A DNA stretch of 64,000 nt from Squalus acanthias (Eukaryota), in NCBI GenBank assembly GCA_030390025.1, contig CM059431.1, positions 135,162,001 through 135,226,000 of the forward strand, written 5' to 3'. Below are positions 1 through 64,000 of this stretch, piece after piece. Position 1 is the stretch's first letter; the number at the start of each line of letters is the position of its first letter. The notes under the pieces are model-generated. The model saw only the letters and a list, made by a program, of their open reading frames with translations, did not search any database and was not told the DNA's origin. Made by a program: the position numbers and the translations under genes.

Positions 1-808
1 CCCTATATACGCAAGTCTAGATCATTAATATATATCAAAAAAAGCACTGGTCCAGATAATGACCCCTGGGGAACACCACTCTATACTTCCCTCCAGTCTG
101 AAAAACAGCCGTTCACCACTACTCTCTGCTTTCTGTCCCTTAGCCAATTTCGTATCCACACTGCCATTGTCCCTTTAGTCCCATGGGCTTTAATCTTGCT
201 AACAGGTCTATTATGTGGTACCTTGTCAAACGCCTTTTGAAACTCCATATACACAACATCAACTGCACGACCCTTGTCAACTCTCTCCGTTACTTCATCA
301 AAGAATGCAATCAAGTTAGTCAAACATGATTTGCCTTTACAAATCTGTGCTGACTTTCAATTGTTAGCCCATAATTTTCCAAATGCCAATTAATTTTATC
401 CTGGATTATTGTCTCTAAAAGTTTCCTCACCACCGACTTTAGGCTGACTGGCCTGTAGTTGTCGGGTATATCCCCCTTCCCTTTTTAAAACAGAGGTGTA
501 ATATTTGCAATCCTTCAGTCCTCTGGCACCACCCCCATATCTAAGGAGAATTGGAAGATTGTGGCCAGAGCCTCCGCTATTTGCACCCTTACTTCACTCA
601 GTAATCTAGGATGCATCCCATCCAGACCGGGTGACTTTTCTCCTTTCAGGACTGCCAACCTTTTAAGTACCTCCTCTATCTATTTTTATCCTATCCAATA
701 TCACTATTACGTCCTCCTTTACTGTTGCATTGGTAGCATCTTCTTCTCCAGTGAAGACAGATGCTATGTTATCATTTAGTACCTCAGCCATGCCCTCAGC
801 CATCTCAC
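1..808 (-). mobile_element. CR1 LINE ORF2 (RT) fragment, decayed
   Basis: ORF 81-323 (TNLIAFFDEVT..VDVVYMEFQKAFDKVPH..WIRNWLRDRKQRVVVNG) is typical CR1 RT; stops and frameshifts. Confidence 0.92.
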
Positions 809-809
809 G

Positions 810-1494
810 ATCTCTGTGGTGAGAGGTTTGCCTTTTTCAATGCATAAGTGCAGCATAGTGGGGAATTCCCCAGTGCGATCTGCTGTGATGCTAACAAAGC
901 GTCGAAGCAGCCAATCACGTTGCAGAATTCTCACAGACAGGGAAGCAGGAAATGAGGACCTTTTTTTATGACGACTTTTTAACATTTTACAGAGAGCAAA
1001 ACAAAGGTTGGGGCTCTCACATGGGGATAAGGTAGAACCTTAAATATCATGAATAAACTTAAATTTTTAAAAAAAATTTCTTTAAAATATTAATTTTTAT
1101 CATAATGGAGAAATTTGACACTCCATAAAATTAAAATTAGTTTTTCAGGCCATAACGTTTGTTTACCAGTCAACATGCTGCTAAAACCCCAGTTACACCT
1201 AATCCAACAAGGCCTAACATTTAATGGGGTATTTAACAGCGATATTACCCCGGAAAAGTGCAAGTTTTCATCAGTTTCACTGATTTCACTGATTACAGTG
1301 ATTGCCAGCTATGGTTTTGGCAGGTGGGGTGGGGGGGCACAGCACAGTCAGTGTTGGAGCAATGAATGACTGACCGTAACTTCAGCATTTCCGCCTTTAG
1401 ATGTGCTACATCCTGAAGTTGCGGTCAGTTTCAAAGGTGTAATAACGGCGAACGCTGTTGGTTCGCCATTATTACCCATCGCAAATTCCGGCCC
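810..1494. mobile_element. Partial Harbinger-type MITE (right end only) within CR1
   Basis: Ends in GCAAATTCCGGCCC (1481-1494), matching the termini of the other MITEs; AT-rich core; CR1 sequence resumes at ~1495; left TIR not found. Confidence 0.55.
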
Positions 1495-3291
1495 AATATC
1501 TCCCTAATCAGCCAGACCCGTCCTTTGATTATCCTTTTACTATTTATGTGTGTGTAAAAGACTGTTGGGTTCCCTTTTTTTTTAGCTGCTAATCTATTCT
1601 CATACTCTGTCTTTGCCCCTCTTATTCCTTTTTTAGATCTGCCTTATACTTTTTACATTCAGCTTAGTTCTCTACTGTATTATGAACCTTACATTTGTCA
1701 TAAGGCTCCTTCTTCTGTCTCATTCGAATCTCTTTATCTTTTCTCCTCCAGGGGGCTCTAGTATTGGAGGCCCTTCCTTTCCCCTTCTGGAAATGTGTCT
1801 ATTTTGTACCCAAACCATTTCTTCTTTTCTTTCTTTCTCTATCTTTCCTGATTACCTTGCAGCCAGGAATATTAAGTTCCTAATCGTCCCGTTCTTTGAG
1901 CCTAGCCTCTGTTATTGCCATTATATCATTGTCCTATGTGGCGACTTGTGCCTGCAGCTGAACAACCTTATTTACCACACTCCGTGCATTCACGTACATG
2001 CACTCCATACCCATCCTCGACCGCTTGTATTTTCCCGCTCTGTAAGATCTGGATCACGGGCCACACACAGATTACCCAAAAGGGTTTTAGAAGTTGTAAG
2101 GCTTTTATTAAAGAGCTACAGTTTTAAAGCATAATCAGGTATTACATATGGTTTAAGCCGAGTATAATAGACATACAACCCGTGACAGTAGGAGCGATCT
2201 ACGACTCCCGAATCGGAATGCCACGACCGGACGGACGGGGAGGCAGTACGGTGGTCTCGGATTGGGTGGATTCCTGCAGTGTGCTGCAGCGGTCACTTCC
2301 GTTGGGTCATCTCTCGAGCTGTTGGAGGTGTTAGGCCGTCAGCCACCTCAGAGGCTAACCTTGCCCAAGGTGTTGGGCCGTAGCCACCTCGGGGAAGCCT
2401 TCGCCCCTAACTGCCTGATTTCCTCTCTCGGTCGTCTATATTTATAGTTATTTCGGTGGGCTGGTAATCACCTGGTGTCAATCATTTGATCCCCCATCCT
2501 ATTGTCCAATTGTGAAGCGGGAAGGCATCCCTCACCGTCCCTTTCTGCATGACTGACAAGGCCTCCCTCTTATCTTTCTGAGGAATGTTTTGTTATGTTT
2601 CTTTAAGGACATTTTATGACTTTTTGGCTCCATTTTTGTCAATTATCCCCCACCCTGTGTTGTTTTGCATTTTACGATTCTCTTATCACTTCTATTTCTC
2701 TTTTGATGCTTGTTATTCGACCTTGCTGGCATTTCTGCTATCTGTTCCTGGCTGCATGTTGTCAGTCTCTGTTCTAAGAATTAAAACCCATCTTTGAATC
2801 TAACAGCTATTTCTTACAGCTCCCAATAACTATTCTTTACTCGAGTGCTATTTGTCTCTCCCAGTCCTTTGTGCACCTTATTTCTCCCCTCTTAATGTTT
2901 CATATCTCATGTTCAATTACTGTTTTGCCTACCAATTTTTGATTCTAATCCACCTGGGCCAGATCCCTTTTCAACTCACTAAAGTTAACCCTCCTCCAGT
3001 TAAGTATTTTTACACTTGATTGTTCCTTGTCCTTTTCCATAACTATTCTAAACCTGCTGATATTGTGATCACTGTTCCCCCAATGCACCCTCATTAAAAC
3101 ATACTTAACTTACCCCAATTCATGCCCCAGAATTAGATCCAGCACTGCTTCCTTCCTTGTTGGGCTTGAAACACACTGATCAAGAAAGTTCTCTTTTGCA
3201 CATTTCAGGAATTCCTCCCCTCCAGCGCACCTCCCCCCCCCCCCACTTGCTGTTTACACTGTTACTATCCCAGTCTGTATTAGGATAATTG
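1495..3291 (-). mobile_element. CR1 LINE fragments (linker/endonuclease region), interrupted by a solo LTR
   Basis: Similar to the CR1 segments at 6960-7350 and 9280-9960. Confidence 0.75.
2041..2818 (-). mobile_element. Solo LTR (ERV or Gypsy type), 778 bp
   Basis: TGTAAGA...TCTTACA inverted termini; 4-bp TSD GCTC (2037-2040, 2819-2822); minus-strand AATAAA at 2104-2109 and TATA-like box at ~2436-2448. Confidence 0.85.
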
Positions 3292-4466
3292 AAATAAAAA
3301 CAGAAAGTGTTGGAAACACTCAGCAGGTCAGGCAGCATCTGTGGAGAGAGAAACAGAGTTAACGTTTCAGGTCGAGGATCTTTTGTCAGAACTGGAAAAG
3401 TTAGAGGTATAACAAGGTTTTAAGCAAGTGCAGAGGCAGGGAAAGGTGGCAGGGGGGGTGGAGGAAAGAACAAAAGGGAAGGTCTGTGATAGGGTGGAAG
3501 GCAGGAAAGATTAAAGAAAAAAGAAAGACTTGCATTTATATCGCGCCTTTCACTACTACCAGACATCCCAAAGAGCTTTACAGCCAATGAAATACTTTTG
3601 AAGTGTAGTCACTGCTGTAATGTGGGAAACGCAGCAGCCAAATTGCACACAGCAAGCTCCCACAAACAGTAATGTGATAATGACCAGATAATCTGTTTTA
3701 GTTATGTTGATTGAGGGATAAATATTGGCCAGGACATTGGGGATAAGTCCCCTTCTCTTCTCATCTGAAGTATGGCACCTCCGACAGTGCAGCACACCCT
3801 CAGCACTGCACTGGAGTATCAGACTAGATTTATATGGCTAAGTTCCATGGAATGGGACTATGAACCCACAATCTTCTGACTCAGAGGCGAGAGTGCTACC
3901 AACTGAGCCACAGCTGACACTAAACGTCGTGCTTCATTAAATGACAAAAGTTCTGATTGTACAAGGTAAAAGTGGGTGGTAATGGGACAAGTAAAGAAAC
4001 AAAAGATTGATCTAGAAGAGGTGTAAATGCGAACAGCAGAATCATCAACAGCTGTTGTCTGAAAAAATGGGGGTAGAGCTTATGATCTGAAATTGTTGAA
4101 CTCAGTGTTGAGTCCAGAAGGCTGTAAAGTGCCTAATCGAAAGATGAGGTGCTGTTCCTCGAGCTTATGTTGAGCTTCATTGGAAAAGTGTAGGAGGCCG
4201 AGAACAGAGAGGTCAGAGTGTGAGTGGAGCGGAGAATTAAAGTAACAGGCGACCGGAAGCTCGGGGTCACCCTTACGGACTCAACGGAGGTGTTCCACAA
4301 AGCGGTCACCCAATCTGCGTTTGGTCTCCCCAATGTAGAGGAGACCGCATCGTGATCAGCGAACACAGTATACTAAATTGAAAGAAGTATAAGTAAATCG
4401 CTGTTTCACCTGTTCAGTATAAGCCCACTGACTCCCACAGCTACCTTGACTACACTTCCTCCCACA
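3292..4466 (-). mobile_element. Penelope-like element 3' part (GIY-YIG endonuclease remnant + pLTR), interrupted by a SINE
   Basis: Minus-strand translation near 4240-4345 gives LYIGETKRRLGDRFVEHLR (GIY-YIG); pLTR 3292-3400 carries a degenerate hammerhead (CTGACAA..GAAACGTT). Confidence 0.85.
3513..3920 (-). mobile_element. tRNA-derived Deu-domain SINE (SacSINE1-like)
   Basis: tRNA-like head (GGCTCAGTTGGTAGCACTCTCGCC on minus strand) and L2-like tail; homologous copies at 33955 and 42781. Confidence 0.8.
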
Positions 4467-5152
4467 TCTCATTGTCATAGAATCATAGAATCATAGAATG
4501 GTTACAACACAGAAGGAGGCCATTCGGCCTGTCGAGCCTGTGCTGGCTCTGCAAGATCACTTCAGCTAGTCCTACTTCCCTGCCCTTTCTCCGTAGCCCT
4601 GTAAATTGTTTTCCTTCAGGTACTTATCCAATTCTCTTTTGAAAGCCACGATTGAATCTGCCTCCACCACCCTTGCTGCGTACAAAAGTTTTTCCTCATG
4701 TTGCCTTTGGTTCTTCTGCCAATCACCTTAAATCTGTGTCCTCTGGTTCTCGACCCTTCCACCAATGGGAACAGTTTCTCTCTATCTACTCTGTCTAGAC
4801 TCCTCATAATTTTGAATACCTCTATCAAATCTCCTCACAAACTTCTCTGCTCTAAGGAGAACAATCCCAGCTTCTCCAGTCTATCCACATAACTGAAGTC
4901 CCTCAGCTCTGGAACCATTTTTATAAATCTTTTCTGCACCCTCTCTAAGGCCTTCACATCCTTCCTGAAGTGCGGAACCCAGAATTGGACACAATACTCC
5001 AGTTGAGGCCAAACCAGTATCATAACTTCCTTGCTTTTGTACTCTATTCCTCTATTTATAAATCATGATGCGGAGATGCCGGCATTGGACTGGGGTGGAC
5101 AAAAATGAGAAGTCGCACAACACCAGGTTATAGTCCAACAGATTTATTTAAA

Positions 5153-5193
5153 ATTACAAGCTTTCGGAGCTATCCTGCCCCTTCTTCAGGTAC
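5153..5193 (-). ncRNA. Minimal type I hammerhead ribozyme motif
   Basis: Minus strand: TAC-CTGAAGA-A-GGGGC-AGGATA-GCTCC-GAAA-GCTT-GTA; intact core, stem II, palindromic AAGCTT in place of stem III. Confidence 0.8.
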
Positions 5194-5751
5194 AGTTACA
5201 ATGAGTGAATCTACAAAAGTTCACAGAATATAAACACAGAAACTGCAGAGATACAATCTTTCCTTACATCAAAGACACACCAAGAGCACAGCCAAGACAA
5301 TGAGATGTGTCCCAGGGGGTCCAACGTGTCAAATCCTGCTGACTGCAGCAGATCTCTCTCCATATCCCTTCCTCTCTCTCCGTCTTTTTAGGGGTTTGTT
5401 TTTTGTGTTTGTTTTTTTGTGTTTGTTTTTTTTAAAACTGGAAAGACAGACAACGATGTCATGTCACGCTACAGAACGTGACTTGACATCGTTGTCTGTC
5501 TTTCCAGTTTTAAAAAAAACAAACACAAAAAAACAAACACAAAAAACAAACCCCTAAAAAGACGGAGAGAGAGGAAGGGATATGGAGAGAGATCTGCTGC
5601 AGTCAGCAGGATTTGACACGTTGGACCCCCTGGGACACATCTCATTGTCTTGGCTGTGCTCTTGGTGTGTCTTTGATGTAGGGAAAGATTGTATCTCTGT
5701 AGTATCTGTGTTTATATTCTATGAACTTTTGTAGATTCACTCAGTCAAACT

Positions 5752-5789
5752 TTGCCTGAAGAAGGGGCGATAGCTCCGAAAGCTTGTAA
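5752..5789 (+). ncRNA. Minimal type I hammerhead ribozyme motif
   Basis: TTGC-CTGAAGA-A-GGGGC-GATA-GCTCC-GAAA-GCTT-GTAA; CUGANGA 5756-5762, GAAA 5778-5781, stem I TTGC/GTAA. Confidence 0.82.
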
Positions 5790-7357
5790 TTTTAAATAAA
5801 TCTGTTGGACTATAACCTGGTGTTGTGCGACTTCTCATTTCTATTTATAAAGCCCAGAATCATGTATGCTTTTGTAACCTCTTTCTCAATCTGCCCTGCC
5901 ACCTTCAACGATTTGTGCACATATACCCCCAGGTCTCTCTGTTCCTGCACCCCCTTTAGAATTGTATCCTTTAGTTTATATTGCCTCTCCTTGTTCTTCC
6001 TACCAAAATGTATCACTTTGCACTTTTCTGCGTTAAATTTCATCTGCCACTGTCCGCCCATTCTACCAGCCTGTCTATGTCCTCTTGAAATCTATCACTA
6101 TCCTTCTCACTGTTCACTATACTTCCAAGTTTTGTGTCATCTGCAAGTTTTGAAATTGTGCCCTATACACCCAAGTCCAAGTCATTAGTATATAGCAAGA
6201 AAAGCAGTGGTCCTAGTACCGACCCCCTGGGGCACCACTGTATACCTTCCTCCAGTCCAAAAAACGAGTAGTTTCCTGTCACTTAGCCAATTTCATATCC
6301 ATGCTGCCACTATCCCTTTTATTCCATGGGCTTCAACTTTGCTAGCAAGTCTATTATGTGGCACTTTATCAAACGCCTTTTGGAAGTCCATGTACATTAC
6401 ATCAACTGCATTGCCCTCATCAGCCTTCTCTGTTACCTCATCAAAAAACTCAAATCAAATTAGTTAAACACAATTTGCCTTTAACAAATCCGTGCTGGCT
6501 TTTCTTAATTAATCCACACTTGTCCAAGTGACAATTAATTTTGTCCAGGATTATCGTTTCTAAAAGCTTCCCCACCACCGAGGTTAAACTGACTGGCCTG
6601 TAGTTGCTGGGCTTATCCTTATACCCTTTTTTGAACATTTGCAATTCTCCAGTCCTTTGGCACCACTCCCGTATTTAAGGAGGATTGGAAAATTATGGCC
6701 AGTACCTCCGCAATTTCCACCTTTATTTCCCTCAGCATCCTAGGATGCATCCCATCTGGTCCTGGTGACTTATCTACTTTAAGTACAGCCAGCCTTTCTA
6801 GTACCTCCTCTTTATCAATTTTTAGCCCATCCAGTGTCGCAACTACCTCCTCTTTCACTATGACTTTGGCAGCATCTTCTTCCTTGGTAAAGACAGATGC
6901 AAAGTACTTATTTAGTACCTCAGCCATGCGCTCTGCCTCCATGCGTAGGTCTCCTTTTTGGTCCTTAAATGGCCCCGCCCCTCTTACTACCCGTTTACTA
7001 TTTATATGCCTATAGAAGACTTTTGGATTACGTTTTATGTTAGCTGTCAGTCTATTCTCATACTCTCTGTTTGCCTCTCTTATTTCCTTTTTCACTTCCC
7101 CTCAGAACTTTTTATATTCTGCCTGGTTCTCACTTGTATTGTCAACCTGACATCTGTCATATGCCCCCTTTTTCTGCTTCATTTTACTCTCTATCTCTTT
7201 CGTCATCCGGGGAGCCCTGGCTTTGGTTGCCCTAACTTTCCACCTCATGGGAATGTACCTCGATTGTAACCGAAACATCTCCTCTTTAAAGGCAGGCCAC
7301 TGTTCGATTACAGTTTTGCCTGCCAATATTTGATTCCAATTTACCTGGGCCAGATCC

Positions 7358-9279
7358 AGGATGACTAAAAATATAATAAAGAGAGAGAAGATGAATTATG
7401 AGATTAAACGGGCAAGAAATATTAAAACAGATAGTAAGAGCTTCGACAGGTATATAAAAAGGAAGAGAGTAGCTAAAGTAAATGTTGGTCCCTTAGAGGA
7501 TGAGAATGGGGAATTAATAATAGGGAATTAATAATGGAGAACGGGGAAATCGCAGAGACTCTGAACAAATATTTTGTATCTGTCTTCACGGTAGAAGACA
7601 CTAACAACATCCCAATAAGGATAACCAAGGGGCCACAAGGAGGGGGGAACTAAAGACAATCACTATCACTAAGGAAATAGTACTTGGTAAAATAATGGGA
7701 CTAAAAGACGACAAGTCCCCTGGACCAGATGGCCTGCATCCCAAGGTCTTAAAAGAAGTGGCTGCAGAGATAGTGGATGCAATATACCAAAGTTCTCTGG
7801 ACTCTGGAGAGGTCCCAGCAGATTGGAAAACCGCAAATGTAACACCCCTATTTATGAAAGGAGGGAGACAGAAAGCAGGAAACTATAGACCAGTTAGCCT
7901 AACATCTGTCGTTGGGAAAATGCTGGAGTCCTTCATTAAGGAAGCGATAGCAGGGCATTTGGAAAATCATAATGCAGTCAGCATGGTTTTATGAAAGGGT
8001 TTAACAAATTTGCTGGAGTTCTTTGAGGATGTAACGAGCAGGGTAGATAAAGGTGAGCCAGTGGATGTGGTGTATTTGGATTTCCAGAAAGCATTCAATA
8101 AGGTGCTACATAAAAGGTTACTGCATAAGATAAGAGCTCACAGAGTTGGGGGTAATATATTAGCATGGATAGAGAATTGGCTAACTAACAGAAAGTAGAG
8201 AGTCGGGATAAATGGGTCATTTTCCGGTTGGCAAACAGTAACTAGTGGGGTGCCACAGGGATCGGTGCTGGGGCCTCAACTATTTATAATCTACATTAAT
8301 GACTTGGATGAAGGGACCGAGTGTAATGTAGCCAAGTTTGCGGATGATACAAAGATGGGTGGGAAAGCAAGTTGTACAGAGGACTCAAAGAATCTGCAAA
8401 GGGATATAGACAGGCTAAGTGAGTGGGAAAACATTTGGCAGATGGAGTATAATGTAGGAAAGTGCGAGGTTAACCACTTTGGCAGGAAAAATACAAAAGC
8501 AAATTATTATTTAAATGGAGAGAGATTACAAAATGCTACAGTTCAGAGGGACCTGGGGGTCCTTGTGCATGAAACACAAAAAGTTAGCATGCAGGTACAG
8601 CAAGTAATCAAAAAGGCAAATGAAATGTTGGCCTTTATTGCAAGGGGGTTGGAGTATAAAAGCAGGGAAGTCCTGCTACAACTGTACAGGATATTGGTGA
8701 GACCACACCGTGAGTACTGCATACAGTTTTGGTCTCCTTATTTAAGGAAGGATATACTTGCATTGGAGGCAGTTCAGAGACAATTCACTAGGTTAATTCC
8801 AGAGATGAGGGGGTTGACTTATGAAGAAAGGTTGAGCAGGTTGGGCCTATACTCATTGGAATTTAGAAGAATAAGAGGTGATCTTATTGAAACATATAAG
8901 ATACTGAGTGGGCGCGACAAGGTAGATGCAGAGAGGATGTTTCCCCTCGTGGGGAAATCTAGAACTCGGGGGCATAGTTTCAGAATAAAGGGTCGCCCTT
9001 TTAGAACTGAGATGAGGAGGAATTTCTTCTCTCAGAGGGTCGTAAATCTGTGGAATTCTCTGCCCCAGAGAGCTGTGGAGGCTGGGTCATTAAATACATT
9101 TAAGGTGGAGATAGACAGATTTTTGCAAGATAAGGGAGGGAAGGGTTATGGGGAGCGGGCAGGGAAGTGGCTTTGAGCCCAAGATCAGCCATGATCTTAT
9201 TGAATGGAGGAGCAGGCTTGAGGGGCCAAGTGGCCTATTCCTGCTCCTATTTCTGATGTTCTTATGTACTTTTGTTCTT
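7358..9279 (+). mobile_element. 5'-truncated CR1 LINE nested in the opposite-strand CR1
   Basis: RT ORFs 7695-9176 (PQGSVLGP, FADDTK); CR1 3' UTR and TTCTTATG-type tail; probable short TSD ATCC. Confidence 0.93.
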
Positions 9280-9969
9280 ATCCGTTCTCAACCCACTGAA
9301 ATTGGCCCTCCTTCAATTAAGTATTTTTACTCTAGATTGCTCCTAGACCTTTTCTATAGCTAATCTGAACCTTATGATACTATGATCACTGTTTCCTAAA
9401 TGTTCCCCTACTGACACTTGCTCCACTTGACCCACCTCATTTCCCACAACCAAATCCAGCATGCCTCCTTCCTCATTGGGCCGGAAACGTACTGATCAAG
9501 AAAGTTCTCCTGAACACACTTCAGAAATTCCTCCCCCTCTCTGCCCTTTACACTATTACTATCCCAGTATATATTAGGATAATTGAAGTCCCATATTATC
9601 ATTGCTCTATAGTTCTCTGTAATTTTGCTGCAAATTTGCTCCTCTATATCCTTCCCACTAGTTGGTGGCCTATAGATGACACCTCTATTGTTTCTTAACT
9701 CTAACCAAATAGATTCTGTCCTTGACCCCTCCAGGACATCCTCTCTCTCCAGCACTGTAATATTCTCCTTAATCAATACTGCCACCCCACCTCCTTTCTT
9801 TCGTTCCCTATCTTTCCTGAACACCTTATATCCAGGAATATTTAATACCCAATCCTGTCCTTTTTTGAGCCCGGTCTCCATTATCGCCACAACATCATAT
9901 TCCCATGTGGCTTTTTGCGCCTGCAGCTCACCAACCTTACTTACCACGCTTCGTGCGTTTACACACATG

Positions 9970-10670
9970 AGGCTAGAAATTGGGTTGTTTTACGCCTCTC
10001 CTTAGGGCGCTAACGCGGCGCAAATGCTCGCGCACCATGGCGCAGCGTTGCTAACGCCTCCCGTGAATTTCAGTGGGAGGTTATTGGTGGCGGTAGCCAG
10101 CAGCGCCCTGCTCTGCTGCGCCGGCAATGATGACATCATCGCGTGCGCAGCGCCCCGTTTGCGCCCCCGCCGTAAACTTCCCCTGCGCCCCCTGACCTAT
10201 CGCTGGGCGATATGTGCGACAGCATCAGGGGGCGGTTTTGCAGCGGCGGTAGTGGGCGGTGGCGCAATTTAAAGGGCAGGCGTCTGGCAGCCATTTTTAT
10301 TTTGGCCGACTGCCAGCACCTGCCCCCTTTCACATTTGTATGCGGGGTGCCAGCCGCGTTCGTTCGGCCCGGTACTCCTCTTGCGTGCCGGGCTGTTTCC
10401 ACAGCACCCTGCTCCCTGGTGGTCCGGCAGAGCCCCAGTGCATGCAGCGCTAGGCCCCTCCCCTTTAATCAGGGTAGGAGTCCTGCAATGACGCGGCGCA
10501 GCTACACATAGCGCCGCCACATTAAGTATTCATTCCATTAGCGCCCCACCTCCTTCTTGGGGTGCTACTACTGAATTTACAGGGAAGGGGCGCTAACTTT
10601 TTCGGGACACTTAAAATAGCGCCCCGGTGAGGTTAGCACCCCAAAATCGGCTATACCCAATTTTTCCTCC
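9970..10670. mobile_element. Harbinger-type MITE, GC-rich family A
   Basis: Termini AGGCTAGAAATTGGGT / ACCCAATTTTTCCTCC; flanks ATG/ATA; splits CR1; related to 38498-42197, 48695-49050, 53536-54271. Confidence 0.75.
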
Positions 10671-11098
10671 ATACACTGTAAACCTATCTTAGATCTTCTT
10701 GCATTCTCTCTCAGTTTGACCCTACCTAATACCGTACTATTTCTTACTCTAGTGCTATCTGTTTCTCCCAATCCTTTGTGCACCTTGTTTCTCCTTTCTA
10801 ATGCTACATCCTGGTGCCCATCCCCCTGCCAAATTAGTTTAAACTCTCCCCAACAGCACTAGCAAACCCCCCCACCCCCCGCCCCCCCCCCCCACCCCCC
10901 GCCGTGAGATATTGCTCCTGGCTCTGTTGATGTGCAACCTGTGCGGCCTCCTCCCAGGTCCCACCTCGCCCAGAATTGGTCCTAATGTCCCAGGAATCTG
11001 AAGCCCTCCCTCCTGCACCATCTCTCCAGCCACCCATTCATCTGCCACTTGTCAAGCCACTTACAACTTCAGCTGGAAGAAGATGGCAGTGGAAACAC

Positions 11099-12908
11099 AT
11101 GGCGGAGGCTCACCACAGGGAGAAAGCCCGCAGATTCTCCAACGCGGCTCTTGAGGCACTGGTCATGGCTGTGGAGAGGAGGCGGGCTGTCCTCTTCCTA
11201 CACACTGGCAGGAAGCCCTCGCCACACACTTCTCGAAGGCTCTAGCAGGAGATAGCTGCCCATGTGACAACCAGCACCAAGGTCAGCCACCCAGTGCCGA
11301 AAGATGTTTAATGACCTCACACGGTCAAGGTGAGTGAAGACTTCAGCAAATGCCATATCCCACCATCTGCACCACAAGCCTCACACATTGCTCAATGCAC
11401 CACACCCCCATCACTACCAACAATTCCTACCAAACACCACTTAGACCTTACAGTCATAGCTTCACTTCACCCTCACAACTTTACCACTGCTGCAACACTC
11501 ACACCCACATCTCACACCTTGCACAACCATGACAGGCACATCACCCAAACACATTGCACACACTCACTGACACACTTCTCTTTCTCTTGTATGCCAAGGT
11601 TATGCATAATCAGATGGAGCAGCGGAAGACGAGTGGGGAGGCAGGCTGCCATCCACGACCTCAGCCAGCTGGAGGAGAGAGTGCTGGAGATCATTGGGCG
11701 GCAGATAATGGAGGCCATGGCAACCAGAGAGGTTGAACCCCTTGGGAACAACAACGGTATGCTCATTCCTAACCCTCCTTCTCACATCCCAATTCCCCCC
11801 CTTCCCACAATCTCTTCTCACTTTCAAGCTGCTGATGCTGTATGCATACATATCTTGCTTCCCTTCCCTCACCATAACCTAACTCTTGTGCCTTTCTGCT
11901 TTCAGATAATCAAGAACAAGCAACCCGAGCAGCCGGTCCCTGAAACGATGCACGAGAGCGAGGGGGGAGAGGAGAAGACACAGCATCACTGCATCTGTCA
12001 CTTGCAGACACCAGCTCAGAAACTGGCACTGCACGTACTTTGGAGGCTAGTGTAGTAGTGGGATCTGCAGAGGGTGAGGCACTGGGCATGAGTGGGCTGC
12101 ACCAAGGCCAGGGGGAAAGGGTAGCTCGGGGGCCAGCTCCCCAGAGGGTGAGTTCGCCCGCGCGTTCTGCTGCACACAATTCAGATGAGGACCTTGATGG
12201 GGCGGCCTTCAGAAGAAGGGTGATGGCCATGCACACCAAATTGCTAGGTGCAATAGCAAGCCTGCCAGAGAGCCTTTCGGCAATGTAAAGAAGCATGGAG
12301 GAGTCCGCCTCCAACATTGGACGGGGCTTTGGCAGAGCTTGGAGCCCGTGATTTCCATGCTAAAAAAGACGGAAAACTCCAGGAGAGACCGTGTCGGCCT
12401 AGACATGATTCTGCGTGTGATGGGCGATGTCGCAGCTGACATTGCAGCACAGGCGAAAGCGACCCAACATCTCAGTGCTGCAGTGGAAGCCTCATGAAGT
12501 CTCAGCTTGCTGCCACCCAAGATCAGTCTGCTCTCATGCAATCTGAACTTGGTGGTTAGGTTTAGCAGTGTTGACCGGGGCTTGCAGGGTGTTGCAGCAG
12601 CCCAGCAATCTGTGTAGTGGTAGTGGGATAGTGGAGCAGGACCCCGCTGTCCTCTATCAGGATGACATCATTCCTGTTCCCACCACTGTGACTTGTTGTT
12701 CCCTGTCATCCAGCCAGCCCAGACTGCTGCCGCCCATGCCGTGGTGGTGCAGTCTACAACTGGGTCTTCTCGGGCCAAAGCTGCTCGAGGTCGTCCTGCA
12801 AGGTCATTTGACGTCTCCCCCATGGAAACTCAGGAGCCTTCCACCAGCCATGCTGCAGCCACTGGAGGAACACTGCATAGGAGCACTAGAGTAGGAAAAG
12901 GCACATGA
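11099..12908 (+). pseudogene. Harbinger Myb/SANT-like DNA-binding protein gene, 3 exons (~11099-11329, ~11593-11756, 11906-12908), disrupted
   Basis: MAEAHHREKARRFSNAALEALV..QCRKMFNDL followed by GTGAGT donor; AKVMHNQMEQRKTSG..LSQLEERVLEIIG; in-frame TAG at 11243 and frameshifts. Confidence 0.82.
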
Positions 12909-13120
12909 ACGACAGGCACTAAGGGATTGCACAAGACTGATTCGTTCATATCGGAAGTGGAAAAATGTGTCAATTGATTTTGGATAAATTTAGTAATTTT
13001 GTTTGGAATCTTTTGTGATGGCTCTCATTTCAGCTTTATGCCCAGGAGGATGCTGTGATATTCTGTGAGACAGGGATGGTATGATGGGGATGTGGTGAGC
13101 AATGGGGATCTGGGGTTTCA

Positions 13121-16100
13121 TTATTTGGAATCGGAGTCTGACGAACCATTCACGGACAGCCCATCCGGAAGGGGTTTGGCTCCCTGCTTCCTCCCTCCCT
13201 CCTCATCCTCTTCCGTGTCCTCTTCCTCATCTTTCTCTTCATCATCTTCCTCCTCCTCCTCCTCCTCTCCCTCATCCTTCTCCTGAGGTGGTCCCACAAT
13301 CACTAGTGGCAATGAGAAAGGGTTAATTAATAACCTTGTAGTAAAGGGGCCTTTAGGTAAGAGTGACCATAATATGATAGAATTTTATATTGCGTTTGAA
13401 AGTGCTTCAGTTAAATCCGAAACTAGGGTCTTAAATCTAAACAAAGCAAACTATGTAGGTATGAGGGGCGAGTTGGCTAAGGTAGATTGGTAAACTACAT
13501 TAAAAGGTATGATGGTAGATAAGCAATGGCTAGCATTTAAAGAATTAATACAAAATTTACAACAAATATACATTCCTTTAAGGCACAAAAACCCCACAGG
13601 AAAAGTGGTCCAACTGTGGCTAGCAAGAGAAGTTGAAGATAGTATTAGATCAAAGGAAGAAGCTTATAATGTTGCCAAAAAGAGTAGTAAGCCTGAGGAT
13701 TGGAAGGATTTCAGAATTCAGCAAAGGAGGACTAAGAAACTGATAAAGAAAGGGAAAATAGAATGAGAGTAAATTAGCGAGAGACATAAAAACAGACTGT
13801 AAAAGCTTCTATAGGTATGTTAAAAGGAAAAGAATAGCGAAAGTAAATGTGAGTCCCTTACAGACTGAGACAGGAGAAATTATAATGGGGAATAAGGAAA
13901 CGGAAGAAGATGCAAAAAACTTCCCGGAAATAGAGAATGAGGAACTGGAAGAAATTAGTATTAGTAAAAAATAGTACTGGAGAAATTAATGGCACTGAAA
14001 GCCAATAAATCCCCTGGATGCGATGGCCTACATCCTAGGGTTTTGAAATAGTTGGCTATCGAGATAATGGATGCATTGATTGTCATTTTTCAAAATTCCA
14101 TAGATTCTAGAACAGTTCCCGCGGATTGGAAGGTAGCAAATGTAACCCCACTATTTAAGAAAGGAGGGAGAGAGAAAACGAGGAACTACAGACCAGTTCA
14201 CCTGATAACAGTAGTAGGGAAAATGCTAGAATCTATTATTAAAGGACGTAGTAACAGGGCACAGAAAATAATAGAGTTTTTGAGGTTGTAAATAGCAAAA
14301 TAGATAAGGGGGAGCCAGTGGATGTGGTTTATTTGGATTTTCGGAAGGCATTCGATAAGGTGCCACACAAGGGGTTGTTAAACAAAATTAGGGCTCATGG
14401 GATTGGTGGTAATATACTAGCATGGATTGAGGATTAGTTAACGGACAGAAAACATAAAGTAGGAATAAACGGATCATTTTCGGGTTGGCAGGCTGTAACT
14501 AGTGGGGTACCGCAAGGACCAGTGCCTGGGCCTCAGCTATTCACAATCTACATCAATGATTTGGATGAGGGGACCAAATGTAATATATCCAAGATTGCTG
14601 ATGATACAAAGCTAGGTGGAAATGTAAGTTGTGAGGAGGATACAAGGCGGCTTCAAGAGATATAGACAAGCTAAGTGAGTGGGCAAGAACATGGCAAATG
14701 GAATATAATGTGGAGAAATGTGAAGTTATCCACTTTGGTAGGAAAAATAAAAAAGCAGAGTATTTTTTAAATGGTGAGAGATTGGGGAATGTTAGTTTTC
14801 AAAGGGACCTGGGTGTCCTTGTACACGAATCATTGAAAGTTAACATGCAGGTACAGCAAGCAATTAGGAAAGCAAATGGTATGTTGGCCTTTATTACAAG
14901 AGGATTTGAGTATAAGAGTAAAGACCTCTTACTGCAATTATATAGGGCCCTGGTGAGACCACACCTGGAATATTGTGTGCAGTTTTGGTCTGCTTACCTA
15001 AGGAAGGATATACTTGCCATAGAGGGAGTGCAACGAAGGTTCACCAGACTGATTCCTGGGATGGGGGGATTGTCCTGTGAGGAGAGATTGAGTAGACTAG
15101 GCCTATATTCTCTAGAGTTTAGAAGAATGAGAGGTGATCTCATTGAAACATACAAAATTCTTACAGGGCTTGACAGGGTAGATGCAGGGAGGATGTTTCT
15201 CCTGGATGGGGAGTCTAGAACCATGAGTCACAGTCTCAGAATAAGGGGTTGGCCATTTAAGGCTGAGATGAGGAGAAATTTCTTCATTCAGAGGGTGGTG
15301 AATCTTTGGAATTCTCTACCCCAGAGGACTGTGGAGGTTCAGTCATTGAGTATATTCAAGACAGAGATCGATAGATTTTTGAATATTAAGGGAATCAAGG
15401 GATATGGGGATAGTGCAGGAAAGTGGAGATGAGGTAGAAGATCAGCCATGATCTTATCGACTGGTGGAGCAGGCTCGAAGGGCCAAATGGCCTACTCCTG
15501 CTCCTATTTCTTATGTTCTTATCTTATGCTGCACCCTCATGATGGCCAAGTTGTGAAGCATGCAGCAGACTACCACAAAATGGGACAGCTCCTCCGGCGT
15601 GTACTGGAGGGCTCCTCCCGAGTGGCCAAGACAGTGGAACCATTGCTTCAGTAGCTCGATGGTCTGCTCAATGATGTTCCTGGTGGAAGCATGGCTCTCA
15701 TTATATGTGTGCTGGGCACGAGTGGTGGGGTTGCGAGGGGAGTCATGAGCCAGGTGCGGAGCAGATAGCCCTTGTCTCTGAGCAGCCACCCATGAGTTTG
15801 ATGTGGTGGCTGGAAGATTGCTGGATGAAGTCATCATGGCTGCTGCCAGGATAGCGAGCGTTGAACATAAGGAAGTGCTGGCGTGGTTGCACACCACCTG
15901 CACATTAAGTGAGTGGTAGCCTTTGCAGTTACAGAAGATCTCAGGATTGTTATGCGGTGCCCGCAAAGCCACGTGGGTGCAGTCGCTGGTGCCCTGCACC
16001 TTGGGGAAGCTCGCTATCCTGGCAAAGCCACATGCACACTCGTCCTGCTTCTCTCTGTTCAGAGAGAAGACAACGTAGTACCTTCTGGTGTAGAGAGCCT

Positions 16101-16502
16101 CTGTGACCTCCCGGATGCAGCGATGGATGGTGAACTGGGAGATGTTAGCTATGTCTCCTGCTCCAGATTGGAAGGATCCACTGGTGAAGAAATTGAGGGC
16201 CATAGTGACCTTGACTGCTACTGGGAGAGCTGTGTTCTTCCTGCTCTCAGGTTGTAGGTATGATTGTAGGAGGTGGCAGAGTTCTGTGATCACTTCCTTG
16301 GTGAAGCGGAGCCTCCTAATATACTGCTCCTTGCTTAAGTGGAGGGAAGAGAAGTGCTCTCGTAAGACCCTAGGTGGGTAAGGCCTCCTGTTGAGAGCCC
16401 TCCTCCTCCTCCCACTGCGGCATCTTCTCGTCTTTTTCGCTGCCTCTGCTCTCTCTCCCTAAGATACTCGAGCGTGAGGGCGACTGCCAGTAGAGCCCCC
16501 AT
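13121..16502 (-). pseudogene. HARBI1-type DDE transposase of Harbinger element, split by CR1
   Basis: [68 protein letters not shown]; acidic C-terminal tail resumes at 13121-13310. Confidence 0.88.
13309..15528 (+). mobile_element. 5'-truncated CR1 LINE
   Basis: RT ORFs 13509-15432, CR1 3' UTR and tail. Confidence 0.92.
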
Positions 16503-16777
16503 GACTGTGTGCAAGTGTTGTGAGCAGAAGCCTTTAAGCCCCAACACTCCCTGTCACCTTAGGACCTTGACAGAAGTTAATAAAGCTGCTGGAGTTGCAG
16601 AAAGTTGCACAGAGCCAGTCAAACCAGAGAAACATGTCAGGTGCAAGTTGTTGCTGGTGATCTCTTTAATTAACGCTGCTGGAGCCTCCTTCCTGCTTGT
16701 CAATGTTCCTTAGCTCATCGCACTTATGGCATGCCGATAATTTAAGTGGCGAATTCGAAACTCGCAGATCGGGCATC

Positions 16778-17300
16778 AAGATATACTTCCCTTGGAGGCG
16801 GTGCAACAAAGGTTCACTAGATTGATTCCTGGGATGAGAGGGTTGTCCTATGATGAGAGATTGTGTAGAATAGGCCTATACTCTCTGGAGTTTAGAAGAA
16901 TGAGAGGTGATCTCATTGAAACATACAAGATTCTGAAGGGAATTGATGGGGTAGATGCCGAGAGGTTGTTTCCCCTGGCTGGAGTGTCTAGAACTAGGGG
17001 GCATAGTCTCAGGATAAGGGGTAGGCCATTTAAGACCGAGACGAGGAGGAACTTCTTCACTCAGAGGGTTGTGAATCTTTGGAATTCTCTGCCCCAGAGG
17101 GCTGTGAATGCTGAGTCTTTGAGTATATTCAAGGCTGAGAGAGATAGATTTTTGGACTCCAGGGGAATCAAGGGATATGGAGATCGGGCGGGAAAGTAGA
17201 GTTGAGGTCGATGATCAGCCATGATCTTATTGAATGGTGGAGCAGGCTCGAGGGGCCGTATGGCCTACTCCTGCTCTTATTCCTTATGTTCTTATGTTCT
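16778..17300 (+). mobile_element. Short CR1 3' fragment
   Basis: ORF 16792-17199 is the ORF2 C-terminus; TTCTTATG tail. Confidence 0.9.
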
Positions 17301-17681
17301 AAGATCGGTTGCACACTCACTGATGTCACGATCTGCATAATCTACATATCCCTAGCGAGCGCGGACATTGGCAGTGGTGCCAGCCATCTGAAAATGACGG
17401 CAGCCGCGGGACCCGCGGGCGGAAGAGCGGCGGCCGACAAATTTTTGCCCAAATCTGGCGGTAACGGGTGGCGCTAAACCCCTGAATTTCTAGGCCCGTA
17501 TTTGTTCAAGCATTACATGGAATTTTATTGTATTTCTGTGTGTATTAAGCTGATATTTAGTGTAGTACAATGAAATGTAAGAAGGATAGGGGACTATTTA
17601 TAGTTTGAGGATTGTAAAACATTGATCTCAGAACATTTTTTATATGCTAGTTGATAATCCAATGTCGGAGAATATGGTCAC

Positions 17682-17844
17682 CAATGTCCCCTCTAAGCCG
17701 TGTGCCCGCGGTGCAGTCTGCTGGTCTTGCGCAGCCCGGGACCCGCATTTCCAATTTCAAATTCTGCGCATGCGTGTAACTTTGAATAGGCCGCAGCCCA
17801 TTAAAGTGATCGCGTGGCCAAATTTAAAATTAGGGGGAACATTG
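17682..17844. mobile_element. hAT-type MITE, 163 bp
   Basis: 15-bp TIR CAATGTCCCCTCTAA / TTAGGGGGAACATTG (2 mismatches); perfect 8-bp TSD ATGGTCAC (17674-17681, 17845-17852). Confidence 0.88.
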
Positions 17845-18367
17845 ATGGTCACTCCATTACCTGTATCTGCTGTCTTTGTGTTGCTGTTGCTCTTCCTGGC
17901 CCTCCTCTTCCACTTCTGATTCTATCTTTCACTTTTCTTCTGCTTTTCTTCCCTTAACTCTGCATTTTATTTTTCTCTTTTTCATCATTTCTTCTTTCCT
18001 TTCAGGTGGAATATGATGAGTGGTATGGCAGGGAAAGGAGCCACCATCAGCTGTAGGCCAGGATTAGAGGGAAAATGTGGTCCTCAGTGGCTCCCTTCCC
18101 ATCCCGTGCCCTAATCATATGCTTCCCCCTACCCCTTCATCTTCCGACTACCACTTCCCTTCCCTACCGTCCTCCCTCTCCCCTCACTGCCCCGCCACTT
18201 TTCCTTTGATTTATTAGCTCCAATGTTACTTACCTCATCCTTAACCCTCCATTCACTCCAATTTGCTCCAAGAGTGGGTGGTAGTAGGTCCAAGTCCCCC
18301 TGACGCTCTACCATTTTGCCTTCGCCACTCTATTTCTTACCTTCCCTTTCTATGTTTCCCTCAAAGA

Positions 18368-19070
18368 AGCTTTGTTTGTCAACAAAATTCAGTTAAAAAT
18401 AAATCAAATTAAAATGAAGAAAGACACTGTATGTATGCCTGTCTCTCTATTTTTGTCTATCGGTCTCTTCTCTGTCTCACAGATTTTAGACATTGGAATG
18501 TTTGCTTCACAAGTGCAAGTGATTAGCTTTTTAACTTTTCTAATTGCCACAAATAACCCACAAGTGAGATGATTATTTAACTTCAAAACTCAACTGGTGT
18601 TTTTCTATGAACTGAACTAAATTTAAATGAAGAAAGACTCCCTCTTTCTCTTTCTCCCTCTATCATTACTGTCTCACTCTTTCTCTGTCATTCACTCTCA
18701 GCCAAGTTTGTTGCTTAATACATTTTCCAAGAGTTATCGAACACAAAATAAAAGCTTCAACTGAAGGAATGCTGTAATTTTTTTCTCTCCCTGTCTTTCA
18801 CATGGACATAAAGACACAAAGACAAAATTAGAAACACACACACAGTCTCTCTTTCTTAAGCTCAATAAAAATTTAGCTCAATAAAGCGCTAGAATTGGAA
18901 AAAAAATTCCATCAGTTTAGCTGACTGAATGGTACTGGTGCATCCTGGGAAATTAACCTGCACATGCTCAGATTACACAATCCAAAATCAGTTCAGAGTA
19001 ACAGCTTTGTTTGTTATCAAAATTCAGTTAAAAATAAATCAAATTAGAATGAGAAAAGACACTGTCTGTA
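18368..19070. repeat. ~68-bp direct repeat pair (18368-18435, 19003-19070)
   Basis: AGCTTTGTTTGT..CAAAATTCAGTTAAAAATAAATCAAATTA..AAAGACACTGT..GTA occurs twice. Confidence 0.85.
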
Positions 19071-19878
19071 AATCCCGACCGCAAATTCAGGGTCATTCAC
19101 ATTATTGTCAATATGTATTTTTGATTTTTTAACATTTTGTTTCAATTGTTATTTCGGACATTAGAAAGCTAATGAGAAAAAAAGTATTTTGAGTGATTTA
19201 TGGGAACGTAGTAGCCAGATTGCACAATCACAGTAACAAGATTATATTGGCGAAAACTATTCTAAATGTGGACATAGGTATTCACAAAGCGTGTAACACA
19301 ATGTGACAACAGGAAGTCAAGTTATGTAGTAAGAAAGTGTGCATAGCTCTAAGATTTCTAATATATTATAGATAGAGAGATAAATATCTAAAGAATTGCT
19401 GTGGTTAATATTGTGAGGATATTTACACGGTGGGCACATTAGTCTAATTTTTTTTCAGCATCTTGCTTACCTCAATTTTACAATGCTTTTGATACAATAG
19501 AAAAAGCAGGATTATTTGTAAACTCGGAGACCTAATCCAGTAAAACGTTCGATCAGGTGCAATATTGTAAAATTAGCTAAGCAATTTTGCATCAAAATGT
19601 TGTCTAAAAAAATACATAAGCACTTGTATGCAGTTGAAAAATAATGTGGAGCTTGTAATGTGGCATAATGTCAACACAAAATTATTGATTTTAGTCATTT
19701 AGATATTATAACAATGAGAGCAGAAAAACAGGAAGATTAAAATGTGCATAATATTATAGTTCTCTATGTGGCCAATGATGCTCGAGGGCCAGTTTTGTAA
19801 TCATGTTTTAATTATGAAGCATTTATTCTATTATTGCAGTAAGCATAAATAAAGGGGTATTGGAGAGGGTTGATGAGG

Positions 19879-22800
19879 ATAGAAACATAGAAACATAGAA
19901 GATAGGAGTAGGCCATTCGGCCCCTCGAGCCTGCTCCGCCATTCAATGCGATCATGGCTGATCATCCAAATTCAATACCCTGTCCCTGCTTTCTCCCCTT
20001 ATCCCTTGATCCCTTTAGCCTTAAGAAATATATCTAACTCCTTCTTGAATATATTTAATGAATTGGCATCAACTGCCTTCTGTGGTAGAGAATTCCACAG
20101 GTTCACCACTCTCTGGGTGAAGAAATTCCTCCTCATCTCAGTCCTAAATGACTTACCCCTTATCCTTAGACTGTGACCCCTGGTTCTGGACTCCCCCGCC
20201 ATCGGGAACATCCTTCCTGCATCTAGTCCTGCTAGAATTTTATAAGTTTCAATGAGATCCCCTCTCATTCTTCTAAACTCTAGCAAATATAAGCCTAATC
20301 GACCCAATCTCTCTTCATACGTCATTCCTGCCATCCCAGGTATCAGTCTGGTGAATCTTCGCTGCACTCCCTCCCTGGCAAGAACATCCTTCCTCAGATA
20401 AGGTGACCAAAACTGCACACAATACTCAAGGTGTGGTCTCACCAAGGCCTTGTACAACTGCAGCAAGACATCCTTGCTCCTGTACTCAAATCCTCTCGCT
20501 ATGAAGGCCAACATACCATTTGCCTTCTTAACCGTCTGCTGCACCTGCATGCTTACCTTCAGCGACTGATGCACAAGGACACCCAGGTCTCGTTGCGCTT
20601 CCCCTTTTCCCAATCTATTGCCGTTCAGATAATAATCTGCCTTCCTGTTTTTGCCACCAAAGTGGATAACCTCGCATTTATCCACATTATACTGCATCTG
20701 CCATGCATCTGCCCAATCACCCAACCTGTTCAAATCATACTGGAGTTTCTCTGCATCCTCCTCACAGCACACACGCCCACCCAGCTTTGTGTCGTCGGCA
20801 AACTTGGAGATATTACATCTAGTTCCCTCGTCTAGATCATTAATATATATTGTGAATAACTGGGGTCCTAGCACCGATCCCTGCAGTACCCCACTAGTCA
20901 CTGCCTGCCACTCGGAAAAAGACCCGTTTATTCCAACTCTTTGCTTCCTGTCTGCCAACCAGTTTTCGATCCAAGTCAGTACCTTACCCCCCAATCCCAT
21001 GTGCTTTAACTTTGCACGCTAATCTGTTATGCGGGACCTTATCGAAAGCCTTCTGAAAGTCCAAATACACCACATCCACTGGTTCTCCCTTATCTATTCT
21101 ACCAGTTACATCCTCAAAAAATTCCAGTAGATTAGTCAAGCATGATTTACCTTTTATAAATCCATGTTGACTTTGTCCGATCCTGTCACTGTTTTCCAAG
21201 TGCTCTGCTATTACATCTTTTATAATGGACTCTAGCATTTTCCCCACTACCGATGTCAGGCTTACCGGTCTATAATTCCCCGTTTTCTCTTGACCACCTT
21301 TTTTAAATAGTGGGGTTACATTAGCTACCCTCCAATCCATGTGAACTGTTCCAGAGTCTATAGAATTTTGGAAGATGACCAGCAATGCATCTACTATTTC
21401 TAGGGCCACTTCCTTAAGTACCCTAGGATGTAGATTATCAGGCCCTGGGGATTTATCGGTCTTCAATCCCATCAATTTCCTATCACCATTTCCCTACAAA
21501 TACTGATTTCATTCAGTTCCTCCCTCTCATTCGACCCTATGATCCCTGACATCTCTGGGAGGTTATTTGTGTCCTCCTTTGTGAAGACAGAACCAAAGTA
21601 TGTATTTAATTGGTCTGCCATTTCTTTGTTCCCCATTATAAATTCCCCTGATTCTGACTGCAAGGAACCTACGCTTGACTTCACCAATCTTTTTCTCTTC
21701 ACATATATATAGAAGCTTTTACAGTCAGTTTTTATGTTCCCTGAAAGCTTACTCTCATACTCTATTTTCCCCCTCTTAATTAATCCCTTTGTCCTCCTTT
21801 GCTGAATCCTAAACTGCTCCCCATCCTCAGGTTTGCTGCTTTTTCTGGCCAATTTATATGTCCTCTCCTTGGATCTTATGCTATCCCTAATTTCCCTTGT
21901 TAGCCACGATTGAGTCACCTTTTTTGTTTTATTTTTATGCCAAACAGGGATGAACAAATTCTGTAGTTCATCCATGCGATCTTTAAATGTTTACCATTGC
22001 CTATCCACCATCAACCCTTTAAGTAACATTCCCCAATCCATCCTAGCCAACTCGCGCCTCATACCATCGTAGTTTCCTTTATTTAAATTCAGTACCTGAG
22101 TCTCTGAGTCAACTACTACTTCACTCTCCATCTTAATGAAGAAATCTATCATATTATGATCGCTCCTCCCCAAGGGGCCTCGCACAACAAGATTGCTAAT
22201 TAATCCTTTCTCATTACATAATACCCAGTCCAAGATGGCCTGATCTCTATTTGGTTCCTCGACATATTGGTCCAGGAAACCATCCCGTATACACTCTAGG
22301 AATTCCTCTTCCACAGTATTGTTACTAATTTAGTTAGCCCAATCTATATGTAGATTAAAGTCACCCATGATAACTGCTGTGCCCTTATTGCACGCATCTC
22401 TAATTTCCCGTTTAATGCCATCCCCAACCTCAGCATTACTGTTTGGGGGTCTGTATAGAACTCCCACTTACATTTTCTGCCCCATGCTATTTCTCAGCTC
22501 TACCCATACAGATTCCACATCATCAGAGCTAATATCCTTCCTTATTTTTGTGTAAATCTCCTCTTTAACCTGCGATGCTACCCCACCTCCTCTTCATTTT
22601 TGCCTGTCCTTCCTGAATATTGAATACCCCTGGATGCTGAATACCCAGCCTTGGTGACCCTGGAGCCATGTCTCTGTAATCCCAATTATATCACATCCGT
22701 TTACATCTGTTTGTGCAGCTAATTCATCCAGCTTATTACGAATGCTCCTCGCATTAAGACACAAAGCCTTCAGGCTTGTTTTTTTAACACTCTTAGACCT

Positions 22801-24016
22801 TTTAGAATTATTGTTTACTGTGGCCATGTTTGATTTACACCCTTGATTTCTCTGCCTTCCACTTTTGCTTTTCTCCTTCCTGTCTTTTGCTTCTATCCTT
22901 GCTTCCCTTTCCTCTGTCTCCCTGCACAGGTTCCCAACCTCCTGCCATTTTAGTTTAAACCCTCCCCAACAGCAGTAGCAAACACTCCCCCTAGGACATC
23001 GGTCCCGGTCCTGCCCAGGTGCAAACCGTCCAGTTTGTTATGGTCCCACCTCCCCCAGAACCGGTTCCAATGTCCCAGGAATTTGAATCCCTCCCCCTTG
23101 CACCATTCTTCTAGCCACGTATTCATCTGAAATATCCTTCTATTTCTACTCTGACTAGTATGTGGCACTGGTAGCAATCCTGAGATTACTACCTTTGAGG
23201 TCCTATTTTTTAATTTACCTCCTAACTCCCTATATTCAGCTTTTAGGACCTCAGCCCATTTTATACCTATATCGTTGGTACCTATATGCACCACGACAAC
23301 TGGCTGTTCATCCTCCCCCTCCAGAATGCCCTGCAGCCGCTCCAAGAGATCCTTGACTCTTGCACCAGGGAGGCAACATACCATCCTGGAGTCTCGTTTG
23401 CGGCCGCAGAAACGCCTATTTATTCCCCTTATAATAGAATCCCCTATCACTATATAACAACAGAAAACACTGGAAAAACTCAGCAGGCTCGGCAGCATCC
23501 GTGGAGAGAGAAACAGAGTTAACGTTTGAGGTCAAAGACCTTTCATCTCTTTCCACGGATGCTGCCTGGCCTGCTGAGTTTTTCCAGCATTTTCTGTTGT
23601 TATTTTGGATTTCCAGCATCTGCAGTATTTTGCTACGCCCTATCATTATAGCTCTCCCTCTCTTTTTCCTCCCGTCCTGTGCAGCAGAACTACCCATGGT
23701 GCCAGGAAGTTGGTTGCTGCTGCCTTCCCCCGATAAGCCATCCCCCTCAACAATATTCAAAGCTGTATAACTGTTTGAGAGGGGGATAGCCACAGGGGAC
23801 CCCTGCACTACCTGCCTGCGCGTACTACTCTGCCTGGCGGTCACTCATTCCCTTCCTGCCTGTGCAGCCTTTACCTGCGGTGTGACCAACTCATTAAACG
23901 TGATATCCACGATGTCCTCAGCATCGCGAATGCTCCAGTATGTATCCATTCGCAGCTCCAGCACCCCAATGCGGTCTGCCAGTAGCTGCAGCTGGATACA
24001 CTTCTCGCACACATAG
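19879..24016 (-). mobile_element. Near full-length CR1 LINE (ORF1 zinc finger/esterase + ORF2 APE-RT), frameshifted
   Basis: (TTTCTATG)n tail; ORF2 pieces 19999-22827; ORF1 SGNH esterase (VIGDSIIRG..HIGTND..DGLHL, 22950-23498) and CEKCIQLQLL zinc finger/zipper. Confidence 0.95.
23455..23637. mobile_element. Small Penelope pLTR fold-back insertion in CR1 ORF1
   Basis: Inverted arms ~23454-23510 / ~23547-23603 plus ~35-nt tail; 13-bp TSD CCCTATCA(C/T)TATA (23442-23454, 23638-23650); truncated hammerhead in the loop. Confidence 0.82.
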
Positions 24017-26003
24017 ATAGTGCAGTTTATGTTGTGTAAGTGGACTTTCAAAAGGCATTTGATAAAGTGCCACATATTAGACATGTTAGCAAGATTGAAG
24101 ACCATAGGACCAAAGGGGCTGTGGCAGCATGGATACAAAATTGGCTCGCAGAGAATAGTGGTGAATGGTTGTTTATTAGACTGGAGGAAAGAATACAGTT
24201 GTGTTCCCCAGGGGCCAGTATTGGGACCACTGCCTTTTTTTTAATATATATTTGTGAACTGGACATAGATATAGGGGGCATAATTTCAATGTTTGCAGAT
24301 GACACAAAGTTTGGAAATGCGGTAAACAGTGAGGAGGATAGTAGCAGACTTCAGGAGGACATTGACAGATTGGTGAAAGGCGCAGACACATGGCAGATAA
24401 CATTTAATGCAGAGAAGTGTGAAGTGATGTATTTTGGAAGGAAAAATGAGGAGAAGCAATATAAACTAAATGGAACAGAGAGACACGGGGGTTCATAGAT
24501 ACAAATCTTTGAAGGTGGCAGGACAAGTTGATAAGGCTGTTAAAAAAGCATACAGGATCCTTGGCTTTATAAACAGAGGCAGAGGGCAGAATTTTCATTG
24601 ACCCGTGGAGGCGGGTTTGGAGGCGTGTGGGGGGTTAAAATAGCAGATTCGGGGGTCCCGAACCCATACCGCCCCCAACCCGCCTCCATGCCAGTTTCAC
24701 AGGAGGCGGGTACCTGATCTGTGCTGGGACCCGCCTCCCCGAGACGGGAAGGGGATTAGTGCCAATAAACTGCCTGTTAACAGGTAGTTAACAGGCAGTT
24801 TTTTGCCTAATCCCTATTTTTAGCCCTGAAGTGTGGGCTTCCCGACAGGTCCGAACCGCGCCGATTTAGCGAGACGGACCGTCGGTCTAGAGGGCTTGGT
24901 GGGGTCGAGATGTCCGGTGTGCAGGTGAGTGATGGGTGCATGAGTGCAGAGGTAAGTGTGTTTGGTGTGTGTAAAGTGTTTTAAGAACTTGTACTTACCT
25001 TAACTTTGTGCTGCAGGCTTCCTTCCTTCAGTTCTCGGGAGTCCCTCAGCTCACCGGCACAGAAAGCAGAATGGCCGCGGAGCTGTCAAAAGCTGCAGTC
25101 TCTGCTTTCTGTGCGGGATTGATTTCTAACTGAGTCTAAGTACAGGGACTCATGTTAGAAATCATATTGTCAGTGTTTGACAGCTTCACAGAGCTGTCAA
25201 ACGCTGACATTTCATCTGTCAAAAGCTCTTGACAGATGAAATTTCAATGGCTGACGTCACCTGTATCCAAGGTACCCTTGATTGGCCTGCTAAGCCCGCT
25301 GGGCGGGCTTAACAAGGTCAATCAAGGGAAAATACAATGGGTTGGCCACAAGTTGATGGAGGCGGGACTACAACCCAAAAAGTGGGAGTCCCGCCTCCAT
25401 CACGTCCCCATTGACAAAATCCAGCCCATAGAGTACAAAAGCAAGTAAGTTGTGATAAACCTTTATAAATCAGGCCTCAGCTACAGTAATGTGCCCAATT
25501 CTGGGCACCACACTTTAAAGGATGTCAAAGCCTTGGAAAGCGTGCAGAGATTTACCAGAATTGGACCAGGAATGAGAGACTTCAGTTATGTGAATAGACT
25601 AGATAAACTGGGATTATTCTCCTGAGAGCAAAGGGGAGATTTGAAAGAAGTGTTTAAAATTATGAGGGGTTTTGATAACATAGATAGGGAGAAACTGTTT
25701 CCACTGGCAGGAGAGTCTGCAACCAGAGGGAACAGATTTAAGGTAATTGGCAAAACATCCTGCGGGGACATGAAGGGAATTTTTTTTACGCAACGACTTG
25801 TTATGATCTGGAATACACCACCTGAAAAGGTGGAGAACCAGATTCAATAACAACTTTTAGAAGGGAATTGGATATATACTTGGAAAGGAGAAATTGGCAG
25901 GGCAATGGGCAAAGAGCAGGGGAGTGGGATTAATTGTATAGCTCTTCAAAAAAGCTGGCACAGAAATGATGGGCTGAATGGCCTCCTTCTGTGCCGATTC
26001 TAT
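24017..26003 (+). mobile_element. Decayed CR1 3' fragment with nested MITE
   Basis: RT ORFs 24040-24498 and 25641-25850; tail GATTCTATG continues after 27746. Confidence 0.88.
24584..25427. mobile_element. Harbinger-type MITE (family B)
   Basis: GGGCAGAATTTTCA / GACAAAATCCAGCCC termini; flanks AGA/ATA; CR1 colinear across it; internal hairpin ~25210-25243. Confidence 0.78.
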
Positions 26004-27746
26004 GGCTGAGATTTTCCTTACCTGGGCGGGTCTGGGGCGGGCGATGTCGGTGGCGGGGCACGGCCTCGCTGCTGGCTCCATCCCGCTCTGGAAAATGAAT
26101 TTACCTTAATGGGGCTTGTTAGGCCCACCCAGCGTGTTTCCCGGCCCAATTAGAAGGAGCTGGTCTGGTGATGTCATTCATGATGTGTCTTGAGCCGGTT
26201 TCCTTAAAGGGACCATGACCACCTTACTTTTGACGTTTATGCTATCAGTGTTCTAAAGCATTGAAGTACTGCAAACACTGGCAATCACTGCACAGAGGTG
26301 CAGGGCTGCACCCAGGTTCTCCCATGACATATGGAGGGAGTTACAGCACGCAGGGAGGTCCTGTTTCCTTCCAAAGGGTGGAAGAGACCTCCCCAGGAGA
26401 CCAATACAGCCTGGTTGCACATTGCGCTGGAGGACACAAGCAGGGATGTGTTCAGGAGTACCTGGGTGCAGTGGCGCAAACGTTTCAATTATCTCATTAG
26501 ATCACATAACGTGAGTACAAAGCCACACTCACCTTCATCCTCCTGTGCCTCTCATCACATCCCCATCACTTTGCCTTTCCTATCCTACTCCTGCACATCC
26601 TTACACACACCAACATACCTTGCACCTCCACCCATCCCTCTCTCTCTAGCTACATTATCACATCCCCATCTCACTAGCCACCCCACACTCACCCTCATCC
26701 TAGTGCAATCATACCAACTAACAACATACAAGGGTAGCCACTTGGGTGTTTTATCCAATGTTCATGTAAAGTTTCTGTTAATGTGCGGTCAAACATTGAA
26801 ACCTTTATTTTGAACACTTTACATTCTGGGACAGATTTGTGTGCACCTTTGGAAGTGGCTTAGTGAGTTGCAGTGAATGGTGAGACATAACGGTACCCCC
26901 CGCAATGGTGGTGAGTGTGAAAGGAATGGCTTGGACATTGTAGGGATGCTTTATGGTGTTGGTGTGGGATGATGCCAATCTGGTGCATCATGTGGCAGCC
27001 AGGGTGCTCAGCATCAAGTTAAGTAAATCTGGCCATCGTGAGGCCATCCCTGGCCTCCCAGGCAGCAATGTGCTCAGGTGCTGATGCCCTGTGTCCTGTG
27101 CAGCATCTGGTGATTGCAGAGAAGTTTGGTGTTGTTGTTGATGCTGCTGGTGTGCCTGGTGCTGCTGGTGTTGGGGCTGCTCGTGGTTGGATTCTGAGGA
27201 CCAAGGTGAGACAGTATAAAGGGCACCCATGTTGATGGAATAGATGGCAGGTGAAGTAGAGATGACAGAAGCAATCTGTCAATGGTGAAAGAGTTATTCC
27301 AATGAGGTGACACTGGATGGAGAGTGGAAAGTGGAAAGCCTGCAGAGTCTGTGCTGGAAATGGACTGAGAAACAGCTTCTGCCTGAGGAAAGTGATCACC
27401 TGTCAGGTGGGAGCTTTTACTGTACATTTGAAGCTGTCAAGTAATCAGCTGGAGCAATGGCCACTGAACTCCCGCCTCAGCTTGTCAGCCATGGTCCCCA
27501 AACAGTGTGGTTGCCGTGGTCATGCAGTTAAAGTCAAAAGGTAAGTTAAAAAAGCCTGTTAAGCATCTATCAACTAACTGCTAATGAATTTAATTGGGTC
27601 ACCCGCCGCTGCTGGTTGGGCCTGCTCAGTGTTGACAGACCCGACATTGGGAAAGGTGCGTTGCCAACCCACTGTCAAAAAAAATATTTTTTCCCACCTG
27701 ACCTGCCACCGATTCCACTCGCTAACCCCCAGCAAAATCTCGGCCA
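26004..27746 (+). mobile_element. Internally deleted Harbinger derivative (Myb/SANT exon 1 on +, transposase N-terminus on -)
   Basis: TIR GGCTGAGATTTT / AAAATCTCGGCC; TSD TAT; RREVLFPS..AWLHIA..RSTWVQWRKRFNYL followed by GTGAGT; Q/H-rich ORF 26988-27230 (-). Confidence 0.85.
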
Positions 27747-28424
27747 TATGATTCTTTGAAATTAAAAAAAAACTTTTTCTCAGCAAAATTAAATAAATTT
27801 GTGTTAAGGAGTAACACTTTGAACAATTTGCACTATGAGCAGGATCATAGTTCAAATCCTGCTAGAGACTGTATTTGCATTGACAGCAGTATTTTCCAAC
27901 CAAAAATAAAAACATCAGGTTTCATTGTGTGTAACAAATAACCATCATAAAGGGGTTTCTTCTCAGTAGGCACTAATAATCATGCTTGGCTTAATAGGAA
28001 TCTGCATTTAATCATTAAATCCAACTTCTAGGGATTGATTGTTTAAGCAAACAACATTTAAGTGCTTGGGAGATGTTTTCTGTTGTGCGTTTACAGATAA
28101 CCAAAACAGTGGTTATATCCATAGTATTGATTGTTTAATAAAGGTCATAGAATGAGAAAATCCTGTACAAACTAATAATGCTTCAGTCAATCATCTTATG
28201 TATTTGGAGAGCTAATGTTAAATTATTACATTTCATTTTTATTTTTTTAAAACCTAAAATATAAAATGGTAATTAAAAAAAAAATTCTGACTTTCAAATT
28301 ATAAAATTAATATGGCTCTTCACAGAAGTTAATAAGGACATTTGAACCCATCCCCATATATACACAGTAAAATTATAAATCTAAATACTTAGCCTTTTTG
28401 CTACTGTTAATGTCGGTAATCTTT

Positions 28425-28538
28425 GGAGTTAATTTTGCCTTTGGGAGATATCAATTCAGCCGCCCAGTGGAAATGAAAAACGGCAGCTGAATCAATATCG
28501 CCCGTTTTACAGTATCATTCAAAGTCAAAATTACCCAC
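28425..28538. mobile_element. Very small MITE (~114 bp)
   Basis: GGAGTTAATTTTGCCTTTG / CAAAGTCAAAATTACCCAC; flanks TTT/TTT; internal imperfect hairpin. Confidence 0.5.
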
Positions 28539-28824
28539 TTTATATTTTGTTACTTTATTATAGATTCAGTACAGTTCATTGCAATTGCAGGGTAAATTCT
28601 CCAATCCTGTGCTCACAGTGGGGAACCATGCTTGAAGGGAGCATGAACTGGAGAACTGGCACTGCAGTGTTGTAACCCTGGGTGAATTTTAACTTTTGGG
28701 AGGCTGACCAGTGGAGCAGAGGAAGCTAAATATAACTTATGCTATACCAGACTTGCAAGTGATTAACGGTGACATGGGATCTGCTCTTTCTTACCACTAG
28801 TGGGGTCAGGGTAAGGAAGACAAT

Positions 28825-29583
28825 GGGGGAAATTTTAACCCCCAAAAACGGGTGTGTATGGGTTGGGTGGCATGTAAAAATGTAAAAAATCTGAAACCCA
28901 CCTTCATCCTGCCCACTTGCAGTTTTAATGGAGGCGGGACAGGGGGACAAGTAACCAACCCACTCACAGGAGTCCAACTGTATTTCCCGGGGTTTGGGAA
29001 ACCCGTCGGCTAAAGGGAAGCGAGGTCTGCAGGATCCAGGAGGTAAGTGCCTTTCCACTTACCTGCTGGATGCAGTTTATCTGCTTCACCCACCCCCCCG
29101 TGATCGGACACCACCCGACCTTTCCAATCTCCCCCTGACTCTTCCGATCTCCCCCCTGAGGCCCTTCCGATCTACCCCCATTATGGACCCTTCCAATCTC
29201 CTCTCCTAAGGCCCTTCCAATCTCCCCCGAAACCAACCCTTCCGATCTCCCCCCCTCCGAGGCCCAGAGGCTCCGGTCTTCCCCCTCCCCCCGGCTTCTG
29301 ATCTCCTCCACCACCGACTCTTTCCGATCTCTGTCTGTGGCCCCCGATCCCTCCCTCTCTCCCCTCTGCTCCCTGACTGCAGGCCTGGTGCCGAAGGCCT
29401 ACCCGCCCGACAGCTAGCCAGCCATTCAATCTGGCTGGCTGCGGCCGGGAAACGGAGACGAAAAATGCTAATCAGGTCCTGCCGTTAAATTCAGCAGGAC
29501 AGGAGGGAAACCTGTTCTTCTGGGTTTCCCAACCTCATATCAGTCCCCCGCTCCCTCCCTGCCTCCGAGCTAATATCCAGCCA
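28825..29583 (+). mobile_element. Harbinger-type MITE (family C)
   Basis: GGGGGAAATTTT / AATATCCAGCCA; TSD AAT; inverted relative at 43274-45178; C-rich CCGATCT-type repeats inside. Confidence 0.78.
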
Positions 29584-29756
29584 AATGACTTTTTCACTAT
29601 TACTAAATGTTCTTAGCCTTTCACACACTGTTAATTCTATTTAATAGTAGAATAAATGGAATAGAATTTTATCACATTAACATAGTTTTAAATCAATAAA
29701 GCTCAACCTATACATCAAAGTTGTTTTATTTATGATATTTCTTTAAAAATGGTAAC

Positions 29757-30252
29757 TTGGCTGCCCGTGTCCTAACTTGCACCAACTCCCGTTCACCCAT
29801 CACCCCTGTGCTCGCTGACCTACATTGTCTCCCAGTTAAGCAGCGCCTCGATTTCAAAATTCTCATCCTTGTTTTCAAATCCCTCCATGACCTCGTCCCT
29901 CCCTATCTCTGTAATCTCCTTCAGCCCCAGAACCCCCCAAGATATCTGCGCTCCTCAAATTCTGCCCTCTTGAGCATCCCTGATTATAATCGCTCAACCA
30001 TCAGTGGCTGTGCCTTCAGCTGCCTCGGCCCTAGGCTCTGTAACTCCCTCCCTAAACCTCCCCACCTCTCCACCTCTCTTTCCTCCTTTAGGACGCTCCT
30101 TAAAACCTACCTCTTTGACCAAGCTTTTGGTCACCTACCCTAATTTCTTATGTGGCTCGGTGTCAATCTTTTTGTCTGAACATTCCTGTGAAGCGCCTTG
30201 GGACGTTTTACTACGTTGAAGGCGCGATATAAATACAAGTTGTTGTTGTTGT
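29757..30252 (+). mobile_element. L2 LINE 3' fragment
   Basis: AARVLT..SPITPVLADLHCLPVKQRLDFKILILVFK..LKTYLF; tail TATAAATACAAG(TTG)n. Confidence 0.9.
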
Positions 30253-30440
30253 TCTATATTCTCTGTGGCAATATTGAAATACTAGAATTCAAATTTTAAA
30301 ACAAATGATAATCAGTATCATATTGATAACAGTCACTTTGTGGTAATTTTATTTACAAATAAAAGAATTTATAAAAGAAAAGTTATGTGAGACATTGAGA
30401 AGAAATTATCAATATTTCGCCCTCTCCCCTTTATATATAG

Positions 30441-30513
30441 GTGTGTAAGCTATCAGATGCATTAATATTTATTGACTTAGAATGGATTCAATTGCCAGGT
30501 ATATTTCAGCCTG
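30441..30513 (+). other. Candidate host exon (unidentified)
   Basis: Pyrimidine tract + TAG acceptor, CTG|GTAAGT donor, open frame VCKLSDALIFIDLEWIQLPGIFQP, in non-repetitive AT-rich DNA; protein not recognised. Confidence 0.3.
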
Positions 30514-31243
30514 GTAAGTACAGCTGACTGCATTAGAGAGAAATCCAGAATATAAAAGGTCAGATATGTTTTACCTCATCAAAAATGTTCTACTCCTGTT
30601 AATCTACGAAATCTGACACTTGTTAAATTCCAAAATGCAACTAGTTGCATGAGTCTTATCACAGCTTCAGAGGCAGTCATGGGTTATTTTCCTGTTGTTA
30701 GACCATAGTATTTTGAAAAGGAATGAGGTAAATTCGGTAATTCATTATATTTAGTGAATGCAGATGATTATGCATTTTCCAGACTATTGCTTTGAAGCTA
30801 TTGAAACGCAAACCAGAATCTATAGGATAAACAAGTCTACATTTATCATTTGTAACTTTATTATTCTATATAACCTAACAGACATCTTTAAAATTCTCAT
30901 TTGTGCCTCAAAGATAGAATTTTTTTGGTAGTGGAGGTTGTCAGCTCTTTTAGAGATTTCTTTTGTATAAATTGGCCTTTTGTCTTTATGAAAATGATAC
31001 ATTAGGTGGTTCCCCTCCCCACAAAGGTAATGAAATAGTATCCATCATAATGTATAGAAACATACAAAATAATACATATTTCTTGGAGGCAAAAAGGATT
31101 GCGCTCACTGCATAGATTGTGCGTGCTCCTTACCAAATCTCCACAACCTATGTCCTTTAAATCCAACAAAATAATTTTCCTTGAGTTTGAGGAATTGACA
31201 TCTCAGCTTTCTTCTATACTGAATAACGACATGTCAGACTAAT

Positions 31244-31420
31244 CCCCCTTTGTTCTTTTATCCCCTCCCCCTTTTCCCAGCTTTACTCTGGCCTTAAATC
31301 TATCTGATTTCCGGCTCTTCACAGTTCTGACGAAAGGTCATCGACCTGAAACGTTAACTCTCTTTCTCTCTCCACGGATGCTGCCTGGCCTGCTGAGTTT
31401 TTCCAGCGTTTTCTGTTGTT
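31244..31420 (+). mobile_element. Solo Penelope pLTR fragment with TSD
   Basis: 13-bp TSD ATGTCAGACTAAT (31231-31243, 31421-31433); homologous to 3292-3400 and 23455-23637. Confidence 0.85.
31323..31359 (+). ncRNA. Minimal type I hammerhead ribozyme motif
   Basis: AGTT-CTGACGA-A-AGGTC-ATC-GACCT-GAAA-CGTT-AACT; intact core, perfect stem II, palindromic AACGTT. Confidence 0.82.
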
Positions 31421-31549
31421 ATGTCAGACTAATTGTTTCATGTATTTAAAAATAATTGTTCCATAAAACTTTAACAGAAGTAGATGAGCAGCGGGGCTTG
31501 TGGAGATCTTTTAAAGTGGAATGACAAGTTGACAATGCTGAAACATAAC

Positions 31550-32303
31550 GGGACAGAAATTCGGGTCCCCACGGGTGAGTACGCGCTGTGTACTCACCCG
31601 TAGGGCCACCGGAAGTGCCGGTTTCGCGCATGCACAGGAAACCAGAACTTCCGGTCTCGTGAAGGAAGGGGTTCGCGGGTCAACCGTGTGCGCGGGAGAG
31701 GCAGCACGCACGCAGCGAACTTCGGCTTTTTTTTACAGGTTTCTCCGTGCGGGTCAGTCCCTGGCAGCTGCGCGGGGGAAAAGCAGGCGCAAGGCCTGCT
31801 TTTAACAAGGTAAGTGGTGAATTAAGTAAAATTAAAACATTTTTTCCACAGGTTTATTATTTTTAAATACTTTAAAGAAAGGTAAGTTTATTTTTAGCCC
31901 CGTTAAAAACTGTAATTAATTTTTTCAAAAATTTAAATTATTGTTTAAAATAGTTATTTTATGTAATTTATAGTTATTTTAAAAATGTGATGTTTTAAAA
32001 AAATGTATTTGAAGTTTTAGTTAGGTTTTGGGGCCGATCTCTATTCATAGATTTGACAGGTCTTCCTGTCAAATCTATGAATGGAGATTCCCTGCTCCGA
32101 TTGGCTCCCCATGACCCACGTGATCCCAGGGGATGCTTCGAACTAACTGCGCCCCTGGGATACGCAAGCACTGCGCGCCGGCAGCTGCAGGAGGCCCAGG
32201 AGCCGAATTCCACGCGGGCCCACAGCACAACGGCAGGTGTGCTAGGTAAGTGCACCCGCTATGCTTGCACCCGTGGGAAGCCTCCAACCCGAATTTCTGG
32301 CCC
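31550..32303 (+). mobile_element. Harbinger-type MITE (family D)
   Basis: TIR GGGACAGAAATTCGGGT / ACCCGAATTTCTGGCCC; TSD AAC; copies at 35200 and 49847. Confidence 0.88.
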
Positions 32304-32306
32304 AAC

Positions 32307-32890
32307 ATATGGAATCCTAGGTTAATAAATCGAGCACATAGTACAAAAGCAAAGAGGTAGTTTTAAACTTATACAAATCATTTGTTAGGCTCCAGTTAGA
32401 ATAGGGTGAGCAGTTTAGGAAGGATGTCAAGGCCATGGACAGGGTGCAGAAGATGAAACCAGGAATGAGAGGCTTTAGTTATGAGGAGAGATGCGAGGCA
32501 CTGGCGCGGTTTTCATTATAACAGAGAAGGTTAAAGAGGAGATCTGATAGAGGCGTTCAAAATTTTAAGGAGTTTTGATAAGATAAATACAGAAAAACAA
32601 TGTTGGTGAATCAGTAACTAGAGTCCAGAAATGTAAGATCATTACCAAAAGATCAAATTAAGAGGTTATGAATTTTTGTCATGCAGGGGTTATTGGGACA
32701 TGGAATACCCCACCAGAAACAGTGGTGGAACCAGAAGCCATGATAGAGCTTTTAAAAGGTAAGTATATAAATATTTAAAAAAGAAAAAAAGAAAAGGATA
32801 CGGGGAAAAGATTGAGGAATTGAACACCAAGTACAAGTGTGATGGGCCAAATGGCCTCATTCTGTGCTGCAAAGTTCTGTGATTCTATGC
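32307..32890 (+). mobile_element. Old CR1 3' fragment
   Basis: Degenerate ORF2 C-terminus and 3' UTR ending in GATTCTATG. Confidence 0.7.
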
Positions 32891-33233
32891 ATTGAACTGC
32901 ATGTTTGCTATTGGTGCAGCATGATCTGCCTTTAACTTCTTTAGTGATTAGGGAGTATATTTTCCACCCGTTCATTATTTAAAGTAAAAAAGTAGAAAGG
33001 AGTTTACTTTATTTTTGCGTCTCTTGCTGATCTGGTACCCGATCTGAATATTTAACGAAGGTGTCCGTGGTGCCTGCAATCTATAATTGCAGTTGGCAGG
33101 AAAGGGCCGGAGGCCAGAGGGTAAGTCTCCTACTCCATTTAATTGCAAAACTCCCGCGCGTTCTGTGGAAGTTTTTCACATGACACACCTACACGCACAT
33201 GGAAAATAGGTTGGTATACTATTTTACAGTCAA

Positions 33234-33712
33234 GCCCTGATTTTAACTTGGGGCAGGATCAGTCAAGTGGGGGTTGAGGCAGCTGGGAAACCATCCTAAA
33301 CTTGATGGCATGAGATCTTGGAGATTCTAACTTCCAGGCCTCATCTACATAGCCTATCAGTCTCCCGCTCAAAAAACGGCAGGAAGTGGCAGCGGGCAGG
33401 AGCACAATATCGGGCGGAAGTTGGCCTACGCCATGGACTGATGGAAAGGTCCACAGTATTCTGGCAAGTCGCTGGGAGAGAATTGGATGGGTCTTGTATT
33501 CAAGGGATGGTGGGGAAGCCCGGGGCAGTGCAGGCCAACGCATTCCTTCTCAAGCCCAGAGGAGCAGTCCTGCTTCTCCTGGCCCAACAAGAAGTCAAAA
33601 AAAGTATACAAACTGACCCGTATTGGCCTCTTCTGGCCCCAACTCCTCTTTCCACTAGTTTGGCCTGGCAGGAAAGGCACAACAGCTTAGAAGAACAGGT
33701 TAAAATTGGAAA
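33234..33712. mobile_element. Old Harbinger-type MITE (diverged)
   Basis: GCCCTGATTTTAAC / GTTAAAATTGGAAAC-like ends; internal similarity to 45884-46500 (CTCCTGGCCC..AAG). Confidence 0.4.
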
Positions 33713-33954
33713 CTGTGGGATTGGTGTAGGATACCAGCAGAGGCATGGCACTCATAATCTGAGGACAGGGGAATAACTAATGGAATTTCATACCCTCAAG
33801 AAAGATAAAAATGCTGGCAGTGATATAAAATGCTAATTGATTCTTAGGGTCCTGATAGCGTTGAATACTGCCCCCACAGTTCACTTACTGCCAGTCAACT
33901 ACTGTTCTGTACACATTTCATATGAATGTATGCACGTCAGCCCAAAAGTAAGTA

Positions 33955-34344
33955 AGAAAGAATATAGTGCCTTTCACGACCTCAGAATGTCCCAATTCAC
34001 TTTACAGCCAATTAAATATTTTTGAAGTGTCGTCACTGTTGTAATGTCGGAAAAACGGCAGCCAAATTGAGCACAGCAAGGTCCCATAAACAGCAATGAG
34101 ATAATGAGCAGATGACCTGTTTCAGTGATGTTGATTGAGAGATAGGTCAGGATAACTCCCCATCTCTTCTTTCAATACTGTCATGGGATCTTTTATGTCC
34201 ACCTGAGAGAGAAGATGGGGCCTCGGTTGAATGTCTCATGCAAAAGACGGCACTTCCGACAGCGCAGTGCTCCCTGAGTACTGCACTGGAGTGTCAAGTC
34301 CCTGGAGTAGGTGAGAGTGCTACCATTGAGCCCAGGCTGACACA
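33955..34344 (-). mobile_element. Deu-domain SINE (SacSINE1-like)
   Basis: Homologous to 3513-3920 and 42781-43120. Confidence 0.78.
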
Positions 34345-34887
34345 GAATTGTTACCATAGTAGCTAGCCTAGCTGTTGTCTCTTTTATGGATAATGCCCAC
34401 AGTTACAAAGGCAGTGGTAGGTCACTGAAATAATATTGAATATGCAAATAGTGAGTGCACTTTAGTACCCGATTTGCCATTTTACCTATTGTATGTGGGA
34501 AGGTGGATGCAGCAACTGCTGATAATAAAAAGAAATTCAGGAAGAATAGAACTTACCATGTTTTGAATTTGAACCTTTAATCTTGCAGCATGGTACCTTT
34601 GAGGAGCTATGCGAGTGCTTCAGTGCTACAATTATTTTAAATATTTGTGCATAATGAAGTTTCCGTTTCCTGTTCTGCGAGCAACTTTTTGGTGGCATAG
34701 GCTGGGGAAAATGACTTTTAAAAATACATTTTAATAATTGAATCCTATCTCTGAAGAAACAAAAGTCTTTTTTTAAATATTTTATATATTGAAAAATTGA
34801 AGTTCTCCTATCCTAAAAGAAATCAACCCCACCTTTAGCAGACTCACTCTGTATCCAGATACTGAGATCGCAGACTTTAACCCCAGC

Positions 34888-34975
34888 TTCCTCTCTCCAC
34901 AGATGCTGCCTGACTGCTGAGTATTTCCAGCATTTTATATTTTTATTTCAGATCTCCAGCATTTTGCTTTTTGTT
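34888..34975 (+). mobile_element. Penelope pLTR remnant
   Basis: CTCTCCACAGATGCTGCCTGACTGCTGAGTATTTCCAGCATTTT matches the other pLTRs. Confidence 0.7.
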
Positions 34976-35199
34976 TAAATTTCATGTAAAAAATATATGT
35001 ATTCAGCTTAGAATGCTCTTCAAAAATACAAATGTAAAATAATGAAAAAGATAAGATTGTGAGTCACATCAAAGCTGAGGCTTGGGTCCGGATATTAATG
35101 TGAAGGTGGCTTCCTAGCGGAGGGCTGGAATTGTGTGGACGAAACCCGGAAGTCAAGTCAGCCGGTCAGAATCTGCGATCGCAACTGCTTTAAAGTAAT

Positions 35200-35719
35200 G
35201 GGCCAAAAATTCGGCACTTGCCGGGTGAGTACGCGCTGTGTACTCACCCGTGAGGCCTCCTGAAGTGCCGGTTTCCTGCATGTACTGCACATGCGCGGGA
35301 AACCGGAACTTCTGGTCTCATGAAGGGAGGGGTTGAGAGGTGAACCGCATGCGCGGGAGAGGCTGCGCGCACGCAGCGAACTTAGGTTTTTTTTCAGGTT
35401 TCTCCAGGAAGGTCAGTATGGAAGAAGCTGCACTTTTAAAAAGGAGGCGCAAGACCTGTTTTTAACAAGGTAAGTGGTTAATTAATTACAATTTAAAAAT
35501 GTTTTCAACAGGTTTATCTTTTTTAGATACTTTAAAGAAAGGTAAGTTTATTTTTAGCACTGTTAAAAAGTATTTTAATTTGTTAAAAAATTTTAATTTT
35601 TGTTTAAAGTAGTTAATTTATTTAACTTATAGTTATTTTAAAAATGTGATGGTTTATTAAAAAATTTATTTGAAGTTTAAGTGTTGTTTTGGGGCTGATT
35701 TCAATTCATAGATTTGACA
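35200..35719 (+). mobile_element. Truncated MITE family D copy
   Basis: Left TIR GGGCCAAAAATTCGG; near-identical to the reverse complement of ~50088-50604; stops inside the internal palindrome. Confidence 0.85.
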
Positions 35720-36610
35720 ACTTCAACATTCCGATGGCTTGCTCTATGATGTACCTGGTGGTCATGTGACTCTCGTTATAGCACTCCTGTTTCTCATTGG
35801 TGGGGTTTTTCACAGGTGTCATGAACCAAGTTTGAAGTGGGTATCCCTTGTCTGCTTAAGTCTGCTTCCTGGAATGAAAAGTCTGCTTCTGCATCCTGTG
35901 CACCTCCCTCCTGTGCACCTCCCTCCTGCGCACCTCTCTCCTGCGTACCTCCCTCCCGTGCACCTCTCTCCTGCGTACCTCCCTCCTGTGCACCTCCCTC
36001 CCGTGCACCTCTCTCCTGCGTACCTCCCTCCTGTGCACCTCCCTCCCGTGCACCTCTCTCCTGCGTACCTCCCTCCTGTGCACCACTCTCCTGTGCACCT
36101 CACTCCTGCGTACCTCTCTCTTGTGCACCTCCCTCCTGTGCACCTCACTCCTGTGCACCTCTCTCCTGTGCACCTCCCTGTTGTGCACCTCTCTCCTGCA
36201 TACCTCTCCCCTGTGCACCTCCCTCCTGTGCACCACTCTCCTGTGCACCTCACTCCTGCGTACCTCTCTCTTGTGCACCTCCCTCCTGTGCACCTCCCTC
36301 CTGCGTACCTCCCTCCTGTGCATGTGCTGATACCAGCACAGCATGTAATCGCTGCCGTGCATGGTGATGGTCTTCCTCTTCTGATGTACAGTCAAACACA
36401 TCCAAAGCTTAGAAAAAGCTGCAGCAACTCAAGTACTCGCTGCCAAATGTTTGCCAGAGGGAACTGTGACACAAGCTGTAATAAGTGAGCTTTAGTTCAG
36501 ATGGGGCCCTCCTAAGTCTAAATATCCACCTGAACTATGGCTAAATCTCACCTCCATTTTACAGGTCAGTTTCCTGAGCCCTGGGAAAACCATGCTCCTT
36601 CTGTGCCATA
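35720..36610 (-). pseudogene. Internally deleted Harbinger transposase remnant containing a minisatellite
   Basis: Minus strand 35720-35855 reads [44 protein letters not shown]; 36322-36403 reads [14 protein letters not shown].., similar to the N-terminus at ~51075. Confidence 0.75.
35895..36322. repeat. 15-bp minisatellite (CCTGTGCACCTCCCT consensus), ~28 units
   Basis: Direct reading; variant units recur in higher-order blocks. Confidence 0.95.
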
Positions 36611-38480
36611 TGAGCACAAACTAGCGAAAAATATAAAAACGGATTGTAAAAGCTTCTATAGGTATGTGAAAAGGAAAAGACTGGCGAAGGTAAATGTAGG
36701 TCCTTTACAGTCAGAGATGGGAGAATTTATAATGGGGAATGAGGAAATGGCAGAGAAATTAAATAAATACTTTGTTTCTGTCTTCACGGAGGAAGACACA
36801 ACAAACCTCCCAGAAATACGAGAAAACCAAGGGTGTGGCGAGAATGAGGAACTTAAAGAAATTATTATTAGTAAAAAAACAGTACTAGCAAAACTAATGG
36901 GACTAAAAGTCAATAAATCCCAAGGATCAGATGACCTACATCCTAGGGTTTTGAAAGAGGCGGCCATTGGGATAGTGGATGCATTGGTTGTCATCTTCCA
37001 AAATTCTATAAATTCTGGAACGGTTCCTGCAGATTGGAGGATAGCAAATGTAACCTCGCTATTTAAGAAAGGAGGGAGAGAGAAAACGGGGAACTACAGA
37101 CCTGTTAGCCTCACATCAGTAGTTGGGAAAATGCTGGAACCTATTATAAAGGATGCAATAACTGGGCACTTAGAAACTAATAGTAAGATTGGGCAGAGTC
37201 AACATGGATTTATGAAGGGAAATCCTGTTTAACAAACCTATTGGAGTTCTTTGAGGATGTAACTAGTGGAGTAGACAAAGGGGAACCGGTAGATGTGGTG
37301 TATTTGAATTTTCAGAAGGCCTTCGATAAGGTCCCACACAAGAGGTTGGTGAATAGAATTAGGGCACATGGAATTGGGGGTAATATACTAGCATGGATTG
37401 AGAATTGGTTAACAGACAGAAAACAAAGAGTAGGGATAAATGGGTCTATTTCAAGATGGCAGACTGTGACTAGTGGGGTACCGCAAGGATTGGTGCTTGG
37501 GCCCTAGCTATTCACAAACTATATCAATGATTTGGATGAGGGGACTAAATGTAACATTTCCAAATTTGCTGATGATACAAAGCTAGGTGGCAGTGGCAGT
37601 TGTGAAGAAGATGTGGAGAGGCTTCAAGGGGATCTCGACAGGCTCAGTGAGTGGGCGAGAACATGGCAGATGGAATATAATGTGGATAAATGTGAAGTTA
37701 TCCACTTTGGTAGAAAAAACCGAAAGGCAGAGTATTTCCTAAATGGTGAAAGATTGGGAAATGCAGATGCTCAAAGGGACCTGGGAGTCCTTGCACATGA
37801 GTCACTGAGAGTGAATGTGCAGGTGCAGCAAACCAATAGGAAGGCAAATGGTATGCTGGCCTTCATTACAAGAGGATTTGAGTACAGGAGTAAAGAAGTC
37901 TTACTCCAATTATATAGGGCCTTGGTGAGACCACACCTGGAGTACTTACCTAAGGAAGGATATACTTGCCACAGAGGGAGTGCAACGAAGGTTCACGAGA
38001 TTGATTCCTGGGATGGCGGGACTGTCGTATAAGAAGAGATTGAGTAAACTAGGCCTGTATTCTCTTGAATTCAGAAGAATAAGAGGGGATCTCATTGAAG
38101 CATACAAAATTATTACAGGGCTTGATAGGGTGGATGCTGGGAGAATGTTTCCCTTGGCTGGGGAGTCTAGAACCAGGGGCCACAGCCTCAGGATAAAGGG
38201 TAGGCCATTCAGGACTGAGATGAGAAGAAATTTCTTCACACAGAGGGTGGTGAATCTTTGGAATTCTCTACCCCAGAGGGTTGTGGAGGCTCAGTCATTG
38301 GGTATATTCAAAACAGAAGTCGATAGATTTCTGACTAGTAAAGGCATCAAGGGATATGGCAATAGGGTGAACGGAGTTGAGGCAGAAGATCAGCCATGAT
38401 TTCATTGAATGGCGGAGCAGGCTCGAAGGGCCGAATAGCCTACTCCTGCTCCTATTTCTTATGTTCTTATGTTCTTATGT
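36610..38480 (+). mobile_element. 5'-truncated CR1 LINE
   Basis: RT pieces 36610-38399; (TTCTTATG)n tail. Confidence 0.93.
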
Positions 38481-38497
38481 GCCGTTATGACTCTATG

Positions 38498-41400
38498 GGG
38501 GAAAAATTCGGTTGGTTAGCGCCTCCCGTTAGCGCCTCTGGGGGGCGCTTACGGGGCGCTAGGAACTTAGCGCCCTAGTGCACCGATTTTAGCGCCGCTC
38601 GTGAAATTGACCAGTCATTTTGCGGCGGCGTTAAACACTACCGCCACGATCTCCTGTGCCCGCAGATTGTGACGTCAGTCAAGCGTGCAACACACCGGTA
38701 GTGCCCCAGACCGGATATTGAGTCACGCCCCCTGCCTTAGCGCCTGCTCATAGAGTCATAGAGTTATACAGCACGGATAGAGGCCCTTCGGCCCATCGTG
38801 TCCGCGCCGGCCATCAAGCCCTGTCTAATCTAATCCCATATTCCAGCATTTGGTCCGTAGCCTTGTATGCTATGGCATTTCAAGTGCTCATCCAAATGCT
38901 TCTTGAATGTTGTGAGGGTTCCTGCCTCCACAACCCTTGCAGGCCGTGAGTTCCAGACTCCAACCACCCTCTGGGTGAAAAAGTTCTTTCTCAAATCCCT
39001 TCTAAACCTCCCGCCCTTTACCTGGAATCTATGCCCCCTTGTTATTGACCCCTCTACTAAGGGAAAAAGCTCCTTAGTATCCATCCTATCTATGCCCCTC
39101 ATAATTTTGTACACCTCAATCATGTCCCCCCTCAGCCTCCTCTGCTCCAAGGAAAACAAACACAATCTGTCCAGTCTCTCTTCATAGCTGAAGCACTCCA
39201 GCCCGGGTAACATTCTGGTGAATCTCCTCTGCACCCTCTCCAAAGCGATCACATCCTTCCTGTAGTGTGGCGACCAGAACTGCACACAGTATTCCAGATG
39301 TGGCCTAACCAGTGTTTTATACAGCTCCATCATAACCTCCCTGCTCTTATATTCTATGCCTCGGCTAATGAATGCAAGTATCCCATATGCCGTTTTTACC
39401 ACCTTATCCACCTGTTCCGCCGCCTTCAGGGATCTGTGTACTTGCACACCAAGATCCCTCTGACCCTCCGTCTTGCCTAGGGTCTTACCATTCATTGTGT
39501 ATTCCCTTGCCTTGTTAGTCCCTCCAAAGTGCATCACCTCGCACTTTTCCGGATTAAATTCCATTTGCCACTGTTCCGCCCATCTGACCAACCCATCTAT
39601 ATCGTCCTGCAGACTGAGGCTACCCTCCTCGCTATTTACCACCCTACCAATTTTTGTATCATCCGCGACCTTACTGATCATACCTTTTACATTCATATCC
39701 AAGTCGTTAATGTAGACCACAAACAGCAAGGGACCCAGCACCGATCCCTGTAGTACCCCACTGGCCACAGGCTTCCAGTCACAAAAACAACCTTCGACCA
39801 TCACCCTCTGCCTTCTGCCACTGAGCCAGTTTTGTATCCAATGTGCCAAGGCACCCTGGATTCCATGGGCTCTTACCTTCTTGACCAGTCTCCTGTGCGG
39901 GACTTTATCGAATGCCTTACTGAAATCCATGTATACCACATCCACTGCGTTACCCTCATCCACACACCTAGTCACCCCCTCAAAAAATTCAATCAAATTA
40001 GTCAGACATGATCTTCCCTTGACAAAGCCATGTTGGCTAACCCTGATTAATCCTTGCCTCTCCAAGTGGAGACTGATTTTGTCCCTCAGAATTTTTTCCA
40101 ATAATTTTCCTACCACTGATGTTAGGCTCACTGGCCTGTAGTTCCCGGTTTTTCCCTACTCCCTTTCTTGAATAATGGTACTACATTAGCGGTTCTCCAG
40201 TCCTCTGGCAGATCCCCTGTGGCCAGAGAGGTTCTGAATATATGTGTTAGAGCCCCCGCAATCTCCTCCTTTGCCTCACACAGCAGCCTGGGATACATTT
40301 CGTCCGGACCTGGGGATTTATCCATTTTTAGACCTGCTAAAACCGCCAATACCTCCTCCCTCTCGATGTTAAAATGTTCGAGTATATCACAGTCCCCCTG
40401 CCCTAATTTTATGTCTGCATCGTCCTTCTCCATAGTGAAAACAGATGCAAAAAATTCATTTAGAACCCCACCTACATCTTCCGGCTCCACACACAGATTG
40501 CCACTTTTGTCCCTAATGGGCCCTATTTTTTCCCTAGTTATGCCTTATCCTATTAAAATCGGCCTTCCCCCAATTTAGAACCTGTATTTCCGGCCCATCC
40601 CTGTCCTTTTCCATGACCACCTTAAATCTCACCGTATTATGGTCACTGTCACCAAAGTGCTCACCTACTAGCACTTCTTCCACTTGGCCGGCCACATTCC
40701 CTAGAATTAGGTCCAGTACCGCCCCCTCTCTTGTAGGACTTTCTACATGCTGGCTCAAAAAGCTCTCCTGGATGCACTTTAAGAATTTTGAACCCTCTAA
40801 GCCTTTCACACTCTGACTATCCCAGTTAATATTGGGGAAGTTGAAATCCCCCATTATTATTACCCTATTATTTGCACATTTCTCTGAGATTTGCCTACAT
40901 ATCTGTTCCTCTATCTCCCCCTGACTGTTTGGGGGCCTATAGTACGCTCCCAGCAAAGTGCTTGCCCCCTTTTTGTTTTTAAGCTCCACCCATTGGAGGA
41001 ACCTGCTAATATATCATCCCTCCTTATGGCAGTAATTGATTCCTTAATTAATATTCGGAATATTGAGCAGCCAGTCTTGCCCCTCCCTCAACCATGTCTC
41101 CGTGATAGCAACAATATCATACTCCCATGTGTTTATCAACACCTTCAGTTCATCCACCTTATTCGCTAGACTCCTTGCATTAAAATAGATGCCTTCCAGC
41201 CTTGCTCTTACATGTTTGCCCTGTCTTCCAAGCTGACTTGTTTTTTTCTCTATATTTGACTGTACATCACCCCCTATTGTAGCTCCACTCTGAATCCCAT
41301 CCCCCTGCCAAGTTAGTTTAAACCCCCCACAACAGTGCTAGCAAACCTCCCCGCAAGGATATTTGTCCCGCTCTGGTTCAGGTGCAAACCGTCCGACTTG

Positions 41401-42197
41401 TACAAGTCCCACCTTCCCCAGAAGCAGGCCCAGTGATCCAGGAAACTAAAACCCTCCCTCCTGCACCAACTCTTTAGCCACGCATTCATCTGCTCTATCC
41501 TCCTATTCCTACACTCACTAGCACGTGGCACTGGGAGTAATCCAGAGATTACAACCTTTGAGGTCCTGCTCTTTAATCTGCTGCCTAGCTCCCTAAATTC
41601 TTGATGCAGGACCTCATCCCCCTTCCTACCTATGTCGTTGGTCCCAATGCTAGGAACGACAGGTAGAGGGGAACGTTTTCAAGTCGGGAAGGGGCTGGGG
41701 GAGCGCTTTTTAAAGGCGGGCGCTTCCTGCCTTTTCTTGTCGCAAAATTTTTGGTTTTAACGCTGTCCTAAGGAGTTTTGGCCCTCAGCACCACTTTTGA
41801 GGTTCCTAAGCGCCGAGCTCTTTCCCTGGGCCTATCCATTAGTGCTTCCAACACAATTGCTTTTGAGGTCTCTCCAGGCCGTGATTCAAGGCTACAATGA
41901 GTAGGGTGTGGCTGGCCAGCAAGATGGCCCCTCCCCTTTAAGAACTGGACGCGCCAGTGTCTCTGGCTTCCATGGTAATTGGCATCGCCTGAGCTTCGTT
42001 AGCGTTCTCAGGTAGCGCCTCACTCCCTGATGTTTGCACCTTAAGAGAGGTGTGTAGCGCCTAATTTAGCGCTCAAATCACCTCATGGGACGATAGAGGC
42101 GAATTTTGCAGTCGGAGGCGATAATTAGCGTCGGTCGCTAAACTTTGCACCCGGCCGATATTAGCGCCCCAAAATGGGCAATATCCAATTTTCCCCC
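38498..42197. mobile_element. MITE family A copy expanded by a nested CR1
   Basis: GGGGAAAAATTCGGTT / ATCCAATTTTCCCCC; TSD ATG; halves 38498-38748 and 41650-42197 match 53536-54271. Confidence 0.82.
38749..41649 (-). mobile_element. CR1 LINE (different subfamily; RT open over 433 codons, APE and ORF1 esterase end disrupted)
   Basis: ORFs 38830-40131, 40128-40490, 40534-40989, 41313-41531; (ACTCTATG)n tail. Confidence 0.95.
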
Positions 42198-42780
42198 ATG
42201 ACTCTAAGTCAAATCCAATTCAAAAATACCTCATTAACATCTCCGAAGGACGTTAGTTGCTTTGATAAGAATCCACCCGCCGGCACTAATTAATGTCCAC
42301 ACTTTGGCGAGTAGTTTACTTGCAGGCATCCCTAGGTGGCTCCGTTATACCCGGATGTTGGTGCGTTGGAGCTGGGTTGCAGTAGCGATGTAAAATTAAC
42401 TTATTTTAATGACCCAACCCACCTGTTCTTGGGGGTTAAAATTCCCCTCTTTGTGTTCAATATAATCCTTACCATAAAGTCCTTTGCCACATGTTCCACT
42501 ATTTGCAGCTTTGGAGGGAATGGCCAGAGGAACCTCTAATGGGGTCAGAGAAGCCATCGGTTTCTTGCAGCAGCAAGCTATGATTCTTGACTTTTCCTCC
42601 TAGTTCTGCTGTTTTCAGTCCAAACTCTTAATGCCACAGATGGTCAGGGTACATTTTTCACAGTATTCTCAGCCAGATATTATGCAAAACTGTAATTAAG
42701 AGAATCCATAGCATGTTTCACTGCACATCTCATTTTAAATATAGTTGCTTTCAACCCATCTAGTGCAGACAGGAAAACTG

Positions 42781-43120
42781 GCCCTGGCTCAGTTGGTAGC
42801 ACTCTTGCGTCTGAGTTCAAGTCCCACTCCAGAGACTGGAGCACAAAAATCTCGGCTGACACTCCAGTGCAGTGCTGAGGGAGTGCAGCACTGTCAGAGG
42901 TGCCGTCTTTCGGATGAGACGTTAAACCGAGGTTCCCGTCTGCTCTCTCAGGTGGACGTAAAAGATACTATGGCACTATTTCGAAGAAGAGCAGGGGAGT
43001 TATCCCCAGTGACCTGGCTAATATTTATCCCTCAAACATAACAAAAACAGATTATTTGTTTATTATCATATTGCTGTTTGTGGGACCTACATTACAACAG
43101 TGATTACATATCTACAACAG
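42781..43120 (+). mobile_element. Deu-domain SINE (SacSINE1-like), 3' decayed
   Basis: TGGCTCAGTTGGTAGCAC (A box) .. GAGTTCAAGTCCC (B box); same body as 3513-3920. Confidence 0.8.
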
Positions 43121-43273
43121 TATGTGGAATTGACGTTAAAACATTCTGCTTTCTGTATATATGTGAAGATTAACAGAATATATTATTCAATCATAGATTT
43201 AAAGAAACACATTAATGTCTAGACAGGAGGTTATACTGTTAACAATATGCTTCTTTAAGATTCAAGAGTCATT

Positions 43274-45178
43274 GGCTCCAATATTAGCTTGGAGGCAGGG
43301 AGGGAGCGGTTGGGGCTGGGGGCGGGGGGGCTGCTGTTTTGTGGTCGGGAAACCCAGGAGAACAGGTTTCCCTCAGGTCTTGCTGAATTTAATGGCAGGA
43401 CCTGATTAATATTTTTTGTCTGTGTTTCCCAGCCGCAACCAGCCAAATTGAAAGCCAGGCTGGCGGGTAAGCCTTGGCATCAGACCACAGCCGGGGAGCA
43501 GAGAGGAGGGAGTGAGGGATTGGAAAGGCTGGAGGGGAGATCAGCGGCATCGTGGGGGAGAGATCGGAGGCCGGAGTGGAAATAGGCGACGTCGGTGGGG
43601 GAGATCGAAAGACGGAGGGGAGATTGGAGGCATCGCAATGTGGTGGGAGAATTGAGGTCGGAGGGAAGATCGGAAGGGTCGTGGGGGGTTGTGATTGAAG
43701 GCTAGAAGGTTAGATCAGAGGCGTTGGGCCGGGGAGATCAGAAGGATCGGGAGGGGATTGGATGCCGTAGCTGGGAAGCGTAGAGGAGGGTCAGAGGAAT
43801 CGGAAGACTGGGGGTGGGGGGGCAGGTGGGAAATCGAGGCTCAGGGGTGGGGGGGGCGGGGGATGGTGGTGGTTGCTCATGGGGGTGTAGAGGGGCCGGA
43901 TGCAGATAAGCTGGATCAGCTGCCAGATTTCCCGGGCCTCGGGAAACCCAGCAGACCAAGGTTAAATTTAAAATGGAGAATAAATCGGAGGCATGCAGCC
44001 TCATTATAATGTGTAAATGAGGCACCCAGCTCCTGGGAGTGGGTTATAAGAACATAAGAAATAGGAGCAGGAGTAGGCCAATCGGCCCCTTGAGCCTGCT
44101 CCGCCATTCAATAAGATCATGGTTGATCTGATCCTCACCTCAAATCTAAAGAACACAAGAAGTAGGAGCAGGACCCGGCCACCCACAAAAAAACACTCCC
44201 CGTAACCCCTAATTCCCTTTACTTCTAGGAAACTGTCTATTTCTGTTTTAAATTTATTTAATGATGTAGCTTCCACAGCTTCCTGGGGCAGCAAATTCCA
44301 CAGACCTACTACCCTCTGAGTGAAGAAGTTTCTCCTCATCTCAGTTTTGAAAGAGCAGCCCCTTATTCTAAGATTATGCCCCCTAGTTCTAGTTTCACCC
44401 ATCCTTGGGAACATCCTTACCGCATCCACCCGATCAAGCCCCTTCACAATCTTATATGTTTCAATAAGATCGCCTCTCATTCTTCTGAACTCCAATGAGT
44501 AGAGTCCCAATCTACTCAACCTCTCCTCGTATGTCCACTCCCTCATCCCGGGGACTAACCGAGTGAACCTTCTTTGTACTGCCTCGAGAGCAAGTATGTC
44601 TTTTCTTAAGTATGGACACCAAAACTGTATGCAGTATTCCAGATGCGGTCTCACCAATACCTTATATAACTGCAGCAATACCTCCCTGTTTTTATAATCT
44701 ATCCCCCTAGCAATAAAAGCCAACATTCCGTTGGCCTTCTTGATCACCTGCTGCACCTGCATACTAACTTTTTGATTTTCTTGCACTAGGACCCCCAGAT
44801 CCCTTTGTACTGCAGTACTTTCCAGTTTCTCGCCATTAAGATAATAACTTGCTCTCTGATTTTTCCTGCCAAAGTGCATAACCTCACATTTTCCAATATT
44901 GTATTGCATCTGCCAAATCTCTGCCCACTCACCCAGCTTGTCTATATCCCCTTGTAGGTTTTTTATGTCCTCCTCACTTTCTACTTTCCCTCCCATCTTT
45001 GTATCATCTGCAAACTTTGATATGTTACACTAGGGTTGGTCACTCACCCCTCCTCCCGCCTTTGTTAAAACCAGAAGTGGGCGGGTTCAATGTGGATTGG
45101 GGTCGGGTTTGAGAATTTTAATGTTTTAAATCCCACCCAACCTAAACCCACCTGTTTTTGAGGGTTAAAATTCCCCTC
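43274..45178 (-). mobile_element. MITE family C copy with nested CR1
   Basis: GGCTCCAATATT / AAAATTCCCCTC; TSD ATT; reverse complement of 28825-29583. Confidence 0.8.
44046..45030 (-). mobile_element. 5'-truncated CR1 LINE
   Basis: ORF 44004-44996 is the RT C-terminal half; tail at 44046. Confidence 0.92.
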
Positions 45179-46640
45179 ATTGTGATTTTTATAATCTATT
45201 CCCATTCGCCCAGGAAAATAGTATGTAGTGTTATGGTATGTGCTTATTAATTACTTGCTGTAAAATTGGTTAGTTATTTCCTTCAGTGAATGATTTTTGT
45301 TGCTCAAGGTAAACAATTAGGGACCTCTTAAATATAATTGTTATTAGCATGGAGCAATCAAATATTCACTGAGTGTATAGATTTTTTTTCTTTGGACTCA
45401 TGAGTAAAGAGGCAGCTTGATGTAGCACTAAGGCTAATAAACGGGTTTGAATCTCAATCTTCGCAGACCTCTGCTCGGGCAGCACCTGGGTGCTATCATT
45501 GGCCTCAGCTAGAAAACTGAAATACGCAGCCAGGGTTCTTGCTACAGTGATTCCTGCTGGCAATTGTGCATCTGTGGATGCTAGATGGGCTTGGCTGTGT
45601 TTTATCTCATGGGTGAACAAACAGTTGACATTCATTATCTAAGAGCTCCCTCCAAAGCTGTAGATAGAGGAGAGGAGAGGAGATGAGACACCTTTTCATA
45701 TGTATATATGTGACTATCTATTGAAATGTGATTTGAAGCTTGTTACAGACAGCAAAGTTCTGCAAAACATAGTGAAATTGTGTATCTGACTGCAGATATG
45801 TAATAAGTAATTTGTTGTAAGCTGTGAATTGTAGACCAGGCTGTCCCATTATTGACCTCTTAAAAAGAGCCTACAATCTTACAGGCCTGGATATAAACAG
45901 GGGCGAGTTACGTAGGCGGGGGGCGGAGTTTCAGATGGGAAACCCAGAAGTCCGGGTTTCTCCACATGCTGTGGAGTAACCCGTCCCTGTTAACTCCACA
46001 GCAAGTGTCTTTGGAACTTGACAGGTTCCCCGCCTGGAAGTCAGCCTTATTGACGGGCTTGGCCTCCAGTCGGGCGGGGATGACTCAGGCCGCAGGAGCA
46101 GGTAGGTCCGATCCACGACCCCGGGAGTGAGGGGGGGGGTCCAATCCTGGGGTTGGGCGTCCGATCCCTGACCCTGGGGGTCTTTGTATGGGGGGGGGGG
46201 GGTCTGATGGGGAGCTTGTGGGGCCAGGGGGAAGTACACCTGCTCCTCCTGGCCCACAAGCAGTGCTGTAAAGGTACTTACCTTCTCCCCAAAGCTGTCC
46301 TCACCTCCCTTCAGCTGCTGGGTTTACTGAGGCCTGGGAAACCCAGCCAGCCACTGTTAAACTGGCAGGGCAGGTTAAATCAGAGGCTGCCAGCCTCATT
46401 AAAATACTCAAAATGCCAACCTGCCTCCTGGGAGTGGGTTGGCTGCTCATACCTTTCCTGCCTCCATTAAACCCGGAATTGGACTGGTTGGAGGCAGGTT
46501 TAAAAAAAATATATTTGTTTTTATGGGATGTGGGTATCGCTGGCAAAGCCAGCATATATTTCCCATCCCTAATTGCCCTTGAGAAGGTGGTGGTGAGCCA
46601 CCTTCTTGAACCACTGCAGTCCGTGTGGTGAAGGTACTTC

Positions 46641-48546
46641 TGAAGGGATAATTACAAGTCCTAGCCCTTCTCGGGTCACCCCAGATCAGGCGTATTCCCC
46701 AGACGTTCCCTTTCGACTAAAGTTAGAGATAGACGAATCCTATAAGACGCTTAATTGGGTCTAAAGGTTCAGACTATCTCTCCCTAAAGGAAAGGAATGG
46801 CCTGAAGATATTACCGTCCTCCAGATAGCACTTTTAATAAGTTTAACTAGACTGTAACCTTCCGGATATTATGAGGGTCCAGTAAACCCCCCCAGAATTC
46901 TGCAACTCCTCACAAAAGAGTGTACAGAGATTGAGTTTGTGAGGTTGATACAAAAATTACACTGAGACAATTCTAAAAATATATAGATTTATTAAAGAAC
47001 CGACATGTAGTTAACAGCTGTTGAGTCAATCGCAACTTTAACAGTTCAAAATACAAATAGCTTACATTTCTTATTCTCAGAGATCCTTATTCTCAAATCT
47101 TAACTTCGTTACATTTTTACATTTCTACTTATTCTTAATCCAGAATATCCACCGAAATCAAATAAAAGTACCATTTGATCCCTGAGACTCAAAGAGTTAA
47201 AAACTTACAGAGCCTGCCTCTGAAGTTAAGAATCGCTTGCCCTTTCCAGCGACTTCTGTTTTCCCATTTGAAAATCCCATATCTTATACTCTTTTTGCAG
47301 TGGTATCTCCTTTGAAGTTTTCTGCTGATGTAAGCTAATTATCTTTAGTCATTCTTTCTGTTGACTTCTTTCTACTCTTACTGTCAATTCAGCTGTTAAC
47401 TTGCAGAATTCTGTCTCTACGTTTAGGTGTTCAAATCTTATCTTAAAAACAATTTGACAGTAGTTTTTTATTTGATGCCATTCTTAGCAAGGCCTTCTAT
47501 TGAATTCTAAACCACCTCAGCTGCTTGTAACCCAGACTTCGCGTCTCCCAACTGTTCCAAGTTCAATACAAAAACCATGTGATTGCTTGGTGCATCTATT
47601 AATGTAATATTTACAAAGTCTTCTGTTTGTACCTTTTACAATATGTAAATCAAAAACACTTCAACTAGGGTGTTCAATGCATTTCTTAGCTACTTCAATT
47701 GGTTGTACCAAGAATTATGTCTCCTGTCTTTCATTTGATGCCATATTTATCAAAGGCACTTGGTTCTTTAATGTTCTGTGTTCCTGTTCGAAGTGTTATT
47801 TTTTAACACTTTAAACTGGGTATAGCTATTGTGTTGGTTCCAAACTGCAGACTTCTTGGACCCAACTCGGCAACACGGTGGCATAGTGGTTAGCACTGTT
47901 GCCTCACAGCGCCAGGGACCCGGGTTCAAATCTGACCTCGGGTGACTGTCTGTGTGGAGTTTGCACATTCTCCCCGTGTCTGCGTGGGTTTCCTCCGGGT
48001 GCTCCGGTTTCCTCCCACAGTCCAAAAATGTGCGGGTTAGGTTGATTTAGGCTATGATAAATTGACCCTTAGTGTTAGGGGGGGATTAAATATGTGGGGT
48101 TATGGGGATAGGATGGGATATGTTAGGGGGAATTAAATACGTGGGGTTACGGGGGTAGGGTGGGATATGTGTACTGTGGGGATTAAAGCAGGGGACAGGG
48201 TACTGGATTTGGATGATCAGCCATGATCGTATTGAATGGTGGAGCAGGCTCGACGGGCCGAATGGCCTACTCCTGCTCCTAGATTCTATGTTTCTATGTT
48301 TCTATGTTTAACTCTTTGCTTCTTCAATAGAGCCATTGTCTCAGTGTTAACAACCATTTCCCATTTCAAAAACTTGTATGATGTTTACAGCTTTGTGTTA
48401 ACAAGCTCATCTTATCTCAGAAGCCTGTATTTACAGCTTTGTCATTGAGGCTTTTAGATTTTTAAACCCAGTTTGTCATATTTTAATGAAGTCAAATTCT
48501 GTTCATAGGATGGTGTATTTTTCTGAAATATGGCTATTCCTTTACA
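46641..48546 (-). mobile_element. Long solo LTR (~1.46 kb without the nested SINE)
   Basis: TGAAGGGATA...TATTCCTTTACA termini; 4-bp TSD CTTC (46637-46640, 48547-48550); minus-strand AATAAA 46988-46993. Confidence 0.75.
47869..48309 (+). mobile_element. V-domain SINE (HE1-like) with CR1-derived tail
   Basis: tRNA head (GTGGCATAGTGG, GGTTCAAATC); V-domain GTGTGGAGTTTGCACATTCTCCCCGTGTCTGCGTGGGTTTCCTCCGGG; CR1 3' UTR with (TTTCTATG)n; TSD AACTC. Confidence 0.9.
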
Positions 48547-48694
48547 CTTCCACAGTGCTGTTAGGGAGGAAGTTCCAGGATTTTGACCCAGCGACGATGA
48601 GGTTGCGGTTGTGTTTCAGATTTTTAACATTTTAACCTCTGACCCAACCCCAACCTATCTGTTTTTGGGTGTTAAAATACACCCCATAGTATTT

Positions 48695-49050
48695 TAAAGG
48701 GGAGTGCCAGGCTGAGCGGTCACGGACGGCACCCTGAGAAAAAAAAGGGGAAGGGGGCAGGTGCTGGCAGTTGGCCCAAAAAAATGGCCGCCCGACACCT
48801 ACCCCTTTTACTAGCGCCGCCGTCACTGCTGGAAAAACACCCCCCTGACCCTGTCGGACATATCGTCCGGCGATAGGTCAGCGGGCGCAAGCGAAGTTTG
48901 CGGCCGGGCTGCTGCACATGGCGATGATGTCATCGCCGGCGGTGCAGCACCACAGGGCACTACCAGCTACCGCCGCCACTAACCTCCCGCTGAATTTTGC
49001 GGGAGGCGTTAGTGGTGCCGCGCACAGGCGCTAGGGGATTTACGCCCCGT
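48695..49050 (-). mobile_element. Partial MITE family A copy
   Basis: Reverse complement of ~10010-10380. Confidence 0.7.
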
Positions 49051-49101
49051 TTCCCACATAAACTTTAATGAATTAAGTAACTAAAACAAGGTTAAATAGG
49101 G

Positions 49102-49410
49102 ATGGCAGTTCAGGTGGTGTGCCGCAACTGCAGCATGTGGGAGTTTGTGGAGAGCATCGCGATCCCGGGCAACCACATCTGCAGTAAGTGCATCTTGAGG
49201 AACCTCAGCTCAGATTTGTTGAACTGGAGTCCGAGGTGCAGACTTTGTGGGACATCAGGGTTACCTGGACACTTTGATCCAGGAGGCAGTCACACCCTTA
49301 GGTTAGGTAGTGATACAGGTCTGGTTAGTGGTCAGGGTCAAAAGGGTGTGACTGCAACTCAGGCAGGTAAGGGGACCGCAGGTATAGTGCTGGAGGAAAC
49401 TCGGCCGTTG
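49102..49410 (+). mobile_element. CR1 ORF1 5' fragment (zinc finger)
   Basis: MAVQVVCRNCSMWEF..HICSKC. Confidence 0.7.
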
Positions 49411-49846
49411 AATTTTCTGTCATGTTAATTGTTCATTAATTCAGTTATTCATTGATTTTCTATACTTAAAAAGTCAGTAACAAGCCTTGTTCAGTGATAC
49501 TCTTTGTAAATGCTATTTTAGTTCAAAAGCTTTACAAAGTACTAAATGACCATGAGGTTACTGTACTTCATCAACTTAGCTTTCTTATATGTTGAGCTTT
49601 GTTATACGTTGAATTGTAGGAGGTTATTGCAGAGTGCATTAACACTTTGTGATGCCTTTAAGAGTCTAGTGTTGACTTAGTGCTCTCTTCCCTCTTTAAC
49701 TGAGTACACTGGCAGCTCTCTATCATGTAGAAATTCACATCCCTCAAACAATGCAGAGTCGGCTCGACGGGCCAAATCGCCTACTCCTGCTCCTATTTCT
49801 TATGTTCTTTCGTATGTAATTCTATTTCATCTTGAATAAAGACAAT

Positions 49847-50604
49847 GGCCCAGAAATTCGGCTCCCTGGCTTCCCGCGGGTGCAAGGATCCCACGCGCAC
49901 CTACCTACCGCGCCTGCCATTGACCTCTGGGCCCACGGGGACTTCAGCTCCTGGGCCTCCTGCAGCTGCCGGTGCGCAGTGCTTGTGAATCCCAGTGGCG
50001 TAGTTAGTGCAATGCGTCCCCTGGGATCACGTGGGCCATGGAGAGCCAATGGCAGCAGACCATCTTTCATTCATAGATTTGACAGGACCTGTCAAATCTA
50101 TGAATTGAAATCGGCCCCAAAACAACACCTAAACTTCAAATAAATTAAAAAAAAAGCCATCACATTTTTAAAATAACTATAAGTTAAATAAATTAACTAC
50201 TTTAAACAAAAATTAAAATTTTTGAAAAAATTAAAATACTTTTTAACAGTGCTAAAAATAAACTTACCTTTCTTTAAAGTATCTAAAAAAGATAAACCTG
50301 TTGAAATTTATTTTTCATTGTAATTAATTAACCACTTACCTTGTTAAAAACGGGTCTTGCGACCCTTTTTAAATGTGCAGCTTCTTCCATACTTACCTTC
50401 CCGGAGAAACCTGAAAAAAAAACTAAGTTCGCTGCGTGCGCGCAGCCTCTACCGCGCACGCGGTTCACCTCTCAACCCATCCCTTCACGAGACCGGAAGT
50501 TCCGGTTTCCCGTGCATGCGCAGTGCATGCAGGAAACCGGCACTTCAGGAGGCCTTATGGGTGAGTACACAGTACTCACCCGGCAAGTGCCGAATTTTTG
50601 GCCC
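49847..50604 (-). mobile_element. MITE family D copy
   Basis: GGCCCAGAAATTCGG / CCGAATTTTTGGCCC; TSD AAT. Confidence 0.9.
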
Positions 50605-50607
50605 AAT

Positions 50608-53420
50608 GAGGGGAATTTTAACATGGTGGAGTGTGGGGGTTTGGGTGCAGGTGGGGGCTTAAATCCGGGGAAAATGACAGGGCGTCAGGAAGCAGGCTCC
50701 AACACGCCGACTTCCGCATTTCCCGCGAGAGAGTTAGGCTGTGTGCGAGCAATCCCCTCAGGAGAGGTGAGTTGCCATTAACAAATGTTAGTCACTCAAT
50801 TAGTGTGATATTTACACACACTTTTGAGTTTAACATCGGGACCATGGGTTTCCCAGGCTTCTAGAAACTCGCTAGTGAAAGCAAGGCGAGTACACCGCGC
50901 CAATTGAGGGGGTCAATCCATCTCATGGAAATATCGCAATAAATACTCAGTACTCACAGCTGCTTTCTTACCTGCTAGTGGAAAGGCTGTTCACAGTACT
51001 TCTGCTGAGAGTTTGCTTTCTACACTTTGGAGGTTTGTTCTATCACCATCAGGATGGGTGGTGCTTTGGCTGCCTGATTGGACCTCAGATGAGGAGAAAC
51101 ATGACCAGCACCAGCAGCAGCACCAGCACCAGCAGCAGCACCAGCAGCCTGCTGGTCACAGACCTGTAGCTGCACAGGAGAGAGGGGAGCAGCAGAGAGG
51201 ACAGCAGCAGAGGGTTGCAGCTTGCAGGAGGCACTACCCGTGAAACAGGGTCTACAGGCAGAGGCTGAGTATCCTTGATATGTCTGAACAGCAGTACCTG
51301 AGGAGGCTCAGGTAGCCATGCCAGGTGATGGTAGACATCTGCAGCCTGTTGGTGGCTGTCAAAGTTACCACCGCCCTCAACTTTTTTGCCTCCGGATCCT
51401 TCCAGGGCTCTGCCGGAGACATATCCAGGATCTCCCAGTCGGCGGCCCACAAATGCATAAGACCGGTAACAGATGGTTTGTTTCCAGGGCCGGCAAATAT
51501 GTCAATTTCACCTGCGATGATGCCAATCAGAATGAACGGGCGCACGGGTTTGTGGCTCTGGCTGCCTTCTCAGAGGTGCAGGGTGTCTGTACACATGTGG
51601 CAATCCGGGCACCCCCAGATCAACCAGGAGTATTCATCAACCGCAAGGGCTTCCACGCCATCAATGTGCAGCTGGTGTGCAACCACAAAAAGATATTTCT
51701 GCAAGTGTGTCCCAAAGTACTGGGGAGCTGCAATGATGCTTTCGTCCTGCGGCAGTCCAAGTTCTCTGACATGTTCAGACATGCAAGCAGACTTAAAGGG
51801 TGGCTGCTAGGAGACAATGGATACCCACTTCAAACTTGGCCGATGACACCCATCAGAAACCTGAACAATGAAGCGCAACAGCACTATAATGAATGCCATA
51901 TTACCACCAGATGTGTGATCAAACAAGCCATCGGCATGCTGAAGATGCGCTTCAGGTGCCTAGACAGATCTGGAGGTGCCCTTCAGTACGCACCAGCCAG
52001 GGACTCCAGAATGGTTGTGGTTTTCTGCGCTCCGCACAACATTGCGTAGCAGCGAGGTTTGGACCTGCAGGAGGAACAAGGCGAAGAACTGCTCGCATTG
52101 CTTCCCGGGATGCCATGGGATGCCCTTATTAATGCAAGGTTCACTTAGGTTGCACCAGTAGACCCGTGTCACAAGCACATGCAACAGCCACTCTTCCCGC
52201 CACCCCCACCCCACCCCCCCGCCCCGCCCCAATGCCACTGACACAAAACAGTCCTACAAACAACCAACCACCCCTTTCACATCCCTCTATTGGTTGCCAT
52301 CAATTCATATCTTCCCATTCAAAGTTAAAAAGCGACTTGCCACCTAGCACCCAAGAATGGACAAGACAGGAAAGTGGTGCAAAATAACAATATTTATGTG
52401 ACCTAACTAAAGAACAGAAACTTAACAACACAACATTTTCTCACACACCCATATGTATACTCCTGCGCAACTACAAAGCCTTACTCTTCCTTTTCCAATT
52501 ACTCCTACGTGGTGCAACCCCTGTGGCTTGCGCAGAGGTAGAGGCAAGCTGCTCAGATAATTGCTGATTGCTAAGATGCTCTTTGATGCCCATGGGGGCC
52601 CCTCCAAAGACTGCTCCACCTGCACCAGTGTAGGGACAGCCTCGGCCATTGGGAGACGAGGCTGCATGTGGGCTACTGACTGAGGGAGGGGCAACAGGTG
52701 AGAAGTGGAAGTTCTTTGATTGGAGTACCCACTTCCATGTCCTTTTTCGCCATCATCCCTCTCATGGCTCAGCCACATTTCACTGCTACCACTTTGGTGG
52801 TGACACTTTGATGCAGAACAGGGCAGCACTGTAAGCCCATGGCTAAGGTTTTTGTCATCCTACTTAAGGTAGCAGACATGTTGGCATCCAGAGAGTGCAC
52901 GGCTGTGATAAAGTGTACATGGACTGAATTGATAGCCGCGTTTGATATTCCATGGAGTTGGCCACTCTATCCATGCAAGAAGTTATCGTTGCAATGCCCT
53001 ATGACATCAACCCACTCATGCTTGAGGCAGACTCCTCCATGCTCTCTGCAATTGTGGTCAGTGTGCTTGGAAGGCCTGTCAGTGCATCGCACATTGTCTG
53101 CTGCTGCTCAATGATTCTCCTTTTCATTGATGGCTCCCAGGGTACAGCATCTGTGTCCAGCTGAGCAGAGCTTGGAGAGGGCTATGGACTCTCCACTGCT
53201 GTCCCTGCCACTACCATCTGCTCTTGTTCACTTGTGAAGTGTGAGTCACCAGGTGAAAACCCAACTATCTGCCTACGTGGTCCCACCGAAGAGCGAGTAT
53301 CTGAGCTGGTGCATGATATGCATGAGTCCTTTGACAGTGCACCCTCAGAAGGACTCAGCTCCTCTGAGGAATCCTCATTGGTGATCTTCACCGACTTCTG
53401 CTGAATGTGTGAAGGCCCTG
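50608..53420. mobile_element. Decayed two-gene Harbinger (transposase on +, last exon of Myb/SANT gene on -), right part lost
   Basis: Left end GAGGGGAATTTTAAC; transposase 51054-52148; minus-strand low-complexity exon ~52480-53417 resembling 11906-12908. Confidence 0.8.
51054..52148 (+). pseudogene. HARBI1-type DDE transposase, frameshifted
   Basis: [68 protein letters not shown]. Confidence 0.88.
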
Positions 53421-53437
53421 TCGGATCTAAAATACAT

Positions 53438-54296
53438 GGGGTCGGAATTTGCAGTCGGAGGCGTACCTCCGGAGTACGCCTCCAACCCGAAAAAAGTCCG
53501 AACCTATCTGCTGGCTCCTGGGCTTCGGAGACTTTGGGGTAAAAATTCAGTTGGTTGCGCCTCCCGTTAGCGCCTTAAGAGGGCGCTAATGGGGCGCAAA
53601 GCCGCTAACGCCCAGGCGCAGCGATGTTTGCGCCGCTCGGGAACTTAACTAGAGATTGTGCGGCGGCGCTAAACCTTACCGCTGCGACCACCTGCGCGCG
53701 CAGATTGTGACGTCATTCCATGGTGCAACGCCCTTGTGGCGCCCCGGAGCGGAAATTGAGTGGCGCCCCCTGCCTTACCGCCTGGCGCATCCAACGACCG
53801 GAAGACTGGAATGCTATCAATCGCTGTGGGGGGCGCTATTTAAAGGGGGCCTCTTCCTGTCTTTTTCTGTGGTGGACATTTTTGCACCACTCGTTCTGAG
53901 AGAGAGAGAGAGATTCGGAGAGAGAGAAAGAGAGACTTCTGCATTGACTCAACGCTTTGTGAGGTAGTTTTGCCTACTGATCCTAACAGTTGTCCCCCCC
54001 CCCCCGCTTTAAGAACTGGCCGGCGCCAGTGTGTCTGTGTTCCCTCGCTAACTGGCAGCAGCTGCGCTGCGCTCGCGCGCTGAGTTAGCGCCACACTGCT
54101 CGGCCTTTGCGCCTTAAGACAGGTGTGCAGCGCCTGATTTAGCGCTCCACTCACCTCCCGGGGCGGTAAAAGTGAAGTTTCCAGTCAGTGGCGATAATTA
54201 GCGCCAGGCGCTAATATTTGCGTCCAGACGATATTTGTGCCCCAAATGGGGCGCGACCTAATTTTTCCCCCTTTGGGTCCTGGGCCTGCAGACGTA
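53438..54296. mobile_element. Left part of a MITE (related to 61519-62264) with a nested family A copy at 53536-54271
   Basis: GGGGTCGGAATTTGC start; nested GGGGTAAAAATT / AATTTTTCCCCC with TSD TTT. Confidence 0.8.
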
Positions 54297-56288
54297 CTTC
54301 TTCTTAGGCAGTCCCTCGGAACCGAGGATGACTTGCTTCCACACTAAAAATGAGTTCTCAGGTGACTGATGAGTCCAATGTGGGACCTACAGTTTCTGTC
54401 ACAGGTGGGGCAGACGGTGGTTGAAGGGGCGGGTGGGTGGGGTGCTTGGGTTAACGTGCGCTCCTTCCGCTGTTTGCGCTTGGCTTCCGCTTGCTCCCGG
54501 CGAAGAGACGCGAGGTGTTTGGCGCCTTCCCGGATTCTTCTCCTCCACTTTGTGCGGTCTTGGGCCAGGGATTCCCAGGTGTCGGTGGGGATGTTGCACT
54601 TTTTCAAGGAGGCTTTGAGGGTGTCCTTGAAGCGTTTCCTCTGCCCACCTGGGTCTCTGTTGCCGTGTCGGAGCTTCGAGTAGAGCGCTTGTTTTGGGAG
54701 TCTCGTATCGGGCATGCGGACGATGTGGCCCATCCATCGGAGCTGATCGAGCGTGGTCAAAGCTTCGATGCTGGGGATGTTGGCCGGAGCGAGAACACTG
54801 ACGTTGGTGTGCCTATCCTGCCAATGGATTTGCAGGATCTTGCGGAGGCAGCGTTGGTGGTGCCTGCTGTACATGGTCCATGTCTCTGAAGCATACAGGA
54901 GGGTGGGTATCACTACTGCTCTGTAGACCATGAGCTTGGTGCTGGGTTTGAGGTCCTGGTCTTCAAACACTCTCTTCCTCAGGCGACCGAAGGCTGCACT
55001 GGCACACTGAAGGCGGTGTTGGATTTTGTCATCGACGTCTGCCCTTGCTAACAGTAGGCTCCCGAGGTATGGAAAGTGGTCCACGTTATCCAAGGCCTCG
55101 TCGTGGATTTTGATAATCAGGGAGCAGTACTGTGTGGCGGGGGCAGATTGGTAGAGGACTTTTTGTCTTACGGATGTTTAGTGTAAGGCCCAAGCTCTCG
55201 TACGTTTCGGTGAAGGTGTTAACGATGGTTTGGAGTTCGACCTCAGAGTGTGCGTAGGCGCAAGCGTCGTCTGCATACTGTAATTCGATGACAGAGGATG
55301 GGACGACCTTGGATCTGGACTGGAGGCGACGGAGGTTGAACAGTTTCCCGTTTGTTCTGTAGATTAGCTCCACTCCAGCGGGCAGCTTACTGAGGGTGAG
55401 ATGGAGCATTGCAGCAAGGAAGATCGAGAAGAGCGTTGGTGCAGTGACACAGCCTTGCTTGACCCCGGTCCGTATGTGAATTGGGTCTGTGGTGGAACCG
55501 TTGGTCAGGATCACGGCTTGCATGTCGCTGTGAAGCAGACGGAGGATGGTGACAAACCTTTGAGGGCAGTCGAATTTGAAGAGGACACTCCATAATCCGT
55601 CATGATTGACGGTGTCGAAGGGCTTTGTGAGGTCAAAGAAGGCCATGTACAGCGGTTGGTGCTGTTCCCTGCATTTCTCTTGTAGTTGACCCGCGGTGAA
55701 GATCATTTCCATTGTGCCCCTTAGTGGGCGGAATCCGCATTGTGACTCTGAGCGGAGTTCGTCAGCCACTGGGAGAAGGCAATTGAGGAAGTTTCTTGTG
55801 ATGACTTTCCCTGTGGCAGACAGCAGGGAGACTCCTCTCTAATTATCGCAATCGGACTTGTTAGCTTTCTTGAAGATGGTCACGATTACGGCGTCTTTGC
55901 GATCCCCTGGCATGCTCTCCTCCTTCCAAATAAGAGAAATGAGTTCATGTATTCGTGCCAGTAGTGCTTCTCCGCCATGTTTTAGCGCCTCGGCGGGGAT
56001 TCCATCTGCTCCTGAGGCCTTGTTGTTCTTCAGTTGTCGGATGGCCTTTTCAACCTCATGACAGGCTGGGGTTGTGCTGAGATGGTGGCGGGTAGCATGC
56101 TACGGGATGGAGTTGAGGACACTCGCGTCGAAGGCAAAGTCTCGGTTAAGGAGATCTTCGAAGTGCTCCTTCCAGTGGGCACTGACTTCCTCTCTGTCCT
56201 TGATAAGCACCTCTCCGTTCTTGGCCCACAGTGAGGTAGGACCTTGGGTGCTTGGGCCGTAGGTGGTCTTGACTGCGCTAAAGAAGCC
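54297..56288 (-). mobile_element. RTE-clade LINE, 5'-truncated, frameshifted
   Basis: ESQCGFR..GVKQGC..APTLF..LQYADD; RLPKQALY..GGQRKRFKDTLK; C-terminal CPTC..H zinc finger; short 3' UTR and (GAA)n tail. Confidence 0.92.
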
Positions 56289-56339
56289 AGAGACGAGACC
56301 AAAAAGGAATTCTACTCCAGGCGCATCTGTCATCGTGGA

Positions 56340-57935
56340 ATCGACCCGGCCGGCAGCAGTGGGAGACCCAATTGAAATCATTATCAGGTAGTTTACAGGC
56401 ATTTTAGAGCCTTTTTTCACTTTTTACATTTCCCTGCAGGGCCACGGGATTCACGCAGCTCGGGATCCACGTCTGTCAACCTGAGATGGGAGTTCAGTGG
56501 CCATTGCTTCAGCTGATTACTTGACAGCATCAAATGTACAGTAAAAGCTCCAACCTGACAGATGATCACGTTCCTCAGGCAGAACTGTTGCTCAGTCCAT
56601 TCCCAGCACAGATTCTGCAGGCTGCAAGTCTTTCCAGCAAAGTCTCCATCCTGTGTCACCTCATTGGAAGAACTCTCTCATCATTGACAGATTGCTTCTG
56701 TCAACTGTACTTCACCTGCCATCTATTCCATCAATATGGGTGCCGTTTATACTGTCTCACCTTGGTCCTCAGAATCGGACCACAATCAGCCCCAACACCA
56801 GCAGCACCAGGCACACCAGCAGCACCAATAACAACACCAACATTCTCCGCAATCACTTGATGCTGCGCAGGATACAGGGCATCAGCACCCGAGCATATTG
56901 CTGCCCGGGAGGCCAGGGATGGCCTCACCATGGCCAGATTTACTTCACTTGATGCTGTACACCCTGGCTGCCACATGATGCACCAGGTTGGCACCACCCC
57001 ACACCAACACCATAAAGCATCCCTACAATGTCCAAGCCATTCCTTTCACACTCACCACCATTGGATGAGTACCATTATGTCTCACTGCAACTCACTAAGC
57101 CACTTCCAAAGGTACACACAAATCTGTGCAAGACCAGAAAGTATTGAAAATAAAGATTTTAATGTTTGACAACACATTAACAGAAACTTTACATAAACAT
57201 TGGATAAAACACCCAAGTGGCTACCCTTGTGTGTTGTTAGTTGGTATGATTGCACTAGGATGAGGGTGAGTGTGAGGGGTGGCTAGTGAGATGGGAATGT
57301 GATAATGTAGATAGAGAGAGAGAGAGAGATGGGTGGAGGTGCAAGGTAAGTTGGTGTGAGTAAGGATGTGCAGGAGTAGGGTAGGGAAGGCAGAGTGATG
57401 GGGATGTGATGAGAGGCACAGGAGGATGCAGTTGAGTGTGGCTTTGTACTAACGTTTCATGATCTAATGAGATCATTGAAACATTTGCGGCACTGCACCC
57501 AGCTCCTCCTGACCACATCCCTGCTTGTGCCCTCCTCTGCAATCTGCAACCAGGCTGCCTTGGTCTCCTGGAGAGGTCTCTTCATAAGCATATGGAGGGA
57601 GTCATCGGAGAAGCTGGGTGCAGCCCTCTGCCTCTGTGCAGTCATTGTCAGTGTTTGCAGCACTCCAATGCTGTAGTACACTGACAGCACTATGTTAGAT
57701 TAAACTTCAAATGTAATGTGGCCATGGTCCTTTAAAGATCCCAGCTCAAAATGTGTCATGAATGATGTCACTAGACCCACTGCATCTCATTGGGCCGGGT
57801 AACGCGCTGGGCGGGCTTAATAGGCCCCATTAAGGTAAGTTCATTTTCAACAGCATGATGGAGCCAGCAGCAGGGTCGCGACCCGTCAAGGACACCGGTC
57901 TCACCGGACCCGCCCAGGTAGGCAAAATTCCGGCC
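56340..57935 (-). mobile_element. Second copy of the internally deleted Harbinger derivative
   Basis: Reverse complement of 26004-~27620; TIR AAAATTCCGGCC; Myb ORF 57457-57690 (RSWVQCRKCFNDL). Confidence 0.85.
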
Positions 57936-58264
57936 TAAATGTGGATGATTTTTTATTTTTAAATATTTAATTTAACATTTATATCAACACTTACACTGGT
58001 GAAAGCAGGCCCTCTGCCTGCTTTTACCAGGCATAAGGGTTTCGTGGGGATTTGCTGGGCAGTAGTTGGACAAATAGCCCTACTCTGCGAACCTTGACAG
58101 ATTGCAAGTTCCGGGTTTTCAGGCTTTTTACCGAATTAGTCCTGGCAAGATAAGAATATGTTGCAAGTTATCATGATGAATATAATCATATTTCACCCAC
58201 TGTTGAAACCAAATCAATATGACTGAGTACTGTATGACATGTGGGTCGTTAATAATTAATTCTG

Positions 58265-58396
58265 TCACTAGGCAGCTGGGAGCTCCCCGTCTCCTGATCT
58301 TTGATGACCAGGGATGCCGAAACTCCACTGATTTTGAGCACCTCTTCCTCTGTGCTTGGTGGACCACCTCCCTCATGTTTTGTGCTCTCCTCCTGC
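58265..58396 (-). pseudogene. Isolated Harbinger Myb/SANT gene exon 2-like fragment
   Basis: TTGCAG acceptor then EES..GGGPPSTEEEVLKISG, resembling exon 2 at 11593 and 59341-59498. Confidence 0.45.
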
Positions 58397-59228
58397 AAGG
58401 GCTTACCCCTTATCCTTAGACTGTGACCCCTGGTTCTGGACTCCCCCGCCATCGGGAACATCCTTCCTGCATCTAGTCTGTCTAGTCCTGTTAGAATTTT
58501 ATAAGTTTCAATGAGATCCCCTCTCATTCTTCTAAACTCTAGCAAATATAAGCCTAATTGACCCAATCTCTCCTCATACGTCATTCCTGCCATCCCAGGT
58601 ATCAGTCTGGTGAATCTTTACCTTTGGCCTTCTTAACCGCCTGCTGCACCTGCATGCTTACCTTCAGCGACTGGTGCACAAGGACACCCAGGTCTCATTG
58701 CACTTCCCCTTTTCCCAATCTATTGCCGTTCAGATAATAATCTGCCTTCCTGTTTTTGCCACCGAAGTGGATAACCTCGCATTTATCCACATTATACTGC
58801 ATTTGCCATGCATCTGCCCAATCACCCAACCTGTCCAAATCATACTGGAGTTTCTCTGCATCCTCCTCACAGCACACACGCCCACCCAGCTTTGTGTCAT
58901 CTGCAAACTTGGTGATATTACATCTAATTCCCTCGTCTAGATCATTAATATATATTGTGAATAGCTGGGGTCCTAGCACCGATCCCTGCGGTACCCCACT
59001 AGTCACTGCCTGCCACTCGGAAAAAGACTCGTTTATTCCAACTCTTTGCTTCCTGTCTGCCAACCAGTTCTCTATCCAAGACAATACCTTACCCCCAATA
59101 CCGTGTGCTTTAACTTTGCACGCTAATCTCCTATGCGGGACCTTATCGAAAGCCTGCTGAAAGTCCAAATACACCACATCCACTGGTTCTCCCTTATCTA
59201 TTCTACCAGTTACATCCTCAAAAAATTG
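58397..59228 (-). mobile_element. Internal CR1 RT fragment, same subfamily as 19879-24016
   Basis: Near-identical to 20154-21123 apart from deletions. Confidence 0.92.
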
Positions 59229-59340
59229 CATCATGCAGGTCTTCAACACACCCACTGCCGGGGATTGGACGGCATCCCGGAAGTAAAATGTAAATGAGGT
59301 GGCTGAGTTAAAAAGCCACTGACAGACACACTGAACTTAC

Positions 59341-60199
59341 CTCCGGGTTTCCCATGCGATATCGGACCCGCCTGCTCCCAACACGTCTCCCCTGTCCATG
59401 AGGGCAAGCATACATCTTCGAAGGGTGCGAGGGTGTGCAGGCGGGATCTTCCTCCTCCAGTGCCAACCTTCTGTCTAGAGTTGTGTGTAACCTTCTCCTG
59501 CAAGAAAGAAGGGAATGTGTTAATGAGAGTCTTGTGAGATAACAACATAAGAACAGAAGAAATAGGAGCAGGAGTAGGCCACTCGGCTCTTTGAGCCTGC
59601 TCCGCCATTCAATAAGATCATGGCTGATCTTCTACCTCTGCTCCACCTTCCCGCTTGATCCCCATATCCCTTGATTCCCCTAGTATCTAAAAATGTATCG
59701 ATCTCTGTCTTGATTATACTCAACGACTGAGCATCCATAGCCCCAATAGCTGATAGTCTATGTGTAAGATGTGATATGTGGGTAATGGTGGTGAGTGTGT
59801 GAGTATGAGGAGATGGGGGTGTGGTGAGGTGTGGTACAGTGATTATAGGAGAGTGAAGGTAAGTGGGGAGGGGGAGCCTTGTGAGTGCTGTGAGTTTAGT
59901 GATTAGTGAGGCTGTGAGTGGCGGAGGTGTGAGTATAGAGTAAGAGGGCAATATTCTTACCTTAACAACTCTAGTGAGATCATTGAATTTCTTCCTGCAT
60001 GGCAGCCAAGTCCTGGGTGCTAGGCTTCTGGTATTCACATATTCTGTAATCTGTTCTTATTGATGGTAGAGTTGATGCATGGATGGCTTCCTCTCCCCCG
60101 GGGTAAGATGATATCCTTTCTCTTATCCACTGCCTGCACCAGGGCCTCCAAGGCAGTATTGGAAAATATTGGTGCCCTCTCAGCACTTGCTTCAGCCAT
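59341..60199 (-). pseudogene. Harbinger Myb/SANT gene exons 1-2, with a CR1 tail (59546-59740) in the intron
   Basis: MAEASAERAPIFSNTALEALV..RTWLPCRKKFNDLTRVVK|GTAAG; EKVTHNSRQKVGTGGG..|GTAAG; frameshifted. Confidence 0.78.
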
Positions 60200-61518
60200 A
60201 TCTCTCCTTCCAAAAGTGTTTCCCTGGTGGCTGCAGCCAGAATATACCTCCCCTTTAAGAGGTGCAGGCTGCCTTTAAGTGGTGACATAGATGCCTGATA
60301 TCCGGCCCACCTGCAGCCAATAACTAGCTTTGGCTGAACATCTAAATGATTAAACTGATTGTCCGTGCTGCCTGAATCAATAGTAACAGGTGCATGCAGT
60401 GGTCCTGCGTGCCTGATTCCGGGTGTGATTGGGTTTTGAGGCCATACTATTTGCTCACAACTTCAGCTTTTGTGGGTCTGCAGGGTCTGCAATCACTTAA
60501 TAAACTGAAATGATTCCAAGCGCGAGTTCAGTTATTGGACTATTTAATGATGCCACTTAATAGATATGAACAATTAAAGCTCACAGAGCCTGAAGAAAAA
60601 GCCTAGAGAGCCATGGAAGCTTGCATATCTTACACCTGTTTAAGTTGCTGGAAGTTATTGTAGTGATTAGAGGCTTTTCTTGTGGACCAGCTTGATGTCA
60701 AACCATCTGTTTTGAAAACATTGAAATGCTAATTCTTACAGCACACGATGTATAATTCTTTTAAGAGAGGCAGAGTTATGAGGATTACTGGATGACTGTC
60801 AAATGAATGAAATTAAAATTAGGCAGAATAGCAATGGAAACAGTAGGATAATACAATAGATGCTGAAGATTACCACTGCTTCTCCGCCATGACCTGTATT
60901 TCTGTCTCCTCACCCCTGCTGGGACTGCCACTGGATGCCCCTTCGACTCCCACCACATGTAAATGCCGTTGTGTTGCGGGGGGGGGTTGGGGGTGGGGGA
61001 CCTGAGTTCTTGGTGGATTTCCTGCCATTTGCCCCTCTTACTGTTGGTCTCCAGGACTGCCTGGAGAAAGGTGATGGCACAATGACCCCAGAATTCTTTT
61101 AATGGAGGCAGAGAGCCGAGTAGAGGTCTCCTCTATCTCCTTTCTGCCACATACAGCGACCTTTTTATGCCTCATCTCAACCGAGGCCTAAATGTAATTT
61201 TCCTTTTGTCTTTGGAGCTGTTTTTCACCTTTACGGTCCGTTGCCACCTCCTCAGGTCCCACTGCAGTGTCACCTCATGTTTTTCGGTGGCACTAGCGGA
61301 CTCCCTCTTGGTGGTGAAGATCCTAGCCACCGTGCATGAGAAATGACTACCAACCCAGGATAATGGGTCAGGATTATGGTGATGTCAGAGGGCCAGGCAG
61401 AGGTCCCACCCTGCTGGAACATCACCACAAAGAGGAGAAGCCCACCCCAAGTACCTGTGCTACATGGAAAAAGCTGTATTGCTCTTTAGGGCTCTTATTT
61501 TGCAGTCACTGTAATATT

Positions 61519-62264
61519 GGCCCAAAATTTGCGATCGGAGACTTCCCGCGGGCGGATGCCTCCGACCTGTAAAAAATCTACACATTTACCTGGTGGCCCG
61601 GGAGGTATGGAGGCTTGCGATCCTGGGCCTCTCCGGGTCCGCGCAGGCAGAGGCCCACGTATCCCAGGGGCGCATGTGGTTCGCGAGCGCCCCAGGGATC
61701 ACATGGGCTGGCCCAACCAATAAAAGAAGGGAATCCCCAATCATACTTATGGGAGTTGCATACGTACGGAACTCCCATAAGTATGAATGGGGATCACTTA
61801 AAAAAATACACGAACACATGAAATACATTTTTTTTAAATTACATATTTAAAATTAATTAAAATGCCATTTAATTAAATAATTTAAACAACAATTAATTTT
61901 TTTTAAAATTTGAATATGTTTTAACGGGGCTAAAAATAAACTTACCTTATTGGACAGGGTTTTTAACGTATAAATGAGTGATAACATTTTATTTTTCTAT
62001 TTTTTAAAACTCTTATGCTGGTAAAAGCAGGCGTAAGAATTTCACAGGCATTCAGCGGGTAGAAGTTGGGCAAATAGCGCAACTCTCCACCCGCAGAGGC
62101 CCATCTCCCAGGGATGCGGAGGATCTGTCAAAAAGATTCTTGACAGATTGCAAGTTCCGGGTTTTAGCACATGCGCTTTGCATACCTAAACCCGGAACTT
62201 GTGTGGTCCCTACGGGCACGTACACACCTCGTACGTACCCGTAGGGGGTCGCAAAATATGGCCA
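61519..62264. mobile_element. Harbinger-type MITE (family E)
   Basis: GGCCCAAAATTTGCGA / TCGCAAAATATGGCCA; TSD ATT; internal hairpin 61735-61792; related fragment at ~57990-58125. Confidence 0.82.
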
Positions 62265-63091
62265 ATTATTTTTGTTTAAGGAACAGTGCTCACAGCACAA
62301 ATGTGTAGAACAATATTTCAAGAAACCCAATTTTCCTGGCTTCTTACCAGTGTTTTCACGAGTATAATGAGACCATGGTTCTTTTTGTCCCCATAATTCA
62401 CCAATGTAACTTGTATTTCGCAACAAGTGTATAAACATCAAGATAAAGGCAATTTATTTTGTTATGGAAGTGAAGATTTAAGGGAAAACAGGGAAATACT
62501 ACTGCAGTCTGCTAGTTGATTGTACCCCTGAGTGCAGTGTGCAAAAGGAACTGGAAATTGTTTCTGATGCATCATTAATCTTGGAAGTTTTGGAAACTGT
62601 GTTGGGATCTGCCAGCCTATCACTTTAATCTCTCCAAAGGTCAATAATGGAATGCTACCTGTAAATTAGTCTCTGGGAAACTGCACATAGTGGGGCAATG
62701 ATACTGTACATGCGTTATCCATTGTACTGCTGTGTGAACTGACGCTTCTCATTTTAAAATTGCAACTGAAACAGAAGTGCAAAAATGCAGCACAAAGAAC
62801 ACTGGCTTTGTTTTCCAGAACCCAGTCTGTGAATTTTATTAATTTGACAGACTTGTAGCCCATAGGGACCCACTAACCTTTATCTCCTAGCTGGTACAGA
62901 AAATGGGTTACATACAAGCATTCATAACAATTTCATTAGATTTTGCCTATTTGCATAATGTTTATGCACATTATTGACATATAAATTCAGATACTGGTGC
63001 AGTAGAGGTCCAGCTGTTGAATCTGTAAAAGTGGTATTGTGTGGGGACCAGTCATACTTACTCTAAGCATCCAGTACTCACTAAATGGAAT

Positions 63092-63187
63092 CACACTATT
63101 GTGGTAGTGCCCTCACCCCATGCACACTATTGTGGTAGTCCCCTCACCCCATGCACACTATTGTGGTAGTCCCCTCACCCCATGCAC
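63092..63187. repeat. 31-bp tandem repeat x3
   Basis: CACACTATTGTGGTAGT(G/C)CCCTCACCCCATG three times, no spacers. Confidence 0.95.
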
Positions 63188-63699
63188 TACCCAAATTCAG
63201 GTGCCAATATATATTTGGCGCCCAGGGGACGAAGTTGTGAGACTTTGGATCTGTGGAGATGGACTAAGCAATTCTCACCTCCGAATAGGAAACGGAGTTA
63301 TGTGAAGGCATGAAGTGGGTAAAGAAAAGTTCAGAAGCCGCCGAGGGAAAGAACTGGTAAAATAGAAGTAAAATAAAAACAGATTGTGGTGACTGGAAGC
63401 CACTGTCAATTTATTTTCTTCTAATTGACAAAAGCTAATTTGACAGTCAGATGTTCTCAATCAGAAGAAAATCGGATGGTAGTAGAAGAGGTGGCAGGAG
63501 TTTCTAAAAGAGATCAATAAATGTTTGGTTCTGTCCCAGTCACATTAGTACAAGATTCAGCAATGGTACTTTACCAATTACTCTAGTGCTTAATTACATT
63601 TGGGGGTAAGAGTGGAGTTGGTCACTGATGCTGCTGATGCAAGGCAAAGTGGCATAGCGACCTGGAGAGAATGCAAAGTCGACAACTGACCTTTTAGTG

Positions 63700-63830
63700 C
63701 AGGGGTAGGCAATTATTTGGGCTGGAGGGCCACTTAACAAGTTTTGGTGAGCTGTTGAGGGCCGCACACCAATGTTCCCCCTAAGGTGCATGGCCGCGTG
63801 GGCACGCACCAATCGTGAGGTCCCGCGCAG
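63700..63830. mobile_element. hAT-like end (CAGGGGTAGGCAA) followed by the left end of the 17682 MITE family
   Basis: CAATGTTCCCCCTAAG at 63770; matching right ends not found. Confidence 0.4.
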
Positions 63831-64000
63831 ACTGCTCACCAGCTCCTGTCACTGGAAGAGATATCACGCAGCAAATTTATGAGAATACGGGCCGTATTTT
63901 GCCCACCACTGGTTTAGTGCCTTGTTACAGAAGTAGTTGATGTGAGGGTAACAGGACACTGTATTTAATTTTTCTTCATACTGGCTTTATAATTTGTCCA

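Follow-up and report, generated by a model that had tools for sequence, protein, structure and literature searches.

Inverted-repeat analysis of the window (the whole 64,000-nt stretch of Squalus acanthias DNA analysed here) revealed two arms, at 5103-5468 and 5477-5840, that form a hairpin with an 8-nt loop between them. The outer parts of the arms (5103-5174 and 5769-5840, 72 nt) match at 100%, and the inner parts (5177-5468 and 5477-5768, 292 nt) at 97%. Aligned with each other, they show a 2-bp indel at 5175-5176, nine substitutions within 5191-5264 and a single mismatch at 5462; the stretches 5103-5174 and 5265-5461, the latter a 197 bp inner part, are identical between them. A tail of 40 nt (5063-5102, minus strand) is left unpaired, the partner arm having no counterpart to it; it ends at an ATG (5066-5064) and matches the tail-bearing ends of the other copies described below.

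The element is flanked on the plus strand by a 12-bp direct repeat, the left copy of which (5051-5062) lies in host LINE sequence and is identical to the right copy (5840-5851). A second copy of the host LINE within the window contains the 12-mer a single time, and the repeat is therefore duplicated target DNA, a true TSD. A reading frame on the minus strand marks the host repeat as LINE-like; we take it to be a CR1. An earlier sequence-only reading had described the arms, the 8-nt loop, the 40-nt tail and a 12-bp TSD within a LINE. All of these were reproduced from the sequence, the host being LINE-like. That reading had also found no credible ORF. Eight ORFs of at least 40 aa overlap the element, and those wholly internal to it are 42-85 aa long; what the earlier reading overlooked is that the loop region holds the last 23 nt of a parental ORF, including the stop codon.

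The parent family

A genome search with the element returned 3227 candidates, of which the best 40 by likeness were scored; 30 loci were extracted, 28 of them distinct. Copy counts given below are from pattern searches, and the structural survey comprised about 60 distinct loci. [quoted passage not shown] The ORF matched RVT_1 with an E value of 3.7e-9 and GIY-YIG weakly, with an E value of 0.0014 that is under the Pfam curated cut-off; the motifs are visible in the translation. The translation of one natural copy, L013, contains a C-x4-C-x2-C linker of the CX2-5CxxC form before the GIY-YIG domain. In PMC8557442, such a linker is given as a mark of Neptune/Nematis that is absent in Penelope/Poseidon. 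Placed by its motifs, the parent would be an EN+ Penelope-like element (PLE) of the Neptune/Nematis type. It has in common with the Neptune/Nematis-type EN+ PLEs described in PMC8557442 and PMC3846280 the RT with C-terminal GIY-YIG, a DKG motif, the CX2-5CxxC linker and partial pLTR tandems.

The stop codon of the parent ORF lies at 5479-5481, and the window element corresponds to the family's 3' end: the last seven codons plus stop, a 3'UTR/pLTR with a hammerhead, and the tail. The tail-side arm (5103-5468) is 3'UTR/pLTR with its sense on the minus strand and is 97% identical to L013 positions 1-403, and the tailless inverted arm (5477-5840), with its sense on the plus strand, is 96% identical to L013 positions 41-421. 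In full-length tandem copies, such as L003, the tail-end ATG opens into the RT/EN frame. Loci L003 and L021 belong to a single full-length copy (G000:C3:63271616-63275440), each showing it from a different side, with the order inverted pLTR, pLTR, ORF, pLTR, tail, and with a repeat common to both flanks. This is a young copy, with in-frame stops in the 3' part of the ORF. The family is abundant, 10,391 genome matches reading through the loop-region hairpin. The PLE origin proposed from the sequence is supported by the RT and GIY-YIG of the parent, the pLTR, the tail, the TSD and the inverted arm. Derivation from a MITE or other DNA transposon was rejected, as the arms represent the 3'-terminal part of an element that encodes an RT, and the junctions vary among copies. 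A literature search over the main texts of open-access papers listed none on this PLE family or on PLE arms made from two templates.

Within a 1.5-kb flank, 18 of the 28 loci possess an inverted arm at the terminus, its end lying at reference positions 37-44; this is a sample that was ranked by likeness to the window element, so that 18/28 is not an unbiased genome rate. In three of the other ten loci the inversion runs off the locus, one has an inversion of 26 bp, and six have none within the flank, among them the opposite end of the L003 copy. Among 28 loci from the searches that have a tail and an inverted arm, 26 are flanked by candidate TSDs, 7-16 nt in length. Arm end points span reference positions 101-1499, and the junctions show overlaps of 0-10 nt or short inserts. 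Near-symmetric fold-backs occur elsewhere, with arm end points at 939/941 (L008), 973/985 (L028), 515/539 (L030) and 809/809 (L033). L008, L019, L028 and L033 are near-perfect palindromes of the parent family, 1.5-1.9 kb in length and with coding sequence included. Insertions of the parent family thus normally combine a TSD, a tail on one side and an inverted arm, and their junctions fall at varying places, in agreement with published PLEs.

An inverted 5'-truncated copy with a 30-40 bp tail at one end has been reported for PLEs (PMC8557442), and palindromes at inverted PLE junctions have been interpreted as self-priming (PMC3846280). The family shares with the EN+ PLEs of these two sources the inverted 5'-truncated arm, the one-sided tail of 30-40 bp, the variable TSD and the palindrome at the inverted junction. 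The window copy differs from a typical EN+ PLE in having lost all except the last seven codons, so that its arms nearly abut. The element is very probably a heavily 5'-truncated, non-coding insertion of this abundant EN+ PLE, in the order TSD, tail, arm, inverted arm, TSD. Other insertions of the family, namely L058, L046 and joints found in one sequencing run (X1), also lie in the same LINE region as the target site in the window, which suggests either a favoured AT-rich site in that LINE or its mere abundance.

Fold-backs at the parental hairpin

The parent carries the loop hairpin at its stop codon. In the window element this parental hairpin (5459-5486, plus strand) is the inversion junction; it has a 10-bp stem with one mismatch and a loop at 5469-5476, and the arms overlap there by 10 nt. 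The loop is parental sequence and not newly formed, contrary to its earlier treatment as junction sequence. Of 377 40-nt segments over 1.9 kb of the parent cDNA strand, the one with this hairpin folds most strongly (-8.3 kcal/mol, DNA parameters).

A fold-back-type junction pattern was found at 20 places in the genome, compared with the 10,391 read-through matches. Eighteen of the 20 were extracted (15 plus three later); C2340 was seen as a matched string only, and C25:1191731 was left out. Five of the 20 are full fold-backs at the hairpin: the window element (L001), L046, L052, L058 and L074. Both arms reach the hairpin in L031 and L061, and L053, L055 and L075 end in a short self-primed extension at it; the remaining places are truncations at or near the hairpin, an asymmetric inversion, or a mutated parent. 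At about 1470-1510 of L059, short repeats of the hairpin end are stacked at the truncation point, as if by repeated priming.

The five belong to different subfamilies, L046, L052 and L058 being about 68-81% identical to the window element by BLAST. The fold-backs have their own flanks and TSDs (TSDs examined in all but L074). Their stem mismatches are not the same, nor is the loop always borne by the same arm, being on the tail arm in L074. A single-clade origin of the five was rejected (delta lnL 124.7, p-AU 1.5e-58; 9 arms vs 65). The group was chosen on structure after a first tree had been seen, and the tree held 74 of 84 arms, with the second L074 arm lost in trimming and the near-junction loci L031 and L061 outside the group. 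The different flanks, TSDs and subfamilies and the lack of monophyly indicate that the hairpin is a recurrent joining point and not the signature of a replicating unit.

A search for the loop junction with up to two mismatches gave 22 matches, and most of the 20 extracted are ordinary parents with point changes; the one other exact match, L031, has a different junction in which both arms pass through the hairpin. The genome search for further copies that the sequence-only reading had proposed thus uncovered, through the fold-back pattern, full fold-backs at the same hairpin in four other loci, though of separate origins. That reading had offered, as one of two possibilities, a one-off snap-back product of PLE reverse transcription. 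A by-product of reverse transcription it is, but with at least five independent insertions at the hairpin it is not a one-off. Pure snap-back of a single cDNA is ruled out by the one-sided tail together with arms of two variants.

Sequence differences between the arms

The arms of the window element differ at seven family-polymorphic sites within about 70 bp, all at 5175-5245 (partner zone ~5700-5770), out of 292 bp compared. At 26 other loci, only 14 family-shared arm differences were found in 9,707 bp (Poisson p 3e-7 against the window element). Differences were counted with multi-base deletions collapsed, a T-rich tract masked, and arms below 90% identity to the reference (L046, L052, L058) dropped. 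At the indel the left arm has the Y variant and the right arm X; at the remaining six sites the assignment is inverted, while further inward both arms are Y-type. By exact match, the 35-mer of the left arm has no second occurrence in the genome, compared with 58 matches to the X-type 33-mer and three to the Y-type 35-mer. If the arms exchange their loop-II indel, the outcome is a pair of hammerhead variants known from L003 and L020. The simplest reading of this mosaic is that an X tract entered one arm and that one crossover between the arms followed at 5177-5190; the X tract could have come from a second cDNA made on another RNA or from later gene conversion.

Since the arms are of differing variants, a simple single-template model does not predict the window copy. 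One possible account, which we hold only tentatively, invokes two RNA templates: a variant Y cDNA would have extended across the hairpin, folded back and served as its own template, the copy then annealing to a shorter variant X cDNA primed from the other target strand, and a later crossover at 5177-5190 having flipped the interior. The excess of family-shared differences is what this account would lead one to expect, as are the identical, Y-like 197 bp of the inner part, the unique left-arm 35-mer among X and Y types that occur elsewhere, and the real hammerhead variants obtained from the indel swap. Against it, the case comes from one locus in the assembly, and the family is itself mosaic, five other places carrying the indel-free C/A combination of the right arm. 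Moreover, both arms are of the same variant at the 26 other loci, making one template the rule, and ectopic gene conversion after insertion would yield the same picture. It is doubtful, though conceivable, that the locus is a fossil of PLE integration in which each target strand primed an arm on a different RNA, as a dimeric RT would lead one to expect, the joining having followed self-priming of one cDNA at the hairpin at the ORF end.

It is very unlikely that the palindrome or the arm mosaic is an artefact of assembly or polishing. Long palindromes are hard to assemble, as noted for PLEs (PMC8557442), and contigs made from 4 of 21 sequencing runs on 4900-5476 included no piece that bridged the junction or spanned the locus. 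However, 5392-5476 was skipped as repeat in these contigs and short pieces of other copies dominated, so that the result does not amount to absence. The clean 12-bp TSD, the one-sided tail and arm differences that are real family alleles disfavour an artefact, and the four independent fold-backs at the same hairpin speak for biology.

Hammerhead motifs and predicted transcripts

A motif scan located CUGAAGA..GAAAGCUU cores at 5756 on the plus strand and at 5189 on the minus strand, matching the earlier description, made from the letters, of a minimal, dimer-type hammerhead on each strand. The plus-strand motif (5752-5789) would be a minimal type I hammerhead with a 4-nt loop II and a 4-bp stem I containing one G-U pair, and its cut is predicted after 5785; the minus-strand motif (5154-5194), also minimal type I, has a 6-nt loop II and a stem I of only 3 bp, with a predicted cut between 5158 and 5157. 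A covariance-model search, which had been suggested as a check, lent no support: Rfam, run over the entire window with a limit of E<=1, reported no hammerhead, and its matches at the element were generic miRNA hairpin models below the gathering score. By pattern only, 69 of 81 family arms contain the motif, with variation mainly at N7 and in loop II. Three of the 12 misses have an intact core on inspection, and four have core changes.

Metazoan PLE min-HHRs, as described in PMC4209133, share with the window motifs a short helix I, an extra nucleotide before stem II, a G-C closing pair and a palindromic 15.2-16.2/loop 3. Stem II is 5 bp in the window element, compared with 7-8 bp in the Schistosoma families of that source. 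Judged by pattern, the motif is a genuine pLTR min-HHR, and the two hammerheads are the pLTR ribozyme copied once per arm. Min-HHRs reportedly do not cleave as monomers and show low cleavage as dimers (PMC4209133). At the window locus the hammerheads are probably inert, because there is one core per strand and thus no cis dimer, because the antisense arm is transcribed before the hammerhead-bearing arm in both directions, and because folding of the full-length transcript gives a predicted stem II probability of ~1e-17 to 1e-18 on either strand.

The window contains further structures of this kind. At 31320-31420 (plus strand), a second hammerhead-like motif, CUGACGA..GAAA, is followed by a palindrome within a short repeat, which probably represents the end of a pLTR from a different PLE family. 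A small fold-back at 23454-23603 is built of the same repeat, with 58-nt arms of 91% identity that are 34 nt apart; the arms enclose what is left of a decayed hammerhead, and a short TSD is apparent, as in an inverted insertion of the second family. Short palindromes without spacers are present at 61733-61794 (31-nt arms) and 25196-25255 (30-nt arms).

For the full read-through transcript, folding predicts a duplex of 365 bp (about -666 kcal/mol) that is 96-97% identical to young copies, as would suit a functional hairpin-RNA (endo-siRNA) source silencing the parent family. We consider such a function highly improbable. Runs guessed to be RNA gave only short family-wide pieces and none specific to the locus, with 5392-5476 skipped as repeat. 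Longer near-perfect palindromes elsewhere (L008, L028, L033) mean that the window copy is not special. A dsRNA/siRNA role would fit many other inverted copies equally, and the L008, L019, L028 and L033 palindromes are better candidate hairpin-RNA sources than the window locus.

The other possibility raised by the sequence-only reading, a non-autonomous, retrozyme-like family whose ~365-bp rod RNA carries a hammerhead in either polarity and is copied as a unit, can be dismissed with near certainty: the hairpin junction common to the four other full fold-backs (L046, L052, L058, L074) and hammerhead cores conserved in most arms would fit it, but the five fold-backs differ in subfamily, flanks and TSDs and are rejected as a clade, the 20 pattern places stand against 10,391 ordinary arms, each strand has one hammerhead with no tandem same-strand pair and no cis dimer, and both hammerheads are predicted to be masked in the read-through transcript. 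Non-LTR retrozymes consist of units repeated in tandem, head to tail, whose ribozymes all lie on one strand and release monomer circles (PMC7229834; bioRxiv 10.64898/2026.07.22.740005). As presented in these sources, they resemble the element in being non-coding, with a few hundred bp per arm, a type I hammerhead and kinship to the PLE pLTR. In contrast, the element is arranged head to head with one minimal ribozyme per strand. It lacks head-to-tail repeats with at least two same-strand hammerheads, and it has not been amplified as a unit, the five fold-backs being of separate origin.

Discussion

Taken together, we conclude that the palindrome is a recurrent by-product of insertion, ordinary in kind. 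The window locus, which has no promoter-ORF unit, most likely does nothing. On balance we favour a joining step in which both target strands are primed at two RT start sites and the cDNAs are joined head to head at the hairpin. The GIY-YIG endonuclease would nick both target strands 12 bp apart, and each 3' end would prime reverse transcription, the first from the start site of the tail and the second from about 40 nt further in. The resulting two antisense cDNAs, on opposite target strands, would have to be joined head to head, a step that would need self-complementary sequence or microhomology, which the hairpin could supply. One cDNA, stopping just beyond the strongest hairpin of the family, would self-prime or anneal to the other through the 10-nt overlap, and the outcome would be a near-perfect palindrome.

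In LINE-1 twin priming, cDNA is primed from both target strands, and the insertion shows microhomology at the junction, a TSD, and inversion without duplication. The route proposed here resembles it in two-strand priming, in microhomology at the inversion junction and in the TSD. [quoted passage not shown] A PLE protein has been reported to cleave and extend both target strands, with two RT start sites delimiting the tail; it is a predicted dimer, and the protein-assisted hammerhead was dispensable for insertion in vitro (PMC11167929).

As an element, the insertion is of minor significance, one among many truncated inverted PLE insertions; dual min-HHRs on opposite strands, ~100-700 bp apart, were noted as early as 2014 (PMC4209133). 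Its interest is confined to mechanism, since PMC8557442 states that the formation of inverted PLE ends is unresolved. There its value is modest: junctions recur at the strongest cDNA hairpin and short self-primed ends are found there, and the arms are normally of one variant, with one copy having two. If the two-template origin were true, thousands of young, variant-rich inverted insertions would allow one versus two templates, and junctions versus hairpins, to be counted genome-wide. Such a count would be a test of self-priming versus two-primer models without bench work.
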